DNA from: Kondoa subrosea
Taxonomy: Eukaryota
Direction of reading: 5' to 3'
Length of the DNA stretch: 64,000 nt
NCBI GenBank assembly: GCA_039545335.1
Contig: BCIN01000010.1
Coordinates: forward strand, 453,804 to 517,803
Shown piece after piece: positions 1 through 64,000 of this stretch; the stretch's first letter is position 1; every line of letters begins with the position of its first letter. A program made the position numbers and the translations under genes. The notes under the pieces are model-generated. The model was given only the letters and a program-made list of their open reading frames with translations. It did no database searches and was not told the origin of the DNA.

Positions 1-1924
1 TTTGATGTTCAAGTCCTTGAGCATTTGATCCACGTCAGGTCTGACGACGAATTTGCGGAAAGTTTGATCCAAGATATAGAGTCCAGGTTCTACAGGTCGA
101 TCTCTGTTCTCTTCGTTCTCAGCGAAAGTGTGATCACGTTTCAGAGGTGGGATAGAGTTCTTTGGTTCATCGACTTGAACAGCAAATTGCTGAAGGAAAG
201 AAATAGGAGCAGCAGGTAAGAGCTGTTTCGATACATATCAGCATATATCTGTCTACTAAATTACAATGACTTACATCATGTACCAACCGTTTCTTGCCAT
301 GACCAATGTGTAGTCTGACTCTTCCAGACCGATGAACTCTCAAAGTACCCATCAATCCATTAGCTTGATGTTCTGTAAACTTCCTTCCCTTTTTTCCGCC
401 TGACTTGCCCCATTCTTGCCAGTAACCAGGCCTATAATCGTTCGGGTTGACTTTGGCATTGGTTTTCGATTTGACGTCTTTCTTTACTTCTGCATCCCCT
501 GCCAAAATATCATCGATTTTAGAAGTTGACGCTGCTGGAGCAGGCTGCGCTGAGTAGAAAGTAGGGAAAGCACGAGGGAATTGGAAGAGGTAGAACTCTT
601 CATTCGGATGTACACCCTGCAGCTTAATATTAGATCAAAGTTTGTGTTAATTAGGGACCTCGCCTACATGGTCAGGCATGAAACCAGAAGCGACTTCTTC
701 TTTTCTCACTACATCAGGTCCTTTCTTTGCAGGTTGCGCAGTCTCTTCTGGTGCTGCTGAAGGTTTCGGTTTCTCCTTTTCTTCGACATCCATCGGCACA
801 ACAGGAGAAGAATCGCCGGACGTGGATGAAGCTCCAGGTGTTGCTGTTCTACTCAGCACTGATTGAACATCTGAATCATCCATTGGTTCATCTTTGACTT
901 TTTCCGATGGAGCAGGAGGTGGTAAGGCTTTCGAAATCTGATCGTGCAAATCTTTGGAAGGATCAGGCAAATAATCATCTTCCGGCTGTTGAGTATCCGG
1001 TAATTCAGTCAATTCGGCGTCAGCTTCAGTGATGAGCTGTTCTTCTTCTCCAGTAACTTGAGTATCGTCAGGAGGTAATGTAAGGGGAGCCATTTCATCT
1101 TCTAAACCGATGTTGGCCATGTCGATAACAATAGTCTTGCCATTGGATCCTGTTCCAGTCTTCATTTCATCTTCATCTGATTCGCCGTCGTCCCAATCTG
1201 GATCATCAACAGTAGCCAATGCAGGACCAGTAGGTTTGCTTGATGATGAGGAACCAGAATCTCCTCCTGATCGTCCACCGCTACTCCATCCACCTCCTCC
1301 AGCAATTGCTCTCAAAGCATTTGCTTTCTCTGCGATAACAATCAGTGAAGATAATATCGAATGAGAGCGTTAAAGCTGACTTTGAGCTGATGGACCTAAA
1401 GCGAAAGCACCACTGGCTGTTTGTACTATAGGAGCACGTCCTCTTCCTCTGGTCTTGAGTCCGCCTCGCAAAGAAGGTTCAGGTTCTTCCTGAGGAGAGA
1501 GTAAGCATCTGATAAGATCACATGGAAATTAGACAAACTAGCTTGACTGGCACTCTAAGAATAATAGTATTGAGATATAGTGAATGGTAATAAGTACAGA
1601 TGCTCACTCTTCCAACTTAGGTTTCCTCTTTACGTTTGTAGGCACAAATTTCGTTCCAGAAGCTGTGGGAGTCTTTCGAGTATAATCTTTCTTGCCTAAC
1701 AAAGCAGCCATATTGGTAGACGACGAAGTAGGTACAGGTATCGTCCCAAATGTGCGAGTGATTTGAGGTAAAGGGATTGCAGCTGAACCAGACCGACTTC
1801 GTTCTTGCTCTGCTTCGTCTGAGTTGTTGGCTTCTTCATCGTCTGAAAGATCTGCTCGCTGTGAGAGCGAAGATCCTCCTCTGCCTCTTCCACGCCCTCT
1901 TCCACGACTGCCTCGAGCTGACAT
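1..1924 (-). CDS. RPC53: RNA polymerase III subunit RPC4 (multi-exon; C-terminus runs off the window start)
   Basis: Low-complexity acidic/RG-rich N-terminus. C-terminal RPC4 domain motifs YLFQFP and GLMGTLRVHRSGRVRLHIG; the last exon reads ...SFLQQ...RKFVVRPDVDQML to base 1. Confidence 0.85.
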
Positions 1925-2168
1925 TTTTGCTTGATTACTCGCTAATTACTCGCTAACAATGGGTATGAGAGCCAGCGAGGGTAGGCAAAGACTTGTGTCA
2001 GACGTTCAGGTATAGATCCAGCGAGACAGCGAGGTATTGATTCCTTATTGGTGGTCAAAAGCAAAAATCATCATGCGAGTCAAGCTGACCGCGGACAGCT
2101 ACAGGTATGTTCAAATAGATTGAAATGCACATGTAATTGTATTTTATTAGCTTTACATTCTCTCTTTT

Positions 2169-3627
2169 TCAAACGACATAAGCTCTTGAGTTCGTCCCAA
2201 CACCTTGTTCTTTGAGCATCTTGATCTCCTTCTCACATTCCGCTTTGAAATCCTTTTGATGAACGGTAGGTGCCCACCCTAAATATACTCTTCAGCTTGA
2301 AAGGTAGAAGCACAAGCGTACCTACATACCGAGTTTACGTAATCGGACAGCTCTCGATCGCGAATCGGCACTCATAGCAGCCATCTGCTGTTCGCCTAGT
2401 AGACCATTACCTTTAGTTGCTCGAGCAGTAGAAAGACCAAGAATTTCAGCAACGGTTGTTGAAGTTTTCTTCCATGTTTCTATACGAATAGCGCATCAGT
2501 TACATTTGATTGCGGAAGAGAAAAGCATGAGACGAACGCTCGAAAGATTCGCAGAAGTAGTAAGGATTAGTCAGATCTGGATCTGAGGCGTCCAGCGCTA
2601 GCATGTGTTTCTACGGCTTGTTTAGGTTTGTGGTTATATGTCGGAAAAAAAGATAACTCACGATGATAGTTACGTATCCCTGAATCAGGTCGCGAGAGTG
2701 AATATAACTCCAAGTATGAGGGCCGTCTTAGGCACGAAGAGAACTAGTTCAGCATTGGCACATGGGACATTTAGTACGGCTAACCGTGTGGACAAGGCTA
2801 TACCGATGCTCTCAGTGAGAGAAAAAGATCCTTTAATATGCACGACATACCACTACTCCAGCGTTTAAAGCTGAGGTTTCGATAGCAATAACTTGTTGAC
2901 TCAATTGATTGAAAGGCTGTGTGATCATTGTTCAGTGATTCGACAAACAAGGGTCATGGTCGAGCTTACACCTGAGCCAACTCCAAATATGCAAGGAGGC
3001 AGTATGATAGAAATTTTGGCCTTGCCCTGCAACTCTTGTCTAGTTCTGAGGATCTTTAGATCGACGTTTCGATGATCGGCATGGTCTGGTAAAGCATCGA
3101 TCTGTTCTGACTTATCATCGGAAAATACTATTCCAGTGTCTTTGAACTGATTCGAATGATCTTGGAGTTCTCCAGTGCCTAGACAAAGCATCCATCAGCT
3201 TCGACTGACGAAATCGAGGTATGCAAGACTAACCAGAAGTATGTAGATAGGTAGTCATCTGACATTTCTCTGCTCTCTGCTTGATGCCATCGAGAATAGC
3301 TTCGACCGAGGGTTCGTCGTCTGCCGTCGCAGCATGTATGACCACATCGTGCTCCAAGACAGTTCTAATGATGATGTCCTTATCACTCAATTGACCCTTG
3401 ACATGCTGAACTCCCATGCCTTCGAGTGCAGGAATGCTGTAAATTACGTAACATCGTCATCCAGGCGAAAATGGATACAGAATCGATAGGACTGACTATT
3501 CATCCTTGCGAATCAGCACAGTAATCTGAGGAGTAGGCGTGAAGGCCTTGAGAAGCTCTACAAGCAGAGAACCGCCGATATAACCAGTTCCTAGCAGGAA
3601 GATCGATTTCGGTGAGGTGTCTGTCAT
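2169..3627 (-). CDS. NAD(P)-binding Rossmann protein, NAD-dependent epimerase/dehydratase-like (multi-exon)
   Basis: Starts MTDTSPKSIFLLGTGYIGGS (GxGxxG). Also HDVVIHAA, YLHTSGTG, IILPPCIFGVG, WSYIH..DL and a C-terminal LGWAP. Confidence 0.8.
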
Positions 3628-3809
3628 CGCGTGGTATTGCTTGTTTGTAGCTTGCAAGAGCGTGTGTATGGATTGTCCCCGGTTGTCTGAGTTTCTTGGG
3701 AAGGTTCAGTCACTTCCTTGTTCTTTCTCAACGAGCGAGGTGTTGCGAATTTCTATTCTCTTTCTATCAAGGCTGGCCCTGCTCTACTAGATACATTTAC
3801 AATTGAAAA

Positions 3810-6358
3810 ATGGTATTCACACCTGTGCCCAAATCTCCAAGCGTCCTGGAGTGCGTAGTCCGTGCACGACAAAAAATCTGGCCCGAGCTGACGCTTCACG
3901 TATTTAGCAACGCAGACAGTACGTACCCTCTGCTATGATGTCTGTGAACATGTACTGACTTGTTCCGCTCACTCCGCCAGTCAGAAATCCTAGCTCCTTC
4001 TTGTAAGCACTGTCTTCCTTTCCATGTTCCGTCTTCTTCATGCTTGGCAATGCAGTCAATGGGTCAAAAGCAACTTCCAGAGCTCCGTACTGGACGACAT
4101 CTATGGCCAAATGGCGACAATCATTTTGTGGTCGACAATGGTATCCTGCCTGCATTTGCTCACCGACAGAGACGTGACCATCTCATCAGCTATGCTCGGC
4201 GTTCTGGGAGGATTACTCGGTTTCGTTGTCTCGCTACGTACTTCCAGTGCCTACGAAAGGTATTGCGAAGGTCGTCGGGTCTGGTCTCAAGTCTTCCACT
4301 CTTCTCGATACCTCACTACTTTGATATGGCTACATATTCCCAACGTCGAGCCTCGGAAGGATGATGCACCTGAAGAGACTGCCGAAGAAAAGGAACATCG
4401 AGAGACGCACGATACTATCCGTTCACTCATCGAGAAACAATCCATGTTCAATCTCACCATAGCTTACGCCGTTGCTTTAAAACACTACTGTCGTTGCGAA
4501 TACGGGTTGTTCTACGAAGATCTCTACCCGCTGGTCAGCTTGTGCGTTTCTGATTCATAGATTTTACGACTTCAACTGATTTTATGTTATCAGTTTACCG
4601 AAACACAGTTTCACTTCAGACGAGAAATCGGAACTATTACCACTTTGGCAAAACAGCCACAATGGAACGGGCGCTATCTTCACTCCTGCATTCACTCCAA
4701 ACGTTTCACAATTCGATCCTTCTTCCGTTAACAGCGAAGCGACTTATGTCAACACAACCTATGTAACTTCGCCCAGTACATCAAGAAGTGATCTAGGTCT
4801 TGGAAACTTGAGCTCTTCCGTTGGATCGTCAATGATGAAAGAGAAGGAGCCTGGAATTGTCATCACTGAACCAGGCATGGTGCACGAGAAGAACAAAGCT
4901 CGACCAGGTCATATCAGAAGAGCTTCTACTACTCTGGAACTAATGCCTTCGAGAATGCCTCCGTGAGTCACCTCTGCGGATCTTTCAGATATAGATTAAA
5001 AAAGCGAAACAGTAAACGTACCTTGACTTATTATCTACCGATTATTGGTTGGGTCAGAACATTCGTCTACATGCTCTTCACTTGCACTACTCGAGAAGAT
5101 CGCAAGAAATCAGACGAGGAAACGGTTGAAGGAAGAGCTGAGAGAGCGAAATTGACTTCAAACAGTATGCTGTCTACAGCCTTTCTCACCTTGCTGCCAT
5201 ACTGAAAGATATCGGCTATGTACAGTCCCTTTGAGCTTGACTACGTTCATGCAAGGATACATTGCTTCTCTTACTCGTCGTAAGGTGAGCTGTTACGGCT
5301 GTTTAGGGAAAAATACTTTTACTGATCCGGAAGCATAGCTGGTTGACGGTGTCATTCTCGGCCGTATGTCTACTCTAGTAGCCTTTACTCAGTATAGCTC
5401 ACATTTTCCGCAGAATGCATGGGCGCTTTGGATGGATTGCAGTGAGTCGACATCACTTCGGTGCAGAATGTCCCTGAATATTCACTGAACAGAACCTCAT
5501 TCACTGCTCTGGAACGCTTGATCAACTCTGCTTTACCTTTCGCCTATCAACTTCATCTGAAGATGACCGTCGTAAGTATTCGATCACTTGTTTTTTAATC
5601 AATTCGTTGATGTATATGTGCGTAACACAGTGGATCTTCATGTTAATTTTACCCTTTCAGATTGTCGAGAATCTCGGTTGGTATACTATTCTCGTTACTG
5701 CTATCACTGCCTTCTTCTACTTTGGTTAGTCGGAATCTGGGCGTTCTAATCGCACAACTTATCGACCTGAATTACCAACAACAGGTTTTGTCGAGATTGG
5801 AGTCGAGATTGAGTATGTGGAGAGTCTCTTCAATACAATAGCCATTCGCTCACGTCTATGCTTCTTCGCAGAAATCCGTTCGACTTGTACGGCTTCCCTA
5901 TCTTCAGATAGCAGACTTTTACTGATCAGATATATAGCGGAAAAAACGATCTGGTAAGGCCGCCGCTACATAAGTATGGTCCCCCTTATTGACTGTCTTC
6001 TTTGCAGGACTTGGACAGCTTCTGCAGTCTGAGTGAGTTGCGTCTTTGCGGATGATAGACTACACTAATCATCATTGCACAGTTGCCAAAGAAGGTCTGC
6101 CGTTGTTTATTTTGACTTGTTTGAGTACTCATGTTCGCGGTAGTCACTGAGATCACTGCGCATCCCGCTGAATTAGACTTCTGGTCGTATGGGCACGAAT
6201 CTGCAAACACTCCTTTCTCGCTTGCCGGGGATCACAGAAGTGTTCCAGAACTTCTACGTGATGCTGCACGAGCCGAAGAAACTGGCAGCCACAATGATGT
6301 ATTGAATTCCATCAAGGGTAGCATTGCTGGTCAGTCGTTGATTGACACCGCTGCATGA
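3810..6358 (+). CDS. Bestrophin-like / UPF0187 membrane anion-channel family protein (many exons)
   Basis: LGVLGGLLGFVVSLRTSSAYERYCEGRRVW, LPFAYQLHL and the spliced GFVEIGVEIENPF..GKNDLDLD motif. Confidence 0.85.
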
Positions 6359-6911
6359 TCTTCACCTGAAATATTACACAGGTCACTTCAGACAAGCAAA
6401 CTCCAAGGCTTTGCTCGAGAACGTGAGTCCTAATGGTGCTACCATGTAGTCGAGGCTGACTTTGCTTTGCAGTCTAGGAAGTATCGCCAGTAAGTTATAT
6501 CTGGTCGGAAGGGCTTGATGCTCATTCTTTCTCCGCGCAGCCGTATCAAGAAGGCACCACGCAAAAAGGTCAATGTCGACTATGCCGATCGAGACGAGTA
6601 AGTCCTCAGCAAGCGAACAAAATGTAAAGGACAATCATCAAAATAATGACTCGCCGGACGAGTTCATACATATATTCATACACTCATTCGTCATATGCAT
6701 TATTATTCTCTAGCATTAGATTAGACATTGAGTAGCATACAAACAAAACGTCCATTAGGCAGAACAGTAAGAAATTCTTTCACAAGGCATAAAGATAGTA
6801 CAATGAAATTCCCGACGACCAGCGAATGAAACTTCCTCTAAAGCGATTCTCCATAATTTATTGACAAATTTGCTATCAACCCGACGTGTCTTCTCCACGA
6901 CAGTCCAATCT

Positions 6912-8113
6912 TTAAGGACTTCTGACCAGGCGAAGTTTCGTTGGCATATGCGTGCTGTCCAGTTGACCATTTGCTGGCCATGCATCAGCATCTCCGTTGC
7001 CAGTGTAGATTGAGCCAGGATAAGGAGTAGTGTTGTCGTTGATTCCCCATTGAAGAACAGAGTCTTGATAGGTAGCAGTCAAAATACCAGTATCGACATC
7101 GATCGACCAGACGTTGGCAACGGTATTCATTGGACCCGCCCAATAAGGTACGCCGTTGTTGCTGCTTGGGCCGATACCAATCCAGGGTTTTGGTTGTCCC
7201 GCTTTAGCGTATGCGGCAAGGAAATCTTGCAAGGCGAATCTAAGCAGAGAAACTATTAACGAAATTCGGGGAGAAAGGTGTCTCGACATACAGAGTACCG
7301 GCGACAATTGGTCCGCCATCAGGAGTAACGATCTGAGCTTGAAGTGGGACAGCGCCTGCAGCACTTCCGTCCTCGCTAAAGGTACTGAACTCAGTACAAG
7401 CCGACAAAGGCGAAACATGTAGCTCTTACCTTCCTTCAGTTGCGTACACAACATTGCCGACCATGAGATCCTTTGATGTTCCGTCATTGAAAAGAGCTTG
7501 TACGATACCAACGTCGCCTGTTTTGTAAGTCCATGAGATCATACAGAACATAAATCTCAAGCGAAAACATACCGTTTGCCCAAGGACGAGCAGATGAGCC
7601 ACCACCTGCTGGTGGTGGTGGAACAGCTGATTGAGCCTGACGACGAACGCGAGAAGGACGAAGAGCGAATTCATCTTGTTCCAAATCAATTGGTCCCTCT
7701 GTATTGCACGCGTCAGAAATCAATGACAAGGGAGAGTGCGATGATACTAACCATAATCATCATCTCCTGCTCGTTTGCCAAAGGGTACAGCTGTTTGCAC
7801 GTATTTAGAGAGATGTTGGGCTGAAAATAAGTCACCAAATTTACCTTTCGATCTTCTTGCAACCGGTGCGAAGGAAGAAGCTCCAGAGGATACTGTGCAG
7901 AGTAATTAGTACCCGGATAGTGCTCGAAGCAAGACTGTGCTCACATTGACGCGCAACAACATCAACAAACGAATCGTCTGCGGATTCAGTTTCTTGAACT
8001 TGAGAGCGTGCTTCTATTTCGACATGCGCATTGGCATGTCTTGCAGCGTGGAGGTGATGTCCAGCGCGTGCATGGAGGTGGGTATTTGAGTTTGAAAGAG
8101 CGTGAAGGGACAT
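6912..8113 (-). CDS. Hypothetical multi-exon protein with a His-rich N-terminus, dibasic sites and a globular C-terminal region
   Basis: About six exons join in frame through canonical GT-AG introns. The last exon matches the ORF ending at 6912 (NVWSIDVDTGILTATY). Confidence 0.6.
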
Positions 8114-8745
8114 GGCTTGTCAAAAGTCCGGGTGTTGTAAATGAATGGAGTGGTGGATTTTGCGAATGGGAACGAGAAGGGAGTCGTGCGGTCGTAACAA
8201 ATACAAAGGGAAGATCGTGGTGCAAAGGAAACACGACAGGTTCCAAGCCGTGAAAGAGAAAAAAACGCGGCAGCGAGAAACGGTAGAAGATCGTTGGACT
8301 GTTTAATTTGGGAATTCCCGCTGTTGAACTTGCGGCTTCAAGGACGCGTTGGACAACAACACAGGTCGACAGCCGAAGCGGCCTTCGTGAGATCTCGACT
8401 CTCCAGCGTCGAAAGGCATTCGATGATTAATTCTTCAAGCAAAGAAGCGCGACGGATCAGAGAATTCGCAAAGTTGTGTCTTCGGATAGAGAGATATGCA
8501 GCGCGCAACGAATCGTCAAGGGCAGCAAAAACAGTGCGACAGAACAGACAGAATAGGCAGAGGTAGGATTCGATATAACTGTGGAAACGACGTACTGCTC
8601 TGCTCCTGTGTTCCAGGCTCAACAGACTGCAGCAGAACATATTACAAGGTGGAACTTTGTACATCGCTGTTGAAGGAATGAGTCCTTTCATCATTTTTTC
8701 TCTTCTCGACTGCGACTTGAATACCCTGATCTTCGTATATCCAGC

Positions 8746-11700
8746 ATGTCGAAGCGTGCGCTGAAGAATGCTGCGACCAATGGACCAGCAGCTAAGAAGC
8801 AGAAGCGTTCAGCTAGCCCTGAAAATGAATTTGATTCTGGTGATGACTTAATGGCTAGGGCCATGGAAATGCAAGAGGATGATTTCCACAGTGATGAGGA
8901 AGATGAGGACAGCGAAGTAGTCTCTGGAAGCGCCGAGGGCGTGGATGATGACGGATTTGAAGATTTGGAGGTTGATGCAAATCAAGCAGAGGAAGCTGAT
9001 GAAGACGAAGGATGGACTACGGTTGGGCCATCGACAGCAACAAAGAAGGAGAATGGCAAAAAATCCCTTGTTGAAAGAGCAATGTCACCAGAAGCTCTAC
9101 CTGCGAAACCAGCTGCAAATCTAAAACTCTTGGCTGAAACTCACATAAATACTTTGAGGTTGCCTTCTTCATCTTCATCGAAGCTGAACTCTTTAAATGC
9201 TGTTCTTGATCAATTACAAAATGTGATTTTGTCTATACCTTGTCCGAAACTTGCATCTCTAGCCGAAGCAACGAAGAGTATGCAAGCGCAAGGCATTTCT
9301 ATACCTTTTCCCTCTCCGTTACCAGCTAGTGACGTACAATGGAAACTTGCCTTCGAACCACCTGTGAGCATCAAGCGTATTGGAACTTGGCAACTATCGA
9401 TGGGGATCAAGCCAGTAGCCGGGCAGATGTGGACTGTGGATTTAGCTATCGATATGCCCTCCGTAGGCTCTTATTCTATCTGTCACATCATTTGTCCTGA
9501 ATCGTGCTGTATAATCAGACACTCTTTCAAGAAAAGGACACCAAAGACTTTCGCTATCTGCACAAAAGGGCACACTATCTAGCAGTGCTAGGTTTTGGCA
9601 TCAAGATCAGCTCACTCCCTCTGGACATCGAATTCGGTCTAGTAGACGGTGACGAACGTAGACCTTGCTTGCATCTTCTGAGTCGGAAAGGTATGCTAAT
9701 ATATATCTATACTGGTCAAGATGCTGAGATCTCTCCAGACGGTTCAGACTTCGACTTCAGCTCTCGCAAATGCTTGATTCGTCTTATACCAACCTATTCG
9801 ATCGAAAACACTCCTTTTGCTCTACATAAACTTCAACCGAATCGCAACAACTTACGTTCCTCTTCTTCCACCAATTCAGCAGCTCAACCTACCCCATCGT
9901 ACAATGCCAGCATACTGGAAGACGCGTTGTGCTCTTCGCATCATAGCATCCTTCAACGAACAAGTCAGAAAGCGATCTTCTTCGCTGATGCTTGCATATT
10001 GCTACAAGTTTGGGCCCGACAAAGAGGACTGCTTAACGGACATCAAGATCATCTCATTAATCGGATGTTGATTTGTACCTTGATCTATCTCTTGAATGGA
10101 GAAGCTAGCGGTAAGAAAGGCGGCAAAGGTGTTCTACCTCTTGCTGCGAACGCTTGGATGCTATTCAGGGGTACATTGGAATTCTTGGGTACGTTAGCGA
10201 CCTGTTTTTTCGGCTTTGTGTTTTCGGCTTAGCAAATACTGTATAGCGAGGCATGATTTCGCTACCTCGCCCATTGTTATCAGGGGGGAACAAGTCGATC
10301 CTTCACATGTCAGTCGAAAGCCATCTCTGCCTTATTCGAATCGCTATTGAGCTTTCACGTACAGTTTGATCCGAATGCATTTCGGGGTTCGAATGCCGCA
10401 GTTCTGGTTGATCCGACTGGTCTGGTCAATCTACTGGCTGACTTTTCTCCCTCCTTTCTGACGTTGGTAAGTTTCTTGTCGGCCTAAGACTGCGCATACT
10501 GATTTCAGTACAGCTTCGGCTAGAAAGCAGTCTTTCACTTTCGGCCTTGTCTACCAATTCCGAAGATGGCTTTAACTCTGTCTTCAAGACCGCTCCACTC
10601 TTTCAGCTCGAATATGATGCAAGCGCGATCATCTCTGTTCCGCTCTCATCCTTTGCCTCTCGTAAAAGCCCTACTGCCCTAGAACCTACAAGAATGGATC
10701 AATATATAAGAGATCTAGAGGCTGTACTTGTCCAAGCTCTAGGTACTAGAGTCAAGGCTCTGTCAATCACATCTTCACCTTTACCCGCTCGAGGTATCTC
10801 GACTAAATCTTCTTCATCTGCTTCAATAACACTGAGCCTTGGTCTGTACCTTGATCAAACGGAAGCTGGTCGTCTAGTAGATCACGGACCGAATGCAGAA
10901 GACGAAGAAGCTTGTCGAGCTTTCCGATCATTTTGGGGAAAGAAATCTGAAATGCGTCGGTTCAAAGATGGCCGGATCACAGAGAGTGTAATCTGGGAAG
11001 CAGAAACACCTTTAGCTCGATCAACAATAGTTGGACAAATTGTTCAGTATATCCTAAAAGAACACTTCAAACTAAATGCTGAAGCTGTCGAAGTCTTTGT
11101 TGGCGCTTTCAACCCGTTCATTTCTGAATCCATTTCAACGAGAAAATCCTTGTATCAATCAGACCCGAGTGTAAAAAGCTTTGGAGGAATTATGGAAGCT
11201 TTCGAATCGCTCAGTACAATTTTGCGTGGCTTACAAGGCTTACCACTGGCACTGAAGAACGTATCAGCATCATCTGAAATGCTGCGGTATACTTCTGTCT
11301 TTGTACCTGGCCCACGCAAGACAAAACAATTCTTCTCTCTCCCTGAAATGACCCGCTTTGTACCTATGGCTGACATTATCCTGACATTCGAGACATCAGG
11401 TCATTGGCCAGATGATCTCGAAGCAGTACAGAAGATCAAAGCCGCTTTCTTGCAACGTATAGCTGATCTGATCTCGGAGAACATCACTTACTCTCAATGC
11501 AACCTTGCTTTCGACCTTTCTGGTTCACCGTTAGCAGATAACGTGGCTCTAGAGATTCTTCTACCGTCTGGTTATGCATTCAGAGCCCGTATCTATCACG
11601 AAAGGGAACGAACTCTGATATCGAAACTGTCAATGTCAGATGCAGAAGAATCAGCAAAAGTACAATCCCTTCTGCGACAGCACCAACTTCGCTTCATAGC

Positions 11701-12755
11701 CAAACCAAAACATCATTCTGCTATTTCAGCCTTGCAGCACGCTTTCCCGGCATTAGGTACTACTATAAGAATAGTCAAGCGTTGGCTCAGAGCCCATCTC
11801 CTTTCACCACATGTCTCACCTGAAGCCATCGAATTACTTTGTGCAGCAGCTTTTCTGGATCCTTTCTCACCTTCTCCTGTTCCAACTACCGGCTCAGCTG
11901 GTTTCTGTCGCACCCTGGCTTTACTAGCAACATGGCAATGGAGATTGGAACCGCTTGTAGTAGCGCTCTATACGGCTGTAGGAGGAGATGTAGATCTTCA
12001 TCGAGGCAGAAAAGCCATTTTCCCGTCAGACAAAGAAAGTCGTGCGAAAGCAATTTTTGGTCAAGCTAGAAAAACAGATCCAATGTGTTTGAAAGGTGGA
12101 GCTATGTGGATTGCTACGGAAGAAGATTTGGGTGGGAAAGATTGGGCTTGGGATTCACCTTCACCTATGATTGCTGCTCGTATTGGAGGATTGGCTCAGG
12201 CGACGCTTCACACACTAGAAAGGAGTCTCTCGGATGCTTCTTTCAAACTAGAGGTGAGTTATTTCTAGCTACAGTGGTAATTCTATGCTGATATGCGAAT
12301 AATAGACACTTTTCCGAACTCCTCTGGCTGATTTCGATTTCCTTATACGCCTCAATCCAGCCAAGCTGACTCGGTACCATGAAGCTCTTACACCTGATAC
12401 AACTCTTCTCTCAAGCAAGCCAGTAGCGAATGAATTTGCTTCTGTCATGCCTTCTCCCTCAATTCACCTAGGCTACGATCCAGCGTCAGCTCTTGTTGGC
12501 GAATTACAAAAGCTTCTAGGGGATAGTGCGGTCCTATTCCACGATTTGCATGGCGGTGAAGTAATTGCTGGACTCTTTAACCCGGATCTTGATAAGCAAC
12601 AAGAATGGCATGTTGGTCAACTTGTTCAATCTGTTGAACTTGTTCCTGTGGAAGGGAAGAAGAAGCAGAAAGTTCGATTGGATCGACAAGGCTTGTTAGC
12701 CAGTATTGCCAGACTAGGAGGAGAATACATTCAATCGGTTTCAATGGCAAAATAA
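8746..12755 (+). CDS. UTP22: U3 snoRNA-associated protein 22 (Nrap family)
   Basis: VDLAIDMP..LFQEKD...RYLHKRAHYL, FRSFWGKKSEMRRFKDGRITESVIW and FETSGHWPDDLEAVQKIK. Confidence 0.95.
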
Positions 12756-12794
12756 TCAAATGGAGGAACTCACCTGACGAAAGATGTGGTGGCA

Positions 12795-13412
12795 TCAACT
12801 AACAACTTCAAGATATCCATCCAAGATCAACCTTTCTACGTCCGGTCGCCTGACATACACCAAACTATCTTTGGTAAAGGAAACCGTTCCCCATTCAGTT
12901 TCCACTTCGCCAATGTCTTTCAATACTCTGACTTGGACGAAGAGTGCTTTGGGTGGTCTTCCCATAACAGGAGAAGTCAAGTCGAGGTTAATGGCGGAGT
13001 AGACGGACTTGTAATCGATGCTCAATTTCGCATAACCTCTCAGGAAATCCACTTCTGCAGGAGTCATGTTCTTCCTTTCTTCTGATTCTTGACCTAGCAC
13101 TTTACTCGCTTGACCACCAGAGGACCAAAACAGCTCTTGCAGTTTCTCTCTTCGTTGAGTATGATAGATCAACAGTGCTCTTTTATCCCTTCTCATACTC
13201 AATGCAGAGACTAATAAACCAGTAATTGCACCTTCATCAGATTCGATTTGACTGAAGACAGCTTGACCAGCTGTCAGAGCTTCTTGCAAAGAACGCGTTT
13301 CTCTGGCCAAAGATCGAACAGTCGCGTCCGCATATGGTCTTAAAAGGTTCGTTTGCTGTGCTCGGAGTGTATCAGACACCAAGGCGTTTGCTAGGTCGCC
13401 TATGCCTGACAT
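12795..13412 (-). CDS. PSF1: GINS complex subunit Psf1 (intronless)
   Basis: MRRDKRALLIYH..R..K and PPKALFVQVRVLKDIGEVETEWG...VRRPDVERLILDGYL; ATG at 13412. Confidence 0.92.
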   Translation of the reverse strand: MSGIGDLANALVSDTLRAQQTNLLRPYADATVRSLARETRSLQEALTAGQAVFSQIESDEGAITGLLVSALSMRRDKRALLIYHTQRREKLQELFWSSGGQASKVLGQESEERKNMTPAEVDFLRGYAKLSIDYKSVYSAINLDLTSPVMGRPPKALFVQVRVLKDIGEVETEWGTVSFTKDSLVYVRRPDVERLILDGYLEVVS

Positions 13413-13621
13413 CTCGCGGTTTGCGACAAAAAGATTGTTGATTTCGACACACCAGGTTGTCGTGTTGAGGCATTGAGACTGTGCATACCTACATATACCC
13501 TTCCAAGGTATACCTAGCCAGCTCAATTGCTTTCTCTGTTTCTCTTTCTCTTTCAAGTGCTTTGATTCTATCGTTTCTCCCTGCACTGCCTGTCTACGTT
13601 TTCCCTCCGTAGCAAGCTGGG

Positions 13622-15139
13622 ATGGCTCCCGCCGCCATCATTCATACTCTGCTAGCTAGACAAGAGACTACAGCTGCTGTGTCAAGCACCAATGTTGGTC
13701 CAGTTCTCCCATAAGTTGAAGACTCAAGTCTCATGCTTCTCTCTTCCAAGCGACTCGAGCCAAATCATACTCAGGCAGGTCTTTCACTACTTGTTGTTCT
13801 CTATGCCGACTATCAGAGCAGGTCGTAACCCTATGTGTGATAGGAGTCAGTCTTACATCAGCCCATGCACGCTTGACGCTGATTCGATTAGGCCTATGTC
13901 GTCTTTATCGCAATTGCATGGAACGTCTGTACGTCTCACCGCTTTCGTAAGCAGTACCTGGCTGATTGTATTAAAGGGGGATTGAGACATCTTATTTATC
14001 CGTTCAAGCTTCTTACTGTAGCGCTGCATGAATGGTCACATGGTAAAATCGTCTCGATCTAATCATATCTTACTGTAGCTAAATCTTCCGCTTAGCTGCC
14101 GTGGGTTGTTGTACTGGCGCGAGGATTAAGAGCATTACTATTGGTGAGCCATTCCAATCTGATTGGTCGATTAGCTGAGATGATGTCTAGAGCCGAGTGA
14201 GGGAGGTGCAACAATGATGGCTGGAGGAGTAGATGCTTTGACTTTACCGGTAGGTTTTCAACGTTCATTAACAAATCGTATATGTTTGACTCTGGTATCA
14301 CAGGCTGGCTATCTAGGAAGCAGTCTCATAGGAGCTCTTCTAGTGGTGAGACCCGATCTTGAGTCTTTTCTAAGCTTTGGTCCGATGTCATTATTGCTAC
14401 AGTTTGTTGGATTCGACACTAACGCCAGCAAAGTCGCTTCACTCATACTGGGCGGGATGTTCTTGTTCCTACTATGGTGGGCAAGAAAGAGCTGGCTGTG
14501 AGTCTTCTGCTGTTCTCTGAGGTCACGACCTGATGCCAGGTATTCAGCTCAATAGTGGTTGTTCTCGCTGCTGTTGGACTGATAGTAGCTGGATGTGAGC
14601 ATATTTCCTCAAAACCAGGGCTTATCTAATCATTGGTATAGGGTTCATCAAGAACGCTGAACCTTTGCGCTTTATTGTGTAAGCCTAGAATCGCTTGAAA
14701 TCTGTTCCCGAGCTGACTTTTATCGACAACTTAGGCTGTTTATTGGTGTGATGAGCTGTCTGTATAGTCTATTGGACATCTGCGACGAGTACATTCTACC
14801 TGTCTTGTACAAGATCACTAGGCTGAAGTGAATTGTAGTTTGATCTTCCGGAAAGTCAACGAAAGCGACGCATCAGTTTTTGCGAAACGCTTCGGTGGTA
14901 GCAGTCAATGCTGGGGAGTCCTATGGTAAGTTTCGAACATTACTCTCTCGTGACATGCTGAGCTAAAGTCCAGGTTGATTGTGTCTTTCGTCTGCTTGAG
15001 TGTGGCAATACTGGTGAGTGTTGGCGTCAACCTATCCGCTAAGGGATAGCTCATATACCGCTCTTAGGCTGGCCTAGCTGTTTTCAAGGATGACTTCGCG
15101 CAACAGCGGGCAGACAGCAAGACTTTCATACCGACATGA
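13622..15139 (+). CDS. Peptidase M50B-like membrane metalloprotease (about 13 introns)
   Basis: Spliced IYPFKLLTVALHEWSHA (HExxH), EGGAT, LPAGYLGSS and KVNESDASVFA. Confidence 0.88.
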
Positions 15140-15380
15140 TCTGTATTTATTAAACGGACAATTCAGGGTAAATGGACAATGGAGAGTACACTCGTCGAAT
15201 TTGTTGTATAGTGAAGAAGCATACAATGCACTGTTGTGAATGAGCCACTAAATTCTTACAATCCTTTTTGACTTTTGAGCCGAAACCGAAACCCAACGAT
15301 ACCCAGACTCTACTTCTATCATCCCTCTCACCCACTTCTTTCAGTCACTCCCTCAAGCAATACCCAAAACACGATGTCGT

Positions 15381-16104
15381 TCATCGTGCCATAGGTAAAG
15401 CAGGCACCGCGTTTCTCTCCTCATCACCATATCGCTTCGCAGTTTTCAAATTACCCAGACTACTGCTTCTGTTCCGTTTTATTGCAGCAAAATCCAGAGC
15501 ATCTCCTTCCGAAGATCTCCTAGGTAAGGGAATTCGTGCGAACGGATCTTGTTCCTCTTCTGTTTCCTCTTTCTGTTGTTGAACTGGAGCAGAACCGGAA
15601 GAAGGACGGGAACGAGAGATATGAGTTTCTATTCCGGAGCAAAAGCATTTTAAGCACAAGTTTGACGGAAGATTTGCGGATTGTATTACTCACCTCCGAA
15701 ATATGCGTTCAAAGCTTCTATAGCTAGTTCTTCACCACGTCTAGTATTGGCCGTCTCTTCAGTGATTGAACTGAGCGAATTGGACCGAGAAGTATAAAAA
15801 GGTAAAGAAGAGGTAGGTGAAGCAGGCTCGGTCTGAAAATCGTGTCCGAACATCAATACGCAGTTAGCAGAAGGTGAAAGAGCACGCGTACAGGTAGCTC
15901 TTTATCTAAGTAAAGTGGCGGAGCGTCAAAACTATTTCCACTGCAGCAAAAGTCCATGTCCAATTCTTCCGCTGATTTGTTCTTCTTGCTCCGCTTGAGT
16001 GTGAAGAACTTGGAGCGAACAGGCGAAGTAGGGGAGGAAGCGGATGGAGATGTTGGTGTGCTTAACGAGCCTTTTCTAGGCGACAAAGTGAAAGCTTTTG
16101 ACAT
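15381..16104 (-). CDS. Hypothetical disordered Ser/Pro/Arg-rich protein (3 exons)
   Basis: Begins MSKAFTLSPRKGS; two GT-AG introns link it in frame to the ORF ending at 15381. No recognised domain. Confidence 0.6.
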
Positions 16105-16611
16105 ATTGACCGGGTAGCGAGCAGGTGAGGAAGAGGAGCAACGGAGTAAAGGTACGGTGGTCAAAAGCAAGAAGGGGAGCAACAAGCCGGCCCAAGAGGC
16201 AGATAGAAATGTATAGAAAGAATCACGAAAGAATCGAATTTGAATTCCGAAGAAATGAATTGAGCCGACCCCGCGAGGACACATGGGCTGCAGATAGAGT
16301 GCTAGGCTCCAGCTACTGTGCGGTTCTTTGGCCTTACGGCTGAAACATGCCCAATCAAGGCTCAAGCAAGGAGGCTAGTTCGCGTGAGCTAGGACCAGAT
16401 ATACTGCATACCATGCGCATGCAATTCGGGTGCTGACAGGTATTGCGGTCCTACTTTCCGGCGGTTTTGGAATAACGTGCTCCATTCACAATTATTGAGA
16501 TACAAGGGGAATAGACACGTCGAGACAGCTAATACCCAATTACATACTGTACATCTTAGCCAAGCAACACCTGAGTAATAAATCCGGGGAATGTTCATAT
16601 ATCTTGACGCT

Positions 16612-17100
16612 TCATCTAGTAAATTACGTGACGGGGTCAGAACTTTTCGGAGTAGTATGGAAACAGACAGCAACGTACTTCTCAACAGCCTGCCCAGACT
16701 TCTTTCTGCCGAAACTAGCGAGCGAAACAACTGAATCACCCCTCTTGCGCCCAGCTTTGAACCACTTATTTCCCTTTCCAGTCTCTGTTTCCGTTGTCTG
16801 TGATACCGTTTGAGTTGGAGCAGCAACAGGTAAGTCCTCCTCTTCAATTACAACCTCTTCCTGATTGGTATTGAACACTTTGGATTGTCTTCGACTAGGG
16901 ACTTGTTCTACTAGCTCAACACCTTCATTCTCTCGATCCCAATGACTGGTTTGCTTAGGTCTGAAGAGTTGGAAAGAAGAACGTCTGGTTCCTTGATCAT
17001 ATTCATTGCGAGGGATATCCAAAGAAGCAGAACGTTGACTCCCGCTTGAACTGGAACTGGCTATAGATGAATTGCTAGATTTATTGAAGAACCAGACCAT
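16612..17100 (-). CDS. Hypothetical disordered Ser-rich protein
   Basis: ATG ORF MVWFFNKSS...; a probable terminal GTACGT..CTGAC..TAG intron puts the stop at 16612-16614 (unspliced stop at 16624). Confidence 0.55.
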
Positions 17101-18423
17101 AGTGAGGCTTATCGTAGTAAGGTAATTGCTAGTTTGAGAGCAAGATAATAAACGTTTTGCTGTGGGGTTGATTTACACGATGAGGTCAGGTATTCCCAAG
17201 TAGACTGAAGCAATGTGTATTCAAGATAATGTAGGTACATGATGGTATTGCTACTATGCCAGCTCCTCCCTGGATGATTGAGCGTACTTCAATTTACCAG
17301 TATTTCGAGACATATGGGCAAACAGTTCGATGCCACACACACATAGTCTAGATTGAGGTGTAAGCCTTGATACAGTAGGTATAGATCATCGAAGACTCCA
17401 CCTCAGATGCTCCCTCTCGCACGTACGAAACCGGTAAAATTCCATCATCCGTCTGAACCATCATAACTCTCCAGTCTACGTCTGACGGTCAATCTCGCCT
17501 GTATCATATCATCTTGCTTATCCCTTCACTCCAGGCCCGCCTGAGAAATCATTACATTGTGCCTCGCGAAGTTGAACCGAACTCGGTGAAGTATAAAGTA
17601 AAGATATTTCTAGTGGGTGGTCCGAGATACTCTCGTGTGATCTGAGAAGACAAGAAAAAGAGAAGACAAAGAGCAGAGATTGTTGTGCTTGATACAAATA
17701 TTGATCTGAAGGCGACATAATAGGAGTGACCATGACAGATATGGTGAGATGTGTTTATTACGACGAAGAAATCGCATTCCTGGCGCGAAAGACATATAAT
17801 CGGTCGAGCTGACCAGAATGTAATTACCGCTGCACGACTTGTCTTCTTTAATCTAGAAACGACAAGTGATCTTGAAGCCGATGTATCGCAACGAAGGCTA
17901 AGAGATTCGAGCGACACGTGCCCTCTTGCAAAAAGAAGGAAAGTATAAAATGGATCCTACGCATCAAAGGAACTTGGCTGAAATCCACAATGCAAGTCCG
18001 ATCAGAGAGGTGCCAGCGGAATGACCCAACAGAGATATCACGAGGCGACAACGGCTTTAGCGGCATTTTGTTTGGCTCTCACAAATCTTGATTCATTGCA
18101 GGAGAATGAATCTTCCCTTTCAACCAAAGACAGCCTGCATCCATTGAGAAGGATAGTCACCGAGTCCATATATTGCGCTGGCATGATCGTATCGTGTTTG
18201 CGTTATGATTATGATCCGCTTCTACGAAACTAGAAACCGATGACTGGATGGACAGCACTGCCGCTTTAACGGAATTTCCTGCTTTGAAAGGAAGCTTGGT
18301 GAGCAGATTCATGAGCTGATCTTCAACCGAGCGATCTCAAGAAACGGGTTTGAGCAATGCCGCACCCAGTTCTCGTTCGCGATTAACCTTCATATTGAAT
18401 TTGATCGAATACGACGACGAGCT

Positions 18424-21400
18424 ATGCAGCACCCGCCTCCCTTGCATCGTCGCGACTCCTCAGACTATGTATCCATAAGCCGTAACTCTTCCAACAAGCA
18501 GCTGTTCGACCTGAATGTTTGTCAAAAATATCGATAATGTGTGCACACATGTCTTGCTCATCTTTAGCCTACCTAGTCCCGTCCTGCTTCACCTGTTACT
18601 GGTCAATCTTCTACAAGCAGTGGTAACTTCAAATCTCCTTTGCAATCACCTGGACCTGGCATACCGTTTCTACCTCAAGAGCTGAATGGCAGCTCTGGTA
18701 AGGGTAGAGACGAGACTACTGGAGGTTGGTCATGCGATGAACTGCGTATCTTCTTCTCCTCTGATCTCCCTGTAAACAGAGGAACATATTTCGACAGAGC
18801 TTCAGCACCTGTACAGCAGTTTCCAGAAATGCCTTGAGCTGCGGGACAAGTACATAGCTACATCTCGACAGAGATTAGAAGACAATCCCTTGAACTATGA
18901 TGGTTCTTTCAATCCAACACCCGATTCCACTTCTACTTCCTTCACTCTCGAATCTCCATCAGAAGATAATCCTTCTTCTTCTAAACAGCAGCCTAAATTC
19001 AAGAAATGGGACATTTATCCTCCTCCTTTACCACCTCATTGGAATGTAGGGGATGGCGATCCATTTGCTCCAGCAACTCAAAAACCAGAACCATATAAAC
19101 CAGCTGAATTCAACATGGAAGAATGTAATATTCCTGGAACTCATGATTTTGATTACAAGATGGATGAAAAAGGTGTTTATCAAGTTTATGCTTCATCAAA
19201 TTCACCACATGCTTTATACGATGTACCTGATCTGAAGGAATATTTCCAAGATTTGGAGTTCGTCATGGGAGTAGTAGCTGATGGTCCTGCGAAAAGTTTC
19301 GCATTCCGGCGGCTCAAGTACCTTGAAGGGAAATGGAACATGTATGTTCTGTTGAACGAATACCAAGAATTGGCTGCGATGAAGGTGAGGCAAAGATTAT
19401 GTTAGCTCGATATGAGCTTCACTCATATTCTCTCCCACAGAGAGTACCGCATCGCGACTTCTATAACGTCAGAAAAGGTTAGCCAAAATTCCTGACTTGT
19501 ATTGAGATGCTCACATCCTCAAGTGCAGTCGATACACATGGTCAGTAGGCATCTGGTAACTTCATTTCACGTCTGATATTGTATACAGTACATCACTCGG
19601 CAAGCATGAACCAGAAACATTTGCTGCGGTTCATCAAATCCAAGATGAAGCGAAGTCCAGACGTGCGTTCTATTCGGCGGGAGCAAAGTCTGCACTCATC
19701 CTATCCATCTTGTGTACAGGACGTAGTCATTTTCAGAGACGGCAAACATCTTACTCTGCGTCAAGTCTTTGAATCCCTCAACTTAACAGCATATGACCTT
19801 TCCATCGATACCCTAGATATGCACGCTCATCAAGATTCTTTCCATCGGTTTGATAGATTTAACCTCAAGTATTCGCCCATCGGCGAATCTCGTCTCAGAG
19901 AGATCTTCCTCAAAACCGACAATCTGATAGGCGGAACTTATCTAGCAGAAATTACTAAAGGTTGGTCAGATTGTGCTTTCTGCTCGTGCAGAGCTCAGCG
20001 TACCATGTGATTGACAGAGATCTTTGCCGATTTCCACCAAACTAAATATCAAATGGCTGAATACCGAATATCAATATATGGCAAAGGTAAAGACGAATGG
20101 GACAAGCTAGCAAAATGGATTGTCAATAACAAGCTCTTTTCGGATAACGTTCGCTGGCTAATTCAAATTCCTCGTCTATACGATCTGTTTAAAAAGACCG
20201 GCTTGGTCGACAATTTCGCTGATCTGTTGCAAAGTAAGTGAAGAAACGTAACTATCAGGTTCAACGCTGATTACTGTTTCGTGCCTCTTACAGATATCTT
20301 TGGTCCTCTGTTCGAAGTAACTAAAGATCCAGCTAGTCATCCCGAACTTCACATCTTCCTTCAACGAGTGATTGGTATAGATTGCGTCGACGATGAATCC
20401 AAGCCGGAAAGGCGGTAAGTTAAAACAGTTTTTCGCTTTATAAGCTAATCTCCTCCTCCTCCATTAGGCTGTATCGCAAATATCCATTCCCGAAAGATTG
20501 GAGCACATTACAGAACCCACCGTGAGTAATCCGATTTGTCATTGTTGAAATGCTGAAGCTGTCACAGTTACGAGTACTGGATCTACCATCTGTACGCTAG
20601 TATGGCAAGTCTCAATAACTGGCGACATGATCGAGGTTTCAGTGAGTCTTGAACTTGCATGCGATTTCTAGCCTAACAGACTACTACAGATACGCTTGTA
20701 CTCCGGCCACATGCTGGAGAGGCTGGAGATCCGAATCATCTGGTATGTCAATCAGAATATCTTGCAGAGAGCGCTGCTAATGAAGTCCAGATCGCCGCTT
20801 ACTTGACGTCGCATTCGATTTCTCATGGCATACTGCTGCGAAAATTGCCAACTCTACAATATCTCTATTACCTCAAACAGGTGCGGAACGTATTCGTCTA
20901 GCCGTGTGTCGACTAAGACAAGCGCATTACGGACAGATTGGGATAGCCATGTCACCTTTGAGCAATAACGCTCTGTTCTTGACGTATGAACGCAATCCTT
21001 TGCCATCATACTTTAGGTGAGTATAATCGCAGGCTCAGCGCGGTCGAGCTGATCGCAGGGGATAAATAGGATGGGCATGAATGTCAGCTTGAGCACAGAC
21101 GATCCGCTTATGTTCGCCTTCACAAAGGTTTGATTACTCCTTTGCACTTTCGTCTGTGCTCAAAGGAGTTGTGGTTGAACAGGAACCACTGCTGGAAGAG
21201 TACAGTGTAGCTGCTCAAATCTACAAGCTCTCACCTGCCGATATGTGCGAGCTTGCGCGAAATTCAGTCATTCAAAGTGGTTGGGAAATGGAGATCAAGA
21301 AGTAAGACTCTCGCGTATGCATAATGTCATCTCTCACGACGATTTGCAGACATTGGCTTGGTTCTGATTTCCACTTACCTGGAGTAGATGGTAACGATAT

Positions 21401-21769
21401 CTCAAAAACCAATGTACCTGATGTACGGTTGCATCACCGACATACAACGCTGATGGAAGAGCGAGAGATGGTTAGCTTTTCCTCTAGAGATCTTTTGCTC
21501 TCTTATCTTACATGCTATACTAGGTCTGGAAACATAGCGGAGCGCAAGGTCGACCAAGAAGTACTTCAATCGAGCAGCCGAAACACAAGCCACTCGAAAG
21601 AAGAGCTTCCTCCCGCGCTTCTCTTTCCTCTCTTCGACATCTTCACCTGACCATGGCTGGTAACAGCGAATCTCTGGGCGCAGCTGCCATGAACCTGACG
21701 AGCCCGCAATTGTATGGATCGACCGAAGGATTGAATGGGATGGACAACACAGAGAACTTATCATTGTAA
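18424..21769 (+). CDS. AMD1: AMP deaminase (many exons)
   Basis: [41 protein letters not shown] and the SLSTDDP signature. The start position is approximate. Confidence 0.96.
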
Positions 21770-22033
21770 AGATAGGATGAATTACGTCGCTCAGTACTTC
21801 ATTTCAGTTACTACTTTGATTTCCAAGGTTGCCATTGGCCGACGATGTCGAGAATATTGAAACACTCTCGTACCCTTGTTCTGTGCAACGTAGCAGATCT
21901 GTAGATGCTGCTTACTTGCGCGGTTATTCGCCAAGCTCATGCACAAAGGGAGCCATCAGAATGTGCATCTATGAATTTCATTCGGTCTTGCCTTGCTTTC
22001 GAGCTGTACTGTCTGCTCTACTCGTACATCATT

Positions 22034-22787
22034 ATGATTCGTAACAAGACGCTCAAGATCCTGTGCTATCTCTTCGTCTGCTCCAGTGTACTCTGTCAAC
22101 CTCTTCCATCATCAAACTCGCTCATTCTGAGCCGCGGACTTCACATTAGAGCAGAGTCAGTGACGACGGGACATGAATTACCAGGTGGAGAAGAGCCTGA
22201 ACCCATAGAGGAAGAGCACGGAAGCGAAACTGTTGAAGAGAACCCATCTTCTGATCAGTCAACACCTCCGGAGGGCGAACATGGCGAATACAAACCTGAG
22301 CAGGATGACAAGAAAGGAGGGCATGATAGTAAAGGAGAGCACGGCGACAGTAAAGAGTTTGATCAATTTCCAGCTGGTTTGAAAGAAGGGTTCTCGATTG
22401 AGGATAGACAACCTGAGGATCCAAATGCTCCTCATCCTGCGGACCCGTATGCAGCTGATAGTCAATACGATGATGGCGAGTCTATCATACTGCAAATTCG
22501 AAGAAAGCTGAACGGGTGCGACAGGCTCAGAAGATGATACGGGACCTTATGGCAATCGGGATTACTAGTAAGTCACTTGGCATTCATATGTCATTCAAGC
22601 TGAAAACCAACGCAGTTTGTTTCCGGGCATACATGGGCGAAAAGAAGGGAAACGTAATGAACCGTATAGGACTATCGTGAGCTCTAATTCCTGTTGCACT
22701 TCAGTCGAGTCAAACTGACTGTCGACTCTATGATAGGCCTTTATTGCTGTGTCGTTATTCGTATCTGTTGGTGCTCTTCTCGCTTAA
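22034..22787 (+). CDS. Small acidic secreted/surface protein with a signal peptide and hydrophobic C-terminal tail
   Basis: Signal-like MIRNKTLKILCYLFVCSSVLCQPL, a Glu/Asp/Pro/His-rich body and a spliced last exon AFIAVSLFVSVGALLA*. Confidence 0.6.
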
Positions 22788-23385
22788 TGCTGTGCAAACG
22801 AATGCGCGGCCTGTATTTCTGCAAAATATTGCGAGGTCTTCTTTTTTGTCTCGTCCGTCCAGAGCGTCGCTGTGGCATCAAGTGTATCCGCTGGCTGCTC
22901 TTCCAGGTTTCCAAATCTGTCTTTCTCCCTCTCTCCTCTTGAGGCTGACATCTGACAATCTGTCGCGTCTGTCAGGCATGCAGTCACGTTCGCTTCAGCT
23001 TAGGCATAGCCCAAATACTGATTGCTTTTACACAGCAGTCGCGTAATGTTTACTTGAGGTGCTTAGCTGATTGTTGTTTATAAATCCCGCTTTGCATCTA
23101 TATGTCTAGCCACATTGGAAGCAGAATGTGAGAAGGAGAGTTCAGAGCGGCGAGATGCCTTCATCCTGGCAGATGAATTGCGAAGTCTTACTGATCGGGA
23201 CCCTCTAAAGACTTCTTTCGAGCATTTGTTCTTTTGATTTACCATGGCTGATTTCTTACATTCCTCTTCACTGCAACTCTAACACGCAGCATCCTCGTTT
23301 TGCCTTCAGACCAACTCCACACACTCATTTAAACCGACAAGACTATAGACGCACAATATAAACAGAAAATCGCAAGAAACGAGAC

Positions 23386-24605
23386 ATGAGAAGGTCGCCA
23401 GTTACTTCCTTCTTGTGCATATCTGCTTTAGCCCTACCTTGCTTCGCCAACTCCCCTTTATCACCAAGACAAGCAGAACTAGATGTAGCACCAAGTCCAA
23501 GTCCAAGTTCAGCTCAGTCCTCTCCAACTGTTTCTTCTTTCGTCAAGTCTCCAAAAGCATCTCCATCAGCAGCCCTTAATGCATCAGTTATAGTGGATCC
23601 AACTATCGCTGATCCAGATTGGACCTTTCCGCTACCATTCGATACAGTACTAAGCACAAACTTCACTTCTCTTTCCTGTCCTTCTTTCTTCAAACAATTG
23701 TACGTTCTTCTTTCCATTACTGTCCGTATATCGCTCATGATTTATATGATGATAGTCTTTCCGCCCAAGAATTCACTGAATGTCGGCCATTCAGTTTCTT
23801 AATCGATACTTCCCGCGGATTCTTTCAAGCGCAAAAAGATCCACAAACTCTACCTTACGTCCTCAATGGCACTTGCTACGCTCCTCCACATTGTAGCGCT
23901 ACAATGAGTAGTCTAGTTACGAAAATCCAGCAAAACGATATGTGCGTTTCTGTGAACCTTTTAGGCTTTTTTCGGAAGCTGAGGTGTTTTCACATACGCA
24001 CAGATGCGGACAAGATCTTGCAGCTGGAAATACTCTAGCTGAATTGGCTTTGACTGGATTCAAGAACTTTGACATGATGCGTGCGGCGGGTTGTTCGCAA
24101 GATGAGGAAAGCGGAGCATATTGTTTTGCCGAAGCTGCTGTAAGTGGAGAACCGGATGCTTCATACTTCTAGTCAGTCATTCAGCTGTCATGAGAGTGGA
24201 TCGGAAGCTGATATGATGTCTCGAATAGTAATTTGCCGATGGGAACTAGCTTGCCCAGCGGCACCAAGACGGATTGCAACGCTAATAGCTGTACGAAGTC
24301 TCTGATGGAAATATACAGGTCAGTCATGCATCTGTAAGGTTGGCTTGAAGCTGATCTAAGCACATAGTGGATATGCAACCGATACATCGCTCGATATCAG
24401 CAAAACTTACTCTGCAGCTCAAACATTAGTAAATCGAGCATGTAAGGTCCTTTTGTCCGCAATGTGTGCTCTCGAGCTGATTTCGGTTACAGGCGGTCCT
24501 GAATACGCTCAAGTTGCAGCAAAAGAAAGCTCTGCTCTCATCACAATACCTACTCTCCTTTGGCCATCCATACTAGCAGTCATTATATCAATACTCCTAC
24601 TGTAA
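23386..24605 (+). CDS. Conserved fungal Cys-rich secreted, probably GPI-anchored protein (DUF7729-like)
   Basis: Signal peptide, PLPFDT.LSTNFT..SCP.FF, F.ECRPFSFL..TS..FF, regularly spaced Cys and a hydrophobic C-terminus. Confidence 0.7.
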
Positions 24606-24778
24606 TTCAGAAAGGTTGCAACAGTCGTTATATACATTACTGGGTAACGGACTTTTTCGTTTAGGGTTTTGCGAGTGTATGTAAGCATTGTGGGATATTC
24701 ATTATATCGTTATGCATTTTAGTTGAAATATACAAGAGTCAACGGGTATCGGAACAACTGATGATCTTGAGAAAGAGA

Positions 24779-26413
24779 TTACGATTGCCTTTCTAATGCA
24801 TTACCCAGCTCTTGCCAATTGCGCATCAGATCTTCTTCATACACTCTTTCTTTCACTGCTAATTCTCGCAGTACATCGTGCAGCAATGTCGAGCATTTGT
24901 TGAGCCAGACCAATTCGTTCCAAAGGCAGAAACCTGTGCATTACGGTCAGTCACAAATACAACTCATACTTGTAAAACGTACGAATGTATAATCTCCTCT
25001 TCAAGAGCTTCTCAATGGTTGCATTATCTTCAGCAATCTTGGTATTTAGATTCGCGACATCGGTTTCCCAAGTCGGCTTATGTGCCGCTGTAACGCTCTC
25101 GATCTTGGCTTGATGCGATGAAACTCTTCTTCTTAATTTGTCGACAGAATCAGGTGCGAGTTTCTGGTTGTGAACATGTGATCAATATTTTGGATTCACG
25201 CGGAATATGAGGCGGACGTACATCGTGTCGAACGAGCAGATCCCTAAAAGCGGAGTACAACTCCCGATGCATCTTACTTCTTTCTAATGTAGACAAACCA
25301 AAGCTTTCGCTTCTGGTTTGAATCATTTCAGCATGTCGGGCTAAATGTTTGCTGGCATTCTGTTCTACTGGTTCAAGAGTAGAAGAAGATGCAGTACTGG
25401 ATGATAGAGCGACGACGGTACTAAATTGCTCGGCAATTTTGCCATACTCTAGTGCAGCTGTTTCTCTTCTTTTGGCCTGTATATCAATATAAGCGAAGTG
25501 TATGCACCGAATAAGCGCACTTACTGTTCTTTCTAGAGCTTGAGCAATTTTCGTCCACACATCAACCAAACCGAGAAGTTGAGCTTTAAAGGTATCAATC
25601 TTGTCTTCCAGATCGGTTGCTAAGCAGCCATAAGTCTGAGCTATATTCACAGATCCACAAAGCTATTCTCAAACTCACGAACGCTCATCTCTTCCGCTGG
25701 CGATAAAGTTCTTTCGCTCACTTCCTCTTGTAAAGCAGTAGGCATCTTAGTTCGTAATACTTCCACGCTAGGTTCGGTGAAGAAAGATTGAACAATAGCG
25801 TCGACTTTGAAGACTGGATGATTCATGACTGCTTCGCTGTACCGCTGCAAACCTCTTCGCCTTCGTTCAAGGAAATAGCTGTCCTGTATGTTACTTTCGT
25901 CAACCAGCTAATCTAGCTGCAGGAAGAAGTAGAACGTACCACTAGTGCATGCTTGCCATTTATACTAAGTCGTCGCGGAGGTAAAGGAGGTAGAAGTCGG
26001 AAAGAGTAGCGCTTGTGTAAATAGTTATCCAGCCAAGAATAATCGCTGTATCTTCTGATCACCGTAGTTCCTCGATTCTAGACATACCAGTCACATGAAT
26101 ACCACGAGAGCGACAGAACAAGGAGGGCCAAACGGACAAGCAATGTCACTTGATAGACCAGATAATGGCTCAACCAGCTACCTTGAATCTCCGTCTGTAG
26201 AGTAACAGAAATCTTTTCCCATTCTTCTAGAAGGCGTTGCGTCATAGCAGCTGAAGTATCCAATTGCCCATTTGAGACATTCCGAACATGCGATGACGGA
26301 TTATTGTCAATGCTTTCCTGTTCTTCTGGGTCTCTGGTCGTATCATAACTATAACCTTGACTTGGTGCTATATTTGAGGTGTTCCACGGGTCTCCAGCGG
26401 TTAGGGATGACAT
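24779..26413 (-). CDS. MVP1: Sorting nexin Mvp1 (PX-BAR)
   Basis: PX domain VIRRYSDYSWL..YLHKRYSFRLLPPLPPRR and FLERRRRGL, followed by BAR-like helices. Confidence 0.85.
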
Positions 26414-26796
26414 TGCTGTCGTTCGTTGCTTTGGGTCAATGGTATTTCGCAAGGATCGCGAGCATGAGCGTGTTACAGCTTTCGGAGCATACGATACAGA
26501 GCTGTATGAGATGCTATCACGACACAGGAAGTAGATTCGTCATCCCCCGATGTATGCAATCGAAGCCTGATCTGTAATGGACTGGCTTCAACCCAATCTG
26601 AATTCGGCACATGTCAGCATTTCGCAAAGCACGTATGTACTGTGAATAGCTCACCTGCTGAATGTAGAGACCGCAACTCATTCCACTCTTGAAGACTACG
26701 ACTTGCCGAGACATATACCAAAACATCAAACATCAATTGCTTGCTGACTTGCCCCGTACAGAATGCGCTAATTTTTCCATAAAGTTTTCGTAGTCA

Positions 26797-27931
26797 TTAG
26801 ACAGATGCAGCTTGTTGTAACTCTTCGATTTCCTTATTTAGCGACTGCAACTTTTCCTCCAGACTGTTCTTCAGTTCCTCTTTAGCTTCCTTCTTTCCCT
26901 GAATGATTTGTTTCGTGCTCCTAGTATCAAATAAACCAGCCAACAACTCATGATTAACTTTATATCTTTTCCAAATCAATTCAGAATTCATCATCATCAT
27001 TTGATCCAAAGCATCTCCATCGTTTTTAGAAATAGGCATTAATGGGCCTAAATCAACAGCTGATTCTTGTTGTTGAGCTACTGCAAGTCTGTTTCGTTGT
27101 GAATTAAGTGCTGGAGGAGGAGGACCACGATTAGCGTTGGGTAACATTGGCGGAGGTCTAGATTTGACGACAGCCGCTGGTTGTAAACGTTGAAGTTGAG
27201 ATGGGTGTACGGAAGATGGAATGGGTTGATTACTTTGAGATTGCTGCATTTGCTTCATTTGCTGCTGTTGTTGCTGTTGTTGCTGTTGTCTTTGCTGAAT
27301 CTCTTTGAGGGGGCAGAATGTACGATGAGGGAGAGTAGGAAGAGGATAAGATCGAATAGGTTGCTGTAGTAAGGTAAAATGAGCAGTCATACGAAGCTGT
27401 GCTCGTAGAAATATACCTTTGCCCATTCCTCCGGCGTTTGTACTTGATGGTCCGCATTCTCATTCTTTGTATAATAGACAAAGACGAAGCTCTATATCGA
27501 AAAGATAAGCAGTGAAATCAATACACAGAAGGCTCACGCACTGGATGACCACCGCGTAAAAGTCTCCAACGATAGCGCACCCATTTCAAATACGGCTCAG
27601 ACCCTTCTGAAGGCTCATTTACACTCTTCGGAGGCAAGAAACCATAAGCACAAATAGAAGTTTCCAGCTCGTACTGCGATTGAGAATCTCTCGAAACTTG
27701 CTCAGCAGCGCCAAATCTGAGACCATCAACCAAGGGAGCAGAAGGATTCATCTGGAATTGAATGAAAGCTGTACCAGCAGGCGGCCGATCAAGCAGAATG
27801 AGACTGAAATTGAGATCTTGATTCTGAGCTGTTGCTGCCAGCATTCGGACAATTGTGTCTGTAGGAGGTACAGAAGGCATAGGTGATAAGTAGTGTACAG
27901 CTACGATCTCTCTGGGATCTGCTTGCTGCAT
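26797..27931 (-). CDS. SSR4: SWI/SNF and RSC complex subunit Ssr4-like (DUF1750), with a polyQ tract
   Basis: LDRPPAGT, DGLRF..AE, GFLP, RYRWRL..GGHP, FVYY and PIRSYPLP. Confidence 0.7.
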
Positions 27932-28015
27932 GTTTTGGGTATCAGATATGAGAGAATATTGGTTTAAAGGCAAGGTCGACCTCGAGCGGTTGGTCTGGAG
28001 AGCTCGCCTTCATCA

Positions 28016-31000
28016 ATGGCATATACCCCAGTCAGGAGAGATGATGAGCCTGCTTCGCCTGCTGGAGACTACCCAGGCTCAGAAACGTGAGGAGCAGTCA
28101 TAGATAGAGAGCTCGCGCATGTATTGATAAATATTTCATAGCGAAAACGAAGCAAAGGGATGGGGTCTCGATAATGAAGACGACGATATCGAGCTTCAAG
28201 ATTACGACGCGCCAGAAAAGGGACAAGATGAGAAGACTTCATTGGCTGGAGTGAATGCATTCTCGCTGCATCCTGATGATCCTTCTCTACCTGCTCTCAG
28301 CTTGCGAGTTCTTGTAATTGGATTGCTGTTATGCTGTGTTGGAAGCGCTGTCAGCCAGCTCTTCTACTTCAAGAGCAATGCTCCTTCCTTCAGCTCCTTC
28401 TTTGTCATCTTGATCAGCTTGCCTATGGGGAATCTTGCAGCAAAGTATATGCCCGACAAATCGATCAACCTGTTTGGACTTGACGTACCGCTCAATCCTG
28501 GCAAGTTTAGCATGAAGGAGCATGTCTTGACTACAATATTGGCAACTTCTGGAGCAGAGGCAGCTTATGCAGGAGATATCGTAGCAATTCAGTTGTTGTA
28601 CTATCATCAAGACATCGGGTTTGTCTCTGGCACTTCGATATAAAGCCGTCTCACGTTACATCCAGACCTATTGGCGGTATCCTCCTACTTCTTACGACTC
28701 AACTCATTGGCTTCGGTCTAGCTGGCTTGGTGTACAACATATTAGTGAAGCCCAGCATAATGGTTTGGCCTTCCTCAATCCCAATTGTTTCGCTTTTCGA
28801 CACATTACACGGTGGAGCCAATACATTGACGCAAAAAAGATTACGATTCTTCACTGCTGCTTTCCTTGCAATCTTCGCGTGGCAATTCATTCCCGGTATC
28901 TGGGCACCTGGTTTGACTTCTTTTGCAACACTTTGTGTGATCAATAACTCTTCGTCAGCTATGAGAGTACTTGGTTCGGGTTACACTGGATTTGGGATAG
29001 GCAGTCTTAGTTTAGATTGGTCGGTCATCGGTAGTTCTGGAGGATTGATCGTACCGTGTATGTCTATACATGCGGCTGCTTAATGACAGATGAGCTCACA
29101 TGAAGTATTTAGTCTGGGCATCTGTGAAGTAAGCTTCGTATGAGCCACGACGTAGTCATTTAACCGCCAGGCAGTTTCTTTGTCGGCATTGGCGGAATGT
29201 GAGTGATCGACCTATTGATTAGCGTTGACTATCTGACACTGGATACAGGATGTACATTATCGGTCCAGCTTTACACTTTAGCAATTTCTGGAACAGTCTG
29301 TCATTCCCCGCTCCAATAAGCGCCCATCTCTATAATTCGGACTACGATGCATTCAACGTCTCAAAAGTGGTAACTCCCGATCTTCATTTAGATGTAGAAG
29401 CGTTCGAACAAGCGAAACCCAGTATGTTCATTTCTGGGCATCTTATTCTTCACTTGTATACATTTACTCATTCGTTTCTGTGCAATTTCATCAAAAAAGT
29501 CTTGCTCGCTCCATTCTTCGCTTTGACTTACGGTATTTCATTCGCCGTCCTTTCAGCCACTATCGTTACTGTTCTCTTATGGCACAAAGACACCATCTTC
29601 TCTGCTTTCAGCGGTAAAGAAGTACAAAGCGATGAGAATACAAGGATTGTGGAACAAAAGTGAGCCCAAATAGCGCAATTGAAAGTAATAGAAGCTGATA
29701 CAGTGCAGTTACGGATTGGTTCCCTTCCGCTGGTACTTGATTACATTTGGCAGCATGGTTCTTCTGGCAACCTATGTTGTTGTTGCCTATCCTCTACAAT
29801 TACCCGTTTGGGGATTGTTTTTGTCCATCTTGGTTGCAGCGGTTTTTCTAGTGTAAGTCATGAGGCTTCTCCGCGGTCTTCATCTGAACGAGGTTCAGTC
29901 CGTGTGGGATTATCGCTGGTATTACAGACACCCGAATAGGACTGAATGTCATTACGGAAGTGAGTGCTGAGCGCTGAGCGACTAAGTAATGCTGTTCTGA
30001 CGCTTCGATAGTTCGTTGCTGGCTATCTTCTGCCTGGTTTGCCGATTGCCAATGTAACATTCAAATGCGTGCGTTCATCTGACTCGTCATCTCTACTGGC
30101 GAACTGATCGAATTCCTTTACAGTGTGAGTCAGGCTTCTAGTATCATGTTCTACTTCCTCTCAACCCAAACAGACGGTTATATGGCCATGAATCAAGCTC
30201 TGGTATGTCTGATTACTAGAAAAAGTGATCTAGCTGACCCTGCAATTAGGCATTGGCAGCTGATCTGAAGCTTGGTCTATATCTTCGAGTCAGCTAAGCG
30301 GATAGCGGCAGTGCTAAAGCTCATTCAGTTCTCTTCAGATTCCACCCAAACATATGTTCTTCTGCCAGGCATTGGGCACAGCGGTCGGTTCAGTAGTCAA
30401 TTTCTCGCTCATAAAAGGAATCGTTGCGTCAAAGAGAGACTACCTTGATGGTACAGTAGAAGGTTGGTGACTGCTTTGTGATCAACTACTTGCTCATTGG
30501 CCTCTTCTAGATCCTACCGGTCAATATACGGGCAGAGCACCTCAAATCTTCTATTCCGCCAGCGTGATATGGGTAATTCTGTCGAATCCAAGCTGTTCGA
30601 ATACTACTCACTTTCCGCTAGGGTTTGGTAGGACCTGCACAATTCTTCTCGGGGCAATACCGCGTGCTATATTGGGGTTTCCTGATAGGCGCATTCCTGC
30701 CTCTCATACCGTGGCTTATCTGGAAGAGATATCGTGAGCTCGTTCTTGCTGTTGGAACTTCTTTTGAATATGGTGCAGCTGCCTTTGGCAAGCGCTTTTC
30801 TCTGGACAAAATCAACTTTCCTAGTACGCTTTGAGCAAGAGATTCATCATATGCTGACCTTTGCTTTAGTCATTCTGCACGGTGCAATAGGTGATTCTCA
30901 CCCTCAGGCATTGTTACATAGCTCATGTATGAATAACAGGGCCGCCACAGACTCCCTCGAATGTCGTATTAGTTGGTCTGATGTCTGCCATCGCTTCTCA

Positions 31001-31224
31001 ATACTGGGCGATACGATACAAGAAGGAGTGGTTCACAAAGTACAACTGTAAGTGTGCATTGCTCTCATTGCTCGGGCTCATTCGCGTTCATAGATGTATT
31101 ATCATCTGCGCTGGATGCAGGTACAAGTATTAACGCCTTAGTAATTTACGCCTTTGGCCTTTCGAGTTTAGCATTTGCAAATTGGTTTAACGACCCAATA
31201 GATACAGAACATTGTAGAAGTTAA
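28016..31224 (+). CDS. OPT family oligopeptide transporter (about 20 introns)
   Basis: DDPSLPALSLR, LNPGKFSMKEH, P.MVWP, GLNVITE, ANVTFKCYGY, DLKLGLYLRIPPK and KYNYVLSSALDAG. Confidence 0.95.
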
Positions 31225-31288
31225 TACATGTATAATGATGCATTAGGTATACCGGATTAAACACACGGGCTGCAAATCCTGGCCCAGC

Positions 31289-34249
31289 TTAAGTTGCTTT
31301 AGTGGTAGACTTGCGCGCCAAAGCCTCTGCTTCTTCATCAGGTAAACCAAGAGACGATTCCCTTTGCTTCTTCCTCGGCGCCCAATGGCCCGCAAATGCC
31401 TTGAAAGGATTACTTGGTCTACTTGAGCCGTCCTCCTCCTCGTCGTCATCTGTTGGACCTCGTGTAGGGAATGGTAGTGGCACATCTCTGTGAATCAGCG
31501 CGACAGTTCAGACTAGCCACCGATAGAAAAGAAAGAAAGACTTGCCGAGTGATACGAAATGCGTCCACGTTACCTGTTCGTATACATTAGGTGAATCAAA
31601 CATGCAGAATGCAAGAGAAGTACCGATGTGTTCTGATTCGAGACGGAAGAATGACCACATCCACCTTCGGAACTGTATAACAGTGCTCAACGCAAGATAC
31701 GTCGTGTCTGAGTTCAGCAACGCACGACCTCTAGTACTATATAATCGTTTAGCTATGACGCAAGTGCGACAACCGAAGTTACGACTTACAGCCCACAGTG
31801 AAGCCGCGCACAGGGATGCTCCAGTTCTCAGCAGGAATGACATATAATATCCAAGAGTAGCGCAAGAAGACGTCCAGCACTATAGCGATATAGTAGCTGT
31901 AAATTGCACCTTTGTACGCCAGACCGTCTCGTAGAAGAAAATGCTTGGCATGTGGTTTGAACAAATTCCAATCCATAAGCAGATCCCACGCAAGCTGACA
32001 CGGGATCAGCGAGAGACGAATTGACGTGATGTATCACAAACCGAGTAAGTCGAGTTGATGATGGCGAAAACGATAAAAACGGCCAAAGATACACCGCTCC
32101 CGGGCGAGCCTTTCATTCGCCAATCAAAGTAGAGCCAGAAATACAGTATTGTCATGCAGTATTTGCCGAAATTCAGCAAATGGATATAGAAGTAATCGCT
32201 ATCGCTATAACGCCTTAGAGATTGAGCAGCACGAATCATTGAGGGTATGGATGCCAAGATCGGAGAAGCCCAGGTATTGTTTGTTGAGCACTGAGGTGGT
32301 ACATTATTAAAATTCCGATGATCTTTAGTCACAGATCAATGCCTGTACTCCCTGGAGAGCTCGTTGAGCCACGCACATGCACAGATGAAATAGCCAATAT
32401 TATAGAACATGTATTGCTGAGAAACCAGTACTACCAGCTTGTTGTAAATGGAAATGAATCAGAGCAGGAAGAAGTAAACGCGTACAATCGCCAAAGTAGA
32501 AGTCAGTGAACTCTACCCTTACTAGACCAAAAGCGAAAACCCTTGCAAATCGACTGATTAACCACCAGCGAGCATGAAGAGAGAAACCGGGAAATGGATT
32601 CAAGCATATAACGATTGTTACGATCAGGAAGACCATAGGCCAAGCATGAGGTGAAATATGGTCTGGCCAGAAATTACTGAAGGATAACCATAAGCTGAGA
32701 CTGAGTAGGAAGAGGATTAGGGAAGGGAGTTCCAGGTATGCGTGGAAATCGTTCGTATGTCGTTCAGGGAGACCCATGATGAGAGGGTAATTGATGCGAG
32801 CATCTAGTGATGAGAGTTAGAGGACACATGTATATAAATTAAGAAGACATACGATTCCAAGCCAGCAGATTCACGGCCAGGAGATTTGCGAAAAGCACTG
32901 GAAGAAAGAAAGCTCCGTACAGCTGCAGAAGCGCTGGCCACTCCGGTATTGCAGCTCGGGTTTCGTTTTGAAAGCTTTTGACCAAAGCTTCAATGAAGGG
33001 AAACAGTGCCAAGCCGAGCAGGAAACCTGATGCGCCGGAGGAGCGATCTGCATCACACATTAATTTAAGGCTACGGCTAGAGTTATTGGCATACAATACG
33101 TTTTACTTCTACCTTCGCTACGTAGCTTAGCAAGAGCCACTTTTCTTGAGCCATTGCTGAAGTGATGTGTATACAAGTCTTCTACCAAACTTGTCACTTC
33201 TTCCAATTTGGTTGAAACAGCAAAAGAAGAGGTTCCGACTTTCTGCAAGAATTGTTCACTACAAGGAATCCAGGTTGCCTTTTCGTACTTCTTTAGAATC
33301 TTGCTGAAGCCCGTCTGATTCAGTGTACGATAGCTCCTCAATATCGCAAGAAGCTTATGTAGTTCGTATAGAGCATTTTTAAGCGACCGTTTTGCCGAAG
33401 AGTAGTGTTCTGGTTTGAGCTGGAATTCGCTCTGCAGTGGTGTTACGATGTGGGAGAAGATATTGATCACTTGTGGCGGTTTATGATCCTTTTTGTGGGC
33501 ACCTTCTTGCTGGAGGTTGCGCTAGAAAACCAGAAGATTAAAGTAAGAACATAAGATCGGAAGTAAAGACGCCAACATGTCTTTCAAGATCGTCTAGCTG
33601 TTTACGAATTGCCAGAGCTCTTTCTGCCGCTTCGCCTTCTCGCTCGAGGTAGAACGCATTGACTTTAGACAGCTGTTACATTGTTCAGATGCTGTTTCAG
33701 CTCAATGACAAAGCTGTCACTGACTTCTTGATCCAGCACATCAAAGAATTTCTTCTCTTCAGAGGTCAATTTAGGCAAGAGTTCTTCAAGAGGTATATTA
33801 GGTCTGTATCGCCAATGTGTTTTCGAAGAGCCAGGTTTACGGCGTTTCAGATTCGGAGGACTAGCTTTGTTACCTTCCAGGCTCGATACGAGCGAAGTAG
33901 CTGTATCATTTCTTCGTAATCGAGGTTCAGTGTTAGATCTGAAAGAAGCAGGAGATGCCGTCCTGTTATCGGTAAGTACAGAGTGATCTTTGAAAGATTG
34001 ACGTGAAGTTGCGCGACTAGTGGTAGCTTGAGCACTACTCCCTAATTCCTTATCGTTCTCTTGATCGCCTTCATTTGCTTCAGCTTCTCGTTGATCCTCT
34101 AAATCACTTGAATCTGGTGAAACTGTTTCAGCCAATCCTTCCTCGCTAGCAACTGCTTTCTTGATCAGCTTCTTGAGTCGTCTGTAGTCCAAATAGGCTC
34201 TCTGCCATTCAGGCTGAGCGTGTTCCTTCAGCAACCGCCCAAATTTCAT
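31289..34249 (-). CDS. SYG1: SPX-EXS domain protein (Syg1/XPR1 phosphate-exporter family)
   Basis: SPX motifs MKFG...PEW..AYLDY..LKKLIK and LNQTGFSKILKKYEK. EXS motifs VEFTDFYFGD, MDW.L and RRWMWSFFRLESEH. Confidence 0.93.
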
Positions 34250-34490
34250 AAACAGGTATTTTTATGCAAGATAGCTTGGCGAGCAATGACAGATAGACGA
34301 AGAGATCACTGTTGCAAAGCGTCGCGCAAAGATGACCACAAGTTGCACACGGAATAAGATCACAAAAGTATAACACAGCGGATATAGACAGGTCGCTATG
34401 GGAAAACATGTAAAACACATTTATCAACAAAGTGCGCTATTCTACATAGTTTCTACATCTCCAATTGTCCCTCTTGACCAGCTTGACCCT

Positions 34491-37090
34491 TCATAACATC
34501 GTAGCAGGAGCCGCAGCGGCAGCGTTTTGTTCTGCAGTAACATCTCTTCCGCTGATCCGTTTACGTCAGCATAACATAAGCAAAAGAGATCGAAAAGAAC
34601 ACTCACGCAGAGCCTGTAGGCGCATCTCCAGCTGCAGCAGCTGCAGCATTATCCGTTCCAACTTGATCAGGTCTTCTGCGGCGCCTTCTTCGGGGCAAAG
34701 TAATGAATTTCGGGAGCTACGGTTTGCAATCATAAGCATTTTCACGTATGAAGCAAGATTAAGACATACTGGTCTGGAATCCAGATCTAGAGCGATATTA
34801 GTAGCAGCTTGCAACTGTGAGACACGATCAGCTTGAATAGTTGATCAAAGAGGCAAATACTGACTGCTTCTATCCAATCAATAACACCTCGATCATCCGC
34901 AGCTTGCAGCAGAAATTGTTCCCCTTCTGCTCTAACCCTAATCACATGTTTCCTTTTGAGATAATCAGCAGCCAATCCACTTTCGGCTCCTTGCAAAGAA
35001 TAGTGCTTGACGACCAATTTGTTACCGCCTACTAATTTCTTGCTCAAGATATTGGTAGTTATATTCGTAGGTGCTCCATCATAATGACCTTCATGAACAT
35101 GCATCGCTCTGGTTCCTTTGTCTTTGACGATATTGTCTTGCACATTGACTAACAAAGCTGAATCTGGATTAGAGGGATCTGCAGTACTGTTAAGACCTTC
35201 TTCGTTGAGTTTACCAGGTCGAACATGTTCTTGATCCGTAGGAAAGAAAGCGACTGAAGGTTCAGGCGGTGCAGAAACACCTCTCACTCGTGCTCTTGTT
35301 TGAGGATCCAATCCACCATTTTGCGCAACTGAAAAAGGTTGTCGAACAGAAGTAGGCGCTACTTGATTGATCAAAGCATCTAGAGGTGCATCCCGCAAGA
35401 TCTTGATGCTCGTTCCGTGTAAAATCACATAACGTCTTTTCCAAGTTCGATTCGAAGCTTGTTGACCAGGAGCCGTAAATTCTACTTTTCTTGGCATCCA
35501 TCCTTCAATATGAACTGCGCAAGAGTAATCCGGTAATGGCTCTCGACCTTCATCTTCTCTAGGTGTGATAAGCGATTCTTCCGAAACAGCTTTGAACCAA
35601 GGTATTGAAGTATAAGGAGGTGCGTCTCTTCCTAATTCAAACATTGAGTTGCGCCGAGGTGATGCAACTGCAGGACTTTCTTCCGCTGCTGCCGCTGCTG
35701 CCGCTGCTACCACTGCTGCCGGAACATCAGGTAGATCATTTAGCTGGAATGGCGCAGAGTTCGACCGATACTGTTCAATCTGCTGTTGTTGAGTATTTCG
35801 GGTAGCTTGTAATTCCAACATCTCCCCAGCTTCGATCCGAGGCGAAAGAAGACCAGATTGTAATGTATTGGCAGCTGATGTTCTTGCTTGGAAAGACGGT
35901 CGGCCTGGAGTAGATACATTGGGTCGACCTGGAGTGACAGGAACAGGTGAATTGGCAGTAGGAGTTACGGCGTCATTTCTCGTTTGAGAGGCATTTCTTG
36001 AATGAGGATGAGGAGCGAAATCAAAGTAAGATGTAGATGGACTTTCGTTTGAACTACTACTTGGCCGAGCAGTAACCATAGGTGTAGGTGTATAGGCCGC
36101 AAAGGTTGTCCATCCTCCTCTTGCGGGCGAAGCATTAGGTGAAGCGGCATTAGCAGACTGCGATCGACCACGCCGAGGCTGTTCTCCCTCTGCCTCCTCG
36201 TCATCTTCTAGCACTGGTTCTGGATCTTCATCCTCGTCATCATCATCTGATTCTGTTTCCGCTCCGCTGACAGGAACATCTGTGTCTTCGCTTTCCGATA
36301 CTGAAGCCATACTATTCGACGGAGGTAAAGCAATCGGTGCTGGTTGTGACGAATTATTGCTGAATGATGGCATCCGGAGATTTGGCAAACGCTGAGCTGA
36401 ACTGAATGAAGACGTTGTTGCCAAAGTAGGTACTTTTGGGCTAGAAGTATATGAAGCCAGACGAGGAAGAGTTCTCATTCTTTGCGCTGTGTGTTCGTTC
36501 GAATCAGAATCTGCTTCTGATCGCCATGAACCGGATACGCTTCGTGGTATATTTGCCCGCGAATTGGAGCTTGACGAAGGTGCAGCTGGCGGTCTTGAAG
36601 GAAATAAATTTCTCCTACTTGACGGACTTCCATTCAATCCAGGCCTTGTCGAAGTGATATTTGGGTGAGTAGCAGCTGTGCGAGGCGTGACAGGTGAAGA
36701 AGTCCGAGCGGAGATTGGAGAGATTGGAGAAATTGGTGTGGGAATGATTGCATCTTGATCTATTCTAACATTTGACTCTCGAGGAGGTGAGTTATTTAGA
36801 CCAGTAGTTGAAGAGAAGGCAGAAGATGCGTAGGATGGAGTAGGACTGGAATTTGATGCTAAGCTAGAAGTCGATCTTCCCATGTCAGCACTTCCAAAGT
36901 TTGCATCGCTTTCGTTGGACTGAATAGAACTTCGAGAAGCATTGTGTGCTCCAAGGACTTTACTGAGCGTGGAGCTTCTCAATCTGGAAGCAAAGCCTCG
37001 TTTTGTAGTTGTATGATCTGCATCTTCACCATCGGGTTTGCTTGTTGCAGCAGATGTGGGTGTTTTACTTTGAACAGTCATAGTTGGCAT
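34491..37090 (-). CDS. PH-domain protein with a long disordered N-terminus (YHR131C/YNL144C-like)
   Basis: EGREPLPDYSC, RKVEF....RTWKR.YV.LHGT and YSLQGAESGLAADYLKRKHVIRVRAEGEQFLLQ (split PH domain). Confidence 0.8.
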
Positions 37091-37696
37091 CCTTTGTGAC
37101 TGAACCGAGCCAAGTCCGGTCGAACAATGCAAATTTCTTATTCGATGTCAGGCCGCCGAATACGCTTCGGATTTCAGGCGTTGCTGGGGCTGCCTGTGTT
37201 TTGCGTGAGTGGGCTAGAGCAAGACTTTGCTCGACAATGGACGAACCTGTCCCAGTACAGCAGAACTTATTTAATGCTGCTTATTTGAGTATTTTGTGTG
37301 ACGATCGTTACTATTTTAAACGAAAGACGTTGGTTCGAGCAGAGCTTCAATGTGGTCAAGTTCAGATGCTTAGGCAAGTCGTACACAGGTCGTGAAGAGC
37401 AGAAGAGAGAACCAGGGTAAGCAGAAAGGGCTACTAGCGATGCGCCTGCCGAGCTAATTGATATACTCGCCGACTTGTAGCGGGGCTCTCTTTTGGAAAG
37501 GGAATCCCAGGATGATACGGTATAGCCAGCGACTCTAGAGAGGCTGCCTCTAGGAAATAAAATATAGTACCTCGTCGATTGTTGCAAACAGGGCGTCCGT
37601 CTGAATCTTGGCTCAACTCGATCACTTTTAACTTAGGCGTTTATATTCAAGTAGCTTAGCTAAGCTGTGAGGCCAAAGGATACAACAGCGACTGAA

Positions 37697-39931
37697 ATGT
37701 GCAGTGCATGTGAAGGGCAGCCGGAAAGCGACAAGCCCTATCATGTCTGTGTTCTGACTGGTGAATTCTGCTTATACAACCCAACAAATCCGCTAAAGCA
37801 GGCTCCTAGTCAGCGATACCGCAGCTGAAGATGCTTCAACCGATAAGAGCGGTCCAATTCTCAAATCCCTACTGGACTCGCATGACCGTTTTGTGGTTCT
37901 CGAAACTGCAATAGTACCAGATGTGCTGGATAGGATTCGGTCGCAGGTGGATACATGGAGCAGTCGACCGGGAGTACAGCTCATTTTGACCACTGGTGGA
38001 ACTGGATTTGCTCCCAGTGATGTCACTCCGGAGGTATGTCAATTGTATATGCGCACTGTGCGACACCTGATCTGAACAGGCCGTAGCTCCTCTGATAGTC
38101 AAACAAGCTCTAGGTCTCTCCCATTTGATGCTCTCTTCTTCCTTGAAGATTACACCCATGGCAGCTCTCGGTCGACCGGTCTGCGGAATGACAGCGTCTC
38201 AATGTCTAATCATCACTCTTCCGGGCAGCCCAAAAGGAGCCAAAGAAAATCTTGAAGCTCTTTTACCTGTTCTTCCTCACGCTCTCAAACTGGCTGTCGG
38301 GACGAGCAGTCGCTCTTTACACGTCAACGGTGCTCCCGAAGCGAATCAAGAGTCGTCGTCTACTTCTGCCAAATCGCGTACACATCAATCACACTCGCAT
38401 ACTCATTCTTGTTCACATGGACATAAAGAACCAATATCTAGATCCCATAAATCATCAGACCCATCGAAAGGAGGTAAAGTCTTGCTCTACCTTTCGCGCT
38501 ACCTCCTTATTTAATCCTTCTCTCAGCTTCCGCTCGACATCGCTCCTCACCTTACCCAATCATTCCAATGTCGAAAGCTCTCGATCTGATATTCGAGCAC
38601 ACTCCAACTTTACCTATTACCACATTACCGATCTCTTCAAACCTGAGAGGATACGTCCTAGCAGAAGATGTGATTTCCAAACGAAATATACCTTTCACTT
38701 TTACTACCAACGTAGATGGTTATGCTGTTCGTTATCAAGATGGTCCAGGAGATTATCAAGTATGGACTTCAGCTGAACATGCTTCAACGGAAGAGATACC
38801 CAAAGGCGTCATTTATAGAGTCAATACTGGTTCGCTTGTACCTCCTGGAACTGATGCTGTTGTAATGGTCGAAGACACGGAAGTCGTTTCTACTGAATCG
38901 AGGCTAGGTAAAGAGGAGGAGAAGGTTGTGAGAATATTGGTACAAGTGGAAAAGGGAGAGAATATGAGGAACCCGGGAAGTGATGTGAAAGAAGGTCAGA
39001 AAGTCTTGAGCAAAAGAACGGTTATTTCAGAGTTCGGCGGAGAGTTGGGAACATTACATTTTGTTGGCCAAAGGAAGGTAGGACGACTGGGTTGCTGAGC
39101 GCGATGAAAGCGCTAAGCTGATCTGTACGCCTACAGGTCAAAGTCTTTGGCAAACCTACTGTGGCTATATTGTCTACTGGCAACGAGCTGGTTGATCTTG
39201 ACGAAGACAACGCTTCTTCCTCGAGTGCTATTTTTGACACCAACAGACCGGCTCTACGTCTTCTTCTAGAAACAGCTGGATACAAGGTTGTGGATCTGGG
39301 TATAGCCAGAGACGATGTCAATTCCACCACAGAGGCGCTAAGAAGAGGCTCAGAGCAAGCAGATGTGGTCATTGCTACTGGCGGAACATCTATGGGAGAA
39401 GTTGATCTGCTCAAACCTGTTATTGAGCGAGAATTGAATGGAACGATTCATTTCGGTCGAGTTGCTATGAAACCGGGGTGAGTCTTATTCCAGACGTTGT
39501 TCAAGGACTGACCTTTTGGCGGTAGCAAACCGACTACTTTCGCTACTATCCCTTCCAGCAAAGGATCGACACTTATTTTCTCTTTGCCTGGTAATCCAGC
39601 GTCAGCTCTCGTAACATACAACCTTTTCGTTCTTCCTTCGCTCCGAAAACTCTCCGGTCATCCTGAAGATTCATGGCAATTGACGCGTTGCAAAGTACTG
39701 CTTACGTCTGATCTGAGAATAGACGACAAAAGACCTGAATTCCACCGAGTCAATGTTAGCCCTAATGCGCAAGGACAACTTCAAGCTACTTCAACCGGAA
39801 GTCAAAGAAGCTCAAATGCCAGTAGCATGTCAAGGGCAAATGGTTTGATATGTTTGCCGTCGAAAGAAGATGCTGGTGATTTGAAAGCGAACGCGGGCAA
39901 TTTAGTGAATTGTATTCTACTAGGTTTCTGA
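37697..39931 (+). CDS. cnxE: Gephyrin-like molybdenum cofactor biosynthesis protein (MogA G-domain + MoeA E-domain fusion)
   Basis: [53 protein letters not shown] and LPGNPASA. Confidence 0.93.
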
Positions 39932-39980
39932 TCTGAATGATGAGTATGCATGCATCTATTTTACAAGGTTAATCATGGTA

Positions 39981-41454
39981 TTACGCCAGCCTGTGTTTCT
40001 CTTCTTTCTCAAATTCTTTGATGCTTCCCGGCTTGTTGAAGTGCGGTAATCCTTCTCTTAATATTGCCAAACCAATTCTGTCAATACTTTAGCATTAAGA
40101 TCAGCAAACAGAATAACAGCCTTACTCAATAGCTATCAAGATGATGATGATCCATTCCAAACGATGACTCGTTCCCTGCGATACAATGTCAGCATGCTCC
40201 CCTTATTATAAGGCTGGTGACGGGAAACGAACTGAATCGGCCAAATCTAAGACAAGCTTTTGTACGTTTTCAGCGTAGTCTAACTTCTTGTTCATCACTT
40301 CTAATCGTGAATTGGCGTCCAGAGATCTGCATACATGGTGATACAAACGTTCTTGAGTTGTCGAAGCATCCCACATAAAGTCCGCTATGTCCACCTCTGA
40401 ACACCAGTATGCTATTTCGGCGAGATAGAAAGCTTACGATTGTCCAAAAGGTTACTTTCGCTTAGATTGAGCTGTTGTCGCATATTAAGTAGATAACCAA
40501 ATCCGGAAATGATTGCTTTTTTGCTTGGTATTTTGGCTCCCTTAACCAGAGATGAAGGTACACTCGATCCTCTTTCGAATGATATTAGGGATAGTAAACC
40601 CTGATAATGAGAATCACTGACGTCTCGATGAATTCGTCTAACGACTTCTCATATGCTGCCAATTTTGTGCTTCGCACTAAAGCAGCACTGACAGCCAACC
40701 GTAGGAGAATATCATTCTCGGTCATGGGTAGACCATTGCTCTTGGTTTTGGGTAAAATTGCAGGATCGAGGGAAGCGAGTTTGCCTGGTAGAGGTAAAGG
40801 AGAGAAGCGGACGAGCGGCGAGAATGTGTCATTAGATCCAGAAAAGATAGTCTGGCCGTCTTCTGATGCTTCGCTTTCAGCAGAAACTGCTGGAGAAATA
40901 GATAGACCTGGCAAGATGATTGTATTTCCTTTGACTAGAGGTAAGCCTTTCTCGTCCCTCAACGAATAGTCCATCGATTCCTCTTCTGTTCCACTCAATA
41001 ATGAATTGCTTTCGACACCTGGCGCTTTGATGATAGTGTTCATAAGCGTATCGATTTCTTCTTGTTCAGCGTTCCAGGCAACAAAACTCCCATTCTCGAA
41101 GATAAAAACTTCGCTTGAGCCAGTATTCGACCATCCAGACGGTAAGAGAACTGCTTCTCCAAGCAGATTGATAGCATCTGACGATTTCCCAGTACCGATC
41201 AAAGATAGTTTGGCTAGAGTCTTTTGCAGTCCATCAGTGGAGTATTCCTCAGCAGTACTGAATGCAGTGATTCTGCCTGAGGCTTTGATAGAAGGTAGCA
41301 GGCCAACGACCCTTTTTGATCGGCTTGGTTTTGGTTTGAGAGGTTTCGAGATTATATCAGTGAAATTGCTCGTGGACGCCCAGCGCTGGGGATATAGAGA
41401 GATCTTGGGTATTTTCTGCACCTGCTTGAAGCAGCTGAAGGCATAACTGTTCAT
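39981..41454 (-). CDS. DUF155 (RMD1/RMND1-like) protein, probably mitochondrial
   Basis: Basic presequence-like start, AFSTAEEY, VFIFENGSFVAWN, S.AL.RSTKL, LD...R...MN.KLDY and SHRLEWIII.LI.IE. Confidence 0.85.
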
Positions 41455-41525
41455 ACACTTCGACGTTTCGTGTCAAGAGAGCTTTCCAACTCGTTCAGCC
41501 AAGACTCAAGAGCAGTTCGACAGGC

Positions 41526-44164
41526 ATGTCTTATGTGGACGCCTATGATCCGTCAGTGCTCTTGCTGTAGTGTTGGGAATGAACGAGCTCAATCGCGATG
41601 CAGGGCTTTCCGCGGCAGAGTCTCGCTCAACTTGGCCTCACCTTCAGCCAATCCTTCAGGCAGCGTACCAGCTGATATCTTCTTGAGCTTACTCCTTTCA
41701 AAGTCTTTGCTTGCAATCGCGTTGTATACCACGAAAGTCTGGCTGCTCGACACAGGAATCTCGTGTTTGGCTATAACCTCTGGCTTCCTCTTGATAGGAG
41801 CTCTTGGAACTCTTTGCTTTGGAGGTGGAACGTATACCTCTGCAAGTCATAATAACAATGCTCCAACAAGCGCAAAAGGCAAGCGACAGAATGTAGATTG
41901 GTCGGAAATCGCGCTCTATGGGATTGGCATCGCGCTGGAGTGGACTTGCTTCTGGTTTGCGGTTCAAAAACTCAGCGTCCTCAAGTACGTGTATCTGTAT
42001 GTGCAAAATGTTGTGCTAAACTGGCACAAAAAGGGTGGTGCTGCTTTCGCAATACAATGTCTTCTGGTTCCCTTCGTTACTCTCTTCAGGTCATCTCAAA
42101 GCAACATCAAGAAACACGCTCTTTCTCGCGCTGGCCGCACTTTCTGTCACCTTCACTTCCGATTATTACTACCTCGCTACCCCAGCACCACCATTACTTC
42201 GAGGGTATGCAGCGCTAATCCTCTTTCTACTGCTCTCTGCACGTAGGAATGCTGCATTAGCACAACAAGCAAGTACAAACGCCTCAAGAATACATTCACT
42301 AGGTCTTCTACTTGGTGCTGCAGCTTTTCTCCCATTGGGTCTTTATGGCTATTTGACAACTTTCCCAAATCACTCGTCAGAATTGGCTTCGACTCTCTTA
42401 CCTTTATTACTTCTATCAGCTCTGACTCTACTCCTTCTTGATCCATTTGTTGATCGAACAGCTAGTAATAGTGCTGCCAAAGTAAAAGTCGTCAGTCTTG
42501 GCTATGCTCTTTGTGGAACAGCAAGCTGGTTCGTTGGTCTGGTTGCATTTGGTAAAAGATGGAGCTGGTTGGATGTTGGCTTGATCTGGGTCATTCGTTA
42601 TTGTGAGTTCTTATCAGGATAAGGTTGTCAGTGTATATCAGACCTCATTGCTGCACACAGGTGTCACTTCGATCGTGGCTGAAGTCTCACCAATGCATGG
42701 TTCCGGTTTTTCTACTACTCCAGGTTCAACGGTGACGAAAGTTGAAAACCTGAATTTGTTGGAAAGCTTTGAGCTCTTTGCTCGAAGATTGAGAGCTGTA
42801 GTCAAGACTATCATGAAGAATGATGACTCGAGACGGATTTATTATTTCCTATGCTTGAACTTCGGGTATATGGGAATACAATTGACGTGAGCTAGCCTTC
42901 TTGATCTGATCAACAGTGAGCGGAACTAATGTCTGCTTTTGTAGGTGGGGCATCTGGACGAATTCGCTTGGTCTCATTTCCGATTGTAGGTGTAAGAATG
43001 TGATCCCTTCCTCAGCGTGCTGAATGATGCACACAGCAATCCACATGTTCTTCGACAATGCAGCACTAGCACTAGGTCTCTTTGCATCGGTCATGTCAAA
43101 TTGGCCAAGAGACAGCGTCTTCACATATGGCTACTCTCGAGTCGAAACGCTTTCCGGATTCGCTAATGGTCTCTTTCTTCTTCTCATTTCCGTCTTCATT
43201 GTCTTCGAAGCCATTCAACGATTGATGGACCCACCTGAGATGAATACAAATCAATTGCTCACTGTTAGTGCTTTGGGATTAGCGGTGAACTTGGTCGGTT
43301 TAGTAGCTACTGGAGGACATCATCATCACGGCGGAGGTGGTCATTCGGTACATTTGCATGAATTCATGTTTGCGGGTCATAAGCTGATTTTCATTATACT
43401 CTCTAAACAGCACGGTCACTCACATGGACACTCGCACGGGGGTGATACAGATCATGGTGATCATTCCGGTGGATCTGGACATAGCCACAATATGAGCGGA
43501 GTCTTCCTGGTTTGCTGTCTCCAATTCCTTCTGCGTCTCCGCTGACAAAATGAACAGCACGTCATGGCCGATACCCTTGGTTCTGTTGGTGTCATCATAT
43601 CGACTTTGCTCATCAATAGGTCAGGCTCACAGAATGGTCCGCTAGTGAAAATTATAGTAATTGTCAATTTGGCAGATATGGCTGGACTGGCTTCGATCCG
43701 CTCGCATCTATCTTCATTGCCGTCCTTATTTTCGCTTCCGTTGTCCCTCTAGTACAAGATTCCGGCATGCTTCTCTGCCTCGACTTAGGACCAGACAGAG
43801 AAGAAGACGTTCGCAAAGCTTTGACGGAGCTTTCAACCGTTGAAGGCCTTTCATCATACGCTGCTGCTCGCTTCTGGCCTAAAGATCCTGACTCATTGGT
43901 CGGCAGCATTCACGTACAATTATTACCCAGTCCTTCAAGTCATGATCCAACAAGATCGACTTCTGAAAGTCCAAGCTACCAGCATTATCACAATATCGAA
44001 AAGGTCACTAAAAGGGTAGACCAAGTACTCCGAAAAGCTATCAGAGGGCTGACTGAGCTGAGTATACAAGTTGGTCGGTCGCAAATAATCGCGCTCCGTC
44101 TTTCGCTGATTAATCCGAGAAAGAACCAAGTGAAGGCATGAAGACTTGCTATTGCTTGACTTGA
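41526..44164 (+). CDS. MSC2: Cation diffusion facilitator zinc transporter, Msc2/Cis4/ZnT5-type
   Basis: Multi-TM N-terminal extension, NSLGLISDSIHMFFD, FTYGYSRVETLSGFANG, a His-rich loop and HNMSGVFLHVMADTLGSVGVI. The 3' end is approximate. Confidence 0.9.
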
Positions 44165-44570
44165 GGGCGTACTGGCAGATCGCATCTTTTATACTACCAT
44201 CTCAGATTGATATCCATGCCAATTATATTGCAAGTCGCTTGTCTTCCCTTTTCCACCATACTGGTGCACAAGGTCTCTTGCATCTGATATAAACAGGCAG
44301 CAGGTATCCGCCGAGAGGACCAAACAAAAGACACGCCCATGATTAACCCCGATCTCGATGGTTGACCCACGATGAAAATCGCGTCCTGAGCGATATTTAT
44401 CGCCGGATTTGAGCTATGTGTGCCAGTGATTCTCCTTTTTGCACTACCTCTCTGTCTCGCAGCCTCAATCTTGCTCTTCTAACACTCTTTTATTACATTC
44501 CCTTCGTTACTATTTCGCTTGCCGCACTTTCAATTCCACCTCCCAAATCTCTCCACACATCTTACGGCAT

Positions 44571-45985
44571 ATGAAGACCCGCTCTCTGCTATTAGCTTTG
44601 GCTATCGGCTCCTCTGTATCTGCCACTGGCGAGTTCTTTCACCTTGACCCTTAAAGATTTTGCTGATTCACTCGGTAGAGGAGAAGCGCGGTCTTATTGA
44701 GGCTGCAGTTGCTGTGATCAAATTGGGCAGGCTTCAACCTTTCTGCGCGTCCTATCTACAGACGTTGAAGCCAACAGCAACGTGGGTCCATATCTTACCT
44801 CTGAGTCGCTGATGACAGACGAGCGATGTCTATCATTACAGATCTACAGTCATTTTGCCTTCCACTTCGGTCGTCAGCACAAGTACTTCCACCATAATCG
44901 TTCCCACTACTGTCTATCAAGTCAGTGCCGTTTGATCTCTGTACGTCTATATGTCTGATCAGATGCAATAGACACAAACAACTGTCAGCGTAGAGACTGA
45001 TTACACTACAGTCGTGCGTAAACGATCGCCCCGTTGAGCCCTGTCTAAGATGATCTTATTATCGTACAGCAAAGCACCACCACAGTTGTTCAAAATTCAT
45101 TTGAAAAACGAGGGTCCATTCCAAATTGTCCTCTTGGTTTGCGATTATTCGCAGAGAATGTCATTCAAGCCGCTTGTGTTTCTGCTTTGAATGTCCCTTC
45201 ACCGTCACGTACAGCTCTTGCAACCTCAATTTCCACAATCAAAGCAACTGCAAGCGCGCTCGAAACTTCGATTCAACCCACGACCAACGTAGTCACTGAA
45301 ACTCAAGCAAGTACGACTTTATCAACTCAGCTGGCGGTCCAAACTGTCAGTATTTTGTCGGGAGAACCGCAAAACCCTTCGTTCGAATCCGGATCATTGG
45401 CTCCTTGTTAGTCATGAGTGGTCTGCGGTGAATTGCCTAATACTATGCGACAGGGTCTTTCCAAAAGAATGCGCCAACCTATCAAATCGTTACCGGAGCT
45501 AGCGACGCCGCAGACGGCAATAGCTACCTGTCAGTGTGCTATTCTTTCGCGTTGGGACATCACTAACGCATCTTGCCAGACGCATCGTTCAAAACACTGG
45601 GCCATACAGTTATTCCGGACCTGGTACTTGTGGAACTTCATACGTCACAACCTCAGCACCAGCTACCGAAGGTCAACTCTACAATATCAAGCTTTCTTAC
45701 CGCTCCATAATTGCACCTGGCTCTCAAGATACCTATGCCGGTGGACTTCAAATTCTAGGATCCAATGGTTGGCAGAGCTGCAATTCGCCCAGTTCAGACT
45801 GGCAAGAGTGCTCATATTCGAGTCTGCCGTATGAAAATAGCTTGGGCCCCTTTATTCAGGTTCAGTGGTAAGTCCTTTGTCGGTGTTAATCGAGACATAC
45901 TGACGAATCATGTAGCTGTGCGGGCTACTACACCGATCCAACCTTCTGTGATATAGACAATTTGGTTGTTACGCCTGCTTTGTAA
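44571..45985 (+). CDS. Secreted Ser/Thr-rich protein with a C-terminal carbohydrate-binding-like domain
   Basis: Signal MKTRSLLLALAIGSSVSA, a KR site, an FCASYL motif, a Thr-rich stalk, and QNPSFESGSLAPW...C.IDN.VV typical of CBM-like beta-sandwiches. Confidence 0.72.
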
Positions 45986-46449
45986 TGAGCAGCGGCGGTG
46001 TAGGTCCAAGGCTTGAGGTATTGAATTTATTCAAAAGCGTACAGGCAGTTGCAGTAGTGTCAGTTTTATGTGGAAATGTAGCTCATGTTTCATTTCGTTT
46101 ATCCCTTCGCTGCAGTCAAGTGCTTTACAAAAGCGAGATTCAACATGCTGTCACAATACCTCGCGTCTATGAATACTTACTGTCTACTATGAAGGTGTGG
46201 TAGAGCGATAGTGGAGCGCTCATGTCAGCTCTTGTCTGCCCAAGAGTACGAAGAAGAAGAAGGTACATATGCGCAGGCCAGGCTTACAAGCGGCAAGATT
46301 ACATCAACAACTTCGCTTGCACGATTGCATGTCGAGCACAAGCCGCTGGGCACATGAGAGATCCCAAAGCAGCATCAAGACAGGTAATCAATCAGATCAA
46401 AGATGTGATGAAACAGATTGATAGTCAGCACAATCGCTTCAGTGACACA

Positions 46450-46515
46450 AAGAAGAAGAAGAAGAAGGAGAAGAAGAAGAAGAAGAAGAAGAAGAAGAAG
46501 AAGAAGAAGAAGAAG
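46450..46515 (+). repeat. (AAG)n microsatellite, 22 units with one GAG interruption
   Basis: Directly visible in the sequence. Confidence 0.98.
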
Positions 46516-46841
46516 AACAAGAAAAGGCAGCAACAACAAATTGAGCAGCACTGGTATATCATGCTGGAAGGGATTGAACAAGAATTGAGAAAAATTGAGG
46601 AAGGAAGAGGAAGAAGGAAGTTTTGGGCACCTGACGCGTATAGGTGTTTGACATTTCACACTTTGTTTACCTTTAAGTCACCAAAAACTCGCTAAGAGGT
46701 CTTCTTTCCTTTTCTCACCTCTCTAGGCACCTTTCTTGGATTTGTCCACACTTAGCAGCACCTTCATACACACAGAAGAGTAGCGCTCACCCTCACAATC
46801 GAAATCTGTCCACACAAAAATCTATCAAAACAAACAGCAAT

Positions 46842-47634
46842 ATGTCTACCACAAGGAAAGCCAAAGGCTCCATCTTCGCTGTGCACTGCGATATGGATAT
46901 AGAAGAGCCGCAACAAGGAAGCAGCAGCGCTAGAAACATCAATGGCGTTCCTTTGAAGCGAAAACAGCATCCTTCAGCTCTAAGCAATAAAGAGAACACT
47001 TCAGCTCTCACATCTATAGCACCATCAAAGAAATCCACTCCTTTCAACGGCAAAATTCCATACGAACTCGCTTCGCCTGTTTCCAACCTCGCAGATCAAC
47101 TGTCGCAAACTCTAGGTTTCTTCGCACCTAATGATCCAGGAGCGAAACTACAGAATAAGAGGTTGAACAGTATGATGAGAGGAGAAGGAGGAAGTAAAGG
47201 AGATCCGATGAAGAAAGCTTCAAGTACTTCTGTCGTCTTCGGAAAACAGCAAGTGAAGGGGAAAGAAATGTGGAAAGCTTTGAGAGAAGAGACGGCTACA
47301 CCACCTCATTCACCTGTTCTGGCCAATGTTACGGAAGCGTATAATGGCAATGGGGGTTTCCACTTCTCGCCAATGGTAAGTTTCTTTGGCTTGTTGCTTC
47401 CTGTACTTTGACTGATATGATCAATACTAGACACCTAAACCTCAACCCTCTGATGCGTATGAGCTACCTACACCGACAGGCGGAAGGATTCTCGTCTTAC
47501 CGGATGCGGAAGATCACGCTGACGATCCAACCTCCAGCACAGTAGTGTATCAAGGATCACCAATCAAGAAGACTCGAGTGCAAAGGCCGACAATGAGACC
47601 GTTGGGCAGCAAAGCAAGAGGGCTGAGGTTGTAG
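46842..47634 (+). CDS. Hypothetical disordered protein with ABBA and KEN motifs (2 exons)
   Basis: ATG at 46842; intron 47376-47430 (GTAAGT..TAG); exon 2 is open to TAG at 47634. Confidence 0.7.
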
Positions 47635-48112
47635 CGAGAGGAAGAGAAGTCCGCTAACTCATGTAACAGGTGCAAGCTGCAAGGGGATTTAGACCGTTCT
47701 GTTTGTGCATAGACTTTGCTGCGTTGTAGTGTTGTGTGTAACATTTGCTTTTGTTCTGATACATCGCTGTGCAGCTTCACTGCTCGGCTGTTCCATACCG
47801 AGTCCAACAACTTCAACCCAATTTCCCTTTGTTAGTTCTGTACGTCCAGAAGAGGTTACATTCAGCCTGCTTTGCTACACACAGCAACGGCCTGGACTAT
47901 CTTCATCACACTAGCTAGGCGGCACGCTAGTCAGACTTGAAGTCGATCCATCCTATTGCTGTTTCGCGCTCAATAGGCAATGTCCGCTGCTGGCCTCAGT
48001 CAAATACACACACATTCTGCTACCCTTCTTTCAAGCTAAGACTCTTCATCGCCTGCCGTATTGTACTGTACAGCTGTACCCTGCTGTTCTCAGAAAGGCT
48101 TGAAAGCTCAAG

Positions 48113-50408
48113 ATGCTCAAGCTACAACAGAACTACAACGCGGCCAATGGGAACAACTCTGGCTCATCTGGCAACCAACAAAATGGCCAGCACTCCTTCT
48201 CGGGCTATAATCCTTACAATTTACCGCCCAATAATTACCACGGCCATCACGCTGGCGGAAACTTGCAACAACATGGCTATCCTAACAGCGGATCTTCCCT
48301 GCATTCGCAAACGCCTAATCCTAGAGAACGGCAAGTCCAATCTCAAGCGCAGTCCCAACCCGCACAAGCTATTTCACCAGCTTGGGCAAAGCAACTCGAA
48401 TATGCTGCTGCCTCTCGGATGGCTGCTTCACCTCATCATCACGCAAGGGTCGCACAATTGGAGAAAAGAGGTCACAACAGTTCAGCTCTGTCTATAGTTG
48501 ATCCGAAAGAAAAGCTGGTCTCGACAAGCGAAACATCTTTCATCTCTTCCTCTGGTCCACCTGGTCTCGCTCGCCCGGGTAGTGCAGTAGCTACTGCTCG
48601 GACTCTCTCACATAAGAAGACGGATTCTTTGGCCTCGGATAAATCTAAATCAGCCAGCAAAGCTTCTTCTTCACCTTCGCAATTGTCAGCATCAGAGAAA
48701 GAAACGGATGCCGGCTCCTCTTCCTGGTCAACTTTGGATATGGGAGGAATGTCACTCAAGAATCTCGCTCCAGCTCTCTTCGCCTATACTTTCTTGACCG
48801 CCCTATATATACCTCATAATTCCCTTACAACCTTACCTACAGCCTTATGTCAACTCAATCATTTGGTCCGGCTTGATGCGTCCTCAAACAAGCTCACTTC
48901 CGTTCCAGCTGAATTAGGCACTCTAACCTCCCTGCGCGAACTCTTCCTTTTCGACAACTTGATTGTCAATTTACCTCCCGAACTTGGCACACTTCATCTA
49001 CTAGACGTTCTTGGTATAGAAGGCAACCCATTGCAAGACTCATTACGAGTCATTGCGGAAAAAGATGGGACTTCAGGTCTAGTGGCTTTCTTGAGGGATA
49101 GTTGTCCAGTTCCTATGCCACCACAAGAAAGAGAATGGATCAATATCGATTTAGATGAATTACCTACAGCTGAGGATGCAGAAGACAAGAATGATGGATT
49201 CTCAGTCTTGAGTTATAATATTCTTTGCGAGAAATATGCTACAACGGCAATGTATGGTTATACACCATCTTGGGCTTTGAGCTGGGAATATAGAAAGGAA
49301 TTGGTTCTGCAGGAAGTGGTTGGCTACGAAGCAGATATTCTCTGCTTGCAAGTCAGTGGTTTCTATTTCGAAGTCGCGTTTCAAGCGATGCTGACGAATA
49401 ACCGGGCACAGGAAGTGGATGTAGAACAGTACGAAGAATATTTTGCGCACAACCTCAGCCAGCAAGATTACGATGGTGTCTACTATCCGAAATCTAGAGC
49501 AAGAACCATGTCGGGTGATGAAAGGCGGCACGTCGATGGATGCGCTATCTTCTACAAGTCAACAACGTATGTTCCGTGTCATATTCATGATTAGTGCTGA
49601 CGAAAGATGCAGTTTCGCCTTGGTTGAAGAACAGCTCATAGAATTCAGTCAGATCGCAATGCGTCGACCTGATTTTAAGAAGACTCAAGACATGTTCAAC
49701 CGAGTCATGACAAGAGACGATATCGCTGTCATTGCTTTGCTCGAGCACAAAGTGACCGGCGCAAGGTTGATTGTCGCCAATGTCCACATTTTCTGGAATC
49801 CAGAATTTAGGGATGTCAAGCTTGTTCAAGTCGCCATGTTGATGGATGAATTGGACAATATAGCCGAACGATTCTCTCGACTACCACCTCGCTTCGATCT
49901 TGCTGCCGATGCACCCTCATACAAGGAAGGAGGAGCACCAAAGATCCCAACCGTGATCTGCGGTGATTTCAACTCTGAACCTTCTTCCGGTGTATACGAA
50001 TACCTCTCGAAAGGTCGAGTATCGCATGATCATGACGATTTCGGTGATCATGTATACGGAACCTATACTTCAGATGGATTGCAACATCGGCTCAATCTCA
50101 AATCATCTTATCAATCCATCAATGAATTACCTTTCACCAACTACGTCCCTCACTTCAAAGGTGTTTTGGATTATATTTGGCATACCTCAAACACGCTCAA
50201 CGTTACCGGATTGCTTGGTGAAGTGGATCCGAATTACCTTTCGAAAGTTGTCGGTTTCCCAAATGCTGTAAGTAACCTTCCGTTCTTTTGTAGGAAATCA
50301 AATGCTAACTTTTTGTGATTGTAGCACTATCCTTCGGATCATATTTGCATTCTATCGGAATTCAAGTTCAAGCGACCTAAAGCTGCAGGTCTGGTCACCG
50401 CTCAATGA
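48113..50408 (+). CDS. CCR4: CCR4-NOT deadenylase Ccr4 (LRR + EEP domains)
   Basis: SPHHHAR, leucine-rich repeats, LSYNILCEKYA..MYGYTPSWAL, CLQEV, ICGDFNS and PSDH. Confidence 0.97.
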
Positions 50409-50574
50409 AAGGAAAGGAAGGAAGCAGGAAGAAAGTATAAGTAATGCATAGCTTCACATGTCTAGTCTAAAGTGTACTTGGAAAAAGGGGCGTAAAGAAG
50501 GTTTTTTTCATGTTTGCAACGTCAGGAGATGAAGATGAAAATGGACCAAGGGATATTTTTACGATCGATCAGAA

Positions 50575-51631
50575 TTAGGGCTCTGCACCCTCTTTTAATC
50601 TCGATAACAGAACTGATGTACATGTTCTCAAACCCGATAATTCTTTCCCACCTTCTTCAGCAAAACCTACTCCTGCCCATCGAATTTTTTGCTGCCAATC
50701 TACCAAGTATAGATAGCCTACATGCTTATTCAGCATCCCCAGTGGCTATGAGATGAAATGAGCAAGGTATTACCATTAAGAGAAGAAATGGAACTCACTT
50801 CTTTGAGCAATTCGATGTTTTGATTTGTCAGAAGATAATTCTCATGCTGTTCTAAAGGAACTTGTTTCCTCAGTGATGATAGGTACATTGAAACAAGCCA
50901 TGATTTGAGTAAGTTGTCTTGTAAATTGATCTGTCCGAACGACGATCAAGCTTGAAAGACAATTTCATTGAAAGGAAGAACTTACATTGACTATTTGGAA
51001 AAGAGGTTCAGAAGCTTGATCTTTTGCTATTGTCGGTAAGAAAGAATCGACATGTTCCTTTCCGCCTCAGCCTTAGCTCGAACAAATGGTCAACGGAGAA
51101 ACAATTTACTACAGAGATTTTGGTATTTAGAACAGCAACAAGGGAAACTTTATCTTTGAGTAGATCAGCAGTGTTCTTAGTCTCCTTATTCGCCAACGAG
51201 ATTCCTTGTATAGCAGGAAAATAGAGTGCTTTCTAGCGACACCTCACATTTTGATCAGTCCCCTCTGGTCCTCGGCAAGCGAGATTTATACGCACATCTG
51301 ATCGAATGACTGTTTCTGGAGCGATCCATAGTTTTCCTCCAGTATGCGACAATTGGCTCAAATCCTCAAAGTAAGATTTCGATAATTGCTTTGTTAAAAT
51401 CTTGCGCTCCTGTTTCCTTCCTTCTGAATCCAACAATCTTGACTTGACTGAAGGTTGTGGAGCTACTGAACTGCTGGGAGGTGTAGAAATACCTAAAGGT
51501 CGAGGTAAATAAGGTGGTCCTGCTATATTTGCTGACTTGATAGGTTTGGATTCGGTTGCGACATGTCTTGCACTAGGACTTGTCACGAGGATAGGCTCCA
51601 ACAGTCTTGCTCTCTTTGCCAAATTTTGCAT
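50575..51631 (-). CDS. ATP10: Mitochondrial ATP synthase assembly factor Atp10
   Basis: L.RPLG...PP, YF.DL......GKLWIAP, ALYFP and QINLQDNLLK.WL; presequence-like N-terminus. Confidence 0.88.
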
Positions 51632-51978
51632 GACGCCGTCGCGAATCAACGCGCTCTTGAAGAAAACGCGTTCTCATTGCCAAACAGCGATGTAAGCGAT
51701 ACTGACAGGCGACTAAATCATCGATATAACTATATGAACAGTCAATCAAGTGATTGCTCAAAAATCGCTGCGAAATGATTCTGATTCTCCAGTGATTGTC
51801 TCCTCAATTACTCTGTGCTGCCCTTACTGTACTGTATAGCATGCGGTCATGCTCAACCCCCTGACTAAATTCTCAGGTTTTGCTTCGATTGACTTCGAAT
51901 TCCGATTCCATTTTTGTATCTAGGCGCTTTGGCATGATAAATTCGAAACGGTTGTACGGCATGAGCCCATGGGCATTC

Positions 51979-51980
<2 letters not shown>

Positions 51981-52035
<55 letters not shown>
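51981..52035 (+). repeat. (CT)n microsatellite, about 27 units
   Basis: Directly visible, about 150 bp upstream of the ATG at 52184. Confidence 0.98.
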
Positions 52036-52039
<4 letters not shown>

Positions 52040-52183
52040 CCATTACTCTTATTCCGCGCTCACGTCTTGTGATCCATTCAAAATCCTCGCGGCACCGCGG
52101 ACCGTTTTTGCAATTTGCTATTCAAAGCTTTTCTAGTTCGTCCTTCCCCTTTTGCTCCCAACCATATTCTCGTTTCCTTAACC

Positions 52184-53224
52184 ATGGTATCCTATAGGAC
52201 CGCAAACGATTCTCAGCATTTCGAGGCGGTCAGTCCCTATTTCTAGATAGTTCTGCTCTCGAGAGGCAACCTTCTGACCTGTTTGCTTGCTTACTGTATA
52301 GAAGTGTCTGGCCTTTCTTCACAACCATCAGCAAGAGGATCTCAGTATGCCTGGCAATCCTTTATCACGCGAAGTGGGTTCTTTTCCCTCTTGAGAATGA
52401 TGAATCCCGCTCAATGAAATCCGCATTTGCATCAGTCTTCTGCCACAGACTGTGAAGACTCAGATGGGTTCTTCTCACCTGCTGGTCCCTCTACTGCGGT
52501 CACATCAACACAAAATTCTCCTCTCATACCTAAAGAAATTCTACTCTTTCATGACAACAACAACGAACCACAACATGATGACTCAGACGGTGATGATGTA
52601 GAAGAGGGGGGAGAACGTGCAAGTCCTTATTGGTGGAATGATCCTCAAGCTTCCTCTGTCTCTCTGGCTTCGGTTTCTTCTTCCGTCTTATCCTTTTATC
52701 GAGTTCAAACACCTCCAGCGAGTTTGTTAGATGGTTATCGCAATGATGAACATATGATGAAGTGTAAGTCCATGCCCATAAAACTTGCGCAAAGCTCTCA
52801 GCTGATCGACCTGACAGGCATTGATCTGGATTACGATGCTCGCCAATTCCTTCCTTTACCTCCTGCGCCACATCATTCTGTTCAAACGCTAGAAATTCAT
52901 GACTCACCTCATGCTGCAAAGATGGAACCTTTATCTCGTTATGGTAACGAAGCTTCAGCTTACACTTCAAAAGAAGCTCTACCTATTCACATTGAGGAGC
53001 TCAACTCTGTTATGGTCTCTCAGATGGAAGATGAAAGATTAAGCAGAAGATCAAGTAAAGCAAGTGTGGCTAGAACGAATGCTTCGCTTTCACCAGAAAG
53101 GGAAAGAAGTTCAAGTCGCAGTAGTAGTAGTACTAAAGGAGGGACGAAATTGTTCGCTGCGGTAGGCAAAGCGGTAGCGAAATTGGTTGGCAAGAAACGT
53201 TTGGCTCGATCAACTACTTACTGA
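52184..53224 (+). CDS. Hypothetical Ser-rich disordered protein with a basic amphipathic C-terminus
   Basis: A 265-aa open final exon, with two upstream exons joinable through GT-AG introns from ATG 52184. Confidence 0.6.
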
Positions 53225-54808
53225 TCGCCGACTCTTTCGTATGGGTTTCGTATGGTGGTTTCCTTTTCGTCGTTTTTCTTTTTGGTTCGGGGAAGTTGGT
53301 GCCAAAATTTGTTGCGCGGTAATACTCACATGAGCGCTTTTTGTCATTGTAACCTTTTTTCATACTTTTCTTCAAGAGCACTGGATGCTAAGTAATTTTC
53401 CATACATTGGGCATTCTGATATTGTAGTGCTTCTGAATTGCAATTGATACACGGATATTCGCTCATATCTCTTACTCGACCTGTTGACATGCACCTCTTC
53501 GCGCGATGACGAAATTTTGAAAAAAATGTACAATGATAAAGACGGAGCGATTTCATCATGGGAATAGCTAGAACGGAGAAGCAAGGTACAGGAGATCTTG
53601 CGAGTCATTATAGTTAAAGCCAGCTTTGACCAGCATGTCCTGGCATACACGAAAGCACAAGTGAAAGAAGTGCTCCAGACTGGATGCAAGGTGATCGAAT
53701 ATGATAGTGCTGAACACGCAGATAGTAAATAAGCCACAGGAGCAGAAAACCGTCGTAGTGTTGAAACGACACGACGGAACAGAGGATGGGGATGTGAGCG
53801 AGATAATCGATATCTAACAGGCCAATAATCACAACGTAGCAGTATCCATACAAAGGAATTCATCTGAGCCAGAGAGAAGCACAACACATGCAGAACCAGA
53901 ATGAAAGGAACTCGGACACAGAGCCATTGTCTCGGAAATGTCTCACAGTATGTGAGCCGTTGTGACTCAAACTAAGGGATCCTGATTCTGGTAGTACGTA
54001 TGCTGCGAAAAAGCGCTGTACTACGTCCCGCCGAGGAGATTACCGAGGAAGAGCTCGAAATTAAAAGTTGAATCGGTGAGCTTGCGTCTGGCTGACAGCA
54101 GAATAGGACGCAGTGCTCGTGTAGGCTTGCTATAAGTCTTCAAAGCTCTGTATGACTGAGACGAGCTATCTTTTGGCTATCGCGCTTCGCTGCAACAGGT
54201 CGAAAGCTCTCTTGACCTTGTGCGAGCAAGAACGTCTGCTCGCAGCCTCATTGGCCCCCAATTCATCCTAGTGAAGGCCGACCATGCCTTGCAACTATTG
54301 TAGTGGTGCTCGAGTTTCCCATTACTCTCTGCTTGGAATCCGTACACGATTCCTACTCTGGCAACTTTAATCTGCTCTCACATTGCTCTACTGCACAGGA
54401 CTGCACCAGGGCTCTCCTATCTGCTGCTGATTCCTGTCTTCTACCTCAGCGCTTCTGTCTGCTGGAGTTAGTCAATTTCGCGATGCTTTCGGTCGCGTGC
54501 CAAATCTGAGCCTGTCGAGCGCAAGGATAGACGGCAACTAAGGAGATATGCTTCTGATGTAGCACGTCGAGTATCTACATATTGAGTCCAGGATACACTT
54601 CTTTTCGCTGTTATCATGACGTTCAATAGTCTCGTTAAGGTTTCTTGCAAGTACTTGTTTGCCGCAAGTAGTGTCTCGTCTCTTACGCTTTATATACCTC
54701 TCTGTTACTACTCCTTACGTATGTCGCGATCCTCCCTGTTCCTATCCAAAACATCCAAGCCTCTTGCAATTGCAACTTCAGTCTCGACCAGTCGCTAAAT
54801 TGCATGAA

Positions 54809-55529
54809 ATGCGTGGCAACCAAGAGCACAAAACCGCGCCTTTTCTTGGTTACCCCTCTTCTCTTCTCATCACAAACTATCACTATAGAGATGGACTAAA
54901 GAGAAACACAGCTGTCGCGAGGAACCTTTATATGCTAGGCGTAAGTTCCCTGACCAATCCTTTTGCAGTTCCTATCTGACATTTCTCTGTTCAGGACGAG
55001 TCCTCCTTGAGTTTGGAGCAGCCAGCAACTCCTCAAAGCGAAACCTGTTCTTCTGAAGTATGTCTCTCCTTTTATCCCTCAGACTTCCAAGCTGATTCCC
55101 ATCTTCTAGTTGTCAGACAGATACAGCGTACAGGCCTCACCTTCTAGCTCAATCAATGAAAGCTCAGAACAATTCCTTTGGCTTGCCAAACAACCTTCTC
55201 GCTTAATTCTTCAACGCAAAGAGTCGAGCTCCGATACCTTCTCCTCTTCATCAAGCTCATCCAACTCTTCTGTCAGCCTCTACCAAGGTCCAAATACTTC
55301 GCTCTGCTCTGTCTTCACTTTAGACATGGACGAATATCCAGCTGCAAAAGACATGGATCAACTTTATCGATGCTCACCTAGAATGGAAGATCGAGTTCCC
55401 CCTATATCTGTGGCATCACCTGTTGTCAAATCATCTTCGATGCTTGTCAAAGTTGGTAAAGGGATTGAGAAGCTGGTCAAGATGAAGAACTCCACAAAAT
55501 TGGTCAGGACAGAGATCTTTGGCAAGTGA
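54809..55529 (+). CDS. Hypothetical Ser-rich disordered protein with a basic amphipathic C-terminus
   Basis: GTAAGT (54941) and GTATGT (55058) introns join in frame to ORF 55110-55529. The start is uncertain. Confidence 0.55.
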
Positions 55530-55660
55530 GATGGATTGAAATGGTTGCGATGGATTGAATTGGATTCGGCTTGCATCTAGAGCAGTGTTTTTGGGTTTTA
55601 GCAAATTTCAGTTTTGGGTTTTCACAACAAAATCGCACTAGTTGCTAGCAGTATGAATAG

Positions 55661-58600
55661 TTATTGCTTTGTATAGTCTAGTAGTTGAATTGGATATCTC
55701 ATGCTTTGTCTATCAAGTCTAATTCCGATCGATGTCGCCTCTACTTCTGCGAAAGATTGACCAGCTGCAGCAATCAAGCCTTCGTAATTCGCACTGTCTC
55801 TGCACAAAGCCGAAAATGCGCCTTCTTTGTTGGCAAGCAGTCGAGCAGGCGAGTCATATTCGATCAGCTTTCCGCTATCGAGAACCAGAATCTTGTCGCT
55901 GAACCAATCATCAATGATCGCGTCTGTCTGAGAACAGTCAAAGCTCACTAGTCTATGCAGGTCTCTATTCGATGAGCGATGCATAAGATGCTGCTCTCGA
56001 ATTGGTCAGCTGTTGCGAAGGTTGCAAAAGTTTAGACTCACGTAGCGTTCTTCATTTCTCTTCTGATCGTGACTTGAATGATCCGATCGCTTTCTGCATC
56101 TAAAGAAGCACTGGCCTCATCTAGAAAGACAAAGTTCGAGTGTTGTAGCTTCAGCAAAGCTCTTGCCACAACAAGTAGTTGTCCTATGCTATTATGAGCT
56201 CAAACTCGATGAGACAGATATAACACATACTCTCTCCTGCTGAGAAGTTTTGTGCGCCAACTTCGACATTATCATCTAGACTTCTGATTCGACCACTTTT
56301 GCCTACGCAGTTCGCCATAGAGACCGCTTTCAAGGCATACCAGATCTGCTGATCAGAATAATCGTCTGCTGGATCGAGGTTGAAGCGAATGGCTGTATCC
56401 CATGTCAGCAAAGGGAACCATCTACAAGAGGTGCGACTAACAGCCAACAAAGAGACTGGCCTCTGTGGGCATGTATGTAATTAGTCAGAAGACAGCTTCG
56501 TTCTTCGCTCGACTGACCTTGCGGAATCATGTTCAAGCGAGATCGAAGCATATCAAGGTTGAGCTGTCCGATATCTTGACCGTCAATCACAATTCTCCCG
56601 CTTTCTGCTTCAAGAAATCTGAAGAAAGCCAAGCCAAGCGAACTTTTTCCTGCTCCTGTCCTGCCTACGATGCCAACCTGTGGGATCCCCTTCAGTCAAT
56701 GCCTTTATTGGGCAAGGCAACATCTATCTACCTTCTCTCCAGCTTTGACTTCGAAACTCAAGTCTTGCACGACCATGGGCAGATGAGGTGCATAGCGTAA
56801 AGATAAATTAGATACTTGAACGCTTCCATTCTTCTCAGGCCATGATTTAGGAGGTTCGAGACCATCCACTGGTTCTGGGTCAAGCGAGAGGTACTCCGAG
56901 ACTCTCTCCAAAGCAGTCATCATTACCTGGAAGTCGCTCATATGCAACATCGTGATATAGATTTTATTGGTAAGCTCCAAAGCGCAAACAATTGCGAATC
57001 CAGCAGCGGCTGTAGACGTTGACGGAACCAAGATAGCATACACACAGACCGAAGTGGCTCCTAGAGCTCCTAAGATATCAATCTGTCGAAACGGTCAAAG
57101 ACGTTGTAATTGTATTCGGAGCAAGCTCACGCATGCCGTAAACCAAGCTATTACCGATTGTAGGTTATAGGAGGGTCGCAGGTGTTCGTCGATCAAATGT
57201 GTACATCGCTGCAAGATCTGGTCCAAAATACCATAGGCTCGAATTGTCGTCACGCCTGCCGAAATCTCAACGACGAAGGAAGACTGCGGCAAACTGAGCA
57301 AACGACCTCTGAGCATTCGTGCAACTAACCATAGGGCTTCTTGCAGCTGATTCTGCTCTCTTCAGTTCTTGAGCTGTACGAGAGTAGATGTAGGTGTAGC
57401 CTGCAATGAAGAGGGTGGAAATGGTCGCTGCAAATAGGCAATTCGGTTCGGTGACAGATACCGCAATGATTAACTTTGTTACAGCGGATCAGACAGAGTA
57501 GGAAAGATACAAATGAATCTCACGATAAAAGCTGTCCAAAAGTTGGTGCAAGTGCTTAATAGCTTGTGCGGAAGCTGCTCGTTCACCTAGGGAACATAGT
57601 CAGCTTTGGTTTTTTTCTGTGCGACAGGCAAACAAACAACGAAAATGTCTTGAGACAGTCGACTCAACAAGCGGCCAATTGGAGTAGTATCGTAGAGCCT
57701 CATTCGTGCGCCAAGGATCGAGCGAAGTAGACGCGCATAAATGCGATTGGCAGCTCGCAATCCCAACAGTAGAGCAACAATCAGTCGGGTGCCCTCTCCC
57801 AGCAGCGACAAAGCTGCGCAGCCAATGAATAATTCTGACATGTATCAGCTGACATCACAAGAATAAAAGCGAACATACTCAAGTACATATCGATTGGAAG
57901 ATGCCATGTGTCTCCTGACCAAATGCGCAAAATTATGTTCACGCCGTTGCTAAATGTTTGCACGAGCGGATATAGTAAGCCATAACACGCGAGACAGCGT
58001 ATTATACCGCCGGCAGACGAAATCCAAAGCTTGTACAGGGGGAATGAAGCGAAGCCTTGTTTATTGATCTCTTTCTGATACAGCTCGTCCTTGACCGGTA
58101 CTGCTTCCTTGCTATCAACATTGACATCGTTCTGTTCGATCCAAGTAGCACTTTGCTTCGAGACGAAGAGTAGGAGTTGCTGCGGAGACCCAGCTCGCTC
58201 GATGCGACCCGATACCATTTCGACAACGAAATCGGATTCCGGCGCAAGTAGAGAGACATAGTGAGAGACAACGACGATAGTCCGTTCGCGAGCAAGTGGA
58301 CCCTTCAGAGCGTGTTGCAGAAGATGCTGAGCCGTTCGATAGTCAACCGCTGAAAGAATGTCGTCACTTTGAAGAGTTCAGCCAGCAGTCGCCTCTGACA
58401 AGACGGGACTTACAGTAGCAAGGAGTCAGCATCGCTGTAAAGAGCTCTAGCTAAAGAGACTCTAGCTTTCTGACCACCGCTCAGGATCAATCCTCTGTTC
58501 CGCTAGATAAGCATTACCCAGAGTCAAGCTTTAATAAGCTAGCTAACCGTTCTCTGACCAGCGTCCCGTCACCAGAAGGCAGCGCTTTCAAGTCTTGATC

Positions 58601-61216
58601 GAGAGCGCATGCAGCTAAGACAGAAAGATAGCGTTGCTTATTCAGTGGCATACCAAACAGCTGGTCAGAATCAGGTCAGCGAATCTTCATGTTTGGGTTC
58701 AGTACACTCACAATATTGGCTTGGATAGTATCAGAAACCAGAAAGGGAGTTTGTGCGCAATAGGCTGATACTAAAGTTACAACAGGCCAAAGCAAGCCTT
58801 TAATAGAAAGCGACTGACCGATTCGTGAATGGCCTTCTTCTTGATCTATGCGAGTGATAGGACAGGGTGCAAAGATTCGACCAGTGACCCTGTCAGTGTT
58901 GTTAATTAAAACTCGGGTTAATATAGCAAACGAGACAGACAGAGGCATTTCACCAAGCAGAGCTTGAAGCTAGATGCTCAATTTGAGTACTTCCTATATA
59001 CAGAAAAGTGGCACATACAAGCGAGCTTTTCCCACTGCCAACGCTTCCATAGATCAAGGTTATCGCTTTGGTAGGAAACTTCACGTCTAAGCTTTGTAAG
59101 CGAAAGCCACCTGTTGACCATTGGCACGTCGCCTTCTGGAATTCCAACGAGTCAGTTGACGAAGACAAGTTTGAATATTTTTGGGTATCGGGCTCGTTCA
59201 AGTAAGCGTCCAATCGACCGGCAGAAAGATAAGCATTTACTGCAATATCAATACTGATGAGTCGATGTCAAGATCAATGTCTTTAGGCATACAATACCGG
59301 TTGATGGTTGCAGCGAGAGCATCCAATGGGAATGTAAGTTGCCTAATTAAAGAGACGGCAGTCAAAGTGGTGACCGGATCAAGCGGCTTGCCCAAAATGT
59401 AAGAGTATGTGCCGAACGTGACTGCTGTACAGAAAGGGGGTGTCGACCATAATATGATCCATTCAGCGATTTGCCAGCGACGTTTGCCCCAGAAGCATCT
59501 CATTTCCTCAGCGCGACACTGATTAAGTCGGTCCACAAATACATGCTTCTTGCTTGCGTATTTGAAAGCGCGAATATTGACCAGGATCTCCTTACTTAAG
59601 GCTAAACGTTTGTCTGCCCATTGCTGCATAGTCCGAGGTATGAGTCGAAGGGACAAGTCTTGCATCACTTAGCTTACATTTTGCGTAAGAGCCCATGCGT
59701 AGGCTCGGCGCAAAGTCAAGACTGTGACCAAAGTCAGCGAAGCTTTTGCCACATCCCGACAGACAGACTCTTTAGTGGTACGCTAATCAGTATGCCGAGC
59801 CACTTTGATACAGTAAGTCGATATTCCGGCGGAACCTTGAAAAGAGCGACTTACCGCTCCGATAATAGCTAGGCCGATCACTCGATACAGCAGTAACGAC
59901 GATAGAATAGCCACAGCGGGCACAGTTGGAAACAAGACATGTAGTTCTATCCCACATAAGTACATGTTCAATTTGCAACCAATAGATTTGGCCAAACCTT
60001 TCAAATCTGAAATGTTGTAGACATCTGTGCTGAGCACATTTTGAGCATCCGGCCTATGCTTTGTACTATCTTTGCTCTCTTCTGAAGTGTTCTGATCACG
60101 TCGAAGTGCTTTAGCGAAAACTTCTGTCAAAAGACAAGCACGTAGCGCATTCGAGATTCTGCGACCAAAAGTAAGAGCGGAAAGCGAGCTGGCCAAAGTT
60201 CCAATCAATACTGAAAGGAATCCACAAGCAAGCCATAGGCCTTCCTTGCGTCTGAGATTGTCCGGTGTTCGTTGTTGCAGAAGTGAAAGAATGGCTTGAA
60301 GAAACAGAGGTGGAAGAAGTGACACAAACACATTGATCCAGGCGCATACCTGTTGAGCAACGAAGCCAGAGCGATGGTGCCAGATAATTCTGCGCAAAGT
60401 CGTCTGCGCGAACTTGGGCGGTTCATCTGTCCGCCAATCGAAAGCCGATTTTGCCGAGGAAACTTGCAGCGGCAAATCTGGATGTTCTTCTTCAGCTTGT
60501 AGTGTGAGGGCTTGAGACCAAGCGAAGTTGTTAGCAGATAAGCTGAGAGCTTCTGCAAATGTGGGGAATCAGTTATAGGTATATAGCGGTCACCGACTTC
60601 GCACACCAGACACAAATGACGAATTGCTATAGTCTAAAGCTACAGGCCGTGCTCCTGCTTCAGGCTTGCTTGTAGGCCGCAGATCCGGATAATTTGGCAA
60701 CAGTCCGTCGAGAAACGTTATGCCGATGAGAAAAGGCATTGACGAGCGCTGCAAGATGAAGCTTGAGAGGGAGCTGGTGAATGCCAGCAACAGACTACCT
60801 CTTGCGCAGTATGTGTCCAGCTGACCGCGAAGAACATTGTTGAGTCGAGCGAGTTGGAGTACTGCCAAAAGACTGATAGTTGCCTGGAGAGCCAGCACTG
60901 ACGGAGAAGTAACCCCGAGCTGAGTTATCTCATAATATAAAGCGACCAGACAAAGGCAGATGGCAACTGCAATTCTGATGAAGCTGACCCTCTTCGCATA
61001 TTTAGGAACGTGAAGACGAGTTGCCAGCATTTGATGTTGCAGGATCCTGCTTTCAGCTTGATATATCGCATTGTGGGTATCTGAAGAGTCTTCGGGCAGA
61101 GAGATGCCCGTTCGCGTCGCAGCGGAATAAGCTGTTACCGATAGGAAAGCTAAAGCAGAGCCAGGCGCGAGGTATGCTACGGCCTCCAGGAGCACCGGAT
61201 GATATAGCAGAGCCAT
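55661..61216 (-). CDS. ABC transporter, ABCC/MRP subfamily (full-size, many introns)
   Basis: NBD1 has [23 protein letters not shown] and [13 protein letters not shown]2 has [19 protein letters not shown]2 has [20 protein letters not shown] and LDEASASLD. Confidence 0.93.
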
Positions 61217-61685
61217 GGTAGGAAGCAGAGCATCGACATAAGAGAACAGCTTTCATAAGACGAACTCGAACAAAGGGCAGACTCCAGAGCCGTCGAAACA
61301 CGTATCAATGCAGACATACGTAGATTGTTAAGACAGAGCGATTGAGACATGAGCAACGGCCAGCAGTATAGGATATTGGTCAGTCGTCAATTGTGTTAAC
61401 ATGTTTCGAAAGAGTATTTCAGTTTCGGTGCATTGCAATTCCAAATCTTTCCGCCGAAGGCAGTATCAATGCAAAGAGTGCAGCAAGTCGCGAAGCGTAC
61501 ATTCTCCTTCAATTTCGAGGCGAGCGATAACAATACAAAGATGCCCGGGATGGCAAGATGTCGCGTCTCCATAAATCATACGCCTGCTACCCGATCCTTA
61601 CAATGAGCTGGGGGAGGTGCTCATGAAGAGGATGCGCTCGGGATCGCCTGAGTAGAGGTCGAACGGCTTATCTTGCAGAAGATAT

Positions 61686-64000
61686 TCACAACGAGGTAGC
61701 TCCATCTATTCTCCCAATTAGCGCGACACACATATTGGCAACCCAAGATACTGACCTGTGATAGCACCATGACTGGCATCTGCAACCAGCTGCTGGTATT
61801 TCCATAGAGTTCCACTCTTGATTTTTGGTTCTCTGGGTTTCCAAGCTTTTCTCCTCTTGTCAAGTTCCGCCTGCGGCACATCGAGGTCGAGGGTGTTCTT
61901 CTCAGCCTATCATACGTATACATGAGCGCAATTTGCCCTAAGGGATGCGAGAAAACGTGCATCAATGATAATCATATCGCCATCTTCAACTAAACCGATT
62001 GGTCCACCAGTTTGCGCTTCCGCTGGATTGTCCGCTTAGCTTGTGATGAAATTGATGTACATCGTACTTACGAACAACATGACCAACGCAGAATCCGTGA
62101 GTTCTGGTCGAAACCGTGTCAGCATAGAGGCATCGTGACGTGAGCCAATTACTGACCCTCCGCTAAATCTTCCATCTGTAAGACACGCAACATCTAATCC
62201 AAGACCAGCGCCCATGATCATAGAGGTTGGCTATTACCCCATATCAGCTTTCTTCCACTCAAAACCACACAAGAAATACTGACTTTCAACATTTCTGGCA
62301 TACCTGGACCACCTTTAGGTCCCATATATCTTAATACGACTACAGTCTTTTCACCCTTCTTGATCGAACCGCTTTCAACAGCTGAAATTAAGGCATCTTC
62401 TGTATCGAATACTCTTGCTTTGCCTTTGAAATGTAGACCTTCTTTGCCTGTGATCTTGGCTACTGCTCCTCCAGGTGATAGAGATCCTTTCAGAATACTA
62501 TGGCGCGCAAGCATGAGCGCCGCTTGCATATAGTGCAATGAAAAATCGAACGAACCGAATATGACCTGTTGATTTTATCGGATTGCTCAGAGGTCGAATC
62601 ACATCTTGACCATGCGGTAGATCTTTCGCATGTTCCAGATTCTCGCCTAGAGTCTTTCCCGTGACAGTCATAGTATTGCCATCGATGAGTTTCTCTTGCA
62701 AGAGGTATTTCAGAACCGCTATGACATCAATGGATCAGCTCAATTCGCAAGTCATACAAAAAAGACGTACTAGGGATACCACCGATCTTGAAAACATCTT
62801 CCATCACGTACTTGCCGGAAGGCTTCAGATCAGCAAGGAAAGGTATGCGATCGGAAACAGTTTGGAAATCGTCAATAGAAAGCTTGATGCCAACAGAGTG
62901 AGCGATAGCGATAATATGTAGGACAGCGTTTGTAGAACCTCCTAGAATCATAGTGAGTACCTGTTTACATGATTGTCAACTCAACACGTGTGATGCAAAG
63001 GCTTAAGAAAGGCTGTGGCTGACCATCGCATTTTCGAAGGCTGCACGAGTCATGATGTCTCTAGGCTTGATATCCTTTTCCAGCAGGTTGCGCATAGCAG
63101 CACCGACGCTATCACATTCTTGCAGCTTTTCTGGTTCCTCTGCTGGGAAACTACTTGATCCGGGTAATGTCATTCCCATTGCTTCGGCAGCGCTTGCCAT
63201 AGTGTTACTGCATCTCGTTTTCAGATACGAAGGACACCTCAAAAATGATCGAGACAAACGCTGTATACATGCCTGTGTGTCGACAAAACTCACTCAGTGA
63301 ACATAAGTCACCAAGCAGCTCATCGACGCACCTCCACAAGCACCAGCACCAGGACACGAATGTCGCACGGTATTATAACGAGTCCTTTCCGCTTCTTCCG
63401 TTTTGCCTTCGCTGACATAACGACCATACGATTGGAAAGCGCTAACAATATCAAGTTGAGGAGCTCCTTCGCAACTTCCAGGCTTGATCGTTCCTCCATA
63501 AACCATCAAACCAGGTCTATTCAATCTTCCAAGGGCCATAAGAGTTCCAGGCATATTTTTGTCGCACGCCTTTTTCAACACCCAATTGAGCGAGCATTCG
63601 ACCAAAAGGAACAGAGGGACGAACAGGAATGACAACCATTCCATCTAACCAATGACCACCAGCAACAGTTTCCACAGCATCCGCTATCAGATCTCTTGAT
63701 TGGAGAGAGAAGTTCATCCCTGAAGTACCCATGGATATCCCATCGCTCACTCCTGGTACACCAAATTGATAGCCTGTGATACCTGCTTCTGAGATAGACT
63801 TTCTTATCCTTTGACCTAGGCCTAGGACGTGCTTGTTACAGCTGCAAGTGGTCATTTGATTGAGAATCACGGTTGAAATAGGGTTATGATCGAGCTTACG
63901 GATTGCCTTCGTACCTTTGCAAGAAGTTAGCTTGAAGTATACTGAATGCATGCAGAAGACTGACCAAATGCTAGCTACACCAACCATAGCTTTTTGTAAA
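61686..64000 (-). CDS. ILV3: Dihydroxy-acid dehydratase (N-terminus beyond the window end)
   Basis: [59 protein letters not shown] and TDGRFSGG. Confidence 0.97.

Follow-up and report, generated by a model that had tools for sequence, protein, structure and literature searches.

The 64 kb stretch of DNA analyzed here (the window) is eukaryotic, has about 45% G+C and carries a gene for an oligopeptide transporter of the OPT family, for which we built a 20-exon model by coordinates (Table 1). The model contains 19 introns ranging from 45 to 78 nt and has a coding sequence of 2247 nt, that is, 748 residues followed by a single terminal stop (TAA). Its translation clearly belongs to the OPT family (Pfam PF03169), with exon 3 and exon 2 matching the profile at 83.8 and 78.5 bits, respectively, against a gathering cut-off of 25.8. 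A word-index search with the 130 residues of exon 3 found 34 proteins, the best matches being OPT proteins of the Microbotryomycetes (Rhodotorula, Sporobolomyces and Microbotryum; 53-61% identity over exon 3), followed by those of Kwoniella and Cryptococcus at about 50% identity. When the spliced model was compared by blastp, 30 OPT proteins of basidiomycetes proved colinear with residues 1-746 of the 748, with identities of 45-56%. Moreover, 17 of the 19 exon junctions were free of indels against 27 homologues, and of the two that do show an indel one lies in the variable N-terminus and the other in a variable loop. The full-length alignment, the single terminal stop and the indel-free junctions together indicate that the gene is intact outside the site discussed below (T30124), and from its family membership the product is predicted to transport peptides.

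Just upstream of the OPT gene, on the opposite strand, we observed two long open frames (26797-27459 and 27518-28009), one of which encodes about 10 Gln in a row; for both frames a Pfam search at an E-value cut-off of 0.01 came back empty.

The region around T30124

Table 1. Coordinates of the OPT gene and of its features, counted from the first base of the window
Feature	Position	Strand	Description	Basis or remark
OPT oligopeptide transporter gene	28016-31224	+	20 exons	model built by coordinates
Micro-exon	29113-29128	+	16 nt	no indel against homologues
Micro-exon	29175-29198	+	24 nt, adjacent to the 16-nt micro-exon	no indel against homologues
Exon 10	30012-30068	+	57 nt, encodes FVAGYLLPGLPIANVTFKC; ends TTC AAA TGC, last codon (TGC) complete	read directly
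Intron 10	30069-30123	+	55 nt, GTGCGT...ACAG, phase 0 behind the Cys codon; sequence GTGCGT...CTTTACAG	read directly; position, phase and donor hexamer shared with locus L001
Branch-site candidate, intron 10	30104-30108	+	CTGAT, its A 16 nt from the 3' end	motif match only
Proposed one-base exon 11	30124	+	T, first base of the Tyr codon T/AC	only solution of 76 giving FKCYGYM
Intron 11	30125-30173	+	49 nt, GTGAGT...AACAG, phase 1 within the Tyr codon; sequence GTGAGT...CCAAACAG	read directly; donor score 9.2
Weak branch-site candidate, intron 11	30160-30165	+	CTCAAC, about 9-10 nt from the 3' end	outside the strict CTNAY motif
Exon 12	30174-30202	+	29 nt, AC completes the Tyr codon, then GYMAMNQAL; starts ACGGTTATATG	read directly
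Micro-exon	30870-30890	+	21 nt	no indel against homologues

The first-pass annotation of this DNA had described, between a TGC codon and the bases ACGGT, a 55-nt intron, a lone T at 30124 and a 49-nt intron, a layout that the coordinates bear out. T30124 is flanked on both sides by complete GT...AG introns of usual length, and their sizes fit those of the other 17 introns of the gene (45-78 nt, with 16 of the 17 at 55 nt or less). Intron 11 has no strict CTNAY branch-site motif, a point against the one-base exon; in all, 5 of the gene's 19 introns are without one.

We enumerated all one- and two-intron solutions with GT/GC-AG ends and introns of at least 35 nt across 30012-30202. This gave 76 solutions that keep the frame without a stop, and FKCYGYM was obtained from the pair 30069-30123 plus 30125-30173 only. 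A single intron 30069-30173 does not appear in this list, and its removal therefore shifts the frame, as the first-pass annotation had stated.

Homologous proteins give a similar picture. We collected 94 proteins of at least 450 residues through a word search and a full HMMER scan of representatives, and aligned them to a family HMM built on 31 full-length homologues. The region is present in 81 of the 94, and in 79 of these the spacing across F-K-x-Y-G-Y-M is exactly seven residues, with a spacing of six or eight residues found in none of the 81; the residue count in this motif, which had been proposed as a check on OPT orthologues, thus comes out in favor of the lone T. In the column that corresponds to the split codon (column 4), 58 of the 81 have Tyr and another 12 have Phe. 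The two exceptions are Microbotryum predictions (P0015 and P0016) with 8-9 extra residues between FKVY and YM and with the Gly replaced. They also hold a 24-residue insertion exactly at the site of OPT intron 9, and because of this coincidence they look mis-annotated; judging from the sequences, their insertions look like translated intron, and their gene models probably fail at the same spot. Scored against the HMM, the model with the one-base exon reaches 1003.1 bits, compared with 994.9 for a model that uses a donor at 30073, 992.9 for one with a GC-AG intron and 985.3 for one with an acceptor at 30133, a lead of 8-18 bits over these three rival splicings.

Splice-site matrices were trained on the other 17 introns of the OPT gene, which is a small set from a single gene. 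With these the donor at 30125 falls within the range of the training introns (5.5-9.5) and within the top 0.29% of plus-strand GT sites in the window. The donor at 30069 (GTGCGT) scores 4.2, under all 17 training donors, which counts against the one-base exon; this low-scoring hexamer is nevertheless in use at the related locus L001 (see below). Acceptor scores are near equal (4.4 at 30123, 4.3 at 30133 and 4.2 at 30173), and since 30123 and 30133 cannot be separated in this way we left these scores out of the argument.

In terms of chance, the 64 kb window holds 3 copies of the pattern YAG-N-GTRAGT when both strands are counted, where 1.88 would be expected; this is about 1.5e-5 per position. 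About 24 positions within the combined intron would divide it into parts of no less than 40 nt each, and the lone base has to be a T as well, so that from the window counts we estimate the chance of an accidental AG-T-GTRAGT arrangement in this intron at about 1e-4. A much looser scan of the whole window, for two splice-like units 1-5 bases apart, gave 3 matches on the plus and 6 on the minus strand, compared with 2 and 2 in reversed-sequence controls and a mean of 2.04 (maximum 6) in 50 shuffles; this pattern by itself is close to chance. Other matches of the loose scan lie at 44941-45069 and 3851-3980 on the plus strand and at 27492-27580, 50613-50721, 4370-4467, 31673-31796 and 3888-3972 on the minus strand. 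The flanking frames of five of these gave no clear coding context, and the matches were dropped.

The DNA letters themselves appear sound. Two re-assemblies (two read sets from one sample, word depth 138 and 54) reproduced 29800-30500 with 0 differences and 0 gaps; the sample may be the source of the window, and the agreement therefore excludes an assembly slip, though not a strain-specific mutation.

Intron positions at related OPT loci

A scan of metagenomes returned 593 pattern matches, from which 5 loci were confirmed (L001 to L005), one of them (L002) stopping short of the site and another (L005) ending just past it. Intron sizes estimated from tblastn at these loci are rough only, since tblastn ran through introns that are in frame. 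L001, which is 84% identical to a Sporobolomyces protein, has a single intron of 156 nt (6640-6795) at the same phase-0 position behind the Cys codon. Its donor is likewise GTGCGT, and its acceptor is followed by TACGG. The sole other clean gap between tblastn segments of L001 is 61 nt, and its 156-nt intron is unusually long. In L004 (about 2530-2581) and L005 (about 3806-3857) a 55-nt intron lies one codon upstream, between the K and the V of FKVFGYM, and L003 is intronless at the site homologous to T30124. Over about its last 45 bases (about 3861-3906) L005 diverges from L004; this contig end resembles what we take to be sequencing-adapter sequence, and it is probably an artefact.

Comparison of these versions with the window reveals that within a stretch of 10 bases the intron site differs from locus to locus: none in L003, after K in L004 and L005, after C in L001, and both after C and inside Y in the window. 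The first-pass annotation had suggested comparing intron positions among OPT orthologues, and by this comparison they vary among related fungi. The arrangement with a one-base exon is present in none of the three related gene versions that span the site (L001; L004 and L005; L003), but none of these loci is closely related, with 50-84% identity to the proteins of other species, and for this reason the arrangement would be lineage-specific and is not thereby false.

Alternative readings of the site

Taken as a whole, the splice enumeration, the spacing in homologues, the HMM scores and the splice-site scores support the earlier claim that the lone T is needed to give FKC-Y-GYM: without T30124 both the frame and a conserved residue would be lost, and none of the other splice solutions performs equally well. 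We consider it likely, with good though not full confidence, that in this intron-rich basidiomycete, whose nearest proteins are those of Microbotryomycetes (50-61% identity), an intact OPT gene has T30124 as a constitutive one-base exon. It would be flanked by two U2-type introns, each with a donor, a branch region and an acceptor of its own. The mRNA would then probably be joined as 30068-30124-30174 (TGC + T + AC GGT), reading Phe-Lys-Cys-Tyr-Gly-Tyr-Met, and it is against this reading that the alternatives have to be weighed.

The first-pass annotation had overlooked one frame-keeping alternative with canonical ends, and its list of rivals was incomplete in this respect. A GT-AG intron of 65 nt (30069-30133) would leave 30134-30173 as coding sequence, with ASSIMFYFLSTQTD in place of the Tyr and 13 residues added. 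This splice leaves an open frame with no stop, its length is within the 45-78 nt range of the gene, and its acceptor can hardly be told from that of intron 10 (4.3 vs 4.4); an automatic gene caller would probably pick it. However, of the four models it fares worst against the HMM (985.3 vs 1003.1 bits), and it places an insertion where 79 of the 81 homologues have none, with loss of a residue that is aromatic (Tyr or Phe) in 70 of the 81. The spliceosome would moreover have to pass over two AGs (30123 and 30129) downstream of the CTGAT branch-site candidate, and a donor within the top 0.29%, one base past the first of these AGs, would be left unexplained. As the main splice form we find it improbable; it could also occur as a minor isoform. 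The alternative that the first-pass annotation did name is a single 107-nt GC-AG intron (30067-30173), which would shorten the motif by one residue to FKYGYM. Introns with such ends form a known minor class, and this one keeps the frame without a stop, but the six-residue motif it produces occurs in 0 of the 81 homologues, the model falls 10.2 bits below that with the one-base exon, and its donor (GCGTGC) scores 2.3, under all 17 training donors. An intron of 107 nt would also exceed every other in the gene (45-78 nt), and L001 splices from a GT donor one codon boundary later, all of which makes this reading very improbable. A 101-nt GT-AG intron from a donor at 30073 to 30173 likewise retains the frame without a stop and its HMM score is second best (994.9 bits), yet it would give FKCVHGYM with one extra residue, and eight residues are found here in 0 of the 81 homologues; at -2.5 its donor (GTTCAT) is equaled or bettered by 79% of plus-strand GT sites, and it too would be longer than any other intron of the gene. 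We regard this last splice as scarcely credible.

A different kind of explanation is that the gene is broken. Here 30069-30173 would be one old intron, homologous to the 156-nt intron of L001, behind whose acceptor a T has been lost, so that the locus would be either a pseudogene with a recent frameshift or a null allele peculiar to the strain, with the inner AG-T-GTGAGT a coincidence. The window does read CAG/ACGG where L001 has CAG/TACGG, just as a one-base deletion would look, and the combined length of 105 nt resembles that of a long ancestral intron. Several points speak against this. Elsewhere the gene is undamaged, with one terminal stop, 19 clean junctions and a product of 748 residues, and both halves are of typical intron size for this gene. 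The probability that an inner arrangement with the right base arises by chance is estimated at about 1e-4, and two re-assemblies with 0 differences exclude an assembly slip. We thus give the broken gene only a small chance.

Origin, order of removal and known one-base exons

If T30124 is indeed an exon, the question is how the arrangement arose. The upstream phase-0 intron is probably old, because it is common to the window and the Sporobolomyces-like locus L001, and from this comparison of sequences the second splice pair is probably specific to the lineage of the window. At the acceptor the difference between the window and L001 is exactly the missing T. The second pair could have come from the gain of an intron one base downstream of intron 10, or from the loss of the acceptor T together with recruitment of the inner AG-T-GT; the difference in T fits base loss and intron gain equally well, with a young frameshift less likely. 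Introns 10 and 11 were also compared by blastn-short with the 64 kb window alone, giving self-matches and chance matches of 9-17 nt, and similar copies of either intron, as the idea of introners would have it, were not found within the 64 kb window.

As for the splicing itself, for which the first-pass annotation had suggested pure intron definition with ordered, recursive-like removal, we propose that introns 10 and 11 would each be recognized across themselves (intron definition) and would be removed successively and not simultaneously, since the AG of intron 10 (30122-30123) sits at -3/-2 of the intron 11 donor, within its -3 to +6 footprint. Either order of removal would keep the signals of the other intron whole; with intron 11 retained the frame meets a TAG at 30139-30141. 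It is conceivable, if rather doubtful, that with the intron 10 AG inside the U1 footprint of intron 11 two spliceosomes cannot sit side by side, which would make the order strict. In the same tentative vein, the locus may record the birth of a one-base exon, in which the first base of the Tyr codon is now taken from about 50 nt upstream, within the former intron, and in which removal is strictly ordered. Ordered removal with intron definition has already been proposed by Guo and Liu for a one-base exon of Arabidopsis (PMC4674806), and our model for T30124 is thus not new; nor does T30124 open a new kind of mechanism.

The case is of practical consequence, since standard gene callers cannot place a one-base exon and would here give an OPT protein that is frameshifted, truncated or carries an insertion; an insertion of this kind is seen at the same spot in two database proteins from Microbotryum. 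Recognizing the T30124 exon would give a correct transporter sequence. It would also add a case from a basidiomycete yeast, with a pyrimidine exon, to the short list of one-base exons, and the window locus and L001 form a tractable pair in which to study the origin of one-base exons and the order in which abutting introns are spliced out. Should the order be strict, the locus would offer a natural substrate of about 105 nt for the minimal spacing from 3' to 5' splice site in a basidiomycete yeast.

One-base exons had been called extremely rare in the first-pass annotation, and this holds, though fungal cases have been published (PMC12940212, PMC12230235). Among the papers returned by a full-text search of a limited library with a limited set of terms, none was listed with a one-base exon in an OPT gene or in Pucciniomycotina.

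The closest parallel is the one-base exon of the Fusarium P450 gene CYP621A, which has support from SRA reads (Nelson and Syed 2026, PMC12940212). Similar to T30124, it lies in a fungal nuclear gene, where a lone base between AG and GT joins exons that are out of phase within a strongly conserved motif; taken together, the two introns are roughly double the normal intron length, and detection came through comparison with homologues (PMC12940212). The origin put forward by the authors, in which a base is lost near a splice boundary and a cryptic inner exon rescues the gene, fits the comparison of the window with L001 (PMC12940212). However, the Fusarium exon is a G (AG-G-GT) in the middle of a Gly codon, and it is kept in at least 20 orthologues and backed by SRA reads (PMC12940212). 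The proposed OPT exon is a T at the first base of a Tyr codon in a basidiomycete transporter gene; it is predicted from sequence and is present in 0 of the 3 related gene versions.

The one-base exon A333 of Arabidopsis APC11 was proven with GFP fusions and RT-PCR (Guo and Liu 2015, PMC4674806). There too a single base is constitutively spliced between two GT-AG introns, and it is reported to make no difference to splicing whether this base is a purine or a pyrimidine; APC11 is however a plant gene with experimental proof, and its flanking introns belong to a different splicing background (PMC4674806). Nearer in phylogeny is Coprinopsis cinerea, a basidiomycete with short introns, whose long-read annotation lists thirteen 1-nt exons and in which ultra-short internal exons avert premature stops and are missed by standard annotation (PMC12230235). 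It differs from the present case in being an Agaricomycete, and in that its exons form a genome-wide list (PMC12230235).

In the stwintrons and one-nucleotide intron shifts of the Pezizomycotina, two splicing reactions likewise fall within a short stretch that interrupts a conserved peptide, and intron positions are off by a few bases among orthologues (PMC5587772). In a stwintron, however, the inner intron breaks a splice signal of the outer one and so forces the order, whereas the OPT introns are complete with a coding base between them. A stwintron reading of 30069-30173 was considered and rejected: the GT and AG ends of both introns are intact and unchanged when either is removed, and because neither intron interrupts the signals of the other the OPT locus is not a stwintron. 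Recursive splicing at AG/GT ratchet points (zero-length exons) is mentioned in the discussion of such exons in PMC4674806. Ratchet points resemble the present site in having a donor right behind an acceptor, with removal proceeding stepwise. They occur, however, in very long introns and contribute no base to the message, whereas introns 10 and 11 measure about 50 nt each and a single base is kept in the predicted mRNA.

Follow-up and report, generated by a model that had tools for sequence, protein, structure and literature searches.

The window, the stretch of 64,000 nucleotides that we analysed, contains a real two-exon gene for a protein of 245 residues. Its product belongs to a real, conserved and unnamed family, probably one of proteins that bind the co-activators of the APC/C. 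Binding of this protein to Cdh1 or Cdc20 is very probable. The core of the original prediction, a disordered protein that engages a co-activator through an ABBA motif and a KEN box, has held up: both motifs are conserved and the KEN box docks on Cdh1 in a structural model. Inhibition of APC/C-Cdh1 in the manner of Acm1 or Mes1 is the best single explanation, ahead of the substrate and securin readings, and we put it forward tentatively. Sequence cannot decide between an inhibitor and a plain substrate.

Gene structure and genomic setting

The product consists of 178 plus 67 residues and requires a single GT-AG intron (table 1). Candidate introns with a GT donor in the window peak at lengths of 50-59 nt. 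The second exon is found in a single homologue, P0007, which reads through the intron in frame. Beyond this read-through, 20 of 40 residues are identical to those of our protein, including GSPIKK-RV, and exon 2 is therefore coding. In the unspliced gene calls of the homologues, homology ends directly after the FSP block. Most of these calls run into the intron at this point, which supports a shared intron position and at the same time hides exon 2. A 244-residue open frame from 46677 was rejected, since it lacks a Met upstream of 46842 and continues into the intron. We also rejected the possibility that exon 1 is the N-terminal exon of a cyclin: the reading frame ends at 47634, and CCR4 follows as the neighbouring gene. 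Just past the stop there is a branch/acceptor-like sequence (47653-47669, +), whose sole donor is a GC at 47614, 56 nt upstream. Such sites are frequent in shuffled DNA. An alternative C-terminus or a third exon using a GC-AG intron (47614-47669) is possible with a small chance, and is not favoured.

Table 1. Positions in the window of the gene, its motifs and conserved blocks, and two upstream sites.
Feature	Position	Strand	Remarks
Exon 1	46842..47375	+	aa 1-178; ATG at 46842
Intron	47376..47430	+	55 nt, phase 0, GTAAGT ... CTGAT (branch) ... TAG
Exon 2	47431..47634	+	aa 179-245 and stop at 47634
ABBA motif FAVHCD	46875..46892	+	aa 12-17; FxV[FYH]xD in 13/14
KEN box with Asn at P-1 (NKEN)	46986..46997	+	aa 49-52; [DN]KEN in 14/14
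FNGKxP[FY]xLASP block (FxGKxPFxLxSP)	47043..47078	+	aa 68-79; ends in an SP site
QxLGF block	47106..47120	+	aa 89-93; LxF-like cyclin-docking lead
GDP block	47199..47207	+	aa 120-122; 12/14 sequences
Longest block SPVLANVTEAYNGNGGFHFSP (SP-LANVTEAY-G-GGF-SP)	47310..47372	+	aa 157-177; mean identity 0.76
Full CDK consensus SPIKK	47557..47571	+	aa 221-225; kept in P0007
C-terminus KARGLRL*	47611..47634	+	LRL not kept in P0007
ACGCGT, MCB-like (MBF/SBF) site	46634..46639	.	208 nt upstream of ATG
GTAAACA, forkhead-like site (TGTTTAC on +)	46664..46670	-	upstream of ATG

The protein is net basic (33 K/R, 21 D/E), has a high content of S, P, K and G and contains a single Cys. It has eight SP/TP sites, one of which is the full CDK consensus. 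The elements that had been read from the sequence are all present, i.e. FAVHCD, SNKENT (aa 48-53), the SP/TP sites, SPIKK and KARGLRL*. AlphaFold2 models the protein with low confidence throughout (mean pLDDT 53, pTM 0.14), which is consistent with the predicted disorder. Pfam searches made separately with exon 1 and exon 2 gave no domain match.

The gene is present twice in the 18.9-Mb assembly, and the copies are identical. Positions 46472-54457 of the window are repeated in inverted orientation at the end of contig C10 (G000:C10:532860-540843), over about 8 kb and at 99.8% identity. The repeat includes our gene, CCR4 and ATP10; all differences lie in the inner 300 nt, and similarity persists further inward in weaker form. 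The end of the contig falls within a GAA microsatellite. Assembly redundancy is a more likely cause than a true duplication; the inverted repeat could also be genuine or represent a second haplotype. The reading of the gene is unaffected by the second copy. Within the window, a long (GAA)n microsatellite (46452-46520) lies about 320 nt upstream of the ATG and results in spurious lysine-rich open frames. Directly downstream of the gene is a CCR4-type deadenylase with LRR and endonuclease/exonuclease/phosphatase domains (48113-50318, +). Further on, two Ser-rich frames without Pfam match (52418-53224 and 55110-55529, both +) have similar basic amphipathic ends, VGKAVAKLVGKK and VGKGIEKLVKMK, and are possibly diverged paralogues.

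Two short sites, ACGCGT and TGTTTAC, are found 180-210 nt upstream of the ATG. GTAAACA, the reverse strand of the latter, is a forkhead-like site. ACGCGT occurs nine times in the window (7.9 expected by chance) and GTAAACA five times (6.2 expected); the two are found together in 5 of 1274 overlapping 300-nt windows. Of eight cell-cycle genes of the genome, PCNA, one Rad21/Rec8-family gene and one cyclin are preceded by MCB-like sites; Cdc20 and Cdh1 are not. Cdc20 has no forkhead-like site upstream either. ACGCGT is enriched in G1/S promoters of Cryptococcus (excerpts of PMC5137879). The two promoter sites may be counted as weak, after-the-fact support for cell-cycle regulation.

Conserved motifs of the family

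A search with exon 1 retrieved three relatives, with 55-59% identity, among 102 candidates. The profile built from these three matched 14 proteins at E <=0.001: one already found, 11 new true relatives and two unrelated proteins (P0015, a repeat protein, and P0019, lysine-rich) that were removed. Our alignment, A4, comprises the query and 13 non-redundant homologues (14 sequences, 22-65% pairwise identity); P0005, P0006, P0013, P0020, P0022 and P0023 were left out as near duplicates. With 13 such homologues, the protein is not the orphan that it had been called. All homologues are unnamed gene calls in ENA, JGI or Logan assemblies, and the 14 proteins that we looked up carry neither a taxon nor a name beyond 'hypothetical protein'. 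A second-round profile search recovered just six already-known members among 8000 candidates. Two metagenome scans for homologous loci (453 and 213 pattern matches) and one scan of prokaryote genomes (66 matches) yielded none that was confirmed. Since these wider scans were unproductive, the 13 homologues are a lower bound on the range of the family, and the tail can be checked in one of them.

In Pfam, an alignment of 16 members produced three weak single-member matches, and one homologue has a sub-threshold match to Cyclin_N2 (E 0.15). PDB sequence searches with the family profile and with the peptide aa 146-178 returned chance matches alone, and the best scores in the ESM Atlas (0.79) are under the trust threshold. 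The Atlas match of rank 5 for P0007 is an unnamed Ascomycota cluster (239 aa, 92 members, 11% with Cyclin_N2, score 0.75). It is a lead, and may be an analogous ABBA-bearing family of filamentous fungi. The description of our protein as basidiomycete is plausible and weakly shown, because the Cdh1 exon of the genome is almost equally close to a Violaceomyces protein (73% identity) and to a Protomyces protein (72%).

The ABBA motif always precedes the KEN box in the family alignment, at a distance of 26-65 aa. The consensus printed in PMC5717348 (excerpts), Fx[ILV][FY]x[DE], is strictly matched by 10 of the 14 sequences; three, including the query, carry a His variant, and P0014 is the sole sequence without the motif. 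Position 4 is Tyr in five sequences, Phe in five and His in three. The proposal that FAVHCD is an ABBA motif is thus sustained by the ten strict relatives, but the query's own His falls outside the consensus of that source. The residue before KEN alternates between D and N only, as predicted by the structural rule that Asp or Asn at P-1 stabilises the KEN box (excerpts of PMC5717348). Two homologues, P0010 and P0011, have a second strict ABBA (FKVFGD and FRVFGD) past the KEN box, where the FxGK block begins, giving an ABBA-KEN-ABBA order.

When exon 1 is shuffled (200,000 runs), ABBA and KEN arise jointly at a rate of 3 in 10,000. Among 168 frames of at least 100 aa in the genome DNA searched, one has both, and it is our gene. 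Identity to the query is 63-92% in the motif columns and 17% at the 127 other positions. The ABBA and KEN columns were invariant in the search profile, which favoured hits that keep them. Because of this bias, we checked for ABBA in hits that had been matched elsewhere: P0012 and P0013 have the motif outside their single matched stretch, and P0014 has none there. The original prediction had staked itself on conservation of the motifs in orthologues, and ABBA and KEN are indeed kept where the surrounding sequence is not. Its suggested check that only these motifs are conserved gave another answer, as four further blocks show equal or nearly equal conservation.

These four blocks have mean identities of 0.63-0.90. 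QxLG is found in 14/14 sequences and QxLG[FY] in 10/14; in the query, LGF lacks the flanking LxF residues (P-3, N/E-2, K/R-1). The longest block, aa 157-177, has a D-box-like L-A-N-V core without Arg, followed by an aromatic extension, and SP sites on both sides. When placed in D-box register, it has Leu at P4 and Val or Ile at P7 in 14/14 sequences. P1 is Ser in ten, Asp/Glu in three, Pro in one and Arg in none; P6 is mostly Asn (Asp in 1/14), and P9 is Glu or Gln, never Asn. No RxxL is conserved among the 14 sequences, and exon 1 of the query has none. Non-canonical D-boxes occur, often with Lys at P7 (excerpts of PMC3690534), a residue not seen in this block. A P1 that alternates between Ser-Pro and acidic residues resembles a phospho-dependent motif more than a D-box. 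In Acm1, an inhibitory extension follows the D-box (excerpts of PMC12401543), and the aromatic run of the block could be analogous to it. A reading of LANVT as a D-box with an Acm1-like extension was set aside: it is weakened by the family residues at P1, P6 and P9, and by the Cdh1 model, which does not place the block.

The C-terminal LRL had been proposed as an APC/C-binding element. This is unsupported, since P0007, the one homologue with exon 2, ends in KPLLC. The two ends, KARGLRL* in the query and KPLL in P0007, fit an RxL cyclin-docking pattern. The two proteins also have in common an acidic patch in exon 2 (LPDAEDH and LPSEDH, respectively).

Co-activators, complex model and competing explanations

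Among 113 WD40 matches in the genome, one is clearly Cdh1 and one clearly Cdc20. In yeast, the Cdh1 residues contacting the A motif of Acm1 include I311 and P374, and K333 binds Glu65 of Acm1 (excerpts of PMC3690534). Our comparison of the ABBA groove uses the yeast residues given there alone, and no naming of the human Cdc20 ABBA-site residues was found in the literature. At the A-motif contacts, the genome's Cdh1 has Met for I311, Pro for P374, Thr for K333, Ala for L325 and Thr for I344; three of the five positions differ from yeast Cdh1. Its Cdc20, aligned by eye, has Ser and Ala at the I311 and P374 positions. The hydrophobic Met and Pro of Cdh1, compared with Ser and Ala in Cdc20, lean towards a preference for Cdh1. 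The family never has Glu at the ABBA position matching Acm1 Glu65, where the facing K333 is Thr in the genome's Cdh1. Thr at K333 is one of two changes that weaken Acm1 inhibition in yeast (excerpts of PMC3690534).

We modelled a complex of exon 1 and a stand-in Cdh1 (the WD40 domain, from the basidiomycete Violaceomyces), without the use of alignments. The model scored 0.75, and the best of three controls 0.00. The mark that we applied is reached by 51/78 solved and 2/108 mismatched pairs of microbial proteins; for eukaryotes by 39/65 solved pairs without a like complex and 2/126 unrelated pairs, in a benchmark that leaves disordered chains outside. Contact agreement between runs was at least 32%, and the pLDDT of the partner was 37. 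Confident contacts involve aa 48-55, with KEN on the KEN site of Cdh1, and aa 10-16, which are placed against residues 187-192 of the stand-in and their neighbours. These correspond to residues 174-179 of human Cdc20, the D-box pocket. The ABBA groove is unused, aa 157-177 are not placed and the score is driven by KEN. Hence, the multimer check that had been suggested came out divided: KEN docks on its site, and the ABBA peptide lies in the D-box pocket. The latter is possibly because the stand-in Cdh1 has Ser at the I311 position. As the Acm1-Cdh1 complex is already solved (4BH6), a pass of the model speaks for a similar KEN contact and does not demonstrate binding by this copy, and KEN on the KEN site of Cdh1 is a modelled contact only.

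In the mechanism that we propose, a disordered, cell-cycle-regulated protein would use its N-terminal ABBA motif and KEN box to bind the WD40 propeller of a co-activator, most likely that of Cdh1. We infer that ABBA sits in its own groove and that Cdh1 is the preferred partner. Occupation of the degron sites would hold APC/C-Cdh1 back, as with Acm1 and Mes1, an effect inferred to go beyond degradation of the protein itself. Release could come through CDK phosphorylation or through the protein's own destruction. The SP-LANVTEAY-G-GGF-SP block may provide a third contact.

Known inhibitors are typically built in the same way, as short proteins without domains that carry two high-quality co-activator motifs, which argues against an APC/C substrate with another job. 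In the latter case, which we find somewhat unlikely, ABBA and KEN would time destruction, and the other blocks would bind an effector such as cyclin-CDK-Cks1, making the protein a CDK modulator or scaffold. It draws on QxLGF as an LxF-like dock, on the SP sites and on the RxL-like end. The four non-degron blocks, conserved and none of them confidently placed on Cdh1, fit such an effector and are left unexplained by Cdh1 binding. The inhibitor reading is also opposed by P1, which is never Arg, whereas Acm1 inhibition needs a D-box and Mes1 needs D-box and KEN. Acidic residues in place of the Ser of SP-x-L in 3/14 sequences are as expected for a phospho-switch rather than a D-box. ABBA and degrons are also present in plain substrates, e.g. 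cyclin A and Clb5 (excerpts of PMC5717348), and docking through LxF and Cks1 turns Cdc6 into an M-CDK inhibitor (excerpts of PMC6620034). However, the query's LGF is without the LxF flanks given in that source, and the F is absent in 4/14 sequences. Since Mes1 shows that a single protein can inhibit with one co-activator and be a substrate with another (excerpts of PMC3084671), the inhibitor and substrate readings can both hold.

It is improbable that the protein is the securin of this lineage, i.e. an unstructured separase inhibitor destroyed by the APC/C at anaphase. Securins lack structure, carry their degrons at the N-terminus and can be recognised only between close relatives (excerpts of PMC6690013 and PMC10317155). 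The size of the protein fits, and no other securin was found in the genome, by searches that are uninformative (Pfam model and strict pattern 0 matches each; loose pattern 65, of which 10 were inspected and none was securin-like). Motifs were taken from the same two excerpted sources, with exact regular expressions set for the present analysis. A DIE-like pseudo-cleavage pattern occurs in 1/14 sequences, and LP[EY] and NxLx(hydrophobic)E in 0/14, as counted in exon 1, with exon 2 available in two sequences only. Even E165, the Glu with the highest conservation, is replaced by Gln in 2/14, and the protein is net basic; the acidic patch shared with P0007 in exon 2 is a caveat in favour of a securin. 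Least probable of all is that the motifs are not APC/C degrons and that the conserved blocks serve an unrelated partner. Such a reading could invoke the His of the query's ABBA, where the printed consensus (excerpts of PMC5717348) has F/Y, and the invariant motif columns of the profile that seeded the homologue search. Against it, ABBA varies within its consensus (five Y, five F and three H), the residue before KEN is D or N only, co-occurrence of the motifs by chance is rare and the model supports docking of KEN.

An extended form of the inhibitor reading would make the family the third, independently evolved, fungal inhibitor of APC/C-Cdh1 after Acm1 and Mes1, and one without canonical D-box. 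ABBA and KEN would anchor it on Cdh1, the CDK-flanked SP-LANVTEAY-G-GGF-SP would be phospho-switched and block Apc10 or another core site, and QxLGF would tether a mitotic cyclin-CDK. We regard this combination as unlikely. If true, one peptide would couple CDK activity to APC/C inhibition in these yeasts.

Comparison with known systems

Homology searches miss APC/C inhibitors, which are short-motif proteins, and those in the literature surveyed come from budding yeast, fission yeast and animals. Literature searches on ABBA/KEN in fungi or basidiomycetes and on Acm1 orthologues brought up no APC/C inhibitor from a basidiomycete outside the spindle checkpoint, and these searches, together with one on basidiomycete securin, brought up nothing on such a family. 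A conserved candidate offers a concrete gene for how such fungi keep Cdh1 off from G1 to mitotic exit, and would show whether a degron-only inhibitor works without RxxL D-box. Should it be a securin or a CDK modulator instead, it would fill a different gap in the same cell cycle.

Judged by sequence, the protein is not a member of Acm1, Mes1 or Emi1. With Emi1/Emi2 and UBE2S it shares a basic Leu-rich end, RGLRL. It differs from Emi1/Emi2 in having no D-box and no zinc-binding region (no Pfam match, 1 Cys in 245 aa) and a tail other than LRRL. The Emi-like part of the original prediction is therefore dropped, as a conserved LRL tail, a canonical D-box and a zinc-binding region are all missing. 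BubR1/Mad3, cyclin A and Clb5 likewise have ABBA near other degrons, but our protein has no TPR, kinase or cyclin domain. It resembles the securins (Pds1/Cut2/PTTG/Patronus) in being unstructured, about 200-250 aa long and poorly conserved, with N-terminal degrons, and differs from them in that none of the DIE-type, NxLx(hydrophobic)E and LPE motifs is conserved within exon 1.

Mes1, the meiotic APC/C inhibitor of Schizosaccharomyces pombe, is also short and lineage-restricted and has a KEN box. Depending on the co-activator, it could act as a pseudosubstrate or as a competitive substrate, and both its D-box and its KEN box are needed (excerpts of PMC3084671). In contrast, our protein has KEN and no canonical D-box. 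In Acm1, the A motif (61-70) is followed by KEN at 98, and inhibition is abolished without the D-box (excerpts of PMC3690534). A range for Acm1 beyond budding yeast is not given in the excerpts of PMC4114781 and PMC4862756. Neither the family profile nor the aa 146-178 peptide matched the Acm1 PDB chain at E <=10, a weak test for short motifs. The likeness to Acm1 is one of build: both are small domain-less proteins with ABBA, KEN and a third conserved block in this order, and with CDK sites. Acm1 has an RxxL D-box about 20 aa after KEN, and our protein has none; the distance from KEN to the third block is 87-154 aa in our family and about 21 in Acm1. Our family also has no conserved Pro at KEN+3, and carries the extra FxGKxPFxLxSP, QxLG and GDP blocks.
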